The position numbers and the translations under genes were made by a program. Shown here piece after piece: positions 1 to 64,000 of a stretch of 64,000 bases of DNA; within the stretch, counting starts at the first letter, position 1, and each line of letters opens with the position of its first letter. The stretch spans positions 13,741 through 77,740 of the forward strand of contig CALQTN020000010.1 of assembly GCA_943333505.2 (NCBI GenBank). The letters are read 5' to 3'. Origin of the DNA: Asaia bogorensis. Lineage in GTDB: Bacteria > Pseudomonadota > Alphaproteobacteria > Acetobacterales > Acetobacteraceae. A model generated the notes under the pieces. It was not told the origin of the DNA, made no database searches, and was given only the letters and a program-made list of their open reading frames with translations.

Positions 1-46
1 GCCTCTGCGCCGCAGCGCACCTAAATTCTGGGAATTAGACCGATGA
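1..46 (+). CDS. 3' end of an upstream gene (partial; product not determinable, an hpnI-type gene would fit the context)
   Basis: Frame 2 is open from the window edge to TGA 44-46, which overlaps the hpnJ ATG (43-45) as ATGA. Only 14 codons are visible. Confidence 0.3.
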   Translation, partial: PLRRSAPKFWELDR

Positions 47-1470
47 TGAAGACGCTTTTCCTCCAGCCGCCCTCATTCGACGGCTTCGACGGCGGCGCCG
101 GCTCGCGCTACCAGGCCAAGCGCGAGATCAAGAGCTTCTGGTTCCCGACCTGGCTCGCCCAACCGGCGGCGCTCGTACCCGGGAGCCGCTTGATCGATGC
201 GCCGCCCGCCAAGATCGGCATGGACGTCGTGCTGGCCGATACCAAGAACCGCGATCTTTGCGTGATCCATACCTCGACGCCGAGCTTTGCCTCCGACGTG
301 AAGGTCGCCCAGGCGATCAAGGATGCCAACCCGAACATCAAAATCGGCATGGTTGGCGCCAAGGTCGCGGTGCAGCCGGAAGAAAGCCTGCTGAAGGGCG
401 CACCGATTGATTTCGTCGCGCGCAATGAATTTGACTTTACCATCAAGGATATTGCCGAGGGCATGGATTTCGCCGCCGTCGACGGCATTTCCTACCGCAA
501 CAAGGATGGCGTGATCGTCCACAACAAGGAACGCAAGATCCTTGCCAATATGGACGACCTGCCGTTTGTAACCAATGTCTATAAGCGCGACCTCAAGATC
601 GAAGATTACTTCATCGGCTATCTCAAGCACCCGTATCTGTCGCTCTATACCGGGCGCGGCTGCAAGAGCCATTGCACTTTCTGCCTGTGGCCGCAGACCG
701 TCGGCGGGCATAATTACCGGGTGCGCAGTGTTGAGCATGTTGCCGAGGAAATCCGCCAGTCGCTGAAAATGTTCCCGCAAGTGCGCGAAATTTTCTTCGA
801 TGACGACACCTTCACCGATAATCTGCCGCGCGCCGAGGCGATCGCCCGCGAACTCGGCAAGATGGGCGTCACCTGGTCATGCAACGCCAAGGCCAACGTG
901 CCGCGCAAAACCCTCGAAGTGCTGAAAAATAACGGCCTGCGCCTGCTGCTGGTCGGCTACGAAAGCGGCAATCAGCAAATCCTGCACAATATCAAGAAGG
1001 GCATGCTGATTGAGGTCGCCAAAAGATTCACCAAGGATTGCCATGAACTCGGCATCAAAATCCACGGCACCTTCATCCTCGGCCTGCCTGGCGAAACCCG
1101 CGAAACCATCCAGGAAACCATCCGCTTCGCCACTGAGGTGAACCCGCACACCATGCAGGTTTCGCTCGCCGCCCCCTATCCCGGCACGTTCCTGTATAAG
1201 CAGGCGCTGGAAAATGGCTGGTTGGATGAGGCCAATGCTGAGCTGATCGACGAAAGCGGCGTGCAGATCGCGCCGTTGCATTACCCGCATCTGTCGCATA
1301 GCGAAATATTTGACTCGGTAGAAACCTTCTATCGGAAATTCTATTTTCGCGCTCCGAAGATTGCGTCCATCGTCGGGGAAATGGTGACCAGCCCGCAGAT
1401 GATGGTGCGGCGTCTGCGCGAAGGGGTGGAGTTCTTCCAGTTCCTGCGGGAGCGGAATAAAGCGGCTTGA
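43..1470 (+). CDS. hpnJ: Hopanoid biosynthesis-associated radical SAM protein HpnJ (B12-binding domain + radical SAM)
   Basis: 475 aa. N-terminus MMKTLFLQPPSFDGFDGGAGSRYQ is typical of HpnJ. CxxxCxxC radical SAM cluster in GRGCKSHCTFCLW. Followed by a YdjC/HpnK gene. Confidence 0.85.
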   Translation: MMKTLFLQPPSFDGFDGGAGSRYQAKREIKSFWFPTWLAQPAALVPGSRLIDAPPAKIGMDVVLADTKNRDLCVIHTSTPSFASDVKVAQAIKDANPNIKIGMVGAKVAVQPEESLLKGAPIDFVARNEFDFTIKDIAEGMDFAAVDGISYRNKDGVIVHNKERKILANMDDLPFVTNVYKRDLKIEDYFIGYLKHPYLSLYTGRGCKSHCTFCLWPQTVGGHNYRVRSVEHVAEEIRQSLKMFPQVREIFFDDDTFTDNLPRAEAIARELGKMGVTWSCNAKANVPRKTLEVLKNNGLRLLLVGYESGNQQILHNIKKGMLIEVAKRFTKDCHELGIKIHGTFILGLPGETRETIQETIRFATEVNPHTMQVSLAAPYPGTFLYKQALENGWLDEANAELIDESGVQIAPLHYPHLSHSEIFDSVETFYRKFYFRAPKIASIVGEMVTSPQMMVRRLREGVEFFQFLRERNKAA

Positions 1471-1483
1471 GGAGGCACCGAGC

Positions 1484-1564
1484 GTCATTGTGAGCCCTTG
1501 CGAAGCAATCAATCTTTCTACCATCGCGCATCAAGATGGATTGCTTCGCAAGGGCTCGCAATGA
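1484..1564. repeat. REP-like palindrome: 27-bp arms with a 27-nt loop
   Basis: gtcattgtgagcccttgcgaagcaatc (1484-1510) is the reverse complement of gattgcttcgcaagggctcgcaatgac (1538-1564) with one G-U-compatible mismatch. Lies in the hpnJ-hpnK spacer. Confidence 0.75.
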
Positions 1565-1591
1565 CAGGTTTGGCCCGGTTCTAGCGCCGCC

Positions 1592-2401
1592 ATGCGCTCA
1601 CTAACCTTCACCGCCGACGATTTCGGCCTGTCGGAAGCCGTCAACGAAGGCATCGAGCGCGCCCATCGCGACGGGGTCTTGAACGCCGCCAGCCTGATGG
1701 TCGCAGGTGCTGCCACCGACGACGCTGTGCGCCGCGCGAAACGACTGCCGGGCCTGCGGGTTGGATTGCATCTGGTGGTGATCGAAGGGCCGGCCGCGCT
1801 GCCGCCCGATCAAATCCCCAATCTTGTTGATGCGACCGGGCAGTTTCCATCAGATCAACTGCGCCTTGGGATCAATTATTTCTTCCGCCCTGCGGTTCGC
1901 CGGCAATTGGCTGCTGAAATTCGCGCGCAGTTTACAGCCTATGCCGCAACCGGCTTGCCGCTCAGCCACGCTGACGCGCACAAGCACATGCATCTGCACC
2001 CCACGGTCGGGAAATACCTGATCGGGATCGGGCGAGAATTCGGGTTGGCGCGGGTGCGGGTGCCGGCCGAGCCCGCATCGGTGCTGCGCGCCTGCGGCGA
2101 AAAGATCGGGCTGGGTGCGCGCATTTTGCCGCTTTGGGCCGAATTACTGCGCGCCCAGATCCGTCGCGCCGGGATGTCGGCGCCCGACGCAGTGTTCGGC
2201 CTCGCCTGGAGCGGGGCGATGACAGAGGCGCGGGTGCGGCGCTTGCTGGACAATTTGCCGGATGGCGACAACGAGATTTATTTCCATCCCGCCGCCGGGC
2301 GCGACGCGAGCCTCGATCGGCTGATGCCGGATTATCAGCACGAAGCGGAGTTGAACGCCTTGCTGAGCCCCGAAATTCGGCGCCGCGCGCTCAAACCGTA
2401 A
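1592..2401 (+). CDS. hpnK: Hopanoid biosynthesis-associated protein HpnK (YdjC-like deacetylase family)
   Basis: 269 aa. N-terminus [34 protein letters not shown] is YdjC-like. Directly downstream of hpnJ. Confidence 0.8.
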
Positions 2402-3152
2402 ACTGCTCCGCGATAATCCGCTCCGAAAGCCCCTGCCCCGGATCGAATAGCACTGTCGCGGCGAGGCTGCGATCTTCGTGCACCGACACTGACATCACGT
2501 CGCGCACTTCGAGCGAGTCCGCCACCGCCGCGACCGGGCGTTTTTCGCCTTCCAGGATTTCGAACAGCACCTCGGCCGAGCTCGGTAGCAACGCCCCGCG
2601 CCAGCGCCGCGGGCGGAAGGCGCTGATCGGCGTCAGCGGCAGCAAATTGGCCGATAGCGGCACAATCGGGCCGAACGCGGACAGGTTGTAGGCGGTCGAT
2701 CCGGCTGGGGTCGAAATCAGCACCCCGTCGCAAATCAGTTCAGCCAACCGCACCTGGCCATCAACGGTGATGCGGATTTTCGCCGCCTGGGCGAGTTGCC
2801 GCAGCAGGGATACTTCGTTGAGCGCCAGGGCTTCATGCACCGCGCCCGCGGTGGTGACCGCCGACATGCGCAGCGGGTGAAGCTGGGCGGGTTGGGCTTT
2901 GGCCAGGCGTTGGGGAAGGTTATCCTCGTTCAGGGTGTTCATCAGGAACCCGACCGACCCGCAATTCATCCCGTAGACCGGGATACCGCGATGCAGCACC
3001 TGATGCAGGGTTTGCAGCATGAAACCGTCACCGCCGAGGGAGACAACGACCTCCGCCGCATCAACCGGTGCTTGTCCATAGCGCGCCACCAGCCGGGCCA
3101 AGGCGTCTGCGGCCATCGGGGCCGAGGACGCCTGGAAGCAGATGGAGTTCAA
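2391..3152 (-). CDS. nadK: NAD(+) kinase
   Basis: [11 protein letters not shown] and [10 protein letters not shown] motifs. The first 84 codons of the supplied ORF (to 3404) are antisense of the neighbouring gene. TTG at 3152 gives [10 protein letters not shown]..., a typical NadK N-terminus, and overlaps the upstream stop as TTGA. Confidence 0.85.
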
Positions 3153-3985
3153 GCAAGTTTCCGCTGGCTGAGCACCGGCATATCGGCCCGAATACGCGCA
3201 GTCAGCGCGGTGTCGATGGTGCTGGTGCACCAGCCCGGACCGTCGGACGACATGGCGACGATGTGGCCCCACGGGTTGGCGATCAGCGAATGGCCGAAAG
3301 TGTGGCGGGTTTCGCCATTGCCTTCGACATGCGGGCCGGACATCGCAGGCGCCGCAATCCAGCACTGGGTTTCGATGGCGCGCGCCCGGATCAGCACTTC
3401 CCAATGGTCCTTGCCGGTTTGCAAGGTGAAGGCCGATGGCAGGAAAATCAGTTCGGCGCCGGCGCGACGCAGTTTGAGGAACATTTCCGGAAAGCGCACA
3501 TCGTAGCAGATCGCGCAGCCGACCGTGACGCCGCCCGCGGTGTAAGTCACCACCTCATCACCCGGCGCGTAGGTCCGGCTTTCGCCGAACACCAGGCCTT
3601 CCGGGGTGGTGATGTCGAACAGATGGATCTTGCGGTAGCGGGCAATTTCGGCACCGGTCGGGTCGAATACCACCGTGGTGTTGAACAGCCGGTCGCCGCC
3701 TTTTTCGCCAATCGATCCGCCATGGACGTGGATTTGCTTTTCGCGGGCGGTGGCGCGGAGGAACTCGTAGGCCTCTCCGCCCGGGATGTTGCTGCCCGGC
3801 GGCGGCAACTCCTCGGCCTGGCGGAACTTGCCGTCGCGGTCGCCGCCCATGCAGGACCAGACTTCGGGGAGGCTGATGATGTCCGGGCGGTCGGCCGCGA
3901 CCGCCCCATCGATCAGGCGGCGCGCCTGGGCAATATTATCGGCTTTGTCAGCGCCCGCATTCATTTGTATCGCACTGACGCGCAT
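3149..3985 (-). CDS. Carbon-nitrogen hydrolase (nitrilase superfamily, Nit/amidohydrolase type)
   Basis: [11 protein letters not shown] start, EVW Glu, catalytic Cys in [10 protein letters not shown]. Start taken at Met10 of the ORF (3985); 4012 is also possible. Confidence 0.8.
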
Positions 3986-4082
3986 TCCAGGCTCCTGTCG
4001 GGGTGGGGTCACCGTTCCGCGCTAAAACTAGCAGATAGCAAGCGTGCCTGCTACTGGAGGGGCAATCTTGCTGGAGTTCCCA

Positions 4083-5213
4083 ATGAAGCTGCTTATTCCT
4101 GGCCCTGTCACCACCAGCCCCGAAGTGAAGGCGGCGATGGCGCAGGATTTTGCCCCTTGGGACAATGATTTCCGTTCGCTTTACGAGCAGGTGCGTACCC
4201 GTGTGCTGGCCATCGCCGGCGGCCAGGCTGCAACCCATACCGTGCTTGGCCTGCAGGGCTGCGGGCACTTCGCCGCCGAGGCTGCGCTCCGCACCTTCAT
4301 GGCGCCGGGCGACAAAATCCTGGTGCCGCTGGTTGGCGCCTATGCCGAGCGGATGGCGCGTCTGGCATCTGAAGCCGGGCGGCAGGTGGTGACGATCCCG
4401 GTTGATCAGCAACGCCCGTTGCAGGCCAAGATCATCGCCGACGCGCTGGCGGCCGATCCATCGATCAGCCATGTCGGCATGGTTTACAGCGAAACCGGCA
4501 CCGGGGTGATCCACGATCCCGCGCCGATCAGCGCGGTGGTGCAGGCTGCCGGAAAGCGGCTGATTGTGGACGCGGTGTCCGCCTTCGGGGCGTTGCCGAT
4601 GGATGTGTCGCAGCATCCCGCGCTCGATGTGGTGATCTTCACCTCGAACAAATGCTTGGAGGCGATGCCGGGGCTGAGCTTCGCCGTCGCCCGGATTGAC
4701 CGGCTACAAGCCTGCACGGGCAACGCCGGAAGCTGGTCGTTCGACTATGCCGATGTCTATGCCAATCTGTTGCGACCCAACAGCGCCGGGGTGTTCCGCT
4801 TCACCCCGCCGGCGCAGGTGGTGGCGTCCTTCAGCGTGGCGCTTGATCTGTTCGAACGCGATGGCGGGCAGCCGGCGCGGCTGGCACGTTATCAGGCCAA
4901 TAGATCGGCCTTGTATGACGGCATGATTGCCATCGGGCTGGAGCCCTGTCTGTCGCGCGCGCTACAAGGCCCTGTTATCGTCAACATCCACGCCCCAGAT
5001 GATGCAGCATGGGATTTGATGGATTTCGTCGACCGGCTCAAACAGCGCGGCTGGCTGATCAGCAATTTCTACAACACGCCGGAGCCCAGCTTCCGGGTCG
5101 GCTGCATCGGCGCCATCACACCTGACGACATGCGGGTGTTTTGCGCGGCGGTTGACTCTGTGCTGACCGAAATGGGTATTCGCAACCGATCCGCCCGCCA
5201 GATGGCGGCCTAA
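4083..5213 (+). CDS. Class V aminotransferase, 2-aminoethylphosphonate:pyruvate transaminase (PhnW)-like
   Basis: [30 protein letters not shown] parallels the PhnW N-terminus. PLP lysine context FTSNKCLE. Length of about 376 aa fits. Confidence 0.7.
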
Positions 5214-5227
5214 CAAGAGATCCGCAC

Positions 5228-6898
5228 ATGGCCACTGATATTGAAATCGCCCGCGCCGCAACCCTGCAGCCGATTGCCGCCATTGCGGCCAAGGCCGGCA
5301 TTCCGGACGCGGCGCTGATCCCTTACGGGCGCTACAAAGCGAAGATCGATTTCGATTTTCTGCGTGGCCTGAACGACAAGCCGAATGGCGCGCTGGTGCT
5401 GGTTACCGGGATCAGCCCGACGGCTGCCGGCGAAGGCAAAACCACCACCACCATCGGGTTGGGCGACGCACTCAACGCGATCGGCAAGCGGGCGATGATT
5501 GCGCTGCGCGAGCCAAGCCTGGGGCCGTGCTTCGGCGTCAAAGGCGGGGCCACTGGCGGCGGGCAGGCGCAGGTCGCGCCGATGGACGAGATCAATCTCC
5601 ACTTCACCGGCGATTTCCACGCCATCACGTCAGCCAATAATCTGCTGTCGGCGATGCTCGACAATCACATGTACTGGGGCAATGCGCTGGGGATTGATCC
5701 GCGCCGGATCACCTGGCGCCGGGCGATGGACATGAACGATCGGGCATTGCGCCAGAACGTGGTGGGTCTGGGCGGCGGCGGCAATGGCGCGCCGCGCGAA
5801 GAACAGTTCGATATCACCGTGGCCAGCGAAGTGATGGCAGTGTTCTGCCTCGCCCGCGATCTGGTGGATTTGCAGGATCGGCTGGGCCGGATGGTGGTGG
5901 CCAACCGACGCGACGGCAGCATGGTGACCGCGAAGGATTTGCAGGCCGATGGCGCGATGACCGCGCTGCTGCGCGATGCGCTGGCGCCCAATCTGGTGCA
6001 GACGCTGGCCGGATCGCCTGCCTTGGTGCATGGCGGGCCGTTTGCCAACATCGCCCATGGCTGCAATTCGGTGATGGCAACATCGGCCGCATTGAAGATG
6101 GCCGATATTGTGGTCACCGAAGCAGGGTTTGGCGCCGATCTGGGTGGCGAGAAATTCCTCGACATCAAATGCCGCCTTGCAGGCCTTGCGCCGTCCTGCG
6201 CGGTGGTGGTCGCAACGGTTCGCGCGTTGAAGATGCATGGCGGGGTGGCCAAGGCCGATCTCGGCACCGAGGATATCGCGTCGGTGCGGCGCGGGGTGGT
6301 CAACCTCGCCCAGCATGTCGAGAACATGCAGAAATTTGGCCTGCCGGTCGTGGTGGCGCTGAACCGGTTCACTTCCGACACCGACGCCGAAATCGCCGCG
6401 GTGACCGAGGCGATGGCGGCACTCGGGACCGAGGTCAGCCTGTGCACCCATTGGTCCGATGGCGCGGCCGGCGCGGCCAACCTGGCGCGCATCGTGGCGA
6501 AGCTGGTCGATGACAAAGCCGCGCGCTTCAAAACGCTTTACCCCGATGAGGCGCCGCTCGCCGACAAGCTTCGCACCATTGCCCAGCAGATTTATCGCGC
6601 CGACGATGTCGCCATCACGCCGGCCGCGCTGAAGAAACTGCGCGGGTTCGAGGCAGCGGGCTTCGGCAACGTCCCGGTCTGCATCGCCAAGACCCAGTAC
6701 AGCTTCACCGCCGATCCAACGAAATTGGGCGCCCCGCGCGGCCACATTTTGCCGATCCGCGATGTGCGGCTGTCAGCCGGCGCCGGCTTCGTGGTGGCGG
6801 TTGCCGGCGATATCATGACCATGCCGGGCCTGCCACGCCGCCCGGCCGCCGAGGGCATCGGGCTGATGGCGGATGGCGTGATCGATGGATTGTTCTAG
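5228..6898 (+). CDS. fhs: Formate--tetrahydrofolate ligase
   Basis: 556 aa. [15 protein letters not shown]-loop-type motif and full-length colinearity with Fhs as I recall it. Confidence 0.95.
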
Positions 6899-7504
6899 GT
6901 GATCAGGATTGCCCTTGCGGTTCTGCTTTGGGCGTCCGTCGCCCAGGCCGCGCCGCTAACGGCAGCCGACACCGCCGATATTGCCCGGATCGAAGCGTAC
7001 CTCAACGGCTTCCGCACGATGAAATCGCGCTTCCTGCAAATCGCCGGCAACGGATCGACGACCGAGGGGACCGCCTGGATCAGCCGACCGGGGAAATTGC
7101 GTTTCGAATACGATCCGCCCAGCCCGCTGCTGCTGATCGTCGGCTATGGGGTTGGATTTTTCATCGATACCAAACTCGGCCAAACCAACAACTTCCCGGT
7201 GCTATCATCACCTTTATCGATCCTGCTCGACGACAAGGTGCAATTTTCCGGCAATGTCGAAGTTGACGCGATCGATCGCCTGCCCGGGCAAATCCAGATC
7301 ACGTTGCATCGCGCGAAAGCGGCGGATGAAGGCTCGATCACCCTGGTCTTTGCCACAGCGCCATTGGCATTGCGGTCATGGTCGGTGAATGACGCCCAGG
7401 GCCAGGAAACCCGGGTGTCCCTGTTCAAGACCGAGTTTGGCGGGGTGTTCGACACCAAGATGTTCACCCACACCGAACAGGGTGGCACGCCGCCGTCGCG
7501 CTAA
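6899..7504 (+). CDS. LolA-like outer-membrane lipoprotein carrier family protein
   Basis: Signal peptide MIRIALAVLLWASVAQA. SRPGKLRFEYDPPSPLLLI motif typical of LolA-family proteins. GTG start directly after the fhs stop. Confidence 0.65.
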   Translation: MIRIALAVLLWASVAQAAPLTAADTADIARIEAYLNGFRTMKSRFLQIAGNGSTTEGTAWISRPGKLRFEYDPPSPLLLIVGYGVGFFIDTKLGQTNNFPVLSSPLSILLDDKVQFSGNVEVDAIDRLPGQIQITLHRAKAADEGSITLVFATAPLALRSWSVNDAQGQETRVSLFKTEFGGVFDTKMFTHTEQGGTPPSR

Positions 7505-7512
7505 ATATGATT

Positions 7513-7545
7513 GTTTTTTTGCTTCTTTGTTTTCAAACGAAGAAG
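7513..7545. repeat. Solo copy of an AT-rich palindromic repeat (same family as the arms at 16803-16839 and 16906-16945)
   Basis: gtttttttgcttctttgttttcaaacgaagaag aligns with gtttttttggttctttttgttcacaaaaagaac (16906-) and with the reverse complement of 16803-16839. Confidence 0.45.
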
Positions 7546-7625
7546 ATAATTGCGTCCCTATCTTGTAGGGGGCGTTTCGCGGGCATATGGTTTTCGCCTG
7601 TTGAGTGTGAACTGGTTGCATCCAA

Positions 7626-8399
7626 ATGAAACCGATGATCGGCATTTCCTGCTGCACAAAAACCTTTGGCGTGTTCGGGATGCCGAACCACGCCGCATCC
7701 AACACCTATGTCCGCGCGACGGATCTGGTGGTGGGCGGGGTGCCGGTGTTGATCCCGGCCAACGGGCACAAGGCTGATATCTCCACCCTGTTGTCGCGCC
7801 TCGACGGGCTGATCTTCACCGGTAGCCGGTCGAACGTGCATCCCGATAATTATGATGGCCCGGCCCACGCGCCTGAAACCCCCGAGGACGCGGAACGTGA
7901 CGCGGTAACCTTACCCCTGATCCGGGCCGCCGTTGCCGCAGGCATTCCGGTGCTGGCGATCTGCCGCGGGATGCAGGAAATGAATGTGGCGCTCGGCGGC
8001 AGCCTGCACCAGCGCTTGCAGGACTTGCCGGATCACATCGACCATTCCACCCCGATGTCGCCGATTTCCAAGGTGCGCACTGGCAAGTCGCATCCTGTGG
8101 CGGTGACCGAGGGCGGCTGGCTGCACCGGATCACCAAGTCGCGCCGCATCGCGGTGAACTCGCTGCACAACCAGGGCGTTGATCGGCTCGCGCCGGGGTT
8201 GGTGATTGACGCGCAGGCCGCCGATGGCACAGTGGAAGCGGTACACGTGCTGCACTCCCCCGGTTTCGCGGTCGGCGTGCAGTGGCACCCGGAGTATGAT
8301 TGGGACCACGACGAGAATTCGCGCGGCATTTTCGCGGCCTTTGCGGACGCGGTGCGCGCACGCATGGCCTCGCTCGGGATGCAACAAGCCGCCGAATAG
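7626..8399 (+). CDS. Class I glutamine amidotransferase-like hydrolase (peptidase C26, PuuD / gamma-glutamyl-GABA hydrolase family)
   Basis: Nucleophile Cys in LAICRGMQEMNV. GVQWHPEY His/Glu region. 257 aa. Confidence 0.8.
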   Translation: MKPMIGISCCTKTFGVFGMPNHAASNTYVRATDLVVGGVPVLIPANGHKADISTLLSRLDGLIFTGSRSNVHPDNYDGPAHAPETPEDAERDAVTLPLIRAAVAAGIPVLAICRGMQEMNVALGGSLHQRLQDLPDHIDHSTPMSPISKVRTGKSHPVAVTEGGWLHRITKSRRIAVNSLHNQGVDRLAPGLVIDAQAADGTVEAVHVLHSPGFAVGVQWHPEYDWDHDENSRGIFAAFADAVRARMASLGMQQAAE

Positions 8400-8458
8400 C
8401 GGGCTGGTCCGCAGCTTTCGCAGTGGCGCGGGACGTGCAATCGTCCTAAGCCCCGCCG

Positions 8459-10126
8459 ATGTCGTTCCCCCAAATCCACCCCGTGCTTGATGCGGCCCTC
8501 GCGGCGCGTCTTTATGATGAACCCACGCCCGTGCAATCGGCAGTCTTGCTGGCCAATGCGGATGGCCGCGACCTGCTGGTCTCGGCCCGCACCGGGTCGG
8601 GCAAAACCGTCGCCTTCGGTCTGGCGGTTGCATCGACCCTGATGCCGGATGGCGAAATGCCACCGCATGGCCCGCCGCTGGTGCTGGTGATCGCGCCAAC
8701 GCGGGAACTGGCGCTTCAAGTGCAGTCCGAACTCGCCTGGCTCTATGCTGGCGCCCGCATCGCATCGTGCGTTGGTGGGATGGACATCCGCAAGGAACAG
8801 CGCGCGCTGTACGCCGGCGTTCATTTCGTGGTCGGCACACCAGGCCGCCTCGGCGATCATCTCCGGCGCGGCAATCTCGATCTGTCGCATCTGCGCGTGG
8901 TGGTGCTGGACGAGGCCGATGAGATGCTCGATCTCGGCTTTCAGGAAGAACTCGAATTCATTCTCCAGGCCGCGCCGATCGATCGCCGGACCCTGATGTT
9001 CTCGGCCACCATTCCGCACGACATCGCCAATCTGGCGCGCAAATACCAGCGCGACGCACTGCGCATCGACACCATCGATCGTACTGTGCCGCATGACGAT
9101 ATCGAATACCGCGCCATGGTCATCGCCGCGCACGAGACCGAGGTCGCGTTGGTCAACATCCTGCGCATGTATGAAGCGCCTGGTGCGCTTGTGTTCTGCG
9201 CCACCCGCGAAACCACCAAGCGCCTGCATCTGGCTCTGGTGCGGCGTGGGTTTTCGGCGGTGATGCTGTCGGGCGAACTCAGCCAGCATGAACGGACATC
9301 GGCGCTCGATGCCCTGCGCTCGGGCCGTGCCCGGGTGGGCGTGTGCACCGACGTTGCCGCCCGCGGGCTCGATCTGCCAGCGCTCGATCTGGTGGTGCAT
9401 GCCGATCTGCCGACCAATCCGGAGACCTTGCTGCATCGGAGTGGCCGCACCGGGCGCGCCGGGCGCAAGGGTGTGTCCGTGCTGATCGTGCCGCAGCCCA
9501 AGCGCCGCCGCGCCGAACAGATCACCAATGCCGCCCGCGTCCGGGTCGCTTGGTCGAACGCGCCGGATGCCAGCGACATCGCCGATAAGGATCGCGAACG
9601 CCTGCTCGCCGATCCGATGTTGGAAACCCCGGCCGGCCAGGAACGCGCCGACGCCGAGGCGCTGTTGCTCGCGCATGACCCGGTGGCGATCGCGGCCGCC
9701 CTGTTGCGGCTGTATCGCCGCCAATTGCCGCAAGCCGAAGCGGTCAGCCAGGGCACCCAGCCTACCGCGCCAATGCCGCGTGCGGTCCGTGCGCCCAACG
9801 ACGCGCCAACGGCGGGTAGCGGAGATTTCGTGCAGTTCCGTATTTCAGTTGGCCGCAACAACCGCGCCGATCCGAAATGGATTTTGCCGCTGCTGTGCCG
9901 GGTTGGTGGGGTCACCAAGGCCGATATCGGCGCAATCCGTATTTTTGATACCGACACGCGCTTCGAAATCGCCGCCGAGGTCGCAGACGCATTCGCCGCG
10001 GCCATCGCCGATATGCCAGCCAATGAACCCCGCATCAGCCAGGCCGGCAGTGGCCCGATGCCGGCGCGCCAGCCGTTCCGCGCCAAGCCCGCCAATTCCA
10101 AGCCGTTCCGAAAGCCCCGTGGATGA
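8459..10126 (+). CDS. DEAD-box ATP-dependent RNA helicase with C-terminal DbpA-type RNA-binding extension
   Basis: Q-motif region, ARTGSGKT (motif I), VLDEADEML (DEAD), SAT, HRSGRTGRAG (motif VI). Confidence 0.9.
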   Translation: MSFPQIHPVLDAALAARLYDEPTPVQSAVLLANADGRDLLVSARTGSGKTVAFGLAVASTLMPDGEMPPHGPPLVLVIAPTRELALQVQSELAWLYAGARIASCVGGMDIRKEQRALYAGVHFVVGTPGRLGDHLRRGNLDLSHLRVVVLDEADEMLDLGFQEELEFILQAAPIDRRTLMFSATIPHDIANLARKYQRDALRIDTIDRTVPHDDIEYRAMVIAAHETEVALVNILRMYEAPGALVFCATRETTKRLHLALVRRGFSAVMLSGELSQHERTSALDALRSGRARVGVCTDVAARGLDLPALDLVVHADLPTNPETLLHRSGRTGRAGRKGVSVLIVPQPKRRRAEQITNAARVRVAWSNAPDASDIADKDRERLLADPMLETPAGQERADAEALLLAHDPVAIAAALLRLYRRQLPQAEAVSQGTQPTAPMPRAVRAPNDAPTAGSGDFVQFRISVGRNNRADPKWILPLLCRVGGVTKADIGAIRIFDTDTRFEIAAEVADAFAAAIADMPANEPRISQAGSGPMPARQPFRAKPANSKPFRKPRG

Positions 10127-10536
10127 CCGACGCCGAGGCCCTGATCCGCGCCTACTACGCCGCCTTCAACGCCGGTGACCGCACGGCGTTTCTGGGCTTG
10201 CTGGCCGAGGACGTAGTGCATGACATCAGCCAGGGTGGGCGCGAGACCGGACACGAGGCGTTTGCCCGCTTCATGGCGCATATGGATCGCTGCTACCGCG
10301 AACAGATTTCCGATATCGTGGTGATGGTCGATCCGTCAGGCACCAGGGCGGCGGCCGAGTTCACGGTCGATGGCAGCTACATCGCGACCGACCCCGGGGT
10401 TCCGGCGGGCACCGCGCCGGCGCACGGGCAGCGCTATTCTTTGCCGGCGGGGGCGTTCTTTGCGATCCGCGGCGGTCTGGTGGCGCGGATTGCCAATCAT
10501 TACAATCTGGCTGACTGGGTCCGGCAGGTTCGGTAG
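10123..10536 (+). CDS. SnoaL-like / NTF2-fold (ketosteroid isomerase-related) protein
   Basis: MTDAEALIRAYYAAFNAGDRTAFLGLLAEDVVHD is typical of this family. ATGA overlap with the helicase stop. Confidence 0.65.
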   Translation: MTDAEALIRAYYAAFNAGDRTAFLGLLAEDVVHDISQGGRETGHEAFARFMAHMDRCYREQISDIVVMVDPSGTRAAAEFTVDGSYIATDPGVPAGTAPAHGQRYSLPAGAFFAIRGGLVARIANHYNLADWVRQVR

Positions 10537-10565
10537 CAAGGGCTGGTACCGGGGTTCGCATCAGG

Positions 10566-10742
10566 TCAGATCTGCGAATTTCGACGTGCGATCAATGGCA
10601 ACGTAAAGGCAGCGACTTTCGGCCGTGCGCAACTCGGTGATGTCGATGCGGAAATAGCTGATCGGGTTGGCAGGCGGTAATGCGCAAGCTGCGTCTCAAC
10701 CAGCACAGACCCCCACCCTGCGCGTGCATAGAGCATATACAT
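10566..10742 (-). pseudogene. Gene relic: about 25 codons of a GST-like N-terminus joined to about 35 codons of a DDE (rve) transposase core in another frame
   Basis: Frame A: MYMLYARAGWGSVLVETQLAHYRLP. Frame B over 10566-10680: PANPISYFRIDITELRTAESRCLYVAIDRTSKFADLT*, resembling the first-Asp region of rve-type integrase cores. Confidence 0.3.
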
Positions 10743-10812
10743 CGGTGGCCCCTTCCATCCTTGCCATGGCATCATCATCTTGGCGGCCAACACGATACAA
10801 AGGGCTTATGCG

Positions 10813-11514
10813 ATGATCCAGGTCCAGCCTTTCGCCCAACTTGGCCGCTTCCAGAATGAGTGGCTGAACGCCCGCTATCATTTCAGCTTCGGCCAATATC
10901 GCGACCGCGCCCGCATGGGGGTCGGCAATCTGGTTGTCTGGAACGACGACGAAATTGCCCCCGGCACCGGGTTCGACCCGCATTCGCACAAGGAGATGGA
11001 GATCATCACCTATGTCCGGCAGGGCGCGATCACCCATAAAGACAGCCTCGGCAACGAGGGCCGCACCGAGGCCGGCGACGTTCAGGTGATGCACGCTGGC
11101 ACCGGGATCCAGCACGCCGAATATAACCGCGAGACCGAGGCGACGCGACTGTTCCAGATTTGGATCCATCCCGACACCCCCGGCGCCAAGCCAGGTTGGG
11201 GCGCGCGGAGTTTCCCGAAATCTGGCGCGACCGGGTTGACCGCGCTCGCCGACGGTCGCCCAGAAGCCGATGGCAGCGCGCTGCCGCTCAACGCGAACGC
11301 CGCCCTGTTCGCCGGTACCTTGCAGGCGGGCCAGACCATCACCCATCGCTTCGGGCCTGGCCGGGTCGGGTATCTGGTGCCCGCAACCGGCGCGGTCACG
11401 GTGAACGGCATTGCCGCCGGCACACGTGACGGCGTGACGATCGCCGAGGAGACCGAGGTTACCATCACCGCAAGCGCCGAGACCGAGCTGGTTTTGGTCG
11501 AAGTGCGCGGCTGA
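10813..11514 (+). CDS. Pirin family protein
   Basis: MIQVQPFAQLGRFQNEWLNARYHFSFGQY and the metal-binding HSHKEMEIITYV cupin motif. ATG at Met12 of the supplied ORF. Confidence 0.85.
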   Translation: MIQVQPFAQLGRFQNEWLNARYHFSFGQYRDRARMGVGNLVVWNDDEIAPGTGFDPHSHKEMEIITYVRQGAITHKDSLGNEGRTEAGDVQVMHAGTGIQHAEYNRETEATRLFQIWIHPDTPGAKPGWGARSFPKSGATGLTALADGRPEADGSALPLNANAALFAGTLQAGQTITHRFGPGRVGYLVPATGAVTVNGIAAGTRDGVTIAEETEVTITASAETELVLVEVRG

Positions 11515-11516
11515 TC

Positions 11517-12398
11517 ATGCAAAACCACGGCCGCGCCATCCTGTGCGTGATGGCGGCATCGTTTCTCTATTCGTGCTCTGCGGCGGTGGTGCGCAGCCTG
11601 TCGGGGGCTTACCCGACGCTGGAACTGATGCTGTTCCGCAGCTTGCTCGTGGTCGTGGTGACCTTGCCGCTGCTGCTGCGCGAAGGCGGGCTGGCGGCGT
11701 TACGACCGAAGGCGCCGTTGGGGCATCTCGCGCGGCTGGCGGCCGGCTATCTCGGGATGATCACCGCGTTTTACGGCTATGGCACCCTGCCGCTGGCGAC
11801 CAACACCGCGTTAGGGTTTTGCATGCCGCTGTTCCTGACGATTTTGTCGGTGCCGTTGTTGGGCGAGGTGGTTGGCTGGCGGCGACGCGGCGCAGTGCTG
11901 GCGGGGTTGCTGGGCGTGCTGGTGATGGTGCGGCCATGGGAGGCACAGGCGGCACTGCCGCTGTTTCCGGTCGGCGTAGTGCTGGTTGGCGTGGTCGGCT
12001 GGGCGCTGGCGATGATCTCGATCCGCCGGATGGGGGCGCTGGGCGAAAGCAATGTCGCCATTGTGGCCTGGTTCGGGATTGGCAGCACCATCCTGTCCGC
12101 GGTGCTGGTGGTGCCTTATTGGGTAACGCCGGATTGGAGCGGGCTGTTCGGCATGGTGATGATCGGGCTGATCACCGCAGCCGCGCAATTGCTGATGACG
12201 GAGGGGTATCGGATGGCGGACACCACGCTGGTGGCGCCGTTCGAATATGGCGCGATTGTCTATGCAACTGCGCTTGGGGCGATCTTGTATGGGGAGTTCC
12301 CCGATCCGACCGGCCTGGTGGGCATCGCGATTATTGTGGCGGCGGGACTTTATGTTTGGCGACGAGAGGTGGTGGCGGCGCGGCTCGTGAAAGCCTGA
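11517..12398 (+). CDS. DMT superfamily (EamA-type) transporter
   Basis: 293 aa, about 10 hydrophobic spans, two-EamA-repeat layout. Overlapping alternative-frame ORFs are Arg/Gly-rich artefacts. Confidence 0.8.
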   Translation: MQNHGRAILCVMAASFLYSCSAAVVRSLSGAYPTLELMLFRSLLVVVVTLPLLLREGGLAALRPKAPLGHLARLAAGYLGMITAFYGYGTLPLATNTALGFCMPLFLTILSVPLLGEVVGWRRRGAVLAGLLGVLVMVRPWEAQAALPLFPVGVVLVGVVGWALAMISIRRMGALGESNVAIVAWFGIGSTILSAVLVVPYWVTPDWSGLFGMVMIGLITAAAQLLMTEGYRMADTTLVAPFEYGAIVYATALGAILYGEFPDPTGLVGIAIIVAAGLYVWRREVVAARLVKA

Positions 12399-12420
12399 CG
12401 CCACCACCCGTTTCGGTTGA

Positions 12421-13011
12421 TCAGGCGCGGCGGCGGCGGAACAGGCCGAGCATGGACAGGCCGGCGCCGAACAAGGCCGGGGACGCGGGTTCGGGCACGC
12501 CGAAACTCTCGTTTTGGAGGCTGCCCGAAAGCAGATAATCGCAGCAACCACTGGCCCGCGCAGACGAGGTCCCGTCGAGCGCCAAAGTCGGCACATCTTC
12601 GTTAAATGTATGCACGCTCACCAGCCGGATATCGAGCTCACGGTTGCCGTAGATGGCAGCGCTGGCGGAATCAATCGTGAGATGAAAATGGGAACTTGAC
12701 CCGATACTAGAATTGAGAACCGCGCCCAAGCTCGTGTCCAGGAGCGGAATGGGTGTATCGCTAAAGTACTGTTGATATATTTTTGCGGACACAACGAGAC
12801 CAGTGACGGAGTCAGCCGAGAAACTCCCCGTAACGTGCCAAAATCCGCCAAAGTTCACATTCACCAGATCCCAGGTGACAACGGAAGCCTTGGCCGGTGT
12901 CGTTACGACAACGCCAGAAACCAAGGCCACCAAGATGGACATGGCGGAAAATGAGCGGATGACCACGCGCTTCATCGCGGACAAATTCCGTAGAAAGGAA
13001 CGATCAGACAT
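12421..13011 (-). CDS. PEP-CTERM sorting-domain secreted protein
   Basis: C-terminus VPEPASPALFGAGLSMLGLFRRRRA*. Signal peptide MKRVVIRSFSAMSILVALVSGVVVTTPAKA. ATG 13011 has GGAG 7 nt upstream (alternative ATG at 12975). Confidence 0.75.
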   Translation of the reverse strand: MSDRSFLRNLSAMKRVVIRSFSAMSILVALVSGVVVTTPAKASVVTWDLVNVNFGGFWHVTGSFSADSVTGLVVSAKIYQQYFSDTPIPLLDTSLGAVLNSSIGSSSHFHLTIDSASAAIYGNRELDIRLVSVHTFNEDVPTLALDGTSSARASGCCDYLLSGSLQNESFGVPEPASPALFGAGLSMLGLFRRRRA

Positions 13012-13509
13012 ATAGGAACTCCATTTGGCAAGCTTGGCATCTGCCCAGCTCGCTGATGACGTCGCACCAGCATGTTCCGTGCCACCTCCCGACAGACACA
13101 TATTGCAGACGGCAACGTAAATTAATCCAATACATTACCGAAATTCATATATTAATTATGTTTTTTCAGCCTCGAATTCGAAAATAAATTGTAAAATTTT
13201 CTGACAAATAGGTCGTGAAAATTTTTATTTCAAAATTATTTTTTCTTATTTATGTATTTTTTCATACAACACACCATCCCAAATGCTAACGGGGAGAGAC
13301 TTAACGCGAGATCAAAGGATACTAATCACGAATATATGGAACTGCGCCAATCTCACGCCAACATTTACCAACCCAAAATGTAAAATTATCCGACACATCA
13401 AGCCAGCGCCGCAATGGATTATGGGAGACGACAGCTGGCGCTGATAATTCACAATTGTGTGGGTCCGTCTGGCATGTTATGCTCAGGAGATATTTGCAGG
13501 AATTTTTTA
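13012..13509. promoter_or_regulatory. AT-rich divergent promoter/regulatory spacer between the PEP-CTERM gene and the BLUF-TetR gene
   Basis: Long A/T runs in an otherwise GC-rich window. A 17-bp direct repeat, tgtaaaattttctgaca (13190-13206) and tgtaaaattatccgaca (13379-13395), matches at 15/17. Recurrent gtRaaaatt motifs. Confidence 0.4.
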
Positions 13510-14532
13510 ATGTTGCGCAGCATCGTCTATGTCAGCCGCGTAGCGTCGTCTATGCCCAACCCCGCCTTGCTGCCTTTGGTCAGCAAGGCGCAGACCCGCA
13601 ATCGGTCCCTGTTAGTCACCGGACGCCTGGTCTATATCAACCGTCGTTTCGTTCAAGCAATCGAAGGTCCGCAAGATGGTGTCGCGCGGGTTTGGGCGGC
13701 CATTCAACGCGATCAGACCCATCAGAAACTTGTGTTGCTCAGCGATGAAAATGTGCCAAGCCGGCTGTTTCCGGGCTGGACGTTGGATGTTCGTACCGCC
13801 GGCGATCTATCGAAAGCCGAAGCGGACCGACTGGTCGAAATCATACGCCTGATCGATGGGACCGATAGCGACAATGCCGCGATCGGCGCCAAAATCCTCG
13901 ATATCCTCGCGGGGGTGAAGGTTGAATGGGCCTATGAAATCCTGCGCGTGCCGCCCAACCAGGCCCGCGCGCGCCTGACAGTGCAACGGATGTTGCGCTC
14001 CACCCGCCTGCTCCTGGGCCGCAACGACGATCAGAAACTCACACTTGAAGCGGTGGCTGAGGCAAGTAATATTTCTATACCAACAGCGTATCGTTATTTC
14101 ACTGCACCGCGGGATTTGCTGCGCATGGTGGTGCGACACGCCCAGGCGCGCCAAAGGCGACGTTTTCAAGTCGGATTAGAAACGGCAATGTTTGAAAACG
14201 AACGTGAACTGGCCAGCGTCGTCGCCGGGTTGCTGGTCGCCAACTTCGAGGCCAACAAGGGGGATGCAACCGAAATCAGAAAGCACCTGCACCACACCGA
14301 TCATTCCATCATGTTCGACGGGTTCGGACACCTTGCGGGCGATGTAATTGACGCGATGCGGCGTTGTGGCGCTGCAAGCAACGCGCCTGGGACGTGGGTT
14401 CGGATGCAGATGGCGTTGGCCGCAGTGTCAGCAGCGTGTGATGCCGGGATGGCCCCCGATGCATCGCCGCTGCCAACGGCCGAAATCCGCGCGACCCTTG
14501 CCGGCATTTTCAGCGCCGCACTGCACGGCTAG
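13510..14532 (+). CDS. BLUF (blue-light FAD sensor) domain fused to a TetR-family transcriptional regulator
   Basis: N-terminus MLRSIVYVS...TRNR...VTGRL...FVQAIEG...RDQTH...FPGWTL carries the BLUF Tyr/Asn/Gln/Trp set. Later LTLEAVAEASNISIPTAYRYFTAPRDLL is a TetR_N HTH, followed by about 170 aa of helical domain. Single uninterrupted ORF. Confidence 0.75.
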   Translation: MLRSIVYVSRVASSMPNPALLPLVSKAQTRNRSLLVTGRLVYINRRFVQAIEGPQDGVARVWAAIQRDQTHQKLVLLSDENVPSRLFPGWTLDVRTAGDLSKAEADRLVEIIRLIDGTDSDNAAIGAKILDILAGVKVEWAYEILRVPPNQARARLTVQRMLRSTRLLLGRNDDQKLTLEAVAEASNISIPTAYRYFTAPRDLLRMVVRHAQARQRRRFQVGLETAMFENERELASVVAGLLVANFEANKGDATEIRKHLHHTDHSIMFDGFGHLAGDVIDAMRRCGAASNAPGTWVRMQMALAAVSAACDAGMAPDASPLPTAEIRATLAGIFSAALHG

Positions 14533-14634
14533 AGCGTGATGAGCGTAGGTGGAATCACACGAAGGTCTAAATCACGCGACCAAACAAAGAGATAGATCAT
14601 GATGACCGCGCCTATCAGCGGTCATCATGATCTA
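14530..14634. mobile_element. MITE-like element, copy A (101 bp + TA/TA flanks)
   Basis: TA|gagcgtgatgagc...ggtcatcatgatc|TA. About 88-90% identical by eye to copy B (56573-56677) and homologous to copy C (38832-38935, inverted). The left TA plus the first G forms the TAG stop of the BLUF-TetR gene. Confidence 0.7.
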
Positions 14635-14657
14635 AGCCTGCGAGGATGTAGGCGGGA

Positions 14658-16043
14658 CTATAATAGCGGCAGCCTGATCGCCTCCCATCCCGACAACACT
14701 TCAACCGCCCGCCCAACCCGCAAGGTCGTGGCTTCATCGAACGCACGCCCAACAATTTGCAATCCCATCGGAAGACCGCCACTGGAAAGCCCGGTTGGCA
14801 CGCTCAGCGCCGGATGGCCGGTGACGTTGAACGGCATGGTCTGCATCGGCGCCGCGGACAGCATACCGGTGGCAGGGGCGTCGAAGCGCGGTGCCGGCAC
14901 CAGCGAGGACGCGGTCAGCAACACATCGTAATGTTGCAGAGACGCGTTAACGGCCGCCGTCAGTTCACGGCGCAGACGCAGCGCCTGGATCATGTCCGGG
15001 CCAGTGACTGCCGCGCCGAGAATGAAACGTTCGAATGTCAGCTGGCCGAAATCCAGCGGTCGGGCGCGCATGTCGGCTTCGTGGATGGTAAAAGCCTCGC
15101 ACAGCATAATCACCCGGCCGCAGGTCGAGAATGCCGCATAGGGTGGCAGCTCGATATCCTCCACCACCGCGCCGGCCGCGCGCAGTGCCGCGGCAACGCG
15201 ATCAATCGCTGCCACCACTTCGGGATCGGAAATCGGGGCGGTGGCAAAGAACGCGCGTGGGATACCGATACGCAGACCGGCGACGCCCTTTTCCAGATCG
15301 ACGAGATAGTCCCCCACCGGCACATCCGCGCACGCAGGATCATGCTTGTCGTAGCCGGCAATAATCTGCAACGCCACCGCAGCGTCCGACACATTGCGGG
15401 TCAACGGTCCGCAATGATCAAGCGTGGTCGATAGCGGGAAAACCCCGCGCCGGCTCACCCTTCCATAGGTCGGTTTCAGTCCAACGGTGCCGCAATAGGC
15501 GGCCGGACCGCGGATCGAGCCACCCGTATCCGACCCCATCGCCAGCCTGGTGATCCCGGCAGCGATTGCAGCACCCGATCCAGATGACGAACCGCCGGGG
15601 ATATGGTCCGGGTTCCACGGATTACGCGCCGGCGGGAACGGCAGATCGAAGCTCGGCCCGCCGAGGGCAAATTCATGGGTGGCGAGCTTGCCCAACAGCA
15701 CCCCACCACTTGCCGCGAGTTTCTCGGCGACGACGCTGTCAGCGACCGGCACGTTATCGACGCGCAACTTGGAATGGCAGGTCGTGCGGATGCCGGCGGT
15801 GTCGTAGATATCCTTCAGCGCGTAAGGCACACCGTGCAACGGGCCGCTATCGATGCCGGCCGCGCGTTCAGCGTCTGCCCGGGCCGCATCGGCGCGGGCA
15901 CGATCGGCAGTGACGGTGATGAAGGCGTTGATTTTCAGGTCGGTGGCCGCGATGCGGGCCAAGGCCGCCTCGGTGAGGGCCACGCTGGTGGTGGTGCCGG
16001 CGCGTAACGCCTTGGCGGCATCGAGGATGGAAAGTTCGGTCAT
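14658..16043 (-). CDS. Amidase signature (AS) family amidohydrolase, AtzE/GatA-like
   Basis: GGSSSGSGAAIAAG and GSDTGGSIRGPAAYCG motifs. Start MTELSILDAAKALRAG at 16043 overlaps the upstream small ORF stop as ATGA. Confidence 0.85.
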   Translation of the reverse strand: MTELSILDAAKALRAGTTTSVALTEAALARIAATDLKINAFITVTADRARADAARADAERAAGIDSGPLHGVPYALKDIYDTAGIRTTCHSKLRVDNVPVADSVVAEKLAASGGVLLGKLATHEFALGGPSFDLPFPPARNPWNPDHIPGGSSSGSGAAIAAGITRLAMGSDTGGSIRGPAAYCGTVGLKPTYGRVSRRGVFPLSTTLDHCGPLTRNVSDAAVALQIIAGYDKHDPACADVPVGDYLVDLEKGVAGLRIGIPRAFFATAPISDPEVVAAIDRVAAALRAAGAVVEDIELPPYAAFSTCGRVIMLCEAFTIHEADMRARPLDFGQLTFERFILGAAVTGPDMIQALRLRRELTAAVNASLQHYDVLLTASSLVPAPRFDAPATGMLSAAPMQTMPFNVTGHPALSVPTGLSSGGLPMGLQIVGRAFDEATTLRVGRAVEVLSGWEAIRLPLL

Positions 16044-16255
16044 GCGTGCGCTCCTGGCACCAGCATACGGAATATGTTCGACCATTCTGCGGTATGGTCG
16101 CGGCCCTGGTCACGCAGAAGCGCGAGTTGCGAGCGGAAATCGCTATAACCGAGCAGGATCGCCGGGATCCGTTCCTCAGGAATGGGAACGCCGGCACGGG
16201 CAGCGAGGGTACGAAATTCGGCCTCAAGCATGGCGTCTGAAAGCGGTTTGGGCAT
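16040..16255 (-). CDS. Small (71 aa) AtzG/GatC-like putative amidase partner subunit
   Basis: MPKPLSDAMLEAEFRTLAARAGVPIPEERIPAILLGYSDF... Size, position immediately upstream of an AS amidase and the 4-nt overlap mirror the atzG-atzE arrangement. The sequence match itself is only impressionistic. Confidence 0.4.
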   Translation of the reverse strand: MPKPLSDAMLEAEFRTLAARAGVPIPEERIPAILLGYSDFRSQLALLRDQGRDHTAEWSNIFRMLVPGAHA

Positions 16256-16802
16256 GATCTTCTGGTCCTGCACTGTTCGGGGGCAGACGATAGGCAGATG
16301 CAATCCCGATGGCAAGAATACTCGTAAAATAACTCTATGAGGTTGTTAAATTCATAATTTACCATTTTGGATAATAAAAATCGCCAATTTATTATTTATG
16401 GACATTTTATTTTTTCATCAATTCTTCAATATGAATTTCTTAACGGCACACCCTTTGCGCCGCATCCGGCAGCAACTGTTATGGAACCAAGTATGTCGTT
16501 CCTGCGAATTTCCCATCGAACAGGCCCGCTGCTCGAGGCCGCCGGAACGACCATCGGCGCAGTAAGTCACAGTCACTATTAGATCTTAATTAATATCGAA
16601 TTCCTCTGCGTCGGCGCAATGCATTGGTGGTGCGGCGAAGATGATCGAGGCCATCGACACAATCAGCCGCGCCCACGCCCCGGCCGGTTCAGCCAGCGTG
16701 GTGGTCAGCGACGGCTGGCCGAACAACCGCATCAACATCCCACTTTGCGCGGCTTGGGCGAATGTTTTGCTGTGGGGGGTTTTGAATAGAACCAATAGGT
16801 AA

Positions 16803-16945
16803 GGTTTTCTTTGTTTGAAAAAAATAAGCAAAAAACTTTACTACTTTGTTGCCGTTGGCGTGGGACCATCCGCAGACCCGAGCCAACGGCAACAATGGAT
16901 AGAAAGTTTTTTTGGTTCTTTTTGTTCACAAAAAGAACGGCTTCC
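16803..16945. repeat. Nested palindromic AT-rich element (outer inverted arms + perfect 14-bp inner hairpin)
   Basis: The outer arms 16803-16839 and 16906-16945 are inverted copies of each other. Inner stem ttgttgccgttggc (16846-16859) pairs with gccaacggcaacaa (16882-16895), with a 22-nt loop. Confidence 0.55.
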
Positions 16946-17463
16946 TTAAATCTTAAAGCCTGGTCGCTGTTGGTGCCAATCGCTGTCCTTCTGATAAGCA
17001 TCCCCCGCCTTCAACGCAGTAGCCTCCGCAAACGGCTTCGCCGCCAGCGACAAACTAATCGGCAACCCGTTCGGGTCGAACCCACACGGCACGCTCACCA
17101 CCGGCGGTCCGAGATAGTTGAACGGTCTGGTATTGCCGACCACCGCGGTTGACTTGGCCATCGCGTCGGGTGCCCCGGCATCGACGTCAGTTTCGGCGAG
17201 GGTTGCCAGGCAGACTTTGATGGTTGGGCAGGCGAGGACATGGACTTTGCTGAACAAGTCTTGGGCGAAGGCTTTCAGCACCGGGCGGCGACGGCGGCGC
17301 CCGATCCGCTCGACGATCCGCCGGTGATGTATGACAGCCGCCCTGAACCGTTTCCGAGGCTGCCGATGCCGGACGGGGTGGGGGTGTATCGGCGCAGGTA
17401 GTGACTGCCGTACGGGGGAACCCGGGTGTCAGGAAAATTTACAAACCGACAGGTCAGAATCAA
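16946..17463 (-). pseudogene. Amidase-signature family pseudogene (internal deletion + frameshift, N-terminus lost)
   Basis: ORF 17275-17463 retains ITGGSSSGSGAAVAA. ORF 16946-17281 retains the C-terminal PFNYLGPPVVSVPCGFDPNGLPISLSLAAKPFAEATALKAG. The catalytic GxDxGGSIR segment between them is absent. Confidence 0.6.
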
Positions 17464-17608
17464 GAAAATTTATTGCAAAATTAGGATATAATTGGAAATA
17501 TTGTTCTAAATATGGAGGTAAAATTGCATTTGGCATTGGTCTGATCATTGCCCAGGCTATTGGGCTGTCACCAGTTCAAGGATCACATATGCGTGCCGTC
17601 AGCCGATT

Positions 17609-18607
17609 TTATTCTGTTACAGAACCGCTGTCGCTGGGGTTTCTGGCCCTCGGGCCAGGGGCGATCGGGATTGTTCGCCGCCGCCGCACGCCGAGCAGAC
17701 CGGAAAAGCCGAGGGCCAGCACGCCAAGCGTTGCTGGTTCCGGCACCACCGCGTTCGGCAAGGACGCCAGATCCAGGCCGCCGGCGTTGAAATTGTTGTA
17801 GGGATTCAAGATGTTGGAAGCGACCTCGGTCCGGCCGAAGCCTGGCAGGGCGTAGGTGAAGATGTCATCGTAGCCGTCACCGTCCAGCGCGAATAATACG
17901 CCAGCCGTATCGGCACTGCCCGCCGCCAGTCCGGAATTATAGAGCAGTAAAGTATTCAACGTATCATTATCCGACGCGGTATCGACAAACGCCAGGGTCG
18001 CCACACCGGTGGATAGATCCAGCGTGTACAAACTCGGTCCGGCTGAAGCATCATAGACTGACAAATACGTCGTCCCATCCGCCATTTCGGCAAGATCGGT
18101 CGCGGGGAAGAAATTCATTGCGTTGCCGCCCGAGGTAAGTGCCACCTCGGAAATGATCGTGCCGTCCAGAGGGTCGATGCGCAGCAGCTTGTTGCCAACC
18201 GAATCGACCGCCCAGAGCCGGTTATAGCGATCGAACATGGCGCCGCGCAGGCTGCGGCTCGTGTAGGTTGTACCCAACAGATTGGCGACCGCTGTGGTAG
18301 CGTTGATGCCGATCAGGGTGGAGGTCGGGGCAGCGAAGGTGCCCCCCACCATGAAGCCGCGCAGGCCGTAAGTGGCGGATAATGCCAGGCCATCGGCATC
18401 GATCCCAACGCTGTCCACGGTCATCGCGCCGATCATCGTCGGCGTGACACCGCCAGTGTCGGAGAAGTTGAACAAATAGGCTGGTGCGAGGGTTGAAGGC
18501 CCGTTGTCGGAGGCTGATTTCAAACCGTAGATGATTTCGGCCTGAACTGGCGCAACAATGGCGCAGCAGGCGAGGAAAATCGCGGTCCTGAGGATCGAAT
18601 GCAACAT
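17609..18607 (-). CDS. PEP-CTERM sorting-domain secreted protein (with atypical 21-aa extension after the RRRR)
   Basis: Signal peptide MLHSILRTAIFLACCAIVAPVQA. C-terminal VPEPATLGVLALGFSGLLGVRRRR followed by TIPIAPGPRARNPSDSGSVTE*. Confidence 0.75.
   Translation of the reverse strand: MLHSILRTAIFLACCAIVAPVQAEIIYGLKSASDNGPSTLAPAYLFNFSDTGGVTPTMIGAMTVDSVGIDADGLALSATYGLRGFMVGGTFAAPTSTLIGINATTAVANLLGTTYTSRSLRGAMFDRYNRLWAVDSVGNKLLRIDPLDGTIISEVALTSGGNAMNFFPATDLAEMADGTTYLSVYDASAGPSLYTLDLSTGVATLAFVDTASDNDTLNTLLLYNSGLAAGSADTAGVLFALDGDGYDDIFTYALPGFGRTEVASNILNPYNNFNAGGLDLASLPNAVVPEPATLGVLALGFSGLLGVRRRRTIPIAPGPRARNPSDSGSVTE
17616..17687 (+). other. Second PEP-CTERM-type tail encoded antisense to the 3' extension of the gene above (remnant or mini-gene)
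   Basis: Plus-strand codons give VTEPLSLGFLALGPGAIGIVRRRR: 24 codons, mirror-symmetric to the minus-strand tail. No convincing start codon upstream. Confidence 0.3.
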
Positions 18608-18661
18608 TTTACCTCTCCACGTGGGGCAAAAACCTGCCCGCTGAAATACCGCGCCGCCCTA

Positions 18662-19420
18662 TCACGCGCGGCCCGAGGCATCAAATCCCTGATTGGATCG
18701 CAGCAATTCCTGCGTATATGGGTGGCTCACCTGCCCCGCCGCCAAGGAGTCGGCGGTGGTGGTTTCGAGCAACTCCCCGCCGCTCATCACCCCGATGCGT
18801 TCACATAAATGCGCGATTACCGCGAGGTCGTGGCTGACCATCAGCACGGTCAGGCTGCGCTCGCGCCGTAATCGGGTCAGTAAATTGAGAATTTCCGCCT
18901 GTACCGACACATCAAGCGCGCTGGTCGGTTCATCGAGCAACAGAACGCGTGGTTCGAGGATCAGCGCGCGGGCAATCGCGACCCGCTGACGCTGGCCGCC
19001 CGAAAGCTGATGCGGGTAACGGAAGCGATGTTCGCGACCCAGCCCGACCTCGGCTAAAGCGGCGGGAACCCGGCGATCGGCGTCACCCAGTTTGTGGATG
19101 GCGATCGGCATCGACAGGGTCTGGTCGACGGTATGGTTGGGATGCAGTGACCCGTACGGGTCCTGAAACACCATCTGGGTCATCCGGCGTTGCGCGGTGG
19201 TGCGCCGGCGCCCCATGTCGTGGCCATCTAGCAAGACCGTGCCAGTTGCGTGCGGGATCAGCCCGGCAATCGCGCGCAAGACGGTGGATTTGCCTGAACC
19301 TGACTCGCCGACCAGCCCGAACGCCTCGCCCTCGGACACGCGCAGCGACACATCACGTACCGCCGCGATCCGGCGCGCGCCTTTGCCGTAAAACACACTG
19401 GTGTGGTCGAGGACGATCAC
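18662..19420 (-). CDS. ABC transporter ATP-binding protein (peptide/nickel type, DppF/OppF-like)
   Basis: Walker [10 protein letters not shown], signature LSGGQRQRVAIARAL, Walker B LLLDEPTSALD. Confidence 0.85.
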   Translation of the reverse strand: MIVLDHTSVFYGKGARRIAAVRDVSLRVSEGEAFGLVGESGSGKSTVLRAIAGLIPHATGTVLLDGHDMGRRRTTAQRRMTQMVFQDPYGSLHPNHTVDQTLSMPIAIHKLGDADRRVPAALAEVGLGREHRFRYPHQLSGGQRQRVAIARALILEPRVLLLDEPTSALDVSVQAEILNLLTRLRRERSLTVLMVSHDLAVIAHLCERIGVMSGGELLETTTADSLAAGQVSHPYTQELLRSNQGFDASGRA

Positions 19421-20262
19421 GACAGATCCTCCAGCCAGGCCGGATCGCGCTGCAATTGCGGCAACTCGGCGCGGCGGTGGCCGAGTTCGGGCAAGGCGGC
19501 AAGCAGGCCGCGGGTGTACGGGTGGGTGGCGTTGGCGAGGTTGCCGGCTTCGCAGGTTTCCACGACTTGGCCGGCATACATCACCAGTACCCGGTCGCAG
19601 AACGATGACACCAGATGCAGGTTGTGGCTAACCAGGATCAGTCCCATGCCGCGGCTGCGCACCAGATTATCCATGATCGCCAGGACCTGGGTCTGCACGG
19701 TGACGTCGAGCGCGCTGGTCGGTTCGTCGGCGATCAGGATATCGGGGCCGGCGATCAGCATCATCGCGATCATGATACGCTGCCCCATGCCGCCGGAGAC
19801 CTGATGCGGATAGAGGTCGTAAACGCGTTCTGGATCGCGGATCTGCACGGCTTCGAGCATTTCGAGTGCGGCGAGGCGGGCGGCCTGTCGGCCTGCGCGG
19901 ACATGCTGGCGATGGGTTTCGGCGATCTGGTCACCGACCCGCATTACTGGATCGAGCGAATATTTCGGGTCCTGCAGCACCATCGCAATGCGCTTGCCGC
20001 GCAGTTTGCGGAAACCAGCCTCGGAGAGCTTCGTCAGGTCGGTGTCGCCCAGGCGCATTTCATCGGCGGTGATCCGACCGGGGGCGGCAACGAGGCCCAT
20101 GATGGCGCGGCCGGTGGTGGATTTGCCGGACCCGGATTCGCCGACAATACCCAGCCGTTCGCGTCCAAGGGTGAAGCTGACATTGCGGACGGCAGCGAAA
20201 TCGCCGTCATCGCCGGGATAGACCACGCGCAAATTGCGCACCGACAGCAGCGTATCGGTCAC
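19417..20262 (-). CDS. ABC transporter ATP-binding protein (DppD/OppD-like)
   Basis: [35 protein letters not shown]. 4-nt overlaps with both neighbours. Confidence 0.85.
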   Translation of the reverse strand: MTDTLLSVRNLRVVYPGDDGDFAAVRNVSFTLGRERLGIVGESGSGKSTTGRAIMGLVAAPGRITADEMRLGDTDLTKLSEAGFRKLRGKRIAMVLQDPKYSLDPVMRVGDQIAETHRQHVRAGRQAARLAALEMLEAVQIRDPERVYDLYPHQVSGGMGQRIMIAMMLIAGPDILIADEPTSALDVTVQTQVLAIMDNLVRSRGMGLILVSHNLHLVSSFCDRVLVMYAGQVVETCEAGNLANATHPYTRGLLAALPELGHRRAELPQLQRDPAWLEDLS

Positions 20263-21152
20263 GACCGACTATCCGACACGTCGCGCAACCCGTCGCCAAG
20301 CAGGTTGAAGCCGAGCGAGGTCACGAAAATCGCCAGACCCGGCAAGGTCGCCACCCACCACTGGTCGAGCAGCACCTGGCGCCCGGAGGACACCATCGCC
20401 CCCCACTCGGCTGATGGCGGTTGCGCGCCGAGGCCGAGAAAGCCGAGGCCGGCGGCGGTCAGGATGATGCCGGCCATGTCGAGGGTGAGGCGGATGATCA
20501 CACTCGGGAGCGACAGCGGCAAAATTTGCGTGAGCAGGATGCGCAGATGCGACGCGCCGAGCAGTTCGGCGGCCTGGATGAATTCGGCGTTGCGCCGTGT
20601 CAGGGTTTCGGCCCGGGCGAGACGCGCGTATGGCGGCCAGGCGGTCAGCGCGATGGCGATAACCGCGTTTTCGATGCCCGGGCCAAGCGCTGCCGCAAAC
20701 GCCAGCGCCAGCACCAGTCTGGGAAACGCCAGAAAGATATCGGTGATGCGCATCAGCACCGCATCGACCCACCCGCCGAAATACCCGGCCGGCAGTCCGA
20801 TCGCGAGGCCGATCGGCACAACGATGGCGCTGACCAGGAACACGATCACCAGGGTAATGCGGGCACCGAAGATCATCCGTGTCATGATGTCGCGGCCCAG
20901 TTCGTCCGTGCCGAACCAATGCTGCCACGACCAAGGTTGCAGCCGATCTTCCAGAACTTGCTGCACCGCGAGGTTACGGTCGGCAATCAGCGGGGCGAAA
21001 ATAGCCACCAGTAAAAGCAGCACGACAATCACGAGGCCAGTCATTGCCAGCGAATTGCGTTGCAGCGCGAGCCAGGCGCGGAACCATCCGCCCAGCCGTG
21101 CCTGCCCGCGGGAAGCCGGAGCGGGATCGAGCAGCCATTCCCGCATGGTCAT
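20259..21152 (-). CDS. ABC transporter permease (DppC/OppC-like)
   Basis: 297 aa, multi-span, with the binding-protein-dependent transport EAA-type loop region (AAELLGASHLRIL). Confidence 0.8.
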   Translation of the reverse strand: MTMREWLLDPAPASRGQARLGGWFRAWLALQRNSLAMTGLVIVVLLLLVAIFAPLIADRNLAVQQVLEDRLQPWSWQHWFGTDELGRDIMTRMIFGARITLVIVFLVSAIVVPIGLAIGLPAGYFGGWVDAVLMRITDIFLAFPRLVLALAFAAALGPGIENAVIAIALTAWPPYARLARAETLTRRNAEFIQAAELLGASHLRILLTQILPLSLPSVIIRLTLDMAGIILTAAGLGFLGLGAQPPSAEWGAMVSSGRQVLLDQWWVATLPGLAIFVTSLGFNLLGDGLRDVSDSRS

Positions 21153-22204
21153 GAATTTCCTCGCGCACGCGGATCAACCAGGGTGTAAACCACGTCCGAC
21201 AGCATGTTCAGCGCAATATAGACGACCCCGACCAGCACCGTTCCTCCCAGCACCGCGTTGAGATCGGCGGCGAACAACGAATTCTTCAGATATAGCCCGA
21301 GGCCAGGCCAGGCGAACACGGTTTCAGTCAACACCGCGCCTTCCAGCAAGCTGCCAAACGTCAGCGCGATGACGGTGATCAGTTGCACCCAAACATTTCC
21401 TAACGCGTGGACCCAGATCACCCGCGCAGGTGACAATCCCTTGGCCAGGGCCGCGAGGATATATTCCTGCTTCAACTGGCTCAGCATGAAGCTGCGGGTC
21501 ATCCGGGCCACGGTTGCAATCGAAATATAGCCGAGGATGGAGGCCGGCAGTGCCAGATGCCCGATCACGTTCCAGAAAACCTCGCCCTCGCCGGCCAGCA
21601 GGCTGTCGATGGTCAGCAATCCGGTCACGGTGGGGACCATATCGTCAAACCCAACATCAATCCGGCCGGGACCCTCGACCCAACCGAGTTTGGCGTAGAA
21701 CAGCAACAGCCCGATCAACCCGAGCCAGAACACCGGCATCGAATAGCCAATCAAGGAGAAAAATCGGATCAGCTGATCCGGCCAACGCCCGCGATTAACG
21801 GCGGCATAAACCCCGAGCGGAATGCCGCCGATCACGCCGATCACCAGCGCGAGGGTCGCAAGTTCAATCGTTGCGGGAAACACGTGCAGGAGATCGGTCA
21901 GCACCGGGTGGGCGGTCATCACCGAATTGCCGAAGTCGCCGGTCACCACTTTCTTCAGATAGGTCCAGTACTGGACCAGCAGCGGCTGATCGAGGCCGAG
22001 CTGCAGGCGGACCCGTTCATAGGTTTCATTGCTGGCCTTATCGCCGACAATGGCCAGCACCGGATCGATCGGGATAACCCGCCCAATAACGAACGTGACG
22101 CAGGTCAGACCCAAAAAGGTCAGCCCAACCGAGCCGATCAGATTTGCGAAAATCCGCAGCGGCGCTGCCATACGCAGCGCCGCCACCCGAATGGGATTCA
22201 GCAT
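21149..22204 (-). CDS. ABC transporter permease (DppB/OppB-like)
   Basis: Multi-span protein ending VVYTLVDPRARGNS, typical of DppB. Start taken at Met28 (22204) to clear the upstream SBP gene. Confidence 0.8.
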   Translation of the reverse strand: MLNPIRVAALRMAAPLRIFANLIGSVGLTFLGLTCVTFVIGRVIPIDPVLAIVGDKASNETYERVRLQLGLDQPLLVQYWTYLKKVVTGDFGNSVMTAHPVLTDLLHVFPATIELATLALVIGVIGGIPLGVYAAVNRGRWPDQLIRFFSLIGYSMPVFWLGLIGLLLFYAKLGWVEGPGRIDVGFDDMVPTVTGLLTIDSLLAGEGEVFWNVIGHLALPASILGYISIATVARMTRSFMLSQLKQEYILAALAKGLSPARVIWVHALGNVWVQLITVIALTFGSLLEGAVLTETVFAWPGLGLYLKNSLFAADLNAVLGGTVLVGVVYIALNMLSDVVYTLVDPRARGNS

Positions 22205-22235
22205 ACGGGCCAGGTCTTCCTGCGCGGCTGGTCGG

Positions 22236-23834
22236 TTAGGCCTTCTTGGCGGTACGGTAGAAGTTGAGATCCTCGGTGATCCCAAGCTTGAAGCCCGACA
22301 CGTTTTTACGCGAGGTCATCTGGGCAACATTCTGGAACATCAGCACGAACGGCCCATCGGCGGTAACCTTCTTCTGAAGGTCTTCGTACATGGTCTTGCG
22401 CTTGCCGTCGTCGAGTTCCTTGGCGGCGGCAGCCGTCTGCGCCGAGATGTCCTTGATATCCCAATTATTGCGCCAAGCCAGCGGCTTGGTGGCTGGGGTG
22501 TCGGAATTATCGGTGTTGCGGGCGAAGGTATCGGCATTGGTGTGCGGATCGAAATAGTCCGGACCCCAGCTCATCACCACCATCTGGTGCTTGCGGGCGC
22601 GATACTCACCGATCACAGTCTTGCGATCGGCCGGAAGAATTTCGACCTTGATGCCAGCCTGGCCCAGTGTCTGCTGCACCGATTGCGCGATCTCGGTATT
22701 AGGTGAGGTGTTGGATGCGTTCATCTTAATGGTGAAGCCATCCGGGTAGCCAGCTTCAGCCAGCAACGCCTTCGCCTTGGCAACATCAAGCTTGAAGGGC
22801 TTGTAGGCGATGGCGCCAAAGAAGCCGACCGGCAGGAAGCTCTGCTGGACGAAGAACTGGCCCTTGAACAGGGTGTTCACCATGCCGTCATAATCAACCA
22901 GCATTTTGATCGCGGTGCGCACCTTGGGGTTCTTCAGGCGCTCATCGGACATGTTGAGCGCGATATAGAAGGTGTTGGCGCCGGCAAAATCCTCAACCCG
23001 GAGGTCCTTGTTGGGCTGCACGGCCTTGATCATATCCGACGTCAGGTCACGGGCAATATCGACATCGCCTTTTTCCACCAGCAGGCGCTGGGTTGCGGGC
23101 TCGGGGATATGGCGGATAACGATCCGCTTGAGGATGGGCGCGCCCATCCGGAAGCCGGCAAATGCTTCCATGGTGACCGACTCATTGGCCTTCCATGACA
23201 CAAGTTTATAGGCCCCGGAGGCGGCGGAGTTGGTCTTCAGCCAGGTGTTGCCGTGATCGCCGTCCTTCTCGTTCGCAAGCGCGACCTTCTTCTCGATCAC
23301 CGAGGCGATGATCGAGGTCATCAGGTTCAACACCATCGACGGTGCGTAATTTTCGGTGATGGTAAACTGCAGCGTGTCGGCCGAGGTCGCCTTTACAAGA
23401 TCCTTAACGTTCGCCTTGGTCCAGCCAAGCTGGGTAATCAGGAAGGCCGGGGTCTTGTCCATCAGGACCACGCGCTGCAAGGACCAGGCGGCATCCTCGG
23501 CGGTGATCGCGGCGCCCGAGTGGAATTTCAGGCCGGGGCGAATTTTGAACACGAACACCTTGCCGTCGGCGCTGACCGTCCAGCTTGCGGCGATACCGCC
23601 GACCATTTTGGTCACGTCCTCGGCTTCGTAGCGCAGAATGCGGTCATACAAATTGGTGCAGACCTCAATGCCGCTCAGCTCGTAGGCTTCGCCCGGATCA
23701 AGGGTGATGATGTCATCGATCTGTTTGGCAACCACCAGCGTGTCTTTGGGGGTGGCGGCCCAGGCAGGGGTTTGCAGCACGAGCGGCAGAGTGGCGGCGC
23801 CGGCGAGGGCTTGGCGGCGGGTGAGGTTGGCCAT
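22236..23834 (-). CDS. ABC transporter substrate-binding protein, family 5 (peptide/opine/nickel), Tat signal
   Basis: MANLTRRQALAGAATLPLVLQTPAWA twin-arginine leader. 532 aa, family-5 SBP length and composition. Confidence 0.85.
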   Translation of the reverse strand: MANLTRRQALAGAATLPLVLQTPAWAATPKDTLVVAKQIDDIITLDPGEAYELSGIEVCTNLYDRILRYEAEDVTKMVGGIAASWTVSADGKVFVFKIRPGLKFHSGAAITAEDAAWSLQRVVLMDKTPAFLITQLGWTKANVKDLVKATSADTLQFTITENYAPSMVLNLMTSIIASVIEKKVALANEKDGDHGNTWLKTNSAASGAYKLVSWKANESVTMEAFAGFRMGAPILKRIVIRHIPEPATQRLLVEKGDVDIARDLTSDMIKAVQPNKDLRVEDFAGANTFYIALNMSDERLKNPKVRTAIKMLVDYDGMVNTLFKGQFFVQQSFLPVGFFGAIAYKPFKLDVAKAKALLAEAGYPDGFTIKMNASNTSPNTEIAQSVQQTLGQAGIKVEILPADRKTVIGEYRARKHQMVVMSWGPDYFDPHTNADTFARNTDNSDTPATKPLAWRNNWDIKDISAQTAAAAKELDDGKRKTMYEDLQKKVTADGPFVLMFQNVAQMTSRKNVSGFKLGITEDLNFYRTAKKA

Positions 23835-24001
23835 GGAAAAGCTCCTTCGGATCGAGACGATGGCTAATTAGGCATTACCCGGCACGGGAGCGCAAGTCAC
23901 TTCCGCGCGGGTTGCATGACCACGACCTTGCCGCTTTCTGATTGACGATGAGCACCGTGCGATGCAGGCTCTCCCAAGAGCAAAAAAGAGCCAAGTGTCC
24001 C

Positions 24002-25348
24002 ATGCGTATTTCCCGCCGCGACAACACCCCAGACAATGCCGCGATGATTGGTTTCACCAATTTACATCGCGCCCGCACCACAAGACCGATGGTGGTCGAA
24101 AAAGGCCGTGGCATTTTCCTGATTGACGAGAATGGTCGGGAATACATCGAGGGCTGCGCGTCTTTTTACAGCGCCGCATTGGGGTTCTCCGACCAGGATT
24201 TGATCGAGGCGGCGATCCGCCAGATGCGTAGTTTGCCGGCTTTCGCGTCAGGCATCTACCGCACCGTGCCGGTGGTGCTGGCGCTGGCCGAGAAACTCGC
24301 GTCCCTCGCGCCGCAAGCCAATGCGCGCGTGTCCTTCGCCTCCACCGGGTCGGAGGCCAATGACTTCCTGATCAAATTCATGCGCTTTCGCAACGCCCAT
24401 CGCGGCGAACCCAACCGCACCAAGGTGATCGCGCGCGCCGGCAGCTATCATGGCGGCACCATGGCGACCGCCCCGCTCGGCGGGTTTCCGGGCACCGCAC
24501 GCGCTTTCAACCTGCCAATGGACGACGTGATCACGGTCAGCCAGCCAGATTACGTCAACGCAGCCCTCCCCGACGAACCGGAAGACGCCTTCACCGCGCG
24601 CATGCTCGCCGAAATCGAGCAGGCGATCGAACAGGCCGGCCCTGCAACTGTCGGTGCCATGATCCTCGATCCGGTATCCTACAGCGCCGGCTGCGCCATC
24701 CCGCCGAAAGGGTATTTTGAGGGGTTGCGCGCGCTGCTCGACCGCTATGGGGTGCTGCTGTTCGATGATGAGGTGATCACCGGATTTTGCCGCACCGGCA
24801 ATCTGTTTGCTGCTGAAACCTTTGGCATTCGCGCCGATTGCATGACGCTGGCTAAGGGTCTGTCGGCCGCCTACATGCCGATTTCCGCCATCGTCATGGA
24901 CGGCGACTTTTATGACGCGCTCGAACGCGGATCGGACGAGGAAGGCGCGTTCGCCCATGCCGCCACCTATGCCGGGCACCCGGTTGCCGCGGCCGTGGCG
25001 CTGCGGATGATCGAGATCATCGAGGAACGCGACCTGCTGAGCCATGTTCGCGGCATCGTGCCGCACCTGCAACGCCATATCCATGGGTTTGCCGGGCATC
25101 CGATGGTGTTCAACACACGCGCCATCGGCCTTGGCGGCGCGGTTCAGTTCCGCTCCCTGCCCGATGCCCCGGGCGTGCTCGGCCAGGCGATGCAGGCGGC
25201 GATGATGGATGAGGGATTGCTGCTGCGGGTGGTCCAGGACACCATCAATTTCGCCCCACCCCTGATCATCACCGCGGCTGAAACCGACGAAATGTTCGCC
25301 CGCTTCACCCGCGCGCTCGCCACCGTCGAACAGGCGCACGGCGTATGA
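24002..25348 (+). CDS. Class III (omega-) aminotransferase
   Basis: GFSDQDLIEA..., STGSEANDF, DEVITGFCRTGNLFA and PLP Lys context in TLAKGLSA. Start ambiguous (23942 TTG, 24002 ATG, 24044 ATG). Confidence 0.85.
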   Translation: MRISRRDNTPDNAAMIGFTNLHRARTTRPMVVEKGRGIFLIDENGREYIEGCASFYSAALGFSDQDLIEAAIRQMRSLPAFASGIYRTVPVVLALAEKLASLAPQANARVSFASTGSEANDFLIKFMRFRNAHRGEPNRTKVIARAGSYHGGTMATAPLGGFPGTARAFNLPMDDVITVSQPDYVNAALPDEPEDAFTARMLAEIEQAIEQAGPATVGAMILDPVSYSAGCAIPPKGYFEGLRALLDRYGVLLFDDEVITGFCRTGNLFAAETFGIRADCMTLAKGLSAAYMPISAIVMDGDFYDALERGSDEEGAFAHAATYAGHPVAAAVALRMIEIIEERDLLSHVRGIVPHLQRHIHGFAGHPMVFNTRAIGLGGAVQFRSLPDAPGVLGQAMQAAMMDEGLLLRVVQDTINFAPPLIITAAETDEMFARFTRALATVEQAHGV

Positions 25349-27486
25349 CCCCGCTTGCGCTGATCGGCTACACGGATCGCTGGTCAGTACGCGCCGGCGG
25401 GTCCATCGCGGTGCAGGTGTCCAGCAAAGCATCGGAGTTCCGCGCCGATCTGGTGCGCATTCGTAGCGCCGATCCCAATCCGGCAGGACCTGGCTTGCGC
25501 TTTGACGACGTGACGGCAGGTTTCGCCGGCAGCTATCCCGGCCGTGTGCAGCCGATCCAGAGCGGATCGTATGGTGAGATCGATCTCGCCGGTCTAGAGT
25601 TGCCAGCGGAATGGACGGTGTCGATCCGGGTGCAGCCCTGGATGCTGGATGGCAGGCCCCAGGCGGCGCTGGCTTGGGACAATCTGGCGATATACGTCAC
25701 CAGCGATGGCGCTGAATTGCGGGTCGGCGCGCAGGTCTGTCGCGTGGCGGCACCTATGCTGGAACGGCGTTGGTACGAACTCAGGGTTATCGCCTCGGGC
25801 GGCACGTTGCGGCTGATGCAAATCCCGCTGCAGGTCGATTGGGGCACCGGCGGGCAAGGTGTGGCCATCATGGCAGCCAGCGTCGCCGCGCCGACCGCGA
25901 TGCGGCTCGCGGCAGGCGTGCCGCTGGCCGACCATCTTAACGGTCGGCTCGAACATCCGATGCTTCTGCATGGCGCGATCGATGCGGCAACGCCGATCGA
26001 GCCGGATGTTTTGCCGCGCGCCGCCTTCATCGCCTGGTGGGATTTCTCCTGCGACATCCCGACCCAGGCGATCACCGATCGCGGCCCGCACCGTCTGCAC
26101 GGAACGCTGGTGAACCTGCCGACGCGGGCCATGCGCGGGGCATTCTGGCGCGGCGACGAGATGCGCTGGGCCGACGCACCCGACCAATACGCCGCCGTGC
26201 ATTTCCATGCCGACGATCTTTATGATTGCGGCTGGGACACCGCTTTCAGCTTCGACGTGCCCGACACCCTGCCCAGCGGGGTTTATGGCATCCGGCTCCG
26301 CGCCGGCACCGACGAGGATATTCTGCCGATCTTCATCCTGCCACCGCCGGGCACTGCGACGGCCAAAGTTGCGCTATTGTTCCCGACCTACACGTATCAG
26401 GTCTATGCGAATTACGACCGCGCCAATTTCGACGAGGCCTATCGCGCCCGCCGTGCTGATTGGGGCGTCTATCCGCATCATCCCGCCGAACATAAGGAAC
26501 TTGGCCTATCGACCTATGACTGGCATGGCGATGGCTCCGGCGTCGCATTTTCATCAATCCGCCGCCCGGTGCTGACCTTCCGGCCCGGCCAGATCGCCTA
26601 TGTCGATCCGCGCGGGTCGGGCCTGCGCCATTTCCCGGCCGACATGCACCTCGCGGTCTGGCTCGATGCGATGGGCATTGCCTGGGACGCGATCACCGAT
26701 CATGACGTTGAACGCGAGGGCGTGGCGTTGCTCGCACGTTATCGCTGCGCGCTCACCGGATCGCATCCCGAATACCAGAGCCTTGGGACGCTCGATGCGC
26801 TGCGCGACTGGCTGGCCGAGGGCGGCAGGCTGGCCTATCTCGGCGGTAACGGCTTCTACTGGCGGGTCGCGACCTCAGCCGCTGCGCCCGACGCGCTCGA
26901 ACTGCGCCGCACCGAGGGCGGCACACGGGCGTGGGCTGCGGAACCGGGCGAGTATTACCAGCAATTCGATGGTGGCTATGGCGGGTTATGGCGCCGTCAG
27001 GCCCGTGCGCCACAACAGCTCGTCGGCGTCGGGTTCACCGCACAAGGGCGCTTCGAAGGCTCGTATTACCGTCGCAACAAGGAGTCTTACGCCCCCGACC
27101 TCGCCTGGATCTTCGATGGCATCGCGGGCGAGATCATTGGCGATTTCGGCTTCTCGGGCGGGGGTGCTGCGGGCTTCGAGCTGGACCGCGCCGATCCGCT
27201 GCTCGGCACCCCGCCCAATGTCCGGCTGCTGTGCCGGTCCGAAGTGCACGGCGCAAGCTTTGGCGTCACGCCGGAGGATCTGCTGGTGCCGCCGGCCAAC
27301 GCGCCGCCCACCAACGCGCCGGACCCGCTGATCCGCAGCGACATGGTATATTTCGATACCGCAAAGGGTGGAGCCGTGTTCTCGACCGGCTCAATCACCT
27401 TCCTTGGCAGCTTGCCATGGAATAATTTCGACAATCAGATCTCGACCTTGATCCGCAACGTTGTCATGCGCTTCAGCCGCGACTGA
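25345..27486 (+). CDS. N,N-dimethylformamidase large (beta) subunit-like family protein
   Basis: N-terminus LIGYTDRWSVRAGGSIAVQVSSKASEFRADLVRIRSADPNPAGPGLRF matches the family pattern as I recall it. 713 aa. ATGA overlap with the aminotransferase. Confidence 0.7.
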   Translation: MTPLALIGYTDRWSVRAGGSIAVQVSSKASEFRADLVRIRSADPNPAGPGLRFDDVTAGFAGSYPGRVQPIQSGSYGEIDLAGLELPAEWTVSIRVQPWMLDGRPQAALAWDNLAIYVTSDGAELRVGAQVCRVAAPMLERRWYELRVIASGGTLRLMQIPLQVDWGTGGQGVAIMAASVAAPTAMRLAAGVPLADHLNGRLEHPMLLHGAIDAATPIEPDVLPRAAFIAWWDFSCDIPTQAITDRGPHRLHGTLVNLPTRAMRGAFWRGDEMRWADAPDQYAAVHFHADDLYDCGWDTAFSFDVPDTLPSGVYGIRLRAGTDEDILPIFILPPPGTATAKVALLFPTYTYQVYANYDRANFDEAYRARRADWGVYPHHPAEHKELGLSTYDWHGDGSGVAFSSIRRPVLTFRPGQIAYVDPRGSGLRHFPADMHLAVWLDAMGIAWDAITDHDVEREGVALLARYRCALTGSHPEYQSLGTLDALRDWLAEGGRLAYLGGNGFYWRVATSAAAPDALELRRTEGGTRAWAAEPGEYYQQFDGGYGGLWRRQARAPQQLVGVGFTAQGRFEGSYYRRNKESYAPDLAWIFDGIAGEIIGDFGFSGGGAAGFELDRADPLLGTPPNVRLLCRSEVHGASFGVTPEDLLVPPANAPPTNAPDPLIRSDMVYFDTAKGGAVFSTGSITFLGSLPWNNFDNQISTLIRNVVMRFSRD

Positions 27487-27496
27487 TGTCCTGATG

Positions 27497-27526
27497 CGTT
27501 GACAAGGCCAATAGGCCTCGTCAACG
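27497..27526. promoter_or_regulatory. 13-bp-arm inverted repeat (intra-operon hairpin or operator)
   Basis: cgttgacaaggcc-aata-ggcctcgtcaacg, 12/13 complementary. Lies 10 nt after the DMFase-like stop and 24 nt before the ligase ATG. No U-run follows. Confidence 0.35.
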
Positions 27527-27549
27527 TCGATCCGGGATTAGGGGGTATC

Positions 27550-29043
27550 ATGCCGGGACTGCCAGTATCGTTCGGGCGCAGGATTGCCGATCTCGCCGCG
27601 CTGCACGCGGACAAGACCGCGATTGTTTTTGCACGCCAGGATGGCGGCACCGATACGCTGTCTTGGACCGGGCTTGATCGCTGGGCCAATCGACTGGCGC
27701 GGCTGATGACGGCTGCGGGCGTCGGGCCCGAGACGATGGTCTGCATCGGGCTTTACAACAGCCTGGAACACTATGTCGCCAGCATTGCCGCCTGGCGTTG
27801 CGGCGCCTGCGTGCTGCCGATCAGCCCGCGCATGCCGGACCATGAATTTGCCGGCATTATCGGCCTGCTCGACCACAAATACGTGATTTCCGAACGTAGC
27901 GACGCCGATCTTGCCAAGGCGGCGGTCACGGCTTTGCGCGATGGTCTGGAATGGTCGGGGGCCGATCTGGCGGATGTCACCGCCCATCCTGGCAAAGCCA
28001 TTGGCTCAGGTGGGTCGACCGGCCGGTCGAAGATCATCGTCGATCCGAAACCTTGGGCACGTCTGCCAGGGGCGACCACCGAGCTGGCCGGAGTCGGGTT
28101 CCGTGCCGGCGATGTTCAACTGGTCGCGGGGACACTTTATCATAATTCGCCGTTCAGCTGGTCGCATTACGGATTGTTCGACGACCACACGCTGGTGGTG
28201 ATGGAGCGCTTCGATGCGGCCCGCGCGGTGGACCTCATCGAACAGCATCGCTGCGCCTTCATGTTCTTTCCCCCGATCATGCTGTTGCGTATCAGCCGCC
28301 TGCCCGACCTTGCCGCGCGGGATTTATCGTCGATCCATATGATCCTGCAGACTGCGGCGGCCTGTCCGGTCTGGCTCAAGCAATTCTGGATCGATCGCAT
28401 TGGCCCGGACCATATGGTCGAGGCCTATGGCAGCAGCGAGGCGATCGGGTCGACCCAGATGGGTGGGCGCGAATGGCTCGCCCATCCCGGCAGTGTCGGC
28501 AAGCCCAACCCGGCGAGTTGCACGATGAAAATCCTCGATCCGGACTTCCATGAAGTGCCGGCAGGCACCGTTGGCGAAATCTTTTTTCGTCCGATCCGCC
28601 ACCCCGAGCCGACCTATCGCTATATCGGTTCGCCGCCCGTCAGGTCGCGGCCTGATGGGTACGCAAGCGTCGGCGACCTCGGCTATGTCGACGCCGCGGG
28701 CTATTTGTTCATTATCAATCGGCGGGTCGACATGATCGTCAGCGGAGGTGCGAATGTGTTCCCGGCCGAAATCGAGGCGGCGTTGACCGAGCATCCCGCG
28801 GTCGCGGATGCGGCGGTGATCGGCTTGCCGGACGACGAATGGGGCCGACGGGTGCATGCGGTGATCGAGGCCGCGCAGCCTGACAGCATCCCGAGCGAAG
28901 CCGACCTCACCGACTGGCTACGCCTGCGGTTGACGTCGTATAAGCTGCCGAAAAGCTATGAATTCATTCCAGCCCTGCCGCGCGACCCATCCGGGAAAAT
29001 TCGTCGCAGTGCGCTGGTCACCGAACGGGAAGTGCAAGCGTGA
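27550..29043 (+). CDS. AMP-dependent synthetase/ligase (acyl-CoA synthetase-like adenylating enzyme)
   Basis: AMP-binding motif IGSGGSTGRSKII, later GDLGYVDAAGYLFIINRRVDMIVSGGANV and C-terminal PSGKIRR. Confidence 0.85.
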   Translation: MPGLPVSFGRRIADLAALHADKTAIVFARQDGGTDTLSWTGLDRWANRLARLMTAAGVGPETMVCIGLYNSLEHYVASIAAWRCGACVLPISPRMPDHEFAGIIGLLDHKYVISERSDADLAKAAVTALRDGLEWSGADLADVTAHPGKAIGSGGSTGRSKIIVDPKPWARLPGATTELAGVGFRAGDVQLVAGTLYHNSPFSWSHYGLFDDHTLVVMERFDAARAVDLIEQHRCAFMFFPPIMLLRISRLPDLAARDLSSIHMILQTAAACPVWLKQFWIDRIGPDHMVEAYGSSEAIGSTQMGGREWLAHPGSVGKPNPASCTMKILDPDFHEVPAGTVGEIFFRPIRHPEPTYRYIGSPPVRSRPDGYASVGDLGYVDAAGYLFIINRRVDMIVSGGANVFPAEIEAALTEHPAVADAAVIGLPDDEWGRRVHAVIEAAQPDSIPSEADLTDWLRLRLTSYKLPKSYEFIPALPRDPSGKIRRSALVTEREVQA

Positions 29044-29064
29044 TCGACGATCTCGGACGCCCAA

Positions 29065-30009
29065 ATGTATAGAGGCATCCTCACCCGGCTCGCTCAGGCC
29101 GTGCCGGTGCTGCTGATCTTCGCGGTGCTGGTGTTCATGCTGATGCATCTGCTGCCGGGCGATCCGGCGGTGGCCATCGCCGGCACCGATGCGTCGCGTG
29201 AGGCAATCGACGCAATCCGCGACCAGCTTGGCCTCAACCGACCGATCCTGGTGCAGTTGCTGTCATGGTTCGCCCAGATCGCGCAGGGCGATTTTGGTCG
29301 GTCGATTGTGCTGAACCAGTCCGTGGTCAGCGCTGTGGCCGAACGCCTGCCGGTGACATTGTCGCTGTCGATGCTGTCGTTGCTGATTACGTTGCCGGTT
29401 GGCATTTTGCTTGGGGTGGTGGCAGCTTACTGGCGCAACAGCTGGATTGATTCGGCCGTGATGCTGACCGCCCTGCTTGGCGTGTCACTGCCAGGATTTT
29501 GGGTGGGGATTCTTTCGGTGCTTCTGTTCAGCGTCAATCTCGGCTGGTTCCCGCCATCGGGCTATGTGCCGATGGGGCAAGGATTATGGCCTTGGCTGTC
29601 ATCGCTGATCCAGCCGGCGGTGGTGCTGGCGCTGTTCCAGATCGGCTTCCTGGCGCGGATCACCCGATCAGCGATGCTCGATGTGATGGACCAGGATTTT
29701 ATCCGCACCGCCCGCGCCAAGGGCGTTGATGAATGGCACACCATCGCCAAACACGCCTTCCGCAACACGCTGATCCCGGTGGTGACGGTACTGGGTATCA
29801 CGGTTAGCCTGTTGATTGGCGGGGCGGTGGTGATCGAGCAGGTTTTCGCGTTGCCTGGTATCGGCCGGCTGATCGTGCAGGGCATCCTGGCGCGCGACTA
29901 TCCGCTGGTGCAGGGCACCATGCTGCTATTCGGCTTCGCCTTCGTGCTGATCAATATCCTAGTCGATATCATTTACACCTTTGTCGATCCACGGGTGCGC
30001 TATGGATGA
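29065..30009 (+). CDS. ABC transporter permease (DppB-like)
   Basis: 314 aa ending [13 protein letters not shown]. Multi-span. Confidence 0.8.
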
Positions 30010-30862
30010 CACCGTCGCCCCACGCCATCGCTTCCGGATCGTGCGCAAACTTGCCCGCCACCGGTCATTCAGCATCGGCTTTGTCATCATGGCGGTGATG
30101 CTGATCATCGCCATCGCCGCCCCTTATATTACTGGGCTGGACCCGACGGCGATGAAAATCCGCATGCGGTTTCGTCCGCCGCAAAGTGCCTATTGGTTCG
30201 GCACCGATCAGTTCGGCCGCGATCTGCTGACCCGGGTGTTGTATGGCGCGCGGATGTCGCTGTGGATCGCGCTCGCGGTCGCGTTGCTGTCGGGGGTTGT
30301 GGGCGCGCTAATCGGGGTGTTGAGCGCCCAGTTCCGCCGGCTTGATTCACTGCTGATGCGGATCATGGACGCGCTGATGGCAGCGCCGGCGATCATGCTG
30401 GCGATCGGGCTCGGCGCGGCTTTGGGGCCGCAGACCCATTCGGTGATCATCGCCCTCGCGGTCGCCTATATCCCGCGCACCGCGCGCATCGTGCGGGCGT
30501 CCGCGCTGGTGACGCGCGAACTTGAATTCATCGAGGCCGCCCGGGTCGCCGGCATATCGTCGCTGCGCATCATGCTGCGGCACTTGCTGCCGAATGCGAT
30601 GGGGCCGCTGCTGGTGCAGTCCACCTTCGTGTTCGCCTACGCCATTCTCGCCGAGGCGGCTTTGTCCTTCCTTGGTGTCGGGCCGCCGCCGCCGGCGCCA
30701 AGCTGGGGCAATATCATCGCCGAGGGCCGCGACTTCTCGGTCGAAGCCTGGTGGATCATGGTGTTCCCCGGTGCGGCAATCAGCCTCGCCGCATTGAGCA
30801 TGAACCTGGTGGGCGACGGGTTGCGCGATGTGCTCGACCCGCGGCTGAAGGTAGAAAGCTAA
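30002..30862 (+). CDS. ABC transporter permease (DppC-like)
   Basis: Multi-span. [24 protein letters not shown] loop. Start at ATG 30002 overlaps the upstream gene by 8 nt. Confidence 0.8.
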
Positions 30863-31833
30863 TGACAACACCTTTGCTGGAGGTTTCCGACCTCACAGTT
30901 CGTTTCCGTACCGATACTGGCTGGATGACCGCGGTTGACAAGGTCAGCCTGCAAATCGCCCCAGGTGAGGCGCTGGGGATTGTCGGTGAAAGCGGCAGCG
31001 GGAAAAGCGTTACCGCATTGTCGATCCTGCGGCTGCACGCGATGGCCACCACGCGGCTGCCGACCGGGCGGATCATGTGGGGCGGGCGCGATCTGCTCGG
31101 GCTGTCGATGCGCGACATGCGGGCGATCCGCGGCCGCGACATCGCGATGATCTTTCAGGACCCGATGTCGTCGCTCAATCCGGTGCTGACCATCGCCGAC
31201 CAGATCGGCGAAACTTTGCGGCTGCATCAGGGGCTTGATGCCGCGGCAGCGCGCAGGCGGGCGATTGAACTCCTCGATCTGGTGCGCATCCCCGATGCCG
31301 CGCGCCGCGTCGATGAATATCCGCATCGCCTGTCGGGCGGGATGCGCCAGCGGGTGATGATCGCCATCGCCATTGCCTGCCGACCCAAATTGCTGATTGC
31401 GGACGAGCCTACGACCGCGCTCGATGTCACCATCCAGGCGCAGATCCTCGATCTGCTGCGCGATCTGCAAACCGAATTGGGCATGTCAGTGATCCTGATC
31501 ACCCATGACATGGGGGTGATCGCCGAATTCGCCCGGCGGGTGATGGTGATGTATGCCGGCCGCGTGGTGGAAGCAGCGCCAGTGGGCGGGTTGTTCGCGA
31601 CACCCTTGCATCCCTACACGGAAGGGCTGCTGGCCTCTATCCCCAAGCTCGATGTCGATGTCCGCCGCCTGCCATCCATTCCCGGATCGATCCCGGACCC
31701 GACTGCGGTAATCCAGGGCTGCCGGTTCGGGCCGCGCTGCCCGATCATCGAAGCCGGCTGCCGCGAGGACCCGCGATTATTGCCCGCCGGGCTGGAGCGC
31801 GAGGTTCGTTGCCCGCCGAGGATTGCCGCATGA
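30862..31833 (+). CDS. ABC transporter ATP-binding protein (DppD-like)
   Basis: [36 protein letters not shown]. Start [11 protein letters not shown] at 30862. Confidence 0.85.
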
Positions 31834-32804
31834 CCGCCCCCATCGTCAAAGTCCGTGATCTGGTGAAGGATTTCGTGGTCCCCGGTGGCCGCGCTGGTAC
31901 CAAGGCGGCGCTGCGTGCGGTGAACACGATCAGTTTCGACATCGCACTGGGCGAAACCCTTGGTCTGGTCGGCGAAAGCGGCTCGGGCAAATCCACCACC
32001 GGGCGATTGCTGGTCGGGCTGATCCCGGCGACGAGCGGCGAAATCGAATTATTCGGTGAGACCATCACCGGACCGGGCGGCGATAAACGGCTTGAGACCG
32101 TGCGGCGCAAGATGCAATTCGTCTTCCAGGACCCGCATGGCTCGCTCGATCCGCGCATGCGGGTTGGCGACTGTATTGCCGAGCCGCTGGATGGTGCGGG
32201 CGGATTTTCGCGGCGCGACCGGGCCGATCGGGTGGCGGAATTGCTCGAAACCGTCGGATTGCCGCGTGCGGTCGCGGACCGCTATCCGCATGAATTTTCC
32301 GGTGGGCAGCGCCAACGCATCGGCATTGCCCGGGCGCTGGCGTTGCGGCCGGAATTTTTGGTGTGCGACGAACCGGTTTCAGCACTCGATGTGTCGATGC
32401 AGGCGCAGATCATCAATCTGCTGCTCGATCTGCAGGATCGGTTTGGTCTGTCCTATTTGTTCATCGCCCATGACCTCGCCGTGGTGCGCAGTATCGCGGC
32501 CCATGTGGCGGTGATGTACGCCGGCGCCCTGGTCGAGCAGGCGCCCAAATCGGTGTTGTACTCGGCGCCGAAACATCCTTACACCCAGGCTTTGCTGGAC
32601 GCTGTGCCACGGCCGGAGCCAGACCGGGTCCGCGCGCCAGCGTTGGGCGGCGAAATCCCCAGCATTCTTAATCCGCCGCCGGGCTGCGCGTTCAGCCCGC
32701 GCTGTCCGCTGGTGATGGAGCGGTGTCGCAGTGAACGACCGATGCCCCGTGCCATTGACGCTGAGCATAGGGTCGCCTGCCATCTTTATGAAACGAAAGC
32801 TTGA
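31830..32804 (+). CDS. ABC transporter ATP-binding protein (DppF-like)
   Basis: [40 protein letters not shown] overlap with the upstream gene. Confidence 0.85.
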   Translation: MTAPIVKVRDLVKDFVVPGGRAGTKAALRAVNTISFDIALGETLGLVGESGSGKSTTGRLLVGLIPATSGEIELFGETITGPGGDKRLETVRRKMQFVFQDPHGSLDPRMRVGDCIAEPLDGAGGFSRRDRADRVAELLETVGLPRAVADRYPHEFSGGQRQRIGIARALALRPEFLVCDEPVSALDVSMQAQIINLLLDLQDRFGLSYLFIAHDLAVVRSIAAHVAVMYAGALVEQAPKSVLYSAPKHPYTQALLDAVPRPEPDRVRAPALGGEIPSILNPPPGCAFSPRCPLVMERCRSERPMPRAIDAEHRVACHLYETKA

Positions 32805-32830
32805 GCAAGTCGGGCTTCGCGCACATACGA

Positions 32831-33697
32831 ATGAATGAAAAGGACGTCGCGGTGACCGATATGGCACAGCCAACCAGCCAGACTATCAGCCTGAACGGCT
32901 TGGAAATGCGCTACCTTGACTGGGGCAATGCTGGCGCACCGCCATTGGTATGCGTGCACGGCTATACCGGAAGCGCCGAAGGCTTCAACGGCTTTGCCCG
33001 GCATTTCCGCGACCGCTTCCATATTGTGGCGCTCGATGTGCGCGGCCATGGCGACAGTGCGTGGTCACCGGACGGCGCCTACACCTATCGCGATCAGGCC
33101 AGCGATCTGGCGGCGTTCGTCGATCAGCTCGGGCTCGACACCTTTATCCTGGTCGGCACCTCGATGGGCGGGCTGATTGCGATGACCTATGCGATGGAGT
33201 ACAGCAAGCGCCTGAACGCGCTGGTGCTGAACGATATCGGGCCGGATTTCGAACCCGGCAACCAGCGGATTACGCAGATGGTTGGCAGCCGACCTGACGC
33301 ATTCGCAACCTTGGACGATGCGCTGGTCTATCGTCGCGAAAATTCGCCGATCACCGCCGCCCGCAGCGCCGCCGATCAGCGGGAACTGGCGCTCGGCGTG
33401 CTGCGGCAGCGCCCGGACGGCAAATGGGGTTGGAAAATGGACCCGGCCTATATCAGCCAGCGGATCGAGCGCGGCCCGCCCGCCCGCCCCAACCTGTGGC
33501 CGATGCTGGAGCAACTGGCGTGTCCGACGCTGGTGGTGTGGGGCACCGATAGTGATGTTCTGTCGGAGGCGCAGGCCGGGCGCATGGTCGAAACCCTGCC
33601 CAAGGGCGTGCTGCTGGCGGTTCCTGGCGTTGTGCATGCGCCGAGTTTGGTCGAGGCGGCGTCACTCAAAGGTCTGTCAGACTTCCTCCGCGGTTAG
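32831..33697 (+). CDS. Alpha/beta hydrolase fold protein
   Basis: HGYTGSAEGF oxyanion region, nucleophile elbow GTSMGG, C-terminal His in VVHAP. Start ambiguous (32801/32831/32861). Confidence 0.8.
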   Translation: MNEKDVAVTDMAQPTSQTISLNGLEMRYLDWGNAGAPPLVCVHGYTGSAEGFNGFARHFRDRFHIVALDVRGHGDSAWSPDGAYTYRDQASDLAAFVDQLGLDTFILVGTSMGGLIAMTYAMEYSKRLNALVLNDIGPDFEPGNQRITQMVGSRPDAFATLDDALVYRRENSPITAARSAADQRELALGVLRQRPDGKWGWKMDPAYISQRIERGPPARPNLWPMLEQLACPTLVVWGTDSDVLSEAQAGRMVETLPKGVLLAVPGVVHAPSLVEAASLKGLSDFLRG

Positions 33698-33706
33698 GCG
33701 CATCCA

Positions 33707-33735
33707 CCCCCCGCACCGCTGGCGCGGGGGGCTTT
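33707..33735. terminator. GC-rich hairpin between convergent genes (putative bidirectional terminator)
   Basis: ccccccgcacc-gct-ggcgcgggggg (10/11 paired) followed by cttt. Located between stops at 33697 (+) and 33746 (-). Confidence 0.45.
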
Positions 33736-33745
33736 GGCGAGGCGC

Positions 33746-35311
33746 CTATTCGACCCACATATCCCAATGCCGCATCGCGTACCACGGCTTCCAGCCTTTA
33801 ACCTTGTTGACGCGATAGGCAAACACGCCGCCCGCGTCGGCAAGCTTGATCAGATAGGCCTTGTCGCGAATGCCGGTTTCGGCTGCCAGCCAGGCGGCCT
33901 TGCGGTCGTTCTGGTCGAGCGAGGTGAAGAACGCGCCGTAAGGGGTATCGACGTCCTTGTCGCCGGCTTTGTCGAGTGCGGTGTGGTTATAGATCAGCGC
34001 CCGCCATTGTTGCGGCCCGAGCAGCGGTTGGGAACAATAGCCGGTGGTGGAAATGTTCCAGCCGGGTTCCTGGCGCTGCATGCGTGACGCGTTGGTGATC
34101 CAGTCGGTCACCTGCATCTCGACGTTCATGCCGACGGCTTTGAGCTGCTGTTCCAGCACCAGCATCTGGCTGCGCATATAGGCGTAGTTGGAATTGGTCA
34201 GAATGACGATTTTTTCGCCCTTGTAGCCCGCCTGCTGGAGCAGTTGTTTGGCGCGCGTCGGGTTTTTCTGGTTGTAGTACTTCTCCATCTGCGACCCGGT
34301 ATAGTACGGGCTGTCGGTATAGAGCAGCGAGGCATTCATCTTATAGACCTGCCCTGACGCCTCGGCGAGTTCCTCGACATCGACCGCCGCCTGCACCGCC
34401 TGACGGATCAGCGCATTATTGGTCGGCGCGTTCTGCGACATCATCACCAGCGCATTCATGCAGCCGGGGAAGACTTTCTCGACCACGATGTCCGACCGGT
34501 TAGCGAGGCGTGGCATCAGATCCGGGGCGATCGGGGCGATATCGGCAGCACCGGATTGCAGGGCCGCGACCCGGGTGCTGACCTCGGGGATGAAGTTATA
34601 GCGCACGCTGTCGACATGCACTGTCTTGCGGCCGGCAAATCCATCCGGACCGGCGGCGCTTTCATCGGCCGAATAGCCGTCGAAGCGACGCATCACCAGA
34701 TGGCTGTCCTTGACCCATTCGCCCAGGCGGAACGGTCCGGTGCCGATGGTTTCGATCTCACGCGGGCCTTTTGCGGCTTCTTCGGACGGGATGATCGACA
34801 TCGGGTAGCACGGCGTTTTCATCACATCGAGAAACACCGCCGACGGGTTCTTGAGGTTGATGACCACGGTGTAAGGATCGGGCGCGTCAAAGCTGCTGAC
34901 GTCGGCCAAAGCCGGGGCGTTCGGGCTGATCTTGGCGTAGCGCTGCAAGGTAGCCACGACGTCGACCGAGGTCATTTCCTTGCCATTATGGAACTTCACG
35001 CCGCTGCGCAACGTGAAGGTAAAGCGTTTTCCGGTGGGATCGACATCAACCTTGCTCGCCAGCATCGGTTTGGCGCGATAGGAATCGTCCATCATCACCA
35101 GGCTTTCCAGCATGTGCATTGCCGGTTCAAGCTCGACCGTCGTGCAGAACATCGCCGGGTCGAAGTGACCAGGACCGGCGATGTTGGCGAAAACGATGCT
35201 GCCGCCCTTTTTCGCCTGCGGATTGACGGTCTGTGCGGTGGCCGGCCCCGCGGCTGCGACCGCAATCGCCGCGACGCTTAGAACATGCCAGATGGTTGGT
35301 GTAAGCTTCAT
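33746..35311 (-). CDS. ABC transporter substrate-binding protein, family 5
   Basis: Signal peptide MKLTPTIWHVLSVAAIAVAAAGPATAQ. 521 aa. Start at Met33 of the supplied ORF. Confidence 0.85.
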   Translation of the reverse strand: MKLTPTIWHVLSVAAIAVAAAGPATAQTVNPQAKKGGSIVFANIAGPGHFDPAMFCTTVELEPAMHMLESLVMMDDSYRAKPMLASKVDVDPTGKRFTFTLRSGVKFHNGKEMTSVDVVATLQRYAKISPNAPALADVSSFDAPDPYTVVINLKNPSAVFLDVMKTPCYPMSIIPSEEAAKGPREIETIGTGPFRLGEWVKDSHLVMRRFDGYSADESAAGPDGFAGRKTVHVDSVRYNFIPEVSTRVAALQSGAADIAPIAPDLMPRLANRSDIVVEKVFPGCMNALVMMSQNAPTNNALIRQAVQAAVDVEELAEASGQVYKMNASLLYTDSPYYTGSQMEKYYNQKNPTRAKQLLQQAGYKGEKIVILTNSNYAYMRSQMLVLEQQLKAVGMNVEMQVTDWITNASRMQRQEPGWNISTTGYCSQPLLGPQQWRALIYNHTALDKAGDKDVDTPYGAFFTSLDQNDRKAAWLAAETGIRDKAYLIKLADAGGVFAYRVNKVKGWKPWYAMRHWDMWVE

Positions 35312-35499
35312 GTTGATTTCTCCCTGGCCCAGGCGCGGGCCCTTGATTTTAGGGACTGTAGGGCGGAAATATTCGGCTTGGGAATAGAAATCTCGATCAA
35401 TGCACACCCCGCTCGCGGGAAGCCGCCAACCACGCGCGAATTTGCGTGTATTGACGGCCCTATCCCCCGCCGCTAGGACTTATGACGCCGGTCCGCCGG

Positions 35500-35577
35500 C
35501 CCTCGTGATTTGTCCGGCCGGATTGCGGCGAGGTGAAATAAGCGCGCTAAAGAGGCCAGCGGACAGTCATGTCCGCT
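35500..35577 (+). promoter_or_regulatory. Candidate SAM-II (SAM-alpha) riboswitch in the metZ leader, with adjacent 7-bp hairpin
   Basis: ccctCGTGATTTGtccGGCCGGATTGCGGCgaggtgaaataaGCGCGCTAAAGAGGCC resembles the GUGAUUUG...GGCUUGC...CGCUAAAG core I recall for alphaproteobacterial metA/metZ leaders. Hairpin gcggaca-gtca-tgtccgc at 35559-35576. Confidence 0.5.
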
Positions 35578-35615
35578 GCATCTGAGGGTCGGCCCATCTT
35601 AGTACAGGGCCAAAC

Positions 35616-36812
35616 ATGATGACCAAATCTCCCAAAGCATACCGTCCCGCCACCATTCTTGTCCAAGGCGGCGTTGATCGATCGCCGCATGGCGAAACTG
35701 CCGAAGCGCTCTATTTGACCTCCGGGTTTGTCTATGACAGCGCAGAACAGGCCGAGGCGTCGTTTAAGAACGAGGTCTTCCATTACCAATATTCCCGCTT
35801 CGGCAACCCGACGGTTTCGATGTTCGAAAATCGCCTGGCGATGCTGGAAGGTGCCGAAGCCTGTCGGGCCACCGCGACCGGAATGGCGGCGGTGCATGCG
35901 GCGTTGCTGTCGCATCTGAAAACCGGCGATCGGGTAGTGGCGTCGCGGGCATTGTTCGGGTCGTGCCACTGGATCGTCTCGACCTTGCTGCCGCGCTACG
36001 GGGTGACGACCGAGTTCGTCGATGGCGGCGATCTGGCGCAATGGCGCACCGCGCTGGCAACCCCGGCGACGTTGGTACTGCTTGAATCGCCATCCAACCC
36101 AATGCTCGAAATCGTTGATCTGCAGGCAGTCGCTGATCTGGCGCATGCGGCGGGCGCGATTGTGGTGGTTGATAACGTCTTCGCGACCCCCTTGCTGCAA
36201 AAGCCGCTGCAACTCGGCGCCGATGTGGTGGTCTATTCCTGCACCAAGCATATCGACGGACAAGGCCGCATGCTGGGCGGCGCAGTGCTGGGCACCCAGA
36301 AATGGGTTGATGATGTGTTGCAGCCCTTCATCCGCAACACCGGCCCGTCGATGTCGGCGTTCAATGCCTGGGTGATGCTGAAGGGCCTGGAAACCCTGGC
36401 GCTGCGCATCGATGCCGGCTGTCGGGCGGCCGAACATGTCGCCAATTTCCTCGCCGGGCAAAACGGCATCTCCCGGGTTTGGTACCCGACCCGCGCCGAC
36501 CATCCGCAGCAAAAACTCGCCATGCAGCAAATGACCGGCGGCGGCACGCTGGTGACGTTCGAGGTTGCCGGTGGCAAGGACGCCGCCTTCAAACTGATGA
36601 ATGCGTTTGGGCTGATCAAGGTGTCGAATAATCTTGGCGACAGCAAATCGCTGGCCACCCATCCCGCCACGACGACCCATATGCGCATCGGCGCCGAGGA
36701 ACGCGCCAAGCTTGGCATCACCGACGGCGTCATCCGTTTGTCTGTCGGATTGGAAGATGTCGCCGACATCACCGATGATCTGCTACAAGCGATCGCAATC
36801 ATGCGGGGATGA
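35616..36812 (+). CDS. metZ: O-succinylhomoserine sulfhydrylase (Cys/Met-metabolism PLP enzyme)
   Basis: YSRFGNPTV, PLP Lys in YSCTKHIDGQG. 398 aa. Followed by apaG as in many alphaproteobacteria. Confidence 0.85.
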   Translation: MMTKSPKAYRPATILVQGGVDRSPHGETAEALYLTSGFVYDSAEQAEASFKNEVFHYQYSRFGNPTVSMFENRLAMLEGAEACRATATGMAAVHAALLSHLKTGDRVVASRALFGSCHWIVSTLLPRYGVTTEFVDGGDLAQWRTALATPATLVLLESPSNPMLEIVDLQAVADLAHAAGAIVVVDNVFATPLLQKPLQLGADVVVYSCTKHIDGQGRMLGGAVLGTQKWVDDVLQPFIRNTGPSMSAFNAWVMLKGLETLALRIDAGCRAAEHVANFLAGQNGISRVWYPTRADHPQQKLAMQQMTGGGTLVTFEVAGGKDAAFKLMNAFGLIKVSNNLGDSKSLATHPATTTHMRIGAEERAKLGITDGVIRLSVGLEDVADITDDLLQAIAIMRG

Positions 36813-36829
36813 TCTCGCGAGGAGCGGTA

Positions 36830-37231
36830 ATGAGCGACTACACGGCAACAACCCAAGGCGTGAAGGTCAGCGTGCGGTCCTTCTTCCTGGCCGACAAGTC
36901 CAACCCGGATGAAAGCGAGTTCTTCTGGGCTTACAGGATTCGCATTGAAAACCAGGGTGATGAACCGGTCCAGGTGCTGAAACGCACCTGGCACATCACC
37001 GATGCCCAAGGCCGCACCCAATCGGTGCATGGCGATGGCGTGATCGGGGAAACTCCGGTGATCGATCCGGGCAAGACCTTCGAATACACCTCGGGCACCC
37101 CGCTGACCACGCCGTCGGGCTTCATGCGGGGGATGTATCACGCGGTGGTAGTGCCGACCGGCGAGAAACTGGACCTGACCATTCCTGCCTTCAGCCTTGA
37201 TAGCCCGCATCAGGATCACCGGGTTCACTAA
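36830..37231 (+). CDS. apaG: ApaG protein
   Basis: FFWAYRIRIENQGDEPVQVLKRTWHITDAQGRTQSVHGDGVIGETPVIDPGKTFEYTSG is the ApaG/DUF525 signature. Confidence 0.9.
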   Translation: MSDYTATTQGVKVSVRSFFLADKSNPDESEFFWAYRIRIENQGDEPVQVLKRTWHITDAQGRTQSVHGDGVIGETPVIDPGKTFEYTSGTPLTTPSGFMRGMYHAVVVPTGEKLDLTIPAFSLDSPHQDHRVH

Positions 37232-37878
37232 TGCAGCCGGCGGTCGCCGCGTTCCTGCTTGCCTTTCCCGCGCTGTTTTCGATCGTCAATCCACCAGGTG
37301 CCGCGTTCATTTTTAATGACGTTGCGGCGGGCTACAGCGCGGCCGACCGGATGCGCCTGGCCAATCGGGTCGGGCTTTATTCGCTGATCGTGATGTTGGG
37401 CGCGCTGTGGGGCGGCGCCTATGTGCTGAACTTCTTCGGCATTTCACTTGCGGCGCTGCGCATCGCCGGTGGGTCGGTGGTTGCGTTGCGCGCGTGGGAT
37501 TTGCTGTCAGCGCCGGAACGCCAGGAAGCCCGCAAGCAGGAGCAGGCGGAGAGTTCGCAGGGCCGGGTGGAGGATATCGCATTCTTCCCGTTGACCCTGC
37601 CGTTCACCACCGGGCCCGGCACCATCGCGGTCGCAGTCGCACTCGGGGCCGGGCGCCCGGAGGTGGGGCTGCTCGCATTCTTTCTCGGCATGTCGGCGGC
37701 TGCCGTCGCGATCGCGGCGATTGTCTGGCTGTGCTACCGGTCAGCAGACCGGATCGGCGGATTGATCGGGGCATCGGCCCGGCGCACCATCGCGCGGCTT
37801 TCGGCGTTTCTGCTGCTGTGCATCGGGGTCCAGATTATCATCACCGGTGTGATCGATGTGGCCGTCGGATTGCATTGA
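37231..37878 (+). CDS. MarC family (UPF0056) integral membrane protein
   Basis: FPALFSIVNPPGAAFIF N-terminal motif, 6 hydrophobic spans, 215 aa. Confidence 0.75.
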   Translation: MQPAVAAFLLAFPALFSIVNPPGAAFIFNDVAAGYSAADRMRLANRVGLYSLIVMLGALWGGAYVLNFFGISLAALRIAGGSVVALRAWDLLSAPERQEARKQEQAESSQGRVEDIAFFPLTLPFTTGPGTIAVAVALGAGRPEVGLLAFFLGMSAAAVAIAAIVWLCYRSADRIGGLIGASARRTIARLSAFLLLCIGVQIIITGVIDVAVGLH

Positions 37879-37977
37879 GGCGGATGCCGACCGGGCAGAC
37901 TCGAAACTTTTTTGATACTAGATGCCGCTTATGCCATGCATTATTAGGACTATATTAATGTTTTGGGTAGGTGGTGC

Positions 37978-38841
37978 ATGTCGCGAGGCTGTGTTTTTCG
38001 CTCGGGTTGGGGGTGCGCTGCGCTGAGATGCTTGTTTTTGGGCTTCGCGATGCTGTTGCCGAAAATTGCACAGGCTACTTTAATTCAGGTGTCCTATGGC
38101 AATGCCGGTATCCAGGTTGCCGATAACGCCGCACTATGTGCGGGAACCTCGGTCTGCGTGCTGGGAACCGAAAATTTTGATGCCCGCACCACCGCCAATC
38201 TGACCGCTGGGTTTACCTCCAATTTTGGCCTGTCTGGCGGCCAGACCATTACAGGCGCCTACACCGCAGATGCGACCGCGCAGACTGGCACAAATCTGTT
38301 GAACTCGGCCGCCAACCAATATGGCGGGGCTGGCGGCACGGGCAAATACCCGCAGTTGTTTTCGGGCAGCCACACGATCACCCTCGCGTCCAATGGGATA
38401 CCAGGTTTAAACTATTTTGGGATTTGGGTTTCGGCGCTCGATGCCGCCAACATGATCAAATTCTACAATGGTTCGACGTTGCTCTACACTTTTACCCCGA
38501 CCACGATGATCACCGCGATCAACGCACGGGGCAATCGCACCGCGTATTACGGCAATCCGAACAACATGACCCAGAATACCGGGGAGCCTTATGCCTTCGT
38601 GAGCTTCTTCGCCTTGGACGGGCTTTTCGATAAACTGGTGATCTCCAACGCTGGTGGCAGTGCATTTGAATCCGACAACCACACGGTTGGTTATCGCAAT
38701 CCCAATATTGCAATCGGCAATCTGTTCGCCGTGCCGGAACCGGGCGCCATGCTGGTGCTGCCCGTATTCGTGTTGGCGATCCTGGGTTTGCAGTTCGCCC
38801 AATCATCCCAAGTTGTGTCGGCGCCCTGTCTTAGAACATGA
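37978..38841 (+). CDS. Secreted PEP-CTERM-like surface protein (Npun_F0296-type body; anchor lacks the Arg cluster)
   Basis: Signal peptide ...LFLGFAMLLPKIAQA. YFGIWVSALDAANMIKFYNG and AFESDNHTVGY motifs. C-terminal VPEPGAMLVLPVFVLAILGL with no RRR. The last 3 codons lie in MITE copy C. Confidence 0.6.
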   Translation: MSRGCVFRSGWGCAALRCLFLGFAMLLPKIAQATLIQVSYGNAGIQVADNAALCAGTSVCVLGTENFDARTTANLTAGFTSNFGLSGGQTITGAYTADATAQTGTNLLNSAANQYGGAGGTGKYPQLFSGSHTITLASNGIPGLNYFGIWVSALDAANMIKFYNGSTLLYTFTPTTMITAINARGNRTAYYGNPNNMTQNTGEPYAFVSFFALDGLFDKLVISNAGGSAFESDNHTVGYRNPNIAIGNLFAVPEPGAMLVLPVFVLAILGLQFAQSSQVVSAPCLRT

Positions 38842-38935
38842 TGACCGCTGATAGGCGCAGTCACCATGTTCCAACGCTTTGTTGGGTCGCGTGGCCAGAC
38901 CTCCGTGTGATTCCACCTACGGTCATCACGCTCTA
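38832..38935. mobile_element. MITE-like element, copy C (100 bp + TA/TA flanks, inverted relative to A and B)
   Basis: TA|gaacatgatgaccgc...ggtcatcacgctc|TA. The reverse complement aligns with copies A and B along its whole length. Both convergent genes terminate inside it. Confidence 0.7.
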
Positions 38936-39810
38936 GCGTCTAAAAACAGCGCTGCCAAATCCGGCATCTCCGGGGTACCGATCGCCACCAGCCCGTTGGC
39001 CAACCGGTCCGGCGCCGGCGTGAACGCCCAATTTTCGGCCGCGTATTGCAGTAGTACCCGATCGTCGCCCAGCAGACATACGCCTTTCAGCCGCAGCACC
39101 GATGCGGGCAGCATCCCGAGTACCCAGCGCATCCGGTCGCGGTCGAACGGCAGATCGGCGGTGATGCGTTGGGTTGGGAAGGCGTGGGAGACATCGTCGG
39201 CGTGAAAGCGGCTGCCGGGCGGTCGGGCTGGCGGGGTGAAGCTCAACGCGGCATCAGCGAGGGCTGCGTGCGCCGCTTCGATGACCCGCGCCTGCGGGCG
39301 AAGTTCGGCGAGGCGGGCATAGACGATGGCCAGTTGGGCCGCGTTCGCCAGATCGGTTTTATTGATGACCACGATTTCGGCGAACACCAGTTGCCGCGCC
39401 ACCGTGTCACCGGTCCAGCGGTCATCCAACTGCGCCGGCAGGGCAGTGGCATCGACCAGCACCACCAGCGGTTCGAGCATAAACCCAGGTTCAATCAGCG
39501 CCATTTGCGCGATCCGCCACGGATCGCTGACGCCGCTGGCTTCGACAATCACGTGTTCTGGCGGTGGGATGCGGGCGGCCATTGCGGCCAGGCCGTCGCC
39601 GAGATCGTCCCCCATGGTGCAGCACACGCAACCATTGGTCAGCGCCATGGTCTGGCCGTCGGACGCCGCGATCAGGGCCGCATCGACGTTGATTGCGCCG
39701 AAATCATTGACCAGCACGCCCCAGCGCTTGGCGCCGGTCGCCAGCAAATGGTTGACCAGTGTGGTTTTCCCGACGCCAAGGAAGCCGCCGATAACGGTGA
39801 GCGGGATCAT
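38926..39810 (-). CDS. CobW/G3E-family metallochaperone GTPase
   Basis: P-loop GGFLGVGKTTL, metal motif GCVCCT, NKTD. ATG 39810 overlaps the upstream stop by 1 nt (TTG 39813 is an alternative). Confidence 0.85.
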   Translation of the reverse strand: MIPLTVIGGFLGVGKTTLVNHLLATGAKRWGVLVNDFGAINVDAALIAASDGQTMALTNGCVCCTMGDDLGDGLAAMAARIPPPEHVIVEASGVSDPWRIAQMALIEPGFMLEPLVVLVDATALPAQLDDRWTGDTVARQLVFAEIVVINKTDLANAAQLAIVYARLAELRPQARVIEAAHAALADAALSFTPPARPPGSRFHADDVSHAFPTQRITADLPFDRDRMRWVLGMLPASVLRLKGVCLLGDDRVLLQYAAENWAFTPAPDRLANGLVAIGTPEMPDLAALFLDARA

Positions 39811-41444
39811 CAATTGGGGAACACCTGTCCGCCCATCACGGTTGCCACCACCGGAATATCCTTGATCGCGCCTGGATCGACCGAAAGTGGATCGTCATCC
39901 AGCACGGTGAAATCGGCGTATTTGCCGACCTCTATGCTGCCGATCAGATGGTCCATTTTCAGCGTATAGGCGGCACCCAGGGTCACCGCATGCAATGCCT
40001 GCGCTTGGGTGATGCGTTCGGCTTCCCCCAGCACCACGCCCGTCGATGACAGGCGGTTGACCGCGCACCACATGGTGAAGCGCGGATCGACCGGGGTCAC
40101 CGGGGTATCGGAATGGATCGCGAGCGGCACGCCGCTGCTAAGCGCCGTGTTGCACGCATCCAGGCGGCGCACCCGCGACGGGCCCATGGTGTGTTTGGCG
40201 TGCTGGTCGCCCCAGTAATAAAGATGGTTGGCGAACAAATTCACGCACATGCCGAAATTCTTCATGCGGCGGAAAATTCCGCCATCGGCCATCTGGCAAT
40301 GTTGCAGGGTGTGGCGGTGATCGGCGCGGGGATGGGCCTCAATTGCGCGACCGATCATTTCGGTGGCGAGTTCGCTCGCCTCGTCGCCATTGGTGTGGAT
40401 GTGCAAGTGGTGGCCAGCGGAATGATAGGCCTTTACCGTCGCTTCAAGGTCGGTCGGCGCAATGTACCACAGCCCATTCGGCGCGCCATTATGGTAGCCC
40501 GGCCAGCGCAGCCGCGCGGTGAAGCCTTGGATTGAACCATCGAGCACCAGCTTGACCAGCCCGAATTGCAGGGTGGGGGTAGAAAGCCGTTTCAGTTCCG
40601 CAATACGCGCAAGGCCGTCGTCAATGCTGTATTCGCGCGCCCGCATCGCCGGCACCAGGCGGATCGGGAAATCCGGCTCGGCAGTTGCCGCGCGCATGGC
40701 CGCGACATTGCCCGGCGTCATCGCGTTGGCGAGGTCGGTGGATGTTGTAACCCCGACCCGACGCGCGATGCGGCCATAGTCGCGCAGACCTTCAACATCC
40801 AATTCGCGCAGCAAGCCGCCATCGCCGGTCGCCCGGTTGGCGCGCCCCATCACCGCCGGGCCCTGTAATTCGCCGGTCAGCTTGCCGTTCTGGCCACGCA
40901 CCAAGCCATCGACGTTGCTGTCGGCGGAGAACCCCGCGGCGGTCAGCACCTTGGTGTTCACATTGAGAATATGCCCGGAGACATGCGCCACCACTACCAT
41001 GCGGTCCGGTGAAATGATGTCGAGGTCTTCAACCGTCATGCGCGGGCCGTCGAAATAGATCGGGTCGAAGCCCCAGGACACCAGCGGCTTGCCGGGCGGC
41101 AGCGTCGGTTCGATTGCCTTGAGATGGGCCACCACCTCGGCGATGCTACGAAATCCGCCCTGGCGTGTGCCGTCTGGCGCTGTGCGGGCAAAATAGCCGA
41201 CATAGGGCGATCGCCACATCAGGCCATCGGTGGCGTGGCCATGGCCTTCGATGAAGCCTGGAACGATGACTTTGCCGGCAAAGCGGGCATCGAGCGTGCC
41301 GCCGAACTGGTCCACCACTTCGGGCCCACCATGGCCGATGATCCGGCCTTCGCGCACCGCGACATGGGTGGAAATCGGCTGCGATGGATCGAGCGTCACC
41401 ACCCGACGGGCGGAAAAGACGGTTACCTTGGGCTTGTCGGCCAT
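39810..41444 (-). CDS. Amidohydrolase-family metal-dependent hydrolase (YtcJ / amidohydrolase_3-like)
   Basis: PGFIEGHGHA metal-binding HxH, later HIHTNGDEA and HSDTPV. 544 aa. Confidence 0.8.
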   Translation of the reverse strand: MADKPKVTVFSARRVVTLDPSQPISTHVAVREGRIIGHGGPEVVDQFGGTLDARFAGKVIVPGFIEGHGHATDGLMWRSPYVGYFARTAPDGTRQGGFRSIAEVVAHLKAIEPTLPPGKPLVSWGFDPIYFDGPRMTVEDLDIISPDRMVVVAHVSGHILNVNTKVLTAAGFSADSNVDGLVRGQNGKLTGELQGPAVMGRANRATGDGGLLRELDVEGLRDYGRIARRVGVTTSTDLANAMTPGNVAAMRAATAEPDFPIRLVPAMRAREYSIDDGLARIAELKRLSTPTLQFGLVKLVLDGSIQGFTARLRWPGYHNGAPNGLWYIAPTDLEATVKAYHSAGHHLHIHTNGDEASELATEMIGRAIEAHPRADHRHTLQHCQMADGGIFRRMKNFGMCVNLFANHLYYWGDQHAKHTMGPSRVRRLDACNTALSSGVPLAIHSDTPVTPVDPRFTMWCAVNRLSSTGVVLGEAERITQAQALHAVTLGAAYTLKMDHLIGSIEVGKYADFTVLDDDPLSVDPGAIKDIPVVATVMGGQVFPN

Positions 41445-41495
41445 CGCTTAACTCCGCACTCTGTTGCCCGCAGTGAAGCAGAAGGACGCGCCGAA

Positions 41496-42920
41496 ATGAA
41501 GGACCTCAGCACCATCACCCGTCTGATTGACGCCAAGCGCGATCGCTTCGTTGATGTTGCCGACAAAATTTGGGATCTGGCCGAGACCCGCTGGGGCGAG
41601 CACGCATCCATGGCCACCCAGATTGACGCGATCGGCAATGAGGGGTTCCGGGTTGAGGCGGGCATTGCCGGCATTCCCACCGCTTTTGTCGCCGAGGCTG
41701 GCCATGGCGGCCCGGTGATTTCGTTCCTCGGCGAATACGATGCGCTGGCCGGGCTGAGCCAGACCGCCGGCCTCGCCGATCAGGTCTCGGCACCCGGCAA
41801 CACCACCGGCAACGGCCATGGCTGTGGGCATAATCTGTTGGGAACCGCCGCCCTGATGGCAGCGGTGGCAGTGAAGGACTATCTCGCCGCCAATAATCTG
41901 CCGGGCCGGGTGCGCTATTATGGCTGCCCGGCGGAGGAAGGGGGTTCGGCGAAAACCTTCATGGTGCGCGAAGGGGTTTTTGCCGATGTCGATGCGGCGG
42001 TGTCCTGGCATCCCGGCACCTTCAACACGGTGTTTGCCGCAGACTCGCTCGCCAACATTCAGGTTTATTTCCGCTTCACCGGCCGCGCCAGCCATGCCGC
42101 GGCCGCCCCGCATCTTGGCCGTTCCGCGCTGGATGCGATGGAATTGATGCATATCGGCGTCAATTACATGCGCGAGCATATGCCGTCGGATGCGCGCATT
42201 CATTACGCGATGACCGATGGCGGCGGTGTTGCCCCGAATGTGGTGCAGGCCCGCGCCGAAGTGCTGTATCTGATCCGCGCCCGCGAATTGCCGGAAATGC
42301 GCAGCCTGTTTGCACGGGTGAAGAAAATCGCCGAGGGAGCGGCACTGATGACCGAAACCCAGGTCGAGGTCATCGTCGATAAGGCCAGTTCCAACCTGCT
42401 TGCCAACACCATCATGGAAGCGACGATGGAGGCGAATTTGCAGGCGCTTGGCGCGCCGGCCTGGGATGATACCGATCAGGCCCACGCCCGGCGTTTCGCG
42501 GCGACCGTCAGCGAAGACGATCTGGTGTCGGCGGAGCGGCAGAAGGGGGTCAAAATCTCCCGCGCCAAAGTGCTGCATGACGAAATCATTCCGCTAGACG
42601 CAAATCGTCTGTTCAAGCCGGGATCGACCGATGTTGGCGATGTGAGTTGGGCGGTGCCGACCGCCCAGGTCTGGACCGCCTGCTACGCCCTGGGGACACC
42701 GGGCCATTCCTGGCAGTTGGTGGCGCAAGGCAAGCTGCCGGCGGCGCATAAGGGCATGACCCAGGCTGCCAAGGTGATGGCGGCGACCGCGCTAGATCTG
42801 CTCGCCGATCCCGCCTTGCTGGCCCGCGCCAAGGCCGAACACCGCGACCGGCTGGCGGCGACGCCCTATGAATGCCCGATCCCGGATGGGGTTGTCGCGC
42901 CCTGCAATCGCTCCACTTAA
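41496..42920 (+). CDS. M20 family amidohydrolase (AbgB / aminobenzoyl-glutamate utilisation-like)
   Basis: MKDLSTITRLIDAKRDRFVDVADKIWDLAE..., GHGCGHNLLG metal site, PAEEGGSAK. The first 124 codons of the supplied ORF are antisense of the neighbouring gene and were removed. Confidence 0.8.
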   Translation: MKDLSTITRLIDAKRDRFVDVADKIWDLAETRWGEHASMATQIDAIGNEGFRVEAGIAGIPTAFVAEAGHGGPVISFLGEYDALAGLSQTAGLADQVSAPGNTTGNGHGCGHNLLGTAALMAAVAVKDYLAANNLPGRVRYYGCPAEEGGSAKTFMVREGVFADVDAAVSWHPGTFNTVFAADSLANIQVYFRFTGRASHAAAAPHLGRSALDAMELMHIGVNYMREHMPSDARIHYAMTDGGGVAPNVVQARAEVLYLIRARELPEMRSLFARVKKIAEGAALMTETQVEVIVDKASSNLLANTIMEATMEANLQALGAPAWDDTDQAHARRFAATVSEDDLVSAERQKGVKISRAKVLHDEIIPLDANRLFKPGSTDVGDVSWAVPTAQVWTACYALGTPGHSWQLVAQGKLPAAHKGMTQAAKVMAATALDLLADPALLARAKAEHRDRLAATPYECPIPDGVVAPCNRST

Positions 42921-42993
42921 GCCCCAATTCGGCCATCACTGGGGATGAGGCTGGCATTGTCCAATTCCGGACCAGCCTCCCCAGGGGGTCGTC

Positions 42994-43332
42994 ATGAAGC
43001 TCATTCCCGTCCTTGCCGCCGCACTTGGGGTTCTGACCCTGAACAGCAGCCTGGCGCTTGCCGAGTATCGCGGTGACAACCGCCACCGCCAGGGCCCGAG
43101 CTACCAAGACCGGGGCTATCAGAGGCAGAGTTATAATGGGCCCCGCCATCATCCGCAGCGGGGCGGGTACGTTGATCGCGGGCGTTGGGGCTATGCGCCG
43201 CCGATCGATTATCGCCACCATCATCTGCGGCCGCCGCCGCGCGGGTATGAATGGCGCAGCTATGACGGGAGTTGGATCCTGGCCGCGTTGGCGACCGGGT
43301 TGATCGCGGAGATTTTGATTAACGGGCGGTAA
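42994..43332 (+). CDS. RcnB-like periplasmic protein (Ni/Co homeostasis family)
   Basis: Signal peptide MKLIPVLAAALGVLTLNSSLALA. C-terminal PPPRGYEWRSYDGSWILAALATGLIAEIL resembles the RcnB/YohN motif. Confidence 0.5.
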   Translation: MKLIPVLAAALGVLTLNSSLALAEYRGDNRHRQGPSYQDRGYQRQSYNGPRHHPQRGGYVDRGRWGYAPPIDYRHHHLRPPPRGYEWRSYDGSWILAALATGLIAEILINGR

Positions 43333-43350
43333 GGCCAGCACGCCGTCCTT

Positions 43351-43387
43351 GGCGCGGAAAATTCCTATAAATTGGATCTTCCGCGCC
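43351..43387. terminator. Hairpin between convergent rcnB-like and usp genes
   Basis: ggcgcggaa (43351-43359) pairs with ttccgcgcc (43379-43387), a perfect 9-bp stem with a 19-nt loop. An A/T run follows at about 43412. Confidence 0.35.
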
Positions 43388-43418
43388 GGATCGCCTCGGT
43401 ATTGTTGCGATAAAAAAA

Positions 43419-44285
43419 TTAGCGGTTCATCATCACCGGAAGGTCCGACTTTTCCAGCACGTGCCGTGTTACCCCGCCCAAAATCAGCTGGCGTAGCCTT
43501 GAGTGCGAATAGGCCCCCATCGCCAGCAGATCGGCGCCGAAATCGCGGGTCGCTTTCAGCATGCCGGCGCCGACGTCGCGGTCGATGCCACGGAAGGTCA
43601 CCACATCGGCGGTGATGCCATGCAGCGCCAGATAGGCCAGCAGATCGGCGGCTTGCGGACCGCGGCGGTGATACTCATCCGAGGTCAGGATACGCACGGC
43701 ATTCGCGCGCTGCATCCAGGGAAGTGCGGCGAGCACGGCTGAGGCCGACTCGGCGGTGCCATTCCACGCCAGGCAAATGCGGGTGCCGATGGATTGCGGC
43801 GCCTTTTGCGGTGCGATCAGCACCGGGCGGCCACTATCGAACAGCACAGCGTGCAAAGCGTCCGACGACGACACGTCTTCCCCAGCTTCCGGGTGCGGCA
43901 CAACGGTGAGGTCAGCAAGCCGGGCCTGTTGGGCGACCAGATCTTCTTCCCGACCGGTGATCGTCGCAAAGCTTGCGGTCGCGGTTTCAGATTCGAAATG
44001 CCCTTGCCCGAGCACGACGTTATGGGCGGCGACGAACTTGTCGAACATGCTGTGGACAGCACGCGCACGGTCCGTGCTTTCCTTTTCGGTCGCCGACATC
44101 ATTTCTTCGATCATCGCGCCGGACAGGCCTTCGCCAGCCAACGGCGCGACATCCCGGCTATCGACCCGGACATGGAGCGCGGTGACATGCGCCTTCCAGA
44201 TATTGGCGATCATCAACGCGGTCGACAAAGCCGCCTCGCCGGCCGCGGTTCCGGTCAGTGGCAGCAGCAACTTGCGAATGGCCAT
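43419..44285 (-). CDS. Tandem universal stress protein (UspA family)
   Basis: Two USP halves. C-terminal GAYSHSRLRQLILGGVTRHVL ATP-binding-type motif. Confidence 0.8.
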   Translation of the reverse strand: MAIRKLLLPLTGTAAGEAALSTALMIANIWKAHVTALHVRVDSRDVAPLAGEGLSGAMIEEMMSATEKESTDRARAVHSMFDKFVAAHNVVLGQGHFESETATASFATITGREEDLVAQQARLADLTVVPHPEAGEDVSSSDALHAVLFDSGRPVLIAPQKAPQSIGTRICLAWNGTAESASAVLAALPWMQRANAVRILTSDEYHRRGPQAADLLAYLALHGITADVVTFRGIDRDVGAGMLKATRDFGADLLAMGAYSHSRLRQLILGGVTRHVLEKSDLPVMMNR

Positions 44286-44312
44286 GTCGTCCTCCTGTCG
44301 TGTCAGTGGTTT

Positions 44313-45776
44313 CTATAACATAAACAATCGAAGCGCAGCGACAATCATAGCCTGGGCCACATTAGCGTCGGTGGCATCGACCGCGAGCCAGTTGCCAGCG
44401 CCGGGATCGTGGCGGGCCGCACTTCGCAGCACGGCAAGATCGGCGTCCGAGGCATCGCCGGTGCGGGCGGCGACGCGGGTTTCCAGCACCGGGATCGGCG
44501 CATGCAGCCAAACCCCGAGGAAGTGCTCACCCGCCGCCGCAGTGACCATCGCGCGATGGGCGTCGGCCATGAAGGTCGCGTCCGCGATTACCGCATGGCG
44601 AGATGCCGCAATGACGCGCACCGCTTTGGTGAGTTCGGCAAATACCGCCGCACTGGCCTGCGGCGTATATGCGTCTGGCGGCAGGCGCTGTTCGGGGGCG
44701 ACGCCGTGCAATCGCTTGCGGATTTCGTCGCTGCGCACCACCACCGCCCCTGGTGACGGGCCCAGCTGTGGCGCCAGCGCGCGGGCCAGAGTGGATTTCC
44801 CAGTGCCGGGCAACCCGCCGATTGCCAGCACCACCGCCGGCGCCGGCTGCAGCACCGCGAGCGCGCGGGCGAGGTAATCCGCCGCCCGGCCGGGATGGCC
44901 GGACCGGGCCTCGACATGGGCGCGCACCATCGCCCTGAGCGAGATGAACAGTTTCAACCCCGCCACCAACCCCCAATCCAGGCTGCGCGCGAGATAGCGG
45001 TTGAGCACCAGATTCGCCGCCGCGCGATCCAGCCGCGCCTCCAGGTCCATCAGCAGAAACGCCAGATCGTAGCCGACATCGAATTCGGCCAGCGCCTCAT
45101 CGAATTCCAGCGCGTCGAACGGCGCCGGTTTGCCGTGCCAGATGCAAATATTCCCGAGGTGCAAATCGCCATGGATGCGACGGACGAAGCCCGCGTCGCG
45201 GCGCGCAAGCAGCCAGGCGGCGCGGTCCTGCAACGCCTGTCGGATCGCGGCCGCCCAGCGCATGATCTCGGGGGCGGGCAGCCCGGCGCTTTGGGCAGCG
45301 GCGATGTTGCCATCGATCAAACGGGTGAAGGCGGCGATCGGATCGGTTTGCAAGGCTGGCAGGGCGGCATGATAGGTGGCGACAGTATCGCCGAGTGCGA
45401 TGAGCATCGCCGGCCCGATCGCCCCGCGCATGGCCATCGTATCGAGGAAATCACCATCGGGCACGCGGGCCATACGCAGAACCCAATCCACGATTTCACC
45501 CGTACCATCCAGGGCGAGGTGGCCATCGGGCTGGCGGCACACCGGCACCACGTCGCGATACATCCCCGGCGCCGCCGCCGCGTTCAGCGCCAGTTCGCGC
45601 CGCGCGGTGCGTTCACGTTCGCCAAGCGTCGAAAAATCCAGGAACGGGAGAGTGACCGCGCGGCGTAGTTTCCAGACCGTATCGGCGCCGAGGAAAATCG
45701 CCGAGATATGGGTCTGGATCGGCGTTCGGCCAGCGAGACCCTGCAGCAGGGCATAGGTGTCGGCCTGATCTGTCAT
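44313..45776 (-). CDS. Bifunctional aminoglycoside-phosphotransferase-like kinase / AAA (P-loop) ATP-binding protein
   Basis: IHGDLHLGNI kinase catalytic motif in the N-terminal half. GLPGTGKSTLAR P-loop in the C-terminal half. Confidence 0.7.
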   Translation of the reverse strand: MTDQADTYALLQGLAGRTPIQTHISAIFLGADTVWKLRRAVTLPFLDFSTLGERERTARRELALNAAAAPGMYRDVVPVCRQPDGHLALDGTGEIVDWVLRMARVPDGDFLDTMAMRGAIGPAMLIALGDTVATYHAALPALQTDPIAAFTRLIDGNIAAAQSAGLPAPEIMRWAAAIRQALQDRAAWLLARRDAGFVRRIHGDLHLGNICIWHGKPAPFDALEFDEALAEFDVGYDLAFLLMDLEARLDRAAANLVLNRYLARSLDWGLVAGLKLFISLRAMVRAHVEARSGHPGRAADYLARALAVLQPAPAVVLAIGGLPGTGKSTLARALAPQLGPSPGAVVVRSDEIRKRLHGVAPEQRLPPDAYTPQASAAVFAELTKAVRVIAASRHAVIADATFMADAHRAMVTAAAGEHFLGVWLHAPIPVLETRVAARTGDASDADLAVLRSAARHDPGAGNWLAVDATDANVAQAMIVAALRLFML

Positions 45777-46660
45777 GGGTCAGCCGCCAGGGCCAGTGCG
45801 CGGGCATAGACCTGCTTTCTTGGCAAACCCGTGGCTGCGGTGACATCGGCCACCGCCTGCTTCAGCGTGGCGCCGGCGAGCGCCGCGCGCAGCCTGGCAT
45901 CGAGATCGTCGGCGTCTTCCAGTTCGGCGGGCGCCGGGCCGATCAGCAGACAGACTTCACCGCGTGGATCGGCGCTGGCAAAGCGGTCGGCCAACACCGA
46001 GAGCGGTGCGCGGATGATTTCCTCGAAATGCTTGGTGAGTTCGCGCGCCAGTACGGCCGGGCGATCGCCGAACGCGGCCAGCAAATCCGCCAGGGTTTCG
46101 CCAGCACGGGAGGGGGCTTCGTACCAGATCATTGTCGCCGACAACCCGGCACGCTCGGCGGCGCGCAATTGTGCGAATGCCGCCAGCCGCGCCCCGCCGC
46201 GCGGTGGGAACCCGAGGAACAGAAACGGGTGCGGCGGCAGGCCAGAGAGGGTCAACGCGGTCAGCGCCGCGTTCGGTCCGGGCAGGGCGGAGACCGGCAG
46301 GCCAGCTTCAAGTGCGGCGCGAACCAGCCGATAGCCGGGGTCGGACACCAACGGCGTGCCGGCATCGGAGACCAGGGCAATGCGTTGGCCGCCGCGCAAC
46401 CGGTCGAGCAGTGCCGGGATACGCTGATCCTCGTTATGGTCATGCAAGGGCGCGGTCGCGGCACTGATTCCGTAGGCTGTGAGCAGGCGGGCTGTCACCC
46501 GCGTATCCTCGCACAGTACAAGGTCAGCGGCCTTCAACGTTGCGATCGCGCGGACCGTCATATCTCCGAGGTTGCCGATTGGCGTTGGTACCAGCACAAG
46601 TCCATCAGGCGGCGTGGCCGCGCGGTTCAGCGTCGGGAGATCGGGCAATGTTTCGGACAT
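45773..46660 (-). CDS. rsmI: 16S rRNA (cytidine1402-2'-O)-methyltransferase
   Basis: LVLVPTPIGNLGDMTVRAIATLKAADLVLCEDTR. Start at Met55 of the supplied ORF. Divergent from an lpoA-like gene, as in E. coli yraL/yraM. Confidence 0.85.
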   Translation of the reverse strand: MSETLPDLPTLNRAATPPDGLVLVPTPIGNLGDMTVRAIATLKAADLVLCEDTRVTARLLTAYGISAATAPLHDHNEDQRIPALLDRLRGGQRIALVSDAGTPLVSDPGYRLVRAALEAGLPVSALPGPNAALTALTLSGLPPHPFLFLGFPPRGGARLAAFAQLRAAERAGLSATMIWYEAPSRAGETLADLLAAFGDRPAVLARELTKHFEEIIRAPLSVLADRFASADPRGEVCLLIGPAPAELEDADDLDARLRAALAGATLKQAVADVTAATGLPRKQVYARALALAADP

Positions 46661-47970
46661 GGATACTCCTTGGGTCCATCTTAGCACTGGCTGGCTGTGG
46701 GGAGCCACGCCTTGATCGTGGGGCAGCGAAAGTGGCATCCGTGCTGGGCGGTGGCGTGGTACGACCGGCACCACAGATTGCGCCACCGATCGTGGTTGCG
46801 GCACCCACCAGCAACGCGACACGCGTTGAAAGTCTTTCGGCGACCGCGCCGCCGGGCCGCAGGGTCACCCTGCTGGCGCCGTTGAGCGGGCCGAACGCCG
46901 AGCGCGGCGCCGCGCTGGCGCGGGCGGCCGGCCTCGCGATGAAAGCCGATGGTGCACCCGGCTTCGATGTACTCGACACCAAGGGCACGGCTGAAGGTGC
47001 GGCGGCGGCGGCGATGACGGCCATTGCCGGGGGCGCCGGATTGATCCTCGGGCCATTGACCGCCGCAGAAACCGCCGCCGTGGCGGGCCCGGCGCGGGCT
47101 GCCGGCGTTGGCGTATTGCCGTTCACATCGGACCCGGCCCAGGCGCAAACCGGTGTCTGGCCGCTCGGCATCATGCCGGACCAACAGGTCCGCCGGATGG
47201 TTGCGGCGGTGATGGCGCAAGGTAAGAACCGCTTCGCGGCGGTATTGCCCGACAGCGATTTTGGCCGCGCCATGGCCGCTGCGTTACAGCGGGCCACCAG
47301 CAGCGCCGGCGCGCCTGACCCGGTGATCGCCTTCCACACCGGCGCCACACCGTCGATCAACGGCACCATCCGTGAAATCTCGGGCTATGCGACACGGCGC
47401 GGTCCGGTCGACAGCCAGATCCGCGCCGCCCGCGCACTCGGTACCGCTGACGGCCGACGTCAGGCCGCGCAACTGGCCAAGTCACCGATCCCGCCGCCAC
47501 CGTTCGACGCCATTTTGCTCGCCGATAGCGGCGAACGGCTGAGCACGCTGGCGAGCCTGCTGCCATACTACGACCTCGATCCGCCCGCGGTTCGGGTGCT
47601 CGGACCGGCGCTGTGGGGATCGGTCACGGCGCGCGGCGAAGCAGCGCTGCCCGGCGCGTGGTACGCTGCACCAGATCCAGCGAGCCGCGCCAATTTCGAT
47701 GCGCTTTATCAGGCCGATGGCGGCGAACCCGCGCCGGGTTTGTCGGATTTTGCTTATGATGCCGCCGGAATTGCCCGGGTTTTGGCCCGCGAAGGTGGGT
47801 TTTCGTATGCGGCCCTGGCCCGCCCCGACGGGTTTGCCGGGGTGGACGGCGTGCTCGCGTTGCAGCCGGATGGCACCGTGCGGCGCGGCCTGGCGGTGTT
47901 CGAGCTGCAACGCGGCGGACCGGTGATCGTCGAGCCCGCACCCGAAACCATTAACGCCCCAGGTCTCTGA
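46648..47970 (+). CDS. LpoA-like penicillin-binding protein activator (periplasmic-binding-protein fold lipoprotein)
   Basis: Lipobox MFRTWILLGSILALAGC. Type-1 PBP-like body. Conserved divergent synteny with rsmI. Confidence 0.6.
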   Translation: MFRTWILLGSILALAGCGEPRLDRGAAKVASVLGGGVVRPAPQIAPPIVVAAPTSNATRVESLSATAPPGRRVTLLAPLSGPNAERGAALARAAGLAMKADGAPGFDVLDTKGTAEGAAAAAMTAIAGGAGLILGPLTAAETAAVAGPARAAGVGVLPFTSDPAQAQTGVWPLGIMPDQQVRRMVAAVMAQGKNRFAAVLPDSDFGRAMAAALQRATSSAGAPDPVIAFHTGATPSINGTIREISGYATRRGPVDSQIRAARALGTADGRRQAAQLAKSPIPPPPFDAILLADSGERLSTLASLLPYYDLDPPAVRVLGPALWGSVTARGEAALPGAWYAAPDPASRANFDALYQADGGEPAPGLSDFAYDAAGIARVLAREGGFSYAALARPDGFAGVDGVLALQPDGTVRRGLAVFELQRGGPVIVEPAPETINAPGL

Positions 47971-47977
47971 CCCGCAA

Positions 47978-49324
47978 ATGCGCCCGAAACAACTGCTCGC
48001 TGCATGTCTGGCCATTGGTGGGATGCCAGTGTTGGTGCTGGGCGGCTTGATCCTGCACGGCGATGTTGGGGTTTGGCCTGCCGGGATCGCGTTCGCCGCA
48101 ATCGCGCTATCGAGCATGGCGGTCGCATTCGTCTGGGTGCGCGACATTGATCTTCTGGCAGAAACCTTGCGCCAGGCGATGACAAACCAGGGGCCGGCGC
48201 TCTCCACCGCCGCGGCCGCCCCGCGTATCCCATCGGTCGAGCGCATCGCGCAGGGCATCGAAAATCTCGCGCGCAGCCTTGCCAACCGTGCCGGGGAAAT
48301 CGGCGTGCTGCTGCGTGCCAATGAGGCGATTATCGAGCGACTGCCCGATCCGCTGCTGGTGCTGGCCCCTGATCGCGCCGTGCTGCGGGCCAACACTGCC
48401 ATGCGCACTGCTTTCCGCGACGAAATCCCCGCCTTGCTGCGCCACCCGGTCTTACGCAGCGCGATCACCCGGGCCTGGACGGAGAAGGCGACGCAGAGCG
48501 TCGATCTCAGCCTGCCAGTACCCGTGGAGCGCGAGGTTCAGGCAACGGTGCTTTATTTCGACCCGCCCTTGGCCGATGGCGGGCAGGCCCTGGTGATCCT
48601 GTCGGACCGCACCCGCGAACGCCGGGTGGAGGCGATGCGCGCGGATTTCGTCGCCAATGTCAGCCACGAATTGCGCACCCCCCTGGCCAGCGTGATTGGC
48701 TTCATCGACACCATCCGTGGCCCCGCCGCTGATGACCCGCCTGCCCAGGCGCGCTTTCTCGGCATCATGGCCGAGCAATCAGACCGCATGCGCCGGCTGA
48801 TCGATGATCTGTTGAGCCTCAGCAGGATCGAACTGGTCGAACATCAGCTGCCGTCAACCCGGATCGATCTTGCCGCGTTGGTGCGCGCCGTTGCCGCATC
48901 GTTCGAGCCACGCCTGGCCGAACGCGGGACCCGGCTGATCCTCGACCTTGCCCCCGACCTCCCGACAGTGCCGGCGGATGCCGATCAGATCGCCCAGGTC
49001 GCCACTAATCTGATCGAAAACGCGATAAAATACGGCCGCGAAGCCGGGCAGGTTACCGTCAGCCTGTCCACGGCACGGTCTGGGGTGCTGCTGGCGGTCA
49101 GCGATGACGGCCCTGGCATGGCGCGTGTCCATCTGCCGCGCCTGACCGAGCGGTTTTACCGCGTCGACAAAGCCCGCAGCCGCAATGCCGGTGGCACGGG
49201 GCTGGGGTTGGCGATCGTCAAACACATTACCAATCGGCATCGCGGACAGTTGCAGATTGAGAGCGAGGAAGGCAAAGGCAGCCGGTTCAGTGTCTGGCTG
49301 CCGATCGGAAAGGCAGAAGGTTAG
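47978..49324 (+). CDS. Sensor histidine kinase (PhoR-like: 2 TM, PAS, HisKA, HATPase_c)
   Basis: FVANVSHELRTPLASVIGF H-box, DRMRRLIDDLLSLSRIE, N/G boxes (NLIENAIKYG, DDGPGM, GGTGLGLAIV). No response regulator is adjacent. Confidence 0.8.
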   Translation: MRPKQLLAACLAIGGMPVLVLGGLILHGDVGVWPAGIAFAAIALSSMAVAFVWVRDIDLLAETLRQAMTNQGPALSTAAAAPRIPSVERIAQGIENLARSLANRAGEIGVLLRANEAIIERLPDPLLVLAPDRAVLRANTAMRTAFRDEIPALLRHPVLRSAITRAWTEKATQSVDLSLPVPVEREVQATVLYFDPPLADGGQALVILSDRTRERRVEAMRADFVANVSHELRTPLASVIGFIDTIRGPAADDPPAQARFLGIMAEQSDRMRRLIDDLLSLSRIELVEHQLPSTRIDLAALVRAVAASFEPRLAERGTRLILDLAPDLPTVPADADQIAQVATNLIENAIKYGREAGQVTVSLSTARSGVLLAVSDDGPGMARVHLPRLTERFYRVDKARSRNAGGTGLGLAIVKHITNRHRGQLQIESEEGKGSRFSVWLPIGKAEG

Positions 49325-49355
49325 AGCGTGATCCCCGGCCGAGACACCACGCTCA
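49322..49355. terminator. Hairpin spanning both convergent stop codons; its left arm matches the MITE terminal repeat
   Basis: TAgagcgtg-atccccggccgagacac-cacgctcA. TAG (49322-49324) ends the kinase gene and TCA (49353-49355) is the stop of the minus-strand flavoprotein gene. Confidence 0.45.
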
Positions 49356-50789
49356 CGCCGGTGCCATTTCGACCGGAGCGAGCGTAGGCGCGGATTGGGC
49401 TCCACATCCGCAGCCTTTGCCGGTCTCGGCTTTGACGTCCTCATCGCGGGTGCAGCAGGACCCGGCATCCAGCGTCGGCGGTCCGCCACAACAGCCGGCG
49501 CCGACCGCGTCGAGGCCGAGCAAGGTGTCGGACGGCGAGGCGCTACAAACGCCGGTTTCTGGCAATTCCAGCTCGACGCGCCGGGCTGCGGCCATATCCC
49601 CCATCAAGGCGGCCGCGATCGAGCGTACCTGTTCGTGCCCGGTTGCCAGCAGGAATGTCGGCGCCCGGCCGTAGCTCTTCATGCCAGCGATATAGAAATC
49701 AGGCTCGGCATGCGCGAGTTCTAACGCACCATGCGCCCGCACCGTTCCGCAACTATGCAGATTGGGGTCGATCAGCGTTCCAAGCTGTTCGGCACATTCA
49801 AGCGCCGGGTCGAGCGACAGGCGCACTTCCCGCAGGAACGACATATCCGGGCGGAAGCCGGTCGTATTGATCAGTTCATCCGCGATAACTTCGCCTGGAT
49901 GCCCGGCATAATCGCCCTGGATAACCAGCCGCGATGTCGCATCATGGCTTATCCGCGCGATGCGGAACGGTGTTTTCGCGTCGACCGCACCGCTTTCGAC
50001 GCACCTGCGGGCCTGGCTACCGAGCGCCCCGCGGGCAGGCAAGCCATCCGCTTCCTCACCGCCATAGGCCGCCTCGATCCGCGCTTTTCGCATCAGCCAG
50101 ATGATCCGCGTGGCCGGCTCGGCAGTCTGTAGCCTGGCGAGATCGATCAGCACGTTGAGTGCCGAATGCCCAGCGCCGACGACGGCCACGGTTTTTCCGG
50201 CGTAACGGGCGCGCGCAGCGCCGAGCACATCTGGAATTCCGCTTGCAATCTGGCGCGCATGCATGTCTTCGCCGATCGCCGGCAGGCCGTCTGCACCGGC
50301 CGGGTTCGGCGATGTCCAGGTGCCGGATGTATCGATGACGGCGCGGGCTTCGAAGCTGACCGCAGCGCCGTTGGTCTGTTTCACACGCAGCACGAACGGA
50401 AGCTGTTCGCGGCCAGCGGTCTGCACCTTGTCGCAGTTCTTGCGGGTCACCGCCGTTACCCGGCTGTTCAGATGGATATGCCGCGCCAGCACCGGCAGGG
50501 CTGCGAGTGGTTCCAGGTAATCCCGCACGAGTTCGCCACCTGTTGGCACAGCGTCCTCATCCGGATGCTGCCAGCCCGCGGCTTCGAGCAGCAATCTTGC
50601 TGCCCGATCCACGTTGTAACGCCAGGGCGAGAACATCCGCACATGGCCCCATTCACGTACGCTCTCGGCGATGGCACCGCCAGCCTCAAGCACTACGGGC
50701 GTTTCGCCACGCGCCAATAGTTCAGCCGCCGCCGCCAATCCGACAGGTCCGGCACCGATGATGGCAACAGGGAGTTTGCGCGCGCTCAT
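49353..50789 (-). CDS. FAD/NAD(P)-binding oxidoreductase (CzcO/flavin-monooxygenase-like) with Cys-rich C-terminal tail
   Basis: VAIIGAGPVGLAAAAELLARG Rossmann motif and a second GxGxxA (VAVVGAGHSAL). Tail ...GVCSAS...GAGCCGGPPTLDAGSCCTRDEDVKAETGKGCGCG. Confidence 0.7.
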   Translation of the reverse strand: MSARKLPVAIIGAGPVGLAAAAELLARGETPVVLEAGGAIAESVREWGHVRMFSPWRYNVDRAARLLLEAAGWQHPDEDAVPTGGELVRDYLEPLAALPVLARHIHLNSRVTAVTRKNCDKVQTAGREQLPFVLRVKQTNGAAVSFEARAVIDTSGTWTSPNPAGADGLPAIGEDMHARQIASGIPDVLGAARARYAGKTVAVVGAGHSALNVLIDLARLQTAEPATRIIWLMRKARIEAAYGGEEADGLPARGALGSQARRCVESGAVDAKTPFRIARISHDATSRLVIQGDYAGHPGEVIADELINTTGFRPDMSFLREVRLSLDPALECAEQLGTLIDPNLHSCGTVRAHGALELAHAEPDFYIAGMKSYGRAPTFLLATGHEQVRSIAAALMGDMAAARRVELELPETGVCSASPSDTLLGLDAVGAGCCGGPPTLDAGSCCTRDEDVKAETGKGCGCGAQSAPTLAPVEMAPA

Positions 50790-51151
50790 GACAGACCCTT
50801 TCGACGGAGAGATATTGGGAGGTTTGCGGTTTCAGCATCCGGCATTGCTGGCAGGCACGCGCTTGGTCCGCGCCCACAGCAATTCTCGGTCAGGAAGCAA
50901 ACCAGTCCGTTCATCGCGGCAAAATCCGCCGCGTAAATCAACTGCCGGCTGACGCGGCGCTGGGTCACCAGTCCGGCGCGCAGCAAATGTTGCAGATGGA
51001 AGGTCAGCGACGACGGCGGCACGCCAAGCCGGTCGGCGATACTGCCGGCCGGGAGCCCGTTATGCCCGCACTCCACCAGCATCCGATACACCGCCAGGCG
51101 ATGCTCGTGGGCAAGCGCCCCGAGGGCTGCGATGGTTTGTTTGGTGTCCAA
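50786..51151 (-). CDS. ArsR/SmtB family metalloregulator with C-terminal CC-x6-C site
   Basis: HEHRLAVYRML wHTH start. C-terminal FLTENCCGRGPSAC resembles the Cys95/96/102-type As(III) site of A. ferrooxidans ArsR. ATGA overlap with the flavoprotein gene. Confidence 0.75.
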   Translation of the reverse strand: MDTKQTIAALGALAHEHRLAVYRMLVECGHNGLPAGSIADRLGVPPSSLTFHLQHLLRAGLVTQRRVSRQLIYAADFAAMNGLVCFLTENCCGRGPSACLPAMPDAETANLPISLRRKGLS

Positions 51152-51210
51152 GGGTGCCTCCGGTCTTTCGACAAAACCCGTATGGATGAAGCGTCGAGAG
51201 CAGTCAACGT

Positions 51211-51232
51211 CTATTCGACGAATGTCGAATAG
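51211..51232. promoter_or_regulatory. Candidate ArsR operator (perfect 9-4-9 inverted repeat)
   Basis: ctattcgac-gaat-gtcgaatag, centred about 70 bp upstream of the arsR-family start codon. Confidence 0.5.
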
Positions 51233-51440
51233 TTGCGCAGTGGTGATGGCGCCGGCTGCCGATCGGTCAGACAGCAGGCACGGACTGGCACGCGAACCAC
51301 CCAGGTTTCGTCTTTAAAATTATACTTAGTAATCTTTGTTATACGTACATGTTCTCCCTAAAAGTTACATTGCGTTATTTGTATCATAAGATTAAGGGTA
51401 TTTTAGTGACAAAACGACTAAAGGCTCGGGAGCTCAGTGA

Positions 51441-54400
51441 ATGGCGACGTTTACCTGGATTGGCAATAACGGTACGTTCGACGCAAATGACGCGAGCCAG
51501 GCCGCCAATTATTCGCCAACCGGCGGTCCGCCCGGCGATAACGACACGCTGATCGTCGGCGCAGGCGCAACACTGACGAGCGCCAGCGGGGGATTGGTCA
51601 CCGGGCTTACCATCCAGGCTGCGGGTTCCGACACGTTCAATTTCACCAACCAGAATTTCGTTGCGTCCCATTTCACGCTTGGCAACTCCACGACACTCAA
51701 CCTGACCGGCACCGCCCGCAACACGGCGGGTTTCGATATTGGTTCCGGCGGCGGCACCCAGTCTCAGGTTCGCCAGACCGGAAGTGGCGCGGCGCTTAGC
51801 GTAAACGTCACCGGTACGGTGGTCAGCGACGCCTTTATCTATCTCGATCAACCCAATGGCAGCCTGACGTTCAATGTGTCGCAGAACGGCACCGCGCGCG
51901 GTGAACTCTATTCGCAGGGGGCTATTTTCAACCTCGGCGGCACGCTGACCATCAATACCGACGCCGGCAATAGCGGCAATCGGTTCTCCAACGCCGGCTA
52001 TATGCTGCTGGGGTCGCAGAACGGAACGTCCTATACGAAGCTCAACGGGCGGATGGACGGCACGCGCGGGGTCATCGAACTTGCCGCCGCCGCGACCGGG
52101 GCAATCCTCGAAATCGCCACCAACATGCCCGGCGCGCAGATTGTTGCGTTCGGTGCCGGCAATAGCGGAACAGTGCTGGTCGATGCCACCACGACACTTG
52201 GCAGCTACGCCAATGTCGGCACCGTCACCACAACTGTTCTGCAGAACAGCTTCGAGCGTTTTAACGAGTTTGGGCCTGGCAACACCATCGATCTCGCTGG
52301 CGTCAGCGCTACCGGACTGACCTATAGTTTCGGCAATGATGCCACCTGGGGCAACAACGTCCTGACGTTGATCCGCAACGGAACGACCGTGGTTGCTCGC
52401 TTGCGCTTCACCAATAGTTCGGCCTTCGCCGACGGCACCGCATCGAACTTCGTGCTGGCCGCCGATAGCGCCGGCACCGGCACGGCCATTACGGTCAATG
52501 CCGCCCCGGTTTCGGTGGTCAATGCCGGGACGACGTATGAAGTCGGCGGCACGGCTGCGGTCTTCAACGGCCCGACTGTCACTGGCACGCTCGACTGGGG
52601 CACGGCCGGAAACTGGACGGGCGGCGCGACCGCCGGCCTGCCGGGGCAGTTCCAGGCGGTGGTGATCACCAATTCGCTGGCCCAGATCGGCAGTTTCGCC
52701 AGTTATCAGCTGAATGTTTCCGGCACCCAGGCTGCCGGCGGGCTGTCGTTCAGCGACCATTTCGCCAAGCTCAGGATTACCGGACCGCTCACCCTTGCCG
52801 CGGCGCCCGGACAAAGCAGCGGTGGTGGGCTGGTGCAAACCGCCGGCACCGTCAATATCGCCGCCGGTGGCACGCTCACGGCACGCAACCTCACCTCGTC
52901 GAGTGAGCTTACCCTCGAAGCCGGGGCATCGCTGGCGGTTTCAGGGGTTGCCCCGTTTACCCTCGGGTCCGGGCTCGCCGGGCTGAGCCTTGAGGACACC
53001 GCGACTTTCAGCGGCGCCACCATCACCTCGGGTGGCAATATCATTATTGGGGCGAACGCGAGCGCCTCCGTGACCGCGATCACCAGCACTGGCACCGCCA
53101 GCAGCGTAACCGCGACCTACACCGCAGTCGGCGCCGGCTCTGCCACCGACCCCAACCAGTCGACCGGCTCATCAAGTTCCAGCCTGACCATCACTGGCGC
53201 GGGAACTGTTTGGCGCGATGTCGGCGGCGATGCCACTACCCCGCTCAGCGGCGCGATGCTGGTGGGCGGTGGCGGCGCGTCGGTCAACGCGCTCGGTACG
53301 GTCAGCGTGCCGGCCGGTGGCAATGGCACATTGAATGTTGACCAGTCTGCCACCCTGATCGACAGCGGCTTCGCCATACTTGGCCTGTTCAGCGGATCCG
53401 ACGGTTCGGTGAATGTGCAGAACGGCGCCAAATGGATCGTCAACACCAGCAGCCTGAATCTGCCTGGATCGATCGTGATTGGCAGCACGACCATTGCCTC
53501 GGGCGGGGCGCCGCCGATCCTGTCGGTCGGGTATCGGGGCACCGGCAGCCTGAATGTGGCGAGTGGCGCCACGGTCAGCCTGGGCAGCCAGGCCTTGGAT
53601 GCCAATCAGTACGGTTTGGTCATCGGCGTTGGCGCGGGAACTTTGTCGCCGGCGACGCGGCCGAGCGGCACGGTGACGGTCAACGCAGCCCTGCTCGACA
53701 GCAGCCAGGCCTCGATTTCCATCGGCCAGCGCGGCGACGGCGTGCTCAACATCAGCAATGGCGGCACAGTGCTGGCCGCCAATGGTGGCGTCATCGGGTT
53801 CGGCGTGGTGCTCGGCAGTCGCAGCTACGTGCTGGCCGGCACCGGCACTACGACGGCTTCTACCGGAACCCTGATCATCGGTGGCGGCACCGGCACCTCT
53901 GCCCTGATATCCAGTTCCGACTTCATCAATGGCCGTGATGGCATTGGCAGTGTCACCATCAGCAACGGCGGCAGCCTGGCTGTTACTGGCAGGTATTTTG
54001 AAGGTGGGTCTGCATCTAGCCGCGGCACCGCGACTGGCAATAATTTTCTGGTGCAGGGCGGCAGTGTCAGCATCAGCAACGGCGCCACGATCTTCAGCGG
54101 CAGCAATTTCAACCTCCAATCTGGCGCGGTGGGGATTTCCAGTGCCGGCACGCTGGTCGACGGCAACATCATCGTGGGCGCCAGCGGCACCCTGACCATG
54201 CTGGGCAACGGCGCCGGGTCCACATCGGTCCTGACCAACGATGCCGTCGGCGGCAGCCTGGCGAATGCCGGTCTGATCCAGGCGCTGAACGGCACGCTGG
54301 AAATCGCGGCCAATGTCGGCGGGGCTGGCAGCTTCCTGGCGTCCAGCGGTGGAACGGTGAAGTTTGACCGCGCGGTCAGCAATACCACCACCGCATCGCT

Positions 54401-55661
54401 CGGCGGCACGCTCAACAACGGCACGATTGAATTGGCGACCCCGTCGAGCTTCCTTGGGACGATCGACAATTTCTGGGGAAGCACGAACAGGGTGCTACTG
54501 GACGGGATCGGGAGTAGCCTGCCGGGGCTGGTCTGGACCCAGATTGACGCGACCTATGGCACATTGGCGATCAGCACCAATAATACGCTGGCAGCAACCC
54601 TGAAGATCGCCGGCTATCATCCGGGTGGCTTCAACCAGGCTGGGATTACCGGTGGGCTGACCATTGCCGCGATCGACACAGCGCCGTGCTTCGCCGCTGG
54701 GACCCGGATCCGCACTACTCGTGGTGAGATCGCAGTCGAAGCGCTGATAGAAGGCGACCGCGCCATCACCGCCACCGGCACCAGCCCGATCACCTGGATT
54801 GGCCACCGCCGTGTTGCCTGCGTCGACCATCCCCGCCCGTGGGATGTCAACCCAGTCCGCATCGCGCCGCATGCCTTCGCGCCCAACCAGCCGTGCCGCG
54901 ATGTGTGGCTCAGCCCCGACCATGCGGTGTTGCATGATGGCAGGCTGATCCCGATCCGCTACCTCATCAACGGTGCCACCATCATCCAGGAACCGCGTGA
55001 CGCGGTGACCTATTTCCATGTCGAACTTGCGGCCCATGATGTGCTGTTTGCCGAGGGCCTGCCGGCGGAAAGCTTCCTCGACACCGGCAATCGCGGTGCC
55101 TTCGCCAATGGCGGCGCTGCGGTAATGATGCATCCCGATTTTGCCCTGAAAACCTGGGATGTTGAAGCCTGCGCGCCGCTCGCGGTGGACGGTGTGGCGG
55201 TGCATGTCGCGCGGACAGAATTGCTCGAACGTGCGGCTATGCTTGGCCATGCCATGACCGATGATCCCGATTTGCACCTGCTGGCCGATGGCCGCGTTAT
55301 CCTGCCGGACTGGATCGGCGATGAAATCGGCTTCGTGCTGCCGGAACATTTCGACGTGTTGCGTCTGGTGTCACGCCATTTCGCGCCAGCCGAAATCCTG
55401 CCGACCAGCGATGACCGCCGACGGTTGGGGGTCGCGGTCACCAGTCTGATCCTGGATGGCGAAACGATCACGCCCGCCATGGGCAATGGCTGGTACGCGG
55501 GCGAAGACGGCCTGCAATGGACCGATGGCGATGCGCGTATCAGCGCCCGCACCGGCGCGGTGCTCGAAGTGCGGATTGCCGGAATTGGCCGCTACTGGAA
55601 CGACGCCAGCAGCGGCCAGGAACCGATTTACGCCAGCCAGACATCCGGCACGAAGGCATAG
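51441..55661 (+). CDS. Giant (1406 aa) repeat-rich protein with C-terminal Hint (Hedgehog/intein-like, Hint_2-type) domain
   Basis: The first ~1080 aa are G/T/S/A/N-rich beta-helix-like degenerate repeats (e.g. GTLDWGTAGNWTGGATAG). The Hint module starts at Cys1083 (CFAAGTRIRTTRGEIAVEAL, nt 54687) and runs through DHAVL...YFHVELAAHDVLFAEGLPAESFLD. A 190-aa tail follows. Confidence 0.75.
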   Translation: MATFTWIGNNGTFDANDASQAANYSPTGGPPGDNDTLIVGAGATLTSASGGLVTGLTIQAAGSDTFNFTNQNFVASHFTLGNSTTLNLTGTARNTAGFDIGSGGGTQSQVRQTGSGAALSVNVTGTVVSDAFIYLDQPNGSLTFNVSQNGTARGELYSQGAIFNLGGTLTINTDAGNSGNRFSNAGYMLLGSQNGTSYTKLNGRMDGTRGVIELAAAATGAILEIATNMPGAQIVAFGAGNSGTVLVDATTTLGSYANVGTVTTTVLQNSFERFNEFGPGNTIDLAGVSATGLTYSFGNDATWGNNVLTLIRNGTTVVARLRFTNSSAFADGTASNFVLAADSAGTGTAITVNAAPVSVVNAGTTYEVGGTAAVFNGPTVTGTLDWGTAGNWTGGATAGLPGQFQAVVITNSLAQIGSFASYQLNVSGTQAAGGLSFSDHFAKLRITGPLTLAAAPGQSSGGGLVQTAGTVNIAAGGTLTARNLTSSSELTLEAGASLAVSGVAPFTLGSGLAGLSLEDTATFSGATITSGGNIIIGANASASVTAITSTGTASSVTATYTAVGAGSATDPNQSTGSSSSSLTITGAGTVWRDVGGDATTPLSGAMLVGGGGASVNALGTVSVPAGGNGTLNVDQSATLIDSGFAILGLFSGSDGSVNVQNGAKWIVNTSSLNLPGSIVIGSTTIASGGAPPILSVGYRGTGSLNVASGATVSLGSQALDANQYGLVIGVGAGTLSPATRPSGTVTVNAALLDSSQASISIGQRGDGVLNISNGGTVLAANGGVIGFGVVLGSRSYVLAGTGTTTASTGTLIIGGGTGTSALISSSDFINGRDGIGSVTISNGGSLAVTGRYFEGGSASSRGTATGNNFLVQGGSVSISNGATIFSGSNFNLQSGAVGISSAGTLVDGNIIVGASGTLTMLGNGAGSTSVLTNDAVGGSLANAGLIQALNGTLEIAANVGGAGSFLASSGGTVKFDRAVSNTTTASLGGTLNNGTIELATPSSFLGTIDNFWGSTNRVLLDGIGSSLPGLVWTQIDATYGTLAISTNNTLAATLKIAGYHPGGFNQAGITGGLTIAAIDTAPCFAAGTRIRTTRGEIAVEALIEGDRAITATGTSPITWIGHRRVACVDHPRPWDVNPVRIAPHAFAPNQPCRDVWLSPDHAVLHDGRLIPIRYLINGATIIQEPRDAVTYFHVELAAHDVLFAEGLPAESFLDTGNRGAFANGGAAVMMHPDFALKTWDVEACAPLAVDGVAVHVARTELLERAAMLGHAMTDDPDLHLLADGRVILPDWIGDEIGFVLPEHFDVLRLVSRHFAPAEILPTSDDRRRLGVAVTSLILDGETITPAMGNGWYAGEDGLQWTDGDARISARTGAVLEVRIAGIGRYWNDASSGQEPIYASQTSGTKA

Positions 55662-56488
55662 CCCTGGGCGGCCTTGGCGACGTGGCCAAAGCACGGGAAG
55701 TCCAGATGCATGCCCGCCACCCGCAGCCGATCGGTGGCCGCCATGTCGAAGGTTTTGCGCCGGCTGACCCGCGCCAGATCGGCGTCGGTATCGAAGACCA
55801 TGCCGGCTTCGGGGTTGGTGAACTGGATGCCGGGAAGATGCACCACATCGCCCCAGACCAGCAGGCTGTCATCACCTGACGCCAGGATCCAACCAGTATG
55901 ACCGGGCGTATGCCCGGGAAGATGCTGCACCATCACGCCTGGCATCACCACTTCACCATGCTTCACCTGGCGGGTGCGGTCCTGGTACGGGGTGAGGCAC
56001 CGCACCGCGAGGGCAAAGCTGTCTTTCGCCGCATCAGGCGCTGCGGCCGCGATATCGGCATTGAGCCAGAATCCGGCCTCGGCGGCATTGATCACCAGTT
56101 CGGCATTGGGGAAATAGGCGGCGCCAGCATCGTCGATCAGACCGCTCGCATGGTCGATATGGGCGTGGGTCAGCAGCACGGTGGAAATATCGGCTGGTGC
56201 GATCCCGAGGCTCGCCAGACCCTTGCGCATGAAGCCGTGCGCCGGGCCGAATGCGTTGGCGCTGCCAGCATCGATCAGGATTTTCTTGGCGCCGATTTCG
56301 ACGAGGAAGGCCGAAATGGTAATGCGGGGTGGCAGCGTACGGAAATGCGCGATCTCGAGCCGCTCGGCTTCCTCCGGGGTGATGCCGGCCAGCACACCGG
56401 TGCCGGCCTCGAACATACCGTCATTCAGCGCGGTGATGGCGATGTCACCGACTTTGGTGCGGTAGACGCCAGAGTTACGATTGGTCAT
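55628..56488 (-). CDS. MBL-fold metallo-hydrolase (lactonase/glyoxalase II-like)
   Basis: LLTHAHIDHASG (HxHxDH) and later His/Asp ligands. 286 aa. The 3' end overlaps the giant gene by 34 nt. Confidence 0.8.
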   Translation of the reverse strand: MTNRNSGVYRTKVGDIAITALNDGMFEAGTGVLAGITPEEAERLEIAHFRTLPPRITISAFLVEIGAKKILIDAGSANAFGPAHGFMRKGLASLGIAPADISTVLLTHAHIDHASGLIDDAGAAYFPNAELVINAAEAGFWLNADIAAAAPDAAKDSFALAVRCLTPYQDRTRQVKHGEVVMPGVMVQHLPGHTPGHTGWILASGDDSLLVWGDVVHLPGIQFTNPEAGMVFDTDADLARVSRRKTFDMAATDRLRVAGMHLDFPCFGHVAKAAQGYAFVPDVWLA

Positions 56489-56572
56489 GGCATGATCTCC
56501 TTTAAGCGACGGATAGGCAGGTTGAAAGCCGCCGAGCTGACGGCTGATGACGCACGCGCCGAACAGCGCGCC

Positions 56573-56677
56573 TAGAGCGTGATGACCATAGGTGGAATCA
56601 CCCGAAGGTCTGAATCACGCGACCAAGCAAAGAGTTAGAGCGTGATGACCGCGCCTATCAGCGGTCATCACGCTCTA
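56573..56677. mobile_element. MITE-like element, copy B (101 bp + TA/TA flanks; best-preserved copy)
   Basis: TA|gagcgtgatgacc...ggtcatcacgctc|TA with perfect 13-bp terminal inverted repeats and an internal duplicate of the left repeat, forming agagcgtgatgaccgc/gcggtcatcacgctct. Confidence 0.75.
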
Positions 56678-56721
56678 TATCGCCGGTCCGGCAACCAGGG
56701 CCCGGTTTTGCGCGCTGGTGT

Positions 56722-57102
56722 TCATGCCTTGGCCAACATCGGCCCCATCGGACGTCCACCGAAAAGATGGACATGCAAATGCGGCACTTCCTGGCCGGAA
56801 TGCTCGCCCATATTGGCCAGCAGGCGATAGCCTGGGGCTTCGAGGCCGAGATCGCGCGCCACCTGGCCAACTGCGCGCACGAAGCCGGCAATTTCAGCGT
56901 CGCTCGCCATTGCCGAGAAATCCGCCCAGGAAATATAGGCACCGCGCGGGATCACCAGCACGTGGATTGGCGCCACCGGGGCGATGTCGTGAAAGGCGAT
57001 CGCGTATTCATTCTCGAACACGCGCGTGCTGGGAATTTCACCGCGCAGGATTTTGGCGAACACGTTTTGCGGGTCGTAAACACCCACGCCTTTTACCGCC
57101 AT
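56722..57102 (-). CDS. HIT (histidine triad) family protein
   Basis: VFAKILRGEIPS..., HLHVHLFGG histidine triad. Start at Met41 of the supplied ORF. Confidence 0.85.
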   Translation of the reverse strand: MAVKGVGVYDPQNVFAKILRGEIPSTRVFENEYAIAFHDIAPVAPIHVLVIPRGAYISWADFSAMASDAEIAGFVRAVGQVARDLGLEAPGYRLLANMGEHSGQEVPHLHVHLFGGRPMGPMLAKA

Positions 57103-57122
57103 CGTTGGTTCCCCTCGCCCGG

Positions 57123-57644
57123 TTACGGGATTTTCCTGGTCAATGTGAGCCGCTCCGGAAGATTGCGGCTGGCCTTCTCGGCGATCCCGGAAATGCCCTC
57201 GCGCCGTTCGAGCTCCGCCCAAACTTCACCAGTTGCAACCCCAGCATCTTCCCAGAGCAGCAACAAATGATAGAGTACATCGGCACTTTCGGCAATCAGC
57301 GCCGCACGGTTGCCCGATACCGCCTCGATCAGGCATTCGACCGCTTCCTCGCCGAATTTCTGCGCCACCTTGGCCGTGCCACGCGACAGCAGGCGGGCGG
57401 AATGGCTCAATTCAGGATCGGCGCCGCGCCGGCTGGCAATGACGGCCGCAAGCCGATCAAGCACGTTGGTGCTGGCACCGTGGATCGAAACCCCCTGTGC
57501 AATGCGTTTGTTCAGCAGTTTGCGCACGCTCAATTTCTTGGCCGCAGGCTTTTTCGCAACCGTAGCTTTGGTCTCCGCTTTCTTGACAGAAGCTTTCTTG
57601 ACCGCCGCTTTCTTGGGTGCGGCTTTCTTTGTCGTTTTGGCCAT
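57123..57644 (-). CDS. hisE: Phosphoribosyl-ATP pyrophosphatase with Lys/Ala-rich N-terminal extension
   Basis: C-terminal ~110 aa [42 protein letters not shown]...[11 protein letters not shown] is HisE. The N-terminal ~50 aa read [37 protein letters not shown]. The ATG lies 8 nt after the hisF stop. Confidence 0.8.
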
Positions 57645-57652
57645 CGATGCCC

Positions 57653-58426
57653 CTATGCCGCGAGGTTGCGCTGCATGCGCACTGGAAGTCCCGCCCGGGC
57701 CAGTTCAGCTTTCACCTCGGCGATGGTGAAGGTGCCAAAGTGGAAGACACTTGCCGCCAGCAAGCCGGTCGCCCCGGCCGCGGCGCCTTCGACAAAGTGC
57801 TGCAAGGTGCCGACGCCGCCGGATGCGATCACCGGGACGCGAATGGCCGCGCAGACCGCCCGCACCAATGCGAGGTCGAAGCCGGTGCCCTGGCCGTCCT
57901 GATCCATGCTGGTCAACAGGATTTCGCCCGCGCCCAGCGCCACCACCTGGCGGCACCAGTCGATGACGTCAATGCCGGTGTCGCGCCTGCCACCATGGGT
58001 GAAGACCGACCATTTGCCACCGGCCACGCGCTTGGCGTCCACCGCGACCACAATGCATTGGCTGCCGAATTTTTCCGCCGCTTCGCGCACCAGTTCCGGG
58101 CGTGCCACCGCCGCCGAGTTGATGCTGGCCTTGTCGGCACCGGCCAGCAGCAACCGCCTGATATCGTCCACAGCGCGGATGCCACCACCCACGGTCAACG
58201 GCAGAAATACCCGCGCTGCCGTGCGGCTAACGACGTCGAGGATCGTGTCGCGGTTTTCGTGGCTCGCGGTGATGTCCAGGAAGGTCAATTCGTCAGCGCC
58301 GGCGGCGTCGTATATCACCGCCTGCTCGACCGGATCGCCGGCATCGCGCAGCCCGACAAAGCTCACGCCCTTGACGACGCGGCCGTCCTTGACGTCCAGA
58401 CACGGGATCACACGCAATTTCAACAT
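57653..58426 (-). CDS. hisF: Imidazole glycerol phosphate synthase cyclase subunit
   Basis: [20 protein letters not shown]..., 257 aa, classic HisF. Confidence 0.95.
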
Positions 58427-58428
58427 GA

Positions 58429-59160
58429 TCAGCTATCCAGCAGAGCCAGCGACTCGGGCAATGAAACACGGCCATCATATAAAGCGCGGCCCACAATCAC
58501 GCCATCAAGTCGGCCATGCGCGGCCTGCTTTAGCGCCCGCAGATCATCGAGGCTGCCGATCCCGCCCGAGGCGATTACCTTGGTCGAGATCCGGGTTGCG
58601 AGATCGATGGTTGCCTCAATATTCACCCCACCCAGCATACCATCGCGACCAATATCGGTGAAGATGATCGCCGAAACCCCGGCATCTTCGAACCGCAACG
58701 CCAGATCGGTCGCCGGAATGGTCGAAATCTCCGCCCAGCCTTCGGTTGCCACAAATCCGTCACGGGCGTCGATGCCGACAGCGATGCGGCCGGGAAATTC
58801 GCGACACGCCTCAATCACCAGAGCGGGATTCTTCGCCGCCGCACTGCCGAGGATCACCCGGCCGATGCCGGCTTCGAGCCATTGCGCAATGCCGGCCAGA
58901 TCGCGAATGCCGCCGCCGAGCTGCACCGGGACCGTCACGTTGGCGATGATGTCACGCACCGCCGCCGCATTCACCGGTTTGCCGGCGAATGCGCCGTTGA
59001 GGTCAACAACATGGATATAGCGGCAGCCACCATCCTGCCACGCCCGTGCCTGCGCGCCGGGATTGTCGGAGTAGACTGTCGCGTCGGCCATTTCGCCGCG
59101 GCGGAGACGAACGCAGCTGCCGTCTTTTAGGTCGATCGCGGGGTATAGGGTCAAGCTCAT
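58429..59160 (-). CDS. hisA: ProFAR isomerase (1-(5-phosphoribosyl)-5-[(5-phosphoribosylamino)methylideneamino]imidazole-4-carboxamide isomerase)
   Basis: [20 protein letters not shown]..., 243 aa, classic HisA, directly upstream of hisF. Confidence 0.93.
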
Positions 59161-59194
59161 GGCTCAGTTCCGAAATCTCACGCTAAGAATAGCC

Positions 59195-59223
59195 GTTATT
59201 GCGGGCCCTTGCGAAACAATGAC
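59195..59223. repeat. Solo arm of the 1484-1564 palindrome family
   Basis: gttattgcgggcccttgcgaaacaatgac versus gtcattgtgagcccttgcgaagcaatc (1484-1510). Most positions are identical. Confidence 0.45.
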
Positions 59224-59231
59224 AGCAGGAA

Positions 59232-60878
59232 TTAAACCCTCAGCAGATGCACATCCACCAAAGGCCGCTTCTGCAACCTTTTACCCAACGCCCGCCGCAA
59301 CGCCGCCTTGGCCGCATCCAACAACGGGGCATCATCCGCCCGCAACGCCTCGGGCAATTCGTCGATAGCCTCGGTCAACTCGGCGACCACCCGGGTGGTC
59401 ATCGCGTCATCGTCATCCAGCAGGCCCGGCGCGCTGATCTTTGGCGGGCTCAACAGTTTGCCGCTGGCATCTACCGCGATCGAGGCAATGACAATGCCGT
59501 TGAACAGCATCCGCCGTCGTGCACCGAGCACCCCGCCAGCAAGCGGCACCAGCCGGTTGCCGTCGAGCACCAGCTTGCCGACCGGCGCACTGTCGATCAC
59601 CGTTGGCGTGCCTGGGGTCAGCCCGAGGATATCGCCGTCTTCGAGCAAAATCGGGGTGACGCCCAATTCCTGCGCGAGTGCGGCATGGGCGGACAGATGT
59701 CGCCATTCGCCATGGGTTGGCACCGAAAACCGTGGCCGCACCAGTTCATACAGCCGGCGCAATTCATCGCGCGCCGGATGGCCGGAAACGTGGACATGGG
59801 CTTCTTCGTCGGTCACCACCCGCACGCCGCGGCGCACCAGGCTGTCCTGCACCACGCCGATGGCGCGTTCATTGCCGGGGATCATCCGGCTCGAATAGAC
59901 AACCGTGTCGCCATGGCCGAGTTCGATGCGGGGATGGGTGTCCATTGCGACGCGCGACAGGGCGCTGCGATCTTCGCCCTGGCTGCCGGTGATGAGGATA
60001 AGCAGGTTATCGTCATCGATATCGTTGGCCTGATCTTCCGACAGGAACGGCGCGATACCTTTGAGATAGCCGCAGGTCCGCGCGGCGGAGTCGAGGTTGC
60101 GCAAGCTGCGCCCAACCATGGCGACGCTGCGGCCGGCGGCGCGGGCGGCCAAGGCGACCGATTCAACCCGGGCCACGTTGCTGGCAAAGCACGTGACCGC
60201 GACGCGACCACGTAAACCGGCAATGACCTCGACGAGGTTGCGGCGCACATCGCCTTCCGACCCGGAATGGCCTTCGACCATGGCGTTGGTCGAGTCACAG
60301 ATCATCGCCAGCACGCCTTCATCACCGAGCGCGCGGAGGGCTGCCTCGTCCGATTGCGGGCCGACCATGGGATTGGGATCGAGCTTGAAATCGCCGGTAT
60401 GCAGGACTGTGCCGGCGTCCGTGCGGATCACCAGGGCTTGCGATTCCGGCACTGAATGCGCCATGCGGATGAATTGTAAGCGGAACGGCTTCAGGGTGAA
60501 GCTGCCGCCGGCCGGCACTGTGTGCACTGGCACCTTGCTAAGCAGGCCGGCTTCGGCGAGCTTGCGGCGCAGCACGGTCGCGGCAAACGGCGTTGCATAA
60601 ACCGGGCATTGCAATTGCGGCCACAGATGCGCGACTGCGCCTATATGGTCTTCATGCGCATGGGTGATCACCAGCCCGACCAGATTTTCACGCCGTTCAG
60701 CGATGAAGGCCGGGTCCGGCATCATGATTTCGACCTCGGGGTGCGCCGCACCGCCAAAGCCGATGCCGCAATCGACCGCAAGCCAGCGGCCGCCGAAGCG
60801 GTAAAGGTTCAAATTCATCCCGATTTCGCCGGTCCCACCCAGCGGCAGGAAGGCAAAATCACTCGTCGAGGCGTCCAT
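59232..60878 (-). CDS. rnj: Ribonuclease J (MBL / beta-CASP)
   Basis: FLPLGGTGEIGMNLNLY, VITHAHEDHIGA, beta-CASP region. 548 aa. Confidence 0.9.
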   Translation of the reverse strand: MDASTSDFAFLPLGGTGEIGMNLNLYRFGGRWLAVDCGIGFGGAAHPEVEIMMPDPAFIAERRENLVGLVITHAHEDHIGAVAHLWPQLQCPVYATPFAATVLRRKLAEAGLLSKVPVHTVPAGGSFTLKPFRLQFIRMAHSVPESQALVIRTDAGTVLHTGDFKLDPNPMVGPQSDEAALRALGDEGVLAMICDSTNAMVEGHSGSEGDVRRNLVEVIAGLRGRVAVTCFASNVARVESVALAARAAGRSVAMVGRSLRNLDSAARTCGYLKGIAPFLSEDQANDIDDDNLLILITGSQGEDRSALSRVAMDTHPRIELGHGDTVVYSSRMIPGNERAIGVVQDSLVRRGVRVVTDEEAHVHVSGHPARDELRRLYELVRPRFSVPTHGEWRHLSAHAALAQELGVTPILLEDGDILGLTPGTPTVIDSAPVGKLVLDGNRLVPLAGGVLGARRRMLFNGIVIASIAVDASGKLLSPPKISAPGLLDDDDAMTTRVVAELTEAIDELPEALRADDAPLLDAAKAALRRALGKRLQKRPLVDVHLLRV

Positions 60879-60929
60879 TTATATCTTCAATTCCCAATTC
60901 GGCGCGGCATAGGGCCGCACATTCAGCGT

Positions 60930-61745
60930 TTAGTCATGTTCATGGTCCGGCAATCTTGCCCGTTCGCGCGACAGCACCGGTGCCGGATTGCGCGCCGCCA
61001 GGAGGCGGAGGCCATCCAGCGTTAGATCGGGATCGATTGTCTCGATAACATTGGTGCCTTCGGCGAGCAGCGAAGCCAAGCCGCCAGTAGCCACCACTTT
61101 CAACCCGCCCCCATACTCGCTTTGGATGCGCGCGACCAGCCCCTCGACCATCCCGACATAGCCCCAGTAAATTCCGGATTGCATGGCAGGCACCGTCGAT
61201 CGACCGATCACCGATTGCGGCCGGCCAATACCGATGCGCGGCAGCCGGGCGGCGGCGCGGTGCAGCGCTTCAATCGACAAATTGATGCCGGGGGCGATCA
61301 CCCCGCCGAGATAGGCGCCATCACGATCCATGACATCGAATGTGGTGGCGGTGCCGAAATCGATAATCACCATCGGCCCGCCATAACGGACATGGCCGGC
61401 CAGCGTGTTGAGCAGCCGATCGGCACCGACCTCATCCGGGTTGTCGATCTTGATCGCGAAACCCCAGTCGAGCGCGGCGCGGGCGACCAGCGGCTCCACA
61501 TCGAGCCAGTCGCGGCACAGGCGGCGGATATCATAAAGGGCAGCCGGCACCACGGTGCCGATGACCGCACCGGTGATCTGTTCGCGCTTGATGTTGCTGC
61601 TGCCCAGCATGGTTTGCAGCCACACCCAATATTCATCCGCGGTGCGCTGGGCGTTGGTCGAAATCCGCCAGATCCCGCGCCACTGGTCACCATCATGCAC
61701 CGCCATGACGGTGTTGGTATTCCCGGTATCGACCACCAGCAACAT
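60930..61745 (-). CDS. coaX: Type III pantothenate kinase
   Basis: [16 protein letters not shown] start (Met25 of the supplied ORF), GADR and GTATTFD motifs. Confidence 0.9.
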
Positions 61746-61747
61746 GG

Positions 61748-62491
61748 CTAACTCCCGTTTGGCAGCAGGACATCGCCCGCGGTGAAATTTTTGATGGTCC
61801 CAGCGATTTCCAGGCACAGCCCACCATCGTCGCCAAGCCCGGCAAACCCGCCGGCATATTCATGGCCGCCGAGCTTGAGTGTCATCGCGCTGCCGAGCGG
61901 TTGGGCGTGGACGCGCCAGGCATCCCGCACTGGCGCGAAACCGTAGGCCTCCAGAACCGCGAGCCAGACGCCGATCCGCTCCAGCAATTGCCCGGCGAAC
62001 GCCTCGGCGTCGGGTGCGATCGGGAGTTTGGCGGTGCGGCGGTCAGGGAGTTCCGGCGCATGGGCGAGATTGACGCCGATGCCGAGGATCACCCAATCGA
62101 TCGTGGCGCCAGTGCCGTGGCTCTCGGTGAGGATGCCGGCGAGTTTGGCGCCGTCGAGCAACAGGTCGTTCGGCCATTTCAGCGCGAGATCGGCATCGTC
62201 CGGCAGGTGCCTGCGCACGGTTTCAGCGAGTGCCACGCCGGCCAGCAAAGACATCTGCGCGGCTTCACGCGGGGCCAGGGTCGGCCGCACCAGAACCGAC
62301 AGCGCCAGATTGCCGGCTGGCGTTTCCCAGCCGCGCCCGCGACTGCCGCGCGCTTGCGATTGGCGTCGGGCCAGGACCGCCAGGCCATCGGGTTCGCCCT
62401 CGGCCGCCAGCGTGCGGCAAAGATCCGAGGTCGATGGCAGAACCTCGTGCACTTGCAGCCGCCACACGCGGGCGGCAGCCGCATCCGTCAT
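61748..62491 (-). CDS. birA: Biotin--[acetyl-CoA-carboxylase] ligase (no N-terminal HTH)
   Basis: [24 protein letters not shown] biotin-binding loop, KWPNDLLL. 247 aa. Confidence 0.85.
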
Positions 62492-63909
62492 CCGAAGATT
62501 GCTTTGGCGGCAGCCAGAGCGGCGGCTTCAACCGGGGCGGCGAAGGTGAAGAACAGGACAGTGAACAAGCCGCCAGCCACTGCGACCACCGACAGCGATG
62601 CCGGGCGCGCATCGAAGGCTTCCGCACTATCATCGAAGAACATCACCTTGATGATGCGAATGTAATAGTAGGCACCGATCACGCTGGTCAGCACGCCAAT
62701 CACCGCCAATATCCACATGCCCTGGGAGACGGCTGCCTGGAAGATGAACAATTTTCCCCAGAAGCCTGAAAACGGCGGGATACCCGCCATCGAGAACATG
62801 AACACGGCGAGCCATAATGCCAGGCCAAGGTCGGTGCGCGCCAGGCCCGCAAGATCTGAGATGCCTTCGACCGCACGGCCGCGGCGGCGCATCGCCAGGA
62901 TGCAGGCGAACGCGCCGGCGTTCATGAACACGTAAGTCACCAGATAAATCAGCACGCCCTTGACGCCCAGCGGCGTGCCGGCGGCGAGGCCGACCAGCGC
63001 GTAGCCCATATGCCCGATCGACGAATACGCCATCAGCCGCTTGATGTTCTTCTGGCCAATCGCGGCGAGCGAGCCCAGGAGCATCGAGGCAATTGCCACC
63101 AGCACGATCAGTTGCTGCCATTGCGCCAGCAAATGCCCGAACGGCCCGCCCAGCACCCGCAGCAGCAGTGCCATGGCCGCCACTTTTGGCGCCGTGCCCA
63201 TGAAGGCGGTGACCGGGGTCGGGGCACCTTCATAGACGTCCGGCGTCCACATATGGAACGGCACCGCCGATATCTTGAAAGACAATCCGGCGACGATGAA
63301 CACGACGCCCACCGTGACGCCGGTCGAGGCATTGTCCTTGTCGCTGAGCAGACGGCCGAGATCGCTGAAGCTCATGCTGCCGGCAAAGCCGTAAACCAGC
63401 GAAATCCCGTAGAGCAGCAACCCCGAGGCCAGTGCGCCCAGTACGAAATACTTCAACCCGGCTTCCGAGCTGCGCAGATCGTCGCGCGCGAAGGCCGCCA
63501 GCACGTAGATCGACAGGCTCATCAATTCGACGCCGAGATAGAGCGACATCAAATTCACCGCCGATGCCATCAGCATCATGCCAACCGTGGCGAACAGCAC
63601 CAGCACCGGGTATTCAAAGCGCCGCAGATTTTCCTGCTCGATATAGTCGAGCGACAGGATCACCCCGAGCATGGCGGCGGCCAGGATCAGCAGTTTTACG
63701 AAGCCGCTGAACGCATCGACTGCAAACATCCCGGAATAACCCAGGCCCGGCACTCCGGCCATGACCAGGACGGCGGCCAGCAGCATCGCGCCAACCGTGA
63801 ACATGCTGGCCATGCGGAAGGCGTTTTCCCGCGCCAACACGCCGTAAACCAGGATCGCCATCCCAGCGCAGGACAGGACGATCTCGGGGAGGGCTAGGGT
63901 CCAGCTCAT
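62488..63909 (-). CDS. nuoN: NADH-quinone oxidoreductase subunit N
   Basis: 473 aa, about 14 TM. HMWTPDVYEGAPTPVTAF motif. ATGA overlaps on both sides. Confidence 0.93.
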   Translation of the reverse strand: MSWTLALPEIVLSCAGMAILVYGVLARENAFRMASMFTVGAMLLAAVLVMAGVPGLGYSGMFAVDAFSGFVKLLILAAAMLGVILSLDYIEQENLRRFEYPVLVLFATVGMMLMASAVNLMSLYLGVELMSLSIYVLAAFARDDLRSSEAGLKYFVLGALASGLLLYGISLVYGFAGSMSFSDLGRLLSDKDNASTGVTVGVVFIVAGLSFKISAVPFHMWTPDVYEGAPTPVTAFMGTAPKVAAMALLLRVLGGPFGHLLAQWQQLIVLVAIASMLLGSLAAIGQKNIKRLMAYSSIGHMGYALVGLAAGTPLGVKGVLIYLVTYVFMNAGAFACILAMRRRGRAVEGISDLAGLARTDLGLALWLAVFMFSMAGIPPFSGFWGKLFIFQAAVSQGMWILAVIGVLTSVIGAYYYIRIIKVMFFDDSAEAFDARPASLSVVAVAGGLFTVLFFTFAAPVEAAALAAAKAIFG

Positions 63910-64000
63910 TTCACGATCCCGGCAAGCTTGATGGTCGCGGCGAGTGCGGCCTTGTGATGATCGACCATATGGGCGACCGAGGCATCCCAGAACCCGGTGA
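63906..64000 (-). CDS. nuoM: NADH-quinone oxidoreductase subunit M, 3' end (partial at window edge)
   Basis: The minus strand reads ...TGFWDASVAHMVDHHKAALAATIKLAGIVK* with the TGA overlapping the nuoN ATG. The assignment rests on position upstream of nuoN. Confidence 0.55.
   Translation of the reverse strand, partial: TGFWDASVAHMVDHHKAALAATIKLAGIVK

Follow-up and report, generated by a model that had tools for sequence, protein, structure and literature searches.

All BLUF photoreceptors described in the searchable literature rely for their output on either an enzyme domain (EAL, cyclase) or a separate partner protein. The short BLUF proteins signal by binding such separate partners (PixE, Fur, AcoN), and where BLUF domains are known to control transcription they do so in trans, on separate repressors that belong to the PpsR (PAS-HTH), BluR (MerR-like) and Fur families. 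TetR-family proteins are mostly repressors that are released by an allosteric signal, and in synthetic biology few repressor scaffolds are used more widely than TetR.

YcgF-YcgE has been described as a photoreceptor-repressor pair (PMC4844311). In the 2014 census of LOV and BLUF proteins (PMC4844311, supplementary file 3), which covers 1705 bacterial BLUF proteins, a single entry is labelled 'BLUF+TETR': F3U4S4 / WP_002724946.1 from Rhodobacter sphaeroides WS8N, with a length of 174 aa. F3U4S4 is comparable with the protein described here by label and length only: it carries the same domain-pair label, but 174 aa are too short for a complete BLUF domain together with a complete TetR regulator. 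This entry is uncharacterised, and the searchable main texts do not mention it. The characterised BLUF outputs listed in the first-pass annotation included no fusion to a repressor. This agrees with our searches, which found no characterised BLUF protein with a built-in DNA-binding output in the literature searched and no solved structure of one in the PDB.

Here we describe a BLUF-TetR fusion from Asaia bogorensis, encoded in a window of 64,000 nucleotides (the whole stretch of DNA that was analysed). The single ORF and its domain assignments place photosensor and DNA-binding domain in one polypeptide. We consider it probable that this protein is a one-component blue-light-regulated transcription factor of the TetR type that represses in the dark and is released by light. 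The gene is accompanied by the following elements:

13510 to 14532, plus strand: monocistronic BLUF-TetR gene of 340 codons followed by a TAG stop (ORF translation).
13498 to 13501, plus strand: Shine-Dalgarno-like AGGA, 8 nt before ATG 13510, with the same AGGA and spacing in the orthologue L005.
14593 to 14634, no strand assigned: hairpin whose stem measures 17 bp, located where the BLUF-TetR and amidase genes converge, with a T-run on the minus strand only.

Translation of the plus strand yielded a 340-aa ORF at 13510-14532 without interruption, confirming the earlier claim that a single frame with no stop or frame change crosses both the BLUF and the TetR part. Every sequence string quoted in the first-pass annotation was recovered in this translation: MLRSIVYVS (residues 1-9), QTRNRS (28-33), VTGRL (36-40), RFVQAIEG (46-53), RDQTH (67-71), FPGWTL (87-92) and LTLEAVAEASNISIPTAYRYFTAPRDLL (177-204). 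The start at ATG 13510 is supported by the AGGA motif and its conservation in L005, is identical in public gene calls, and fits the AF2 model, in which β1 begins at residue 2. A longer in-frame ORF from ATG 13414 (372 aa) was ruled out because a TGA interrupts the extension in L005 and because AGGA precedes 13510 in both sequences.

The protein can be divided into five parts:

13513 to 13797, plus strand: BLUF core, residues 2-96, in the order β1 α1 β2 β3 α2 β4 β5 (Pfam, PDB alignments, AF2/DSSP, Foldseek).
13813 to 13908, plus strand: BLUF C-terminal capping helices α3 (residues 102-117) and α4 (122-133) (AF2 model, Foldseek).
13942 to 13971, plus strand: conserved arm LRVPPNQARA, residues 145-154, by which the BLUF cap is linked to TetR α1 (alignment conservation).
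13963 to 14097, plus strand: TetR N-terminal DNA-binding domain with α1 (152-170), α2 (179-185) and α3 (190-196) (TetR_N and PDB profile matches, AF2/Foldseek).
14107 to 14526, plus strand: TetR C-terminal regulatory and dimerisation domain, α4-α9, residues 200-339 (profile alignment, Foldseek).

The BLUF assignment is secure. The Pfam check proposed in the first-pass annotation gave 71.8 bits for PF04940 (E 5.2e-20; residues 3-92 against profile positions 2-91 of 92), above the gathering threshold of 25. Using phmmer, PDB chains of BlrB (2byc, 7e-11) and also of AppA, PixD, BlrP1 and PAC were matched, and in these alignments Y7, N31, Q49, W90 and L92 lie opposite AppA Y21, N45, Q63, W104 and M106. 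The score and the alignments bear out the signature residues that had been named from the sequence. Across the family the photoactive positions are well kept (Tyr in 33/36, Asn in 46/48, Gln in 43/48 and Trp in 38/48 members). The AF2 model shows the expected ferredoxin-like order of elements (DSSP; pLDDT 89-98 for residues 1-100), and its BLUF fold matches TePixD, BlrB, AppA, PAC and BlrP1 with a Foldseek probability of 1.00. The Leu that had been noticed at the AppA Met106 position is indeed there, as Leu92 (codon TTG). The β5 Met (AppA M106, PixD M93) is implicated in BLUF signal transmission; it is a typical residue of the family that lies outside the definition of the BLUF domain, and among the members of the BLUF-TetR family the position is occupied by M (29), L (8), A (5) or V (3). 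Because the relatives of 93.5% and 80% identity have Met, signal coupling in the Leu92 lineage could be altered. Judged by its residues, the BLUF domain looks photochemically competent and would be expected to bind flavin and to undergo a photocycle.

Between the BLUF and TetR parts the first-pass annotation had placed a linker of about 55 aa, which proved to be structured instead. Residues 102-133 form two confidently predicted helices that match the α3/α4 helices capping TePixD and BlrB. For the BLUF part, Foldseek returned 1x0p (E 4.5e-9, target-normalised TM 0.75) and 2byc (TM 0.76-0.81), with TePixD and BlrB alignments that span about 135-144 columns, that is, the cap as well as the core. 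Since these helices match the PixD/BlrB cap, the architecture is predicted to be that of a whole short-BLUF protein followed by a whole TetR regulator. The connection from the BLUF cap to the TetR part then comprises only about 7-18 residues (134-151), including a conserved LRxxPxQxRA arm in which P149 and R153 reach at least 90% conservation in the family alignment, stand-alone homologues included. The full-length AF2 model, with a pLDDT of 91.7 and a pTM of 0.84, indicates that the two domains adopt a defined relative arrangement.

For the TetR half, the description as a canonical TetR_N domain needs qualification. The TetR identity stood, on the family profile and the fold. The wording 'canonical' was overstated, because the single protein scores only 18.6 bits against TetR_N (PF00440; E 1.7e-3, residues 175-204), below the gathering threshold of 24; this sub-threshold match nevertheless falls at the expected place, and the assignment rests on family profile and fold. 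TetR_N is matched at E<=0.01 by 39 of 49 full-length relatives (best 1.1e-12). In the PDB, the family profile matches over 200 different TetR sequences of solved structure (best 1.2e-11), some alignments covering positions 145-340 and running end to end with 2oer, 5icj, Mce3R and EthR. Nine helices are predicted for residues 152-339, with a pLDDT of 90.6 for the AF2 model of residues 140-340, and Foldseek aligned this fold to EthR with a TM of 0.63-0.67 over about 190 columns; TetR-family regulators made up all 50 of the 50 matches listed. The predicted recognition helix α3 reads PTAYRYF, and its AYRYF motif is nearly invariant in the family. Profile and predicted nine-helix fold thus uphold the earlier statement that a complete TetR regulator follows the BLUF domain.

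How widespread is this architecture? An exhaustive HMMER scan found BLUF-TetR proteins with the same order and spacing in about 50 clusters at 50% identity. Such a scan was needed because word-indexed homologue searches, which returned 3 and 6 proteins only, badly under-report the family. Two scans of GTDB species-representative genomes found no relative. One relative bears the JGI name 'AcrR family transcriptional regulator'. A short BLUF gene next to a stand-alone TetR homologue was found in none of the loci L009-L016. The novelty attributed to the fusion holds in part: it is rare and apparently unstudied, but with about 50 clusters and one 2014 census entry it is not unique. Against the orthologue L005 (80% identity, dS 0.55) the whole gene has a dN/dS of 0.20, with 0.17-0.32 in each of four segments; the BLUF segment, at 0.19, is as low as the HTH segment. 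These ratios show purifying selection on all parts of the gene, running across the junction.

The first-pass annotation had also noted a divergent PEP-CTERM gene across an AT-rich spacer. Both were confirmed, and the region contains the following features:

12421 to 13011, minus strand: PEP-CTERM (exosortase-sorted) surface-protein gene, 196 aa, divergent; candidate regulated target.
13012 to 13509, no strand assigned: AT-rich divergent spacer of 498 bp, GC 0.40 with a minimum of 0.32, presumed to hold both promoters.
13190 to 13206, plus strand: copy 1 of the candidate operator, TGTAAAATTTTCTGACA; distance to the start codon of the PEP-CTERM gene 179 bp (repeat search).
13379 to 13395, plus strand: copy 2 of the candidate operator, TGTAAAATTATCCGACA; 115 bp before ATG 13510 (repeat search).
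17427 to 17443, minus strand: third candidate operator copy with 2 mismatches, bordering an amidase remnant and an AT-rich patch.
13403 to 13480, no strand assigned: conserved non-coding block, possibly the BLUF-TetR promoter region (L005 alignment, scan).

The PEP-CTERM protein scores 22 bits with PF07589 (gathering threshold 20.7) and 23.5 bits with TIGR02595 (cut-off 16). A 17-nt motif occurs three times in the window where 0.10 matches are expected. Both spacer copies are kept at 16/17 positions in L005, copy 1 within otherwise diverged DNA, and the motif is a weak palindrome with 5/8 symmetric pairs. A PpsR-type site was ruled out, as the PpsR consensus is TGT-N12-ACA whereas the motif reads TGT-N11-ACA. 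The conserved block contains a -10-like GATAAT at 13443-13448 (TATAAT in L005), is overlapped by a leftward promoter-like site at 13447-13418, and includes the palindrome CACAATTGTG at 13450-13459. This palindrome was set aside: it is only 10 bp long, about 0.5 such palindromes are expected by chance per 500 bp, and it is imperfect in L005. Rfam reports a SAM_alpha riboswitch in the window, a sign of alphaproteobacterial origin, and, at gathering thresholds, no match in the spacer. Upstream of distant family members no common motif was found beyond TTGACA-like hexamers, which are not usable as a shared operator because they are confounded with -35 boxes.

Gene neighbourhood was ruled out as a clue to the regulon. 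The PEP-CTERM neighbour is common only to the window and L005, and the neighbours differ in the relatives L001 (adenylosuccinate synthetase and a small secreted protein), L006 (Opp-type permeases), and L007 and L008 (AMP nucleosidase, pirin); the sole overlap with the window among these four is the pirin of L008, about 3 kb away. The suggested light control of a surface or biofilm trait is accordingly a lead only: the motif pair conserved in L005 speaks for it, the 498-bp length of the spacer and the unconserved neighbours against it. The targets of the BLUF-TetR protein are uncertain.

How might light be converted into a change in transcription? We propose that the TetR part dimerises via α8/α9 and binds its operator via the α2-α3 helix-turn-helix. 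In the dark the protein would occupy operators in the AT-rich spacer, for which the two copies of TGTAAAAWTWTCYGACA are candidates, and repress its own gene as well as the divergent PEP-CTERM gene. Blue light would trigger the Tyr7/Gln49/flavin hydrogen-bond switch; β5 and the α3/α4 cap would change in consequence, and the arm would relay this change to α1 and the DNA-binding domain. The HTH units would be brought out of register and repression relieved, so that the BLUF domain would take the role that a small-molecule inducer has for an ordinary TetR protein. The sign of the light response is, however, unconstrained, and a BLUF domain docked near the HTH fits light-activated binding equally well.

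The opposite sign is the strongest alternative, and we regard it as unlikely without being negligible. Here the BLUF domain and its cap would dock on the HTH in the dark and block DNA binding or the dimer geometry, and light would release them. Such a protein could be a light-dependent repressor or an activator, as activators are known among a minority of TetR-family proteins. In favour of this arrangement, only about 7-18 residues separate the BLUF part from α1, and because AF2 is confident in the inter-domain arrangement (pTM 0.84) the modelled BLUF domain must adjoin the HTH domain. A precedent for a protein that binds DNA only in the light is EL222 (PMC4844311). The sequence does not discriminate between the two signs. 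Allostery in TetR proteins usually means release from DNA on signal, and light-activated BluF likewise takes the repressor BluR off DNA; both weigh against light-activated binding.

We find it improbable that the BLUF domain lacks, or has lost, the function of a light switch and instead senses flavin, redox state or temperature or serves a structural role, with regulation by a ligand in the TetR pocket. Leu92 in place of the β5 Met, in contrast to the relatives of 93.5% and 80% identity, would agree with such a loss, as would the complete TetR C-terminal domain, which may still bind a small ligand. In addition, stand-alone TetR homologues of the same subfamily exist that have non-BLUF N-terminal extensions, and upstream of one of them (L014) a decayed or frameshifted BLUF remnant lies in another frame. 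Since such stand-alone homologues exist, the TetR part can work without BLUF. Yet the Tyr, Gln, Asn and Trp are all present and strongly conserved family-wide, and the BLUF segment is as constrained by its dN/dS as the HTH segment. Leu, Ala or Val occurs at the Met position in about one third of the members with the photoactive residues kept, which suggests that the position tolerates substitution.

That the single ORF is an artefact, such as a frameshift or mis-assembly joining a short BLUF gene to a TetR gene, is effectively refuted: both kinds of gene do occur on their own, but no supporting evidence was found. The identical 340-aa protein recurs in independent assemblies, where it is present on at least 24 contigs (55 index blocks), and also in the MAG GCA_947468385.1; about 50 diverged clusters share the collinear architecture, and the frame is intact with purifying selection across the junction. 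The fusion is a real single gene.

We favour a dark-repressing, light-released regulator. We propose more tentatively, as somewhat less than an even call, that it is the first BLUF protein with a direct DNA-binding output, a natural single-chain TetR repressor gated by blue light, that the BLUF module with its α3/α4 cap replaces the small-molecule inducer as allosteric input to the N-terminal arm and α1, and that a PEP-CTERM protein is under light control. If true, the BLUF hydrogen-bond switch would be shown to drive the well-understood allosteric machinery of TetR, and BLUF signal transmission would become testable with a simple readout, operator binding. The protein would offer a compact repressor controlled by blue light and working without added cofactor, with about 50 diverged natural variants to pick from. 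Non-phototrophic alphaproteobacteria would also gain a direct link between light and gene expression, which might extend to surface proteins that depend on exosortase. Modular shuffling of sensors and effectors is expected in bacteria, and the domain pair is already on record in databases and in one census table; the novelty lies in the unstudied mechanism and not in the concept.

Compared with known systems, residues 1-133 resemble the short BLUF proteins TePixD/Tll0078, SyPixD/Slr1694, BlrB and BlsA in combining a core with two capping helices. Their chain ends after the cap, whereas here the cap runs into a DNA-binding regulator, and the β5 Met is replaced by Leu. The second half is predicted to share with EthR, EthR2, KstR and DesT the nine-helix fold with an HTH and a C-terminal regulatory domain, and by sequence profile it is close to 3bni, Mce3R, UidR and 2oer (E to 1e-11), although the Foldseek alignments with solved TetR proteins show no more than 13-20% identity. 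Ordinary TetR proteins have at most a short N-terminal arm in place of the 150-residue photosensory module, and the TetR part forms a distinct subfamily marked by LRxxPxQxRA and AYRYF. Like EL222 and other LOV-HTH proteins, BLUF-TetR joins a flavin-based sensor of blue light to an HTH output within a single soluble chain (PMC4844311). The resemblance is one of analogy and not of membership: EL222 uses a LOV domain (PAS fold, Cys adduct) where BLUF-TetR has a BLUF domain (ferredoxin-like, hydrogen-bond switch), and its LuxR-type HTH dimerises on illumination, unlike TetR proteins, which are constitutive dimers. With AppA-PpsR, BluF(YcgF)-BluR(YcgE) and BlsA-Fur the protein would share the final outcome that BLUF photochemistry alters the occupancy of a repressor on DNA. 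In those systems sensor and repressor are separate proteins; in BLUF-TetR they are fused, and the repressor is of the TetR type.

The open reading frame at 13510-14532 (+) translates into 340 codons without interruption, and each sequence string quoted in the first-pass annotation lies in the translation where it was claimed. The same 340-aa protein, 100% identical, is found on at least 24 contigs, which come from independent metagenome assemblies and are indexed in 55 blocks, and in the MAG GCA_947468385.1, and its neighbourhood is constant at all occurrences. The orthologue P0002 (locus L005) is 80% identical, collinear and gap-free. Between the two genes dS was 0.55 and overall dN/dS 0.20, with values of 0.19 for BLUF, 0.32 for the cap helices (the C-terminal BLUF helices α3/α4), 0.17 for the HTH and 0.20 for the TetR C-domain. 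These ratios point to purifying selection on all parts, junction included, which together with the recurrence of the intact product upholds the claim of a single ORF. The start is placed at ATG 13510 by sequence comparison. An in-frame ATG upstream (13414) is ruled out: the corresponding extension in L005 reads MDYGN-stop, and an AGGA lies 8 nt 5' of 13510 in the window and L005 alike. The gene is monocistronic.

Hmmscan with Pfam PF04940 (BLUF), as had been proposed, matched residues 3-92 at E 5.2e-20, with 71.8 bits against a gathering score of 25. A phmmer search of all PDB chains found BlrB (7e-11) as well as AppA, TePixD, BlrP1, bacterial PACs, SyPixD and BlsA. In these alignments Tyr7, Asn31, Gln49 and Trp90 fall on AppA Tyr21, Asn45, Gln63 and Trp104 and Leu92 on AppA Met106, confirming both the BLUF signature and the Leu at the Met106 position that had been read from the sequence. 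The photo-active residues are widely kept in the family (Tyr 33/36, Asn 46/48, Gln 43/48, Trp 38/48), and the β5 position holds Met (29 members), Leu (8), Ala (5) or Val (3). Because relatives of 93.5% and 80% identity carry Met, Leu92 (codon TTG) is a recent one-base change. By HMM, fold and photo-active residues the protein is a BLUF family member that lacks the typical β5 Met.

The TetR_N domain had been called canonical, which does not hold for the window sequence by itself: it scored 18.6 bits at E 1.7e-3, where the gathering score is 24, and even its best phmmer matches to solved TetR proteins were marginal (e.g. UidR, 0.017). Family profile and fold nevertheless make it a TetR family member. 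TetR_N was detected at E≤0.01 in 39 of the 49 aligned full-length members (best 1.1e-12), all 49 of which have a Pfam BLUF match. The family-alignment profile matched BLUF structures in the PDB at ~1e-28 and more than 200 distinct TetR-family structures, with 3bni best (1.2e-11), followed by Mce3R, UidR, TtgR, MtrR and EthR. Several of the latter alignments run over profile positions 145-340, the entire length of a TetR protein. None of the PDB chains searched with this profile matched both halves; among them there is thus no solved structure of a BLUF-TetR protein.

A full-length AlphaFold2 model (66-sequence alignment; mean pLDDT 91.7, pTM 0.84) predicts the following elements, given by residue:

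BLUF core: β1 2-11, α1 17-33, β2 37-43, β3 46-53, α2 55-67, β4 71-82, β5 93-96
Cap helices: 102-117, 122-133; a short helix follows at 139-144
TetR part, nine helices: 152-170, 179-185, 190-196, 200-225, 231-251, 254-263, 269-285, 295-313, 323-339

In a Foldseek search of the PDB, the N-terminal part matched TePixD (E 4.5e-9, TM 0.75, ~143 columns) and BlrB (TM up to 0.81). As these alignments take in the BLUF core and both capping helices, what had been described as a linker of about 55 aa is instead the α3/α4 cap typical of short BLUF proteins. Residues 140-340, modelled separately (pLDDT 90.6), resembled EthR, EthR2, KstR, DesT, TtgR and others (TM 0.63-0.67, ~190 columns), and all 50 of the 50 Foldseek matches listed were TetR-family regulators, in line with the complete TetR part that had been proposed. 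Thus, in the models, a whole short-BLUF protein is fused to a whole TetR regulator by a short connecting segment with the conserved arm LRxxPxQxRA, in which conservation of P149 and R153 reaches 90% or more, stand-alone TetR homologues included.

The family was defined with a HMMER profile run exhaustively over 1.84 billion cluster representatives; a word-indexed homologue search returned only three proteins. HMMER gave a coherent group of proteins, 320-370 aa long, that align with the query over its full length. Re-scoring of the listed proteins with separate HMMs for the two parts found both, in like order and spacing, in 58 proteins, or ~50 clusters at 50% identity with same-cluster members collapsed. 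A further 21 of them had the TetR part only. One belongs to the window cluster as a fragment; the others are stand-alone homologues, mostly with non-BLUF N-terminal extensions of 30-117 aa that may be a different input module or a trace of BLUF loss. Stand-alone TetR members of this subfamily are found among P0045, P0055, P0068-P0079 and P0084-P0145 and at loci L009-L016. At L014 1169-2244 (Ga0335081_10111394) what remains of a BLUF domain (HMM positions 3-54, E 2e-4) sits in another frame directly 5' of a full TetR homologue, a fusion either decayed or frameshifted. The representative search also gave P0036, P0046, P0060 and P0073 and, as a second group, P0057-59, P0063, P0075, P0076 and P0083; among these are proteins with two or three BLUF-matching stretches (in P0060 a second BLUF is visible in the alignment) and very long BLUF proteins (700-1143 aa) with two matched stretches.

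The surroundings of the gene contain the following features:

13012-13509, divergent spacer, 498 bp, GC 0.40 (minimum 0.32; window average 0.63)
beyond the spacer, divergent gene for a 196-aa product ending in a PEP-CTERM sorting signal
13190, candidate operator copy 1, TGTAAAATTTTCTGACA, 17-nt motif, direct repeat in the spacer
13379, candidate operator copy 2, TGTAAAATTATCCGACA, 17-nt motif, direct repeat in the spacer
13403-13480, conserved non-coding block with a 10-bp palindrome and a -10-like GATAAT, which is TATAAT in L005
14593-14634, hairpin (near-perfect inverted repeat, stem of 17 bp) between the BLUF-TetR gene and its convergent amidase neighbour
14658-16085 (-), AtzE-like amidase, downstream of and convergent with the BLUF-TetR gene
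16040-16255, 71-aa ORF preceding the amidase
16946-17463 (-), amidase remnant near the intact amidase
17427-17443 (-), third motif copy, TGTAAATTTTCCTGACA, 2 mismatches, at the 5' edge of the remnant
17609-18607 (-), second PEP-CTERM protein, 332 aa (TIGR02595 24.7 bits, PF07589 25.1 bits)
35492-35571 (+), SAM_alpha (alphaproteobacterial SAM) riboswitch RF00521, 63.9 bits (gathering score 36), the sole Rfam match in the window

The divergent PEP-CTERM gene across an AT-rich spacer was verified (PF07589 22 bits against 20.7, TIGR02595 23.5 against 16). Each motif copy lies near one of the two divergent genes, and L005, which also has the start of the divergent gene, keeps both at equivalent places with 16/17 positions apiece, in a spacer otherwise too diverged for easy alignment. 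Allowing up to 3 mismatches, the degenerate motif is expected 0.10 times in the 64-kb window and occurs 3 times. We regard the twin motif and the 13403-13480 block as candidate operator and promoter elements. The third copy adjoins an AT-rich patch (17440-17530), with a weaker tandem-like copy, AAATTTTCTTGATTCTGAC, directly beside it. Two distant family members, L007 (~250-290) and L008 (~4080-4120), share the conserved element CTTG(C/T)CAAA-N-GAAATCCAGCAAA(G/A)(T/C)TTTGA ~30-60 nt 5' of the start codons; it is dissimilar to the window motif and may be their promoter or operator.

The hairpin is probably the amidase terminator, since a T-run follows it on the - strand only. At 335 bits the amidase does not reach the AtzE equivalog cut-off of 461. 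Within the remnant, the match of 16946-17281 is confined to the last ~100 residues, C-terminal, of amidases (E 1.6e-13), and 17275-17463 has a GGSSSGS signature and no family match. The second PEP-CTERM gene lies ~3 kb from the BLUF-TetR gene. GC is lowered (0.32-0.60) in 12500-14600 and 16100-17600, with 0.59 in the BLUF-TetR gene and 0.57 in the PEP-CTERM gene, which may indicate acquired or decaying DNA. Neighbours are unrelated in more distant family members, so synteny defines no regulon.

The first-pass observation is confirmed and its core reading, a BLUF sensor and a TetR regulator in one polypeptide, is supported; the protein is most likely a TetR-type regulator of the one-component kind, controlled by blue light. 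Its TetR part would dimerise and bind its operator through the conserved PTAYRYF recognition helix. β5 and the α3/α4 cap are named as BLUF elements that matter for signal propagation (2014 review, PMC4844311). The hydrogen-bond switch of Tyr7, Gln49 and the flavin would alter both, and because the short conserved arm ties the cap to α1 of the DNA-binding domain, a cap change would be expected to turn the HTH units relative to the operator and so shift the affinity for it. By analogy with inducer-released TetR proteins and BluF-BluR, a precedent for repressor release in light, the sign we favour is that of a dark repressor which light releases. By another analogy the sign may be opposite, with uncaging by light as in EL222. 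It is the conserved twin motif that leads us to guess, by default, at the regulator's own gene and the divergent PEP-CTERM gene as targets.

No main text found in the openly searchable literature describes a protein of BLUF-TetR or BLUF-HTH type. In a 2022 review on the control of bacterial gene expression by light, BLUF comes up only in the contexts of PAC, BlrP1 and PixD. A 2014 census counts 64% short and 34% EAL-linked BLUF proteins, and among the 1705 entries of its supplementary table are one 'BLUF+TETR' (R. sphaeroides WS8N, 174 aa) and one 'HTH-BLUF' (PMC4844311). As JGI also labels one relative 'AcrR family transcriptional regulator', the domain pair is already catalogued yet, as far as searchable, uncharacterised. 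With ~50 clusters the family is small. Both kinds of protein are known; what would be new is the direct DNA-binding output of a BLUF photoreceptor or, seen from the other side, the photosensory input of a TetR regulator. Its relevance to photoreceptor mechanism and optogenetics is tempered by the Met-to-Leu change in this lineage, an uncertain regulon and a function inferred from sequence and model. The closest BLUF relatives in logic, AppA-PpsR, BluF-BluR and BlsA-Fur, act on repressors in trans; the nearest functional analogue, the LOV-HTH protein EL222, is non-homologous.
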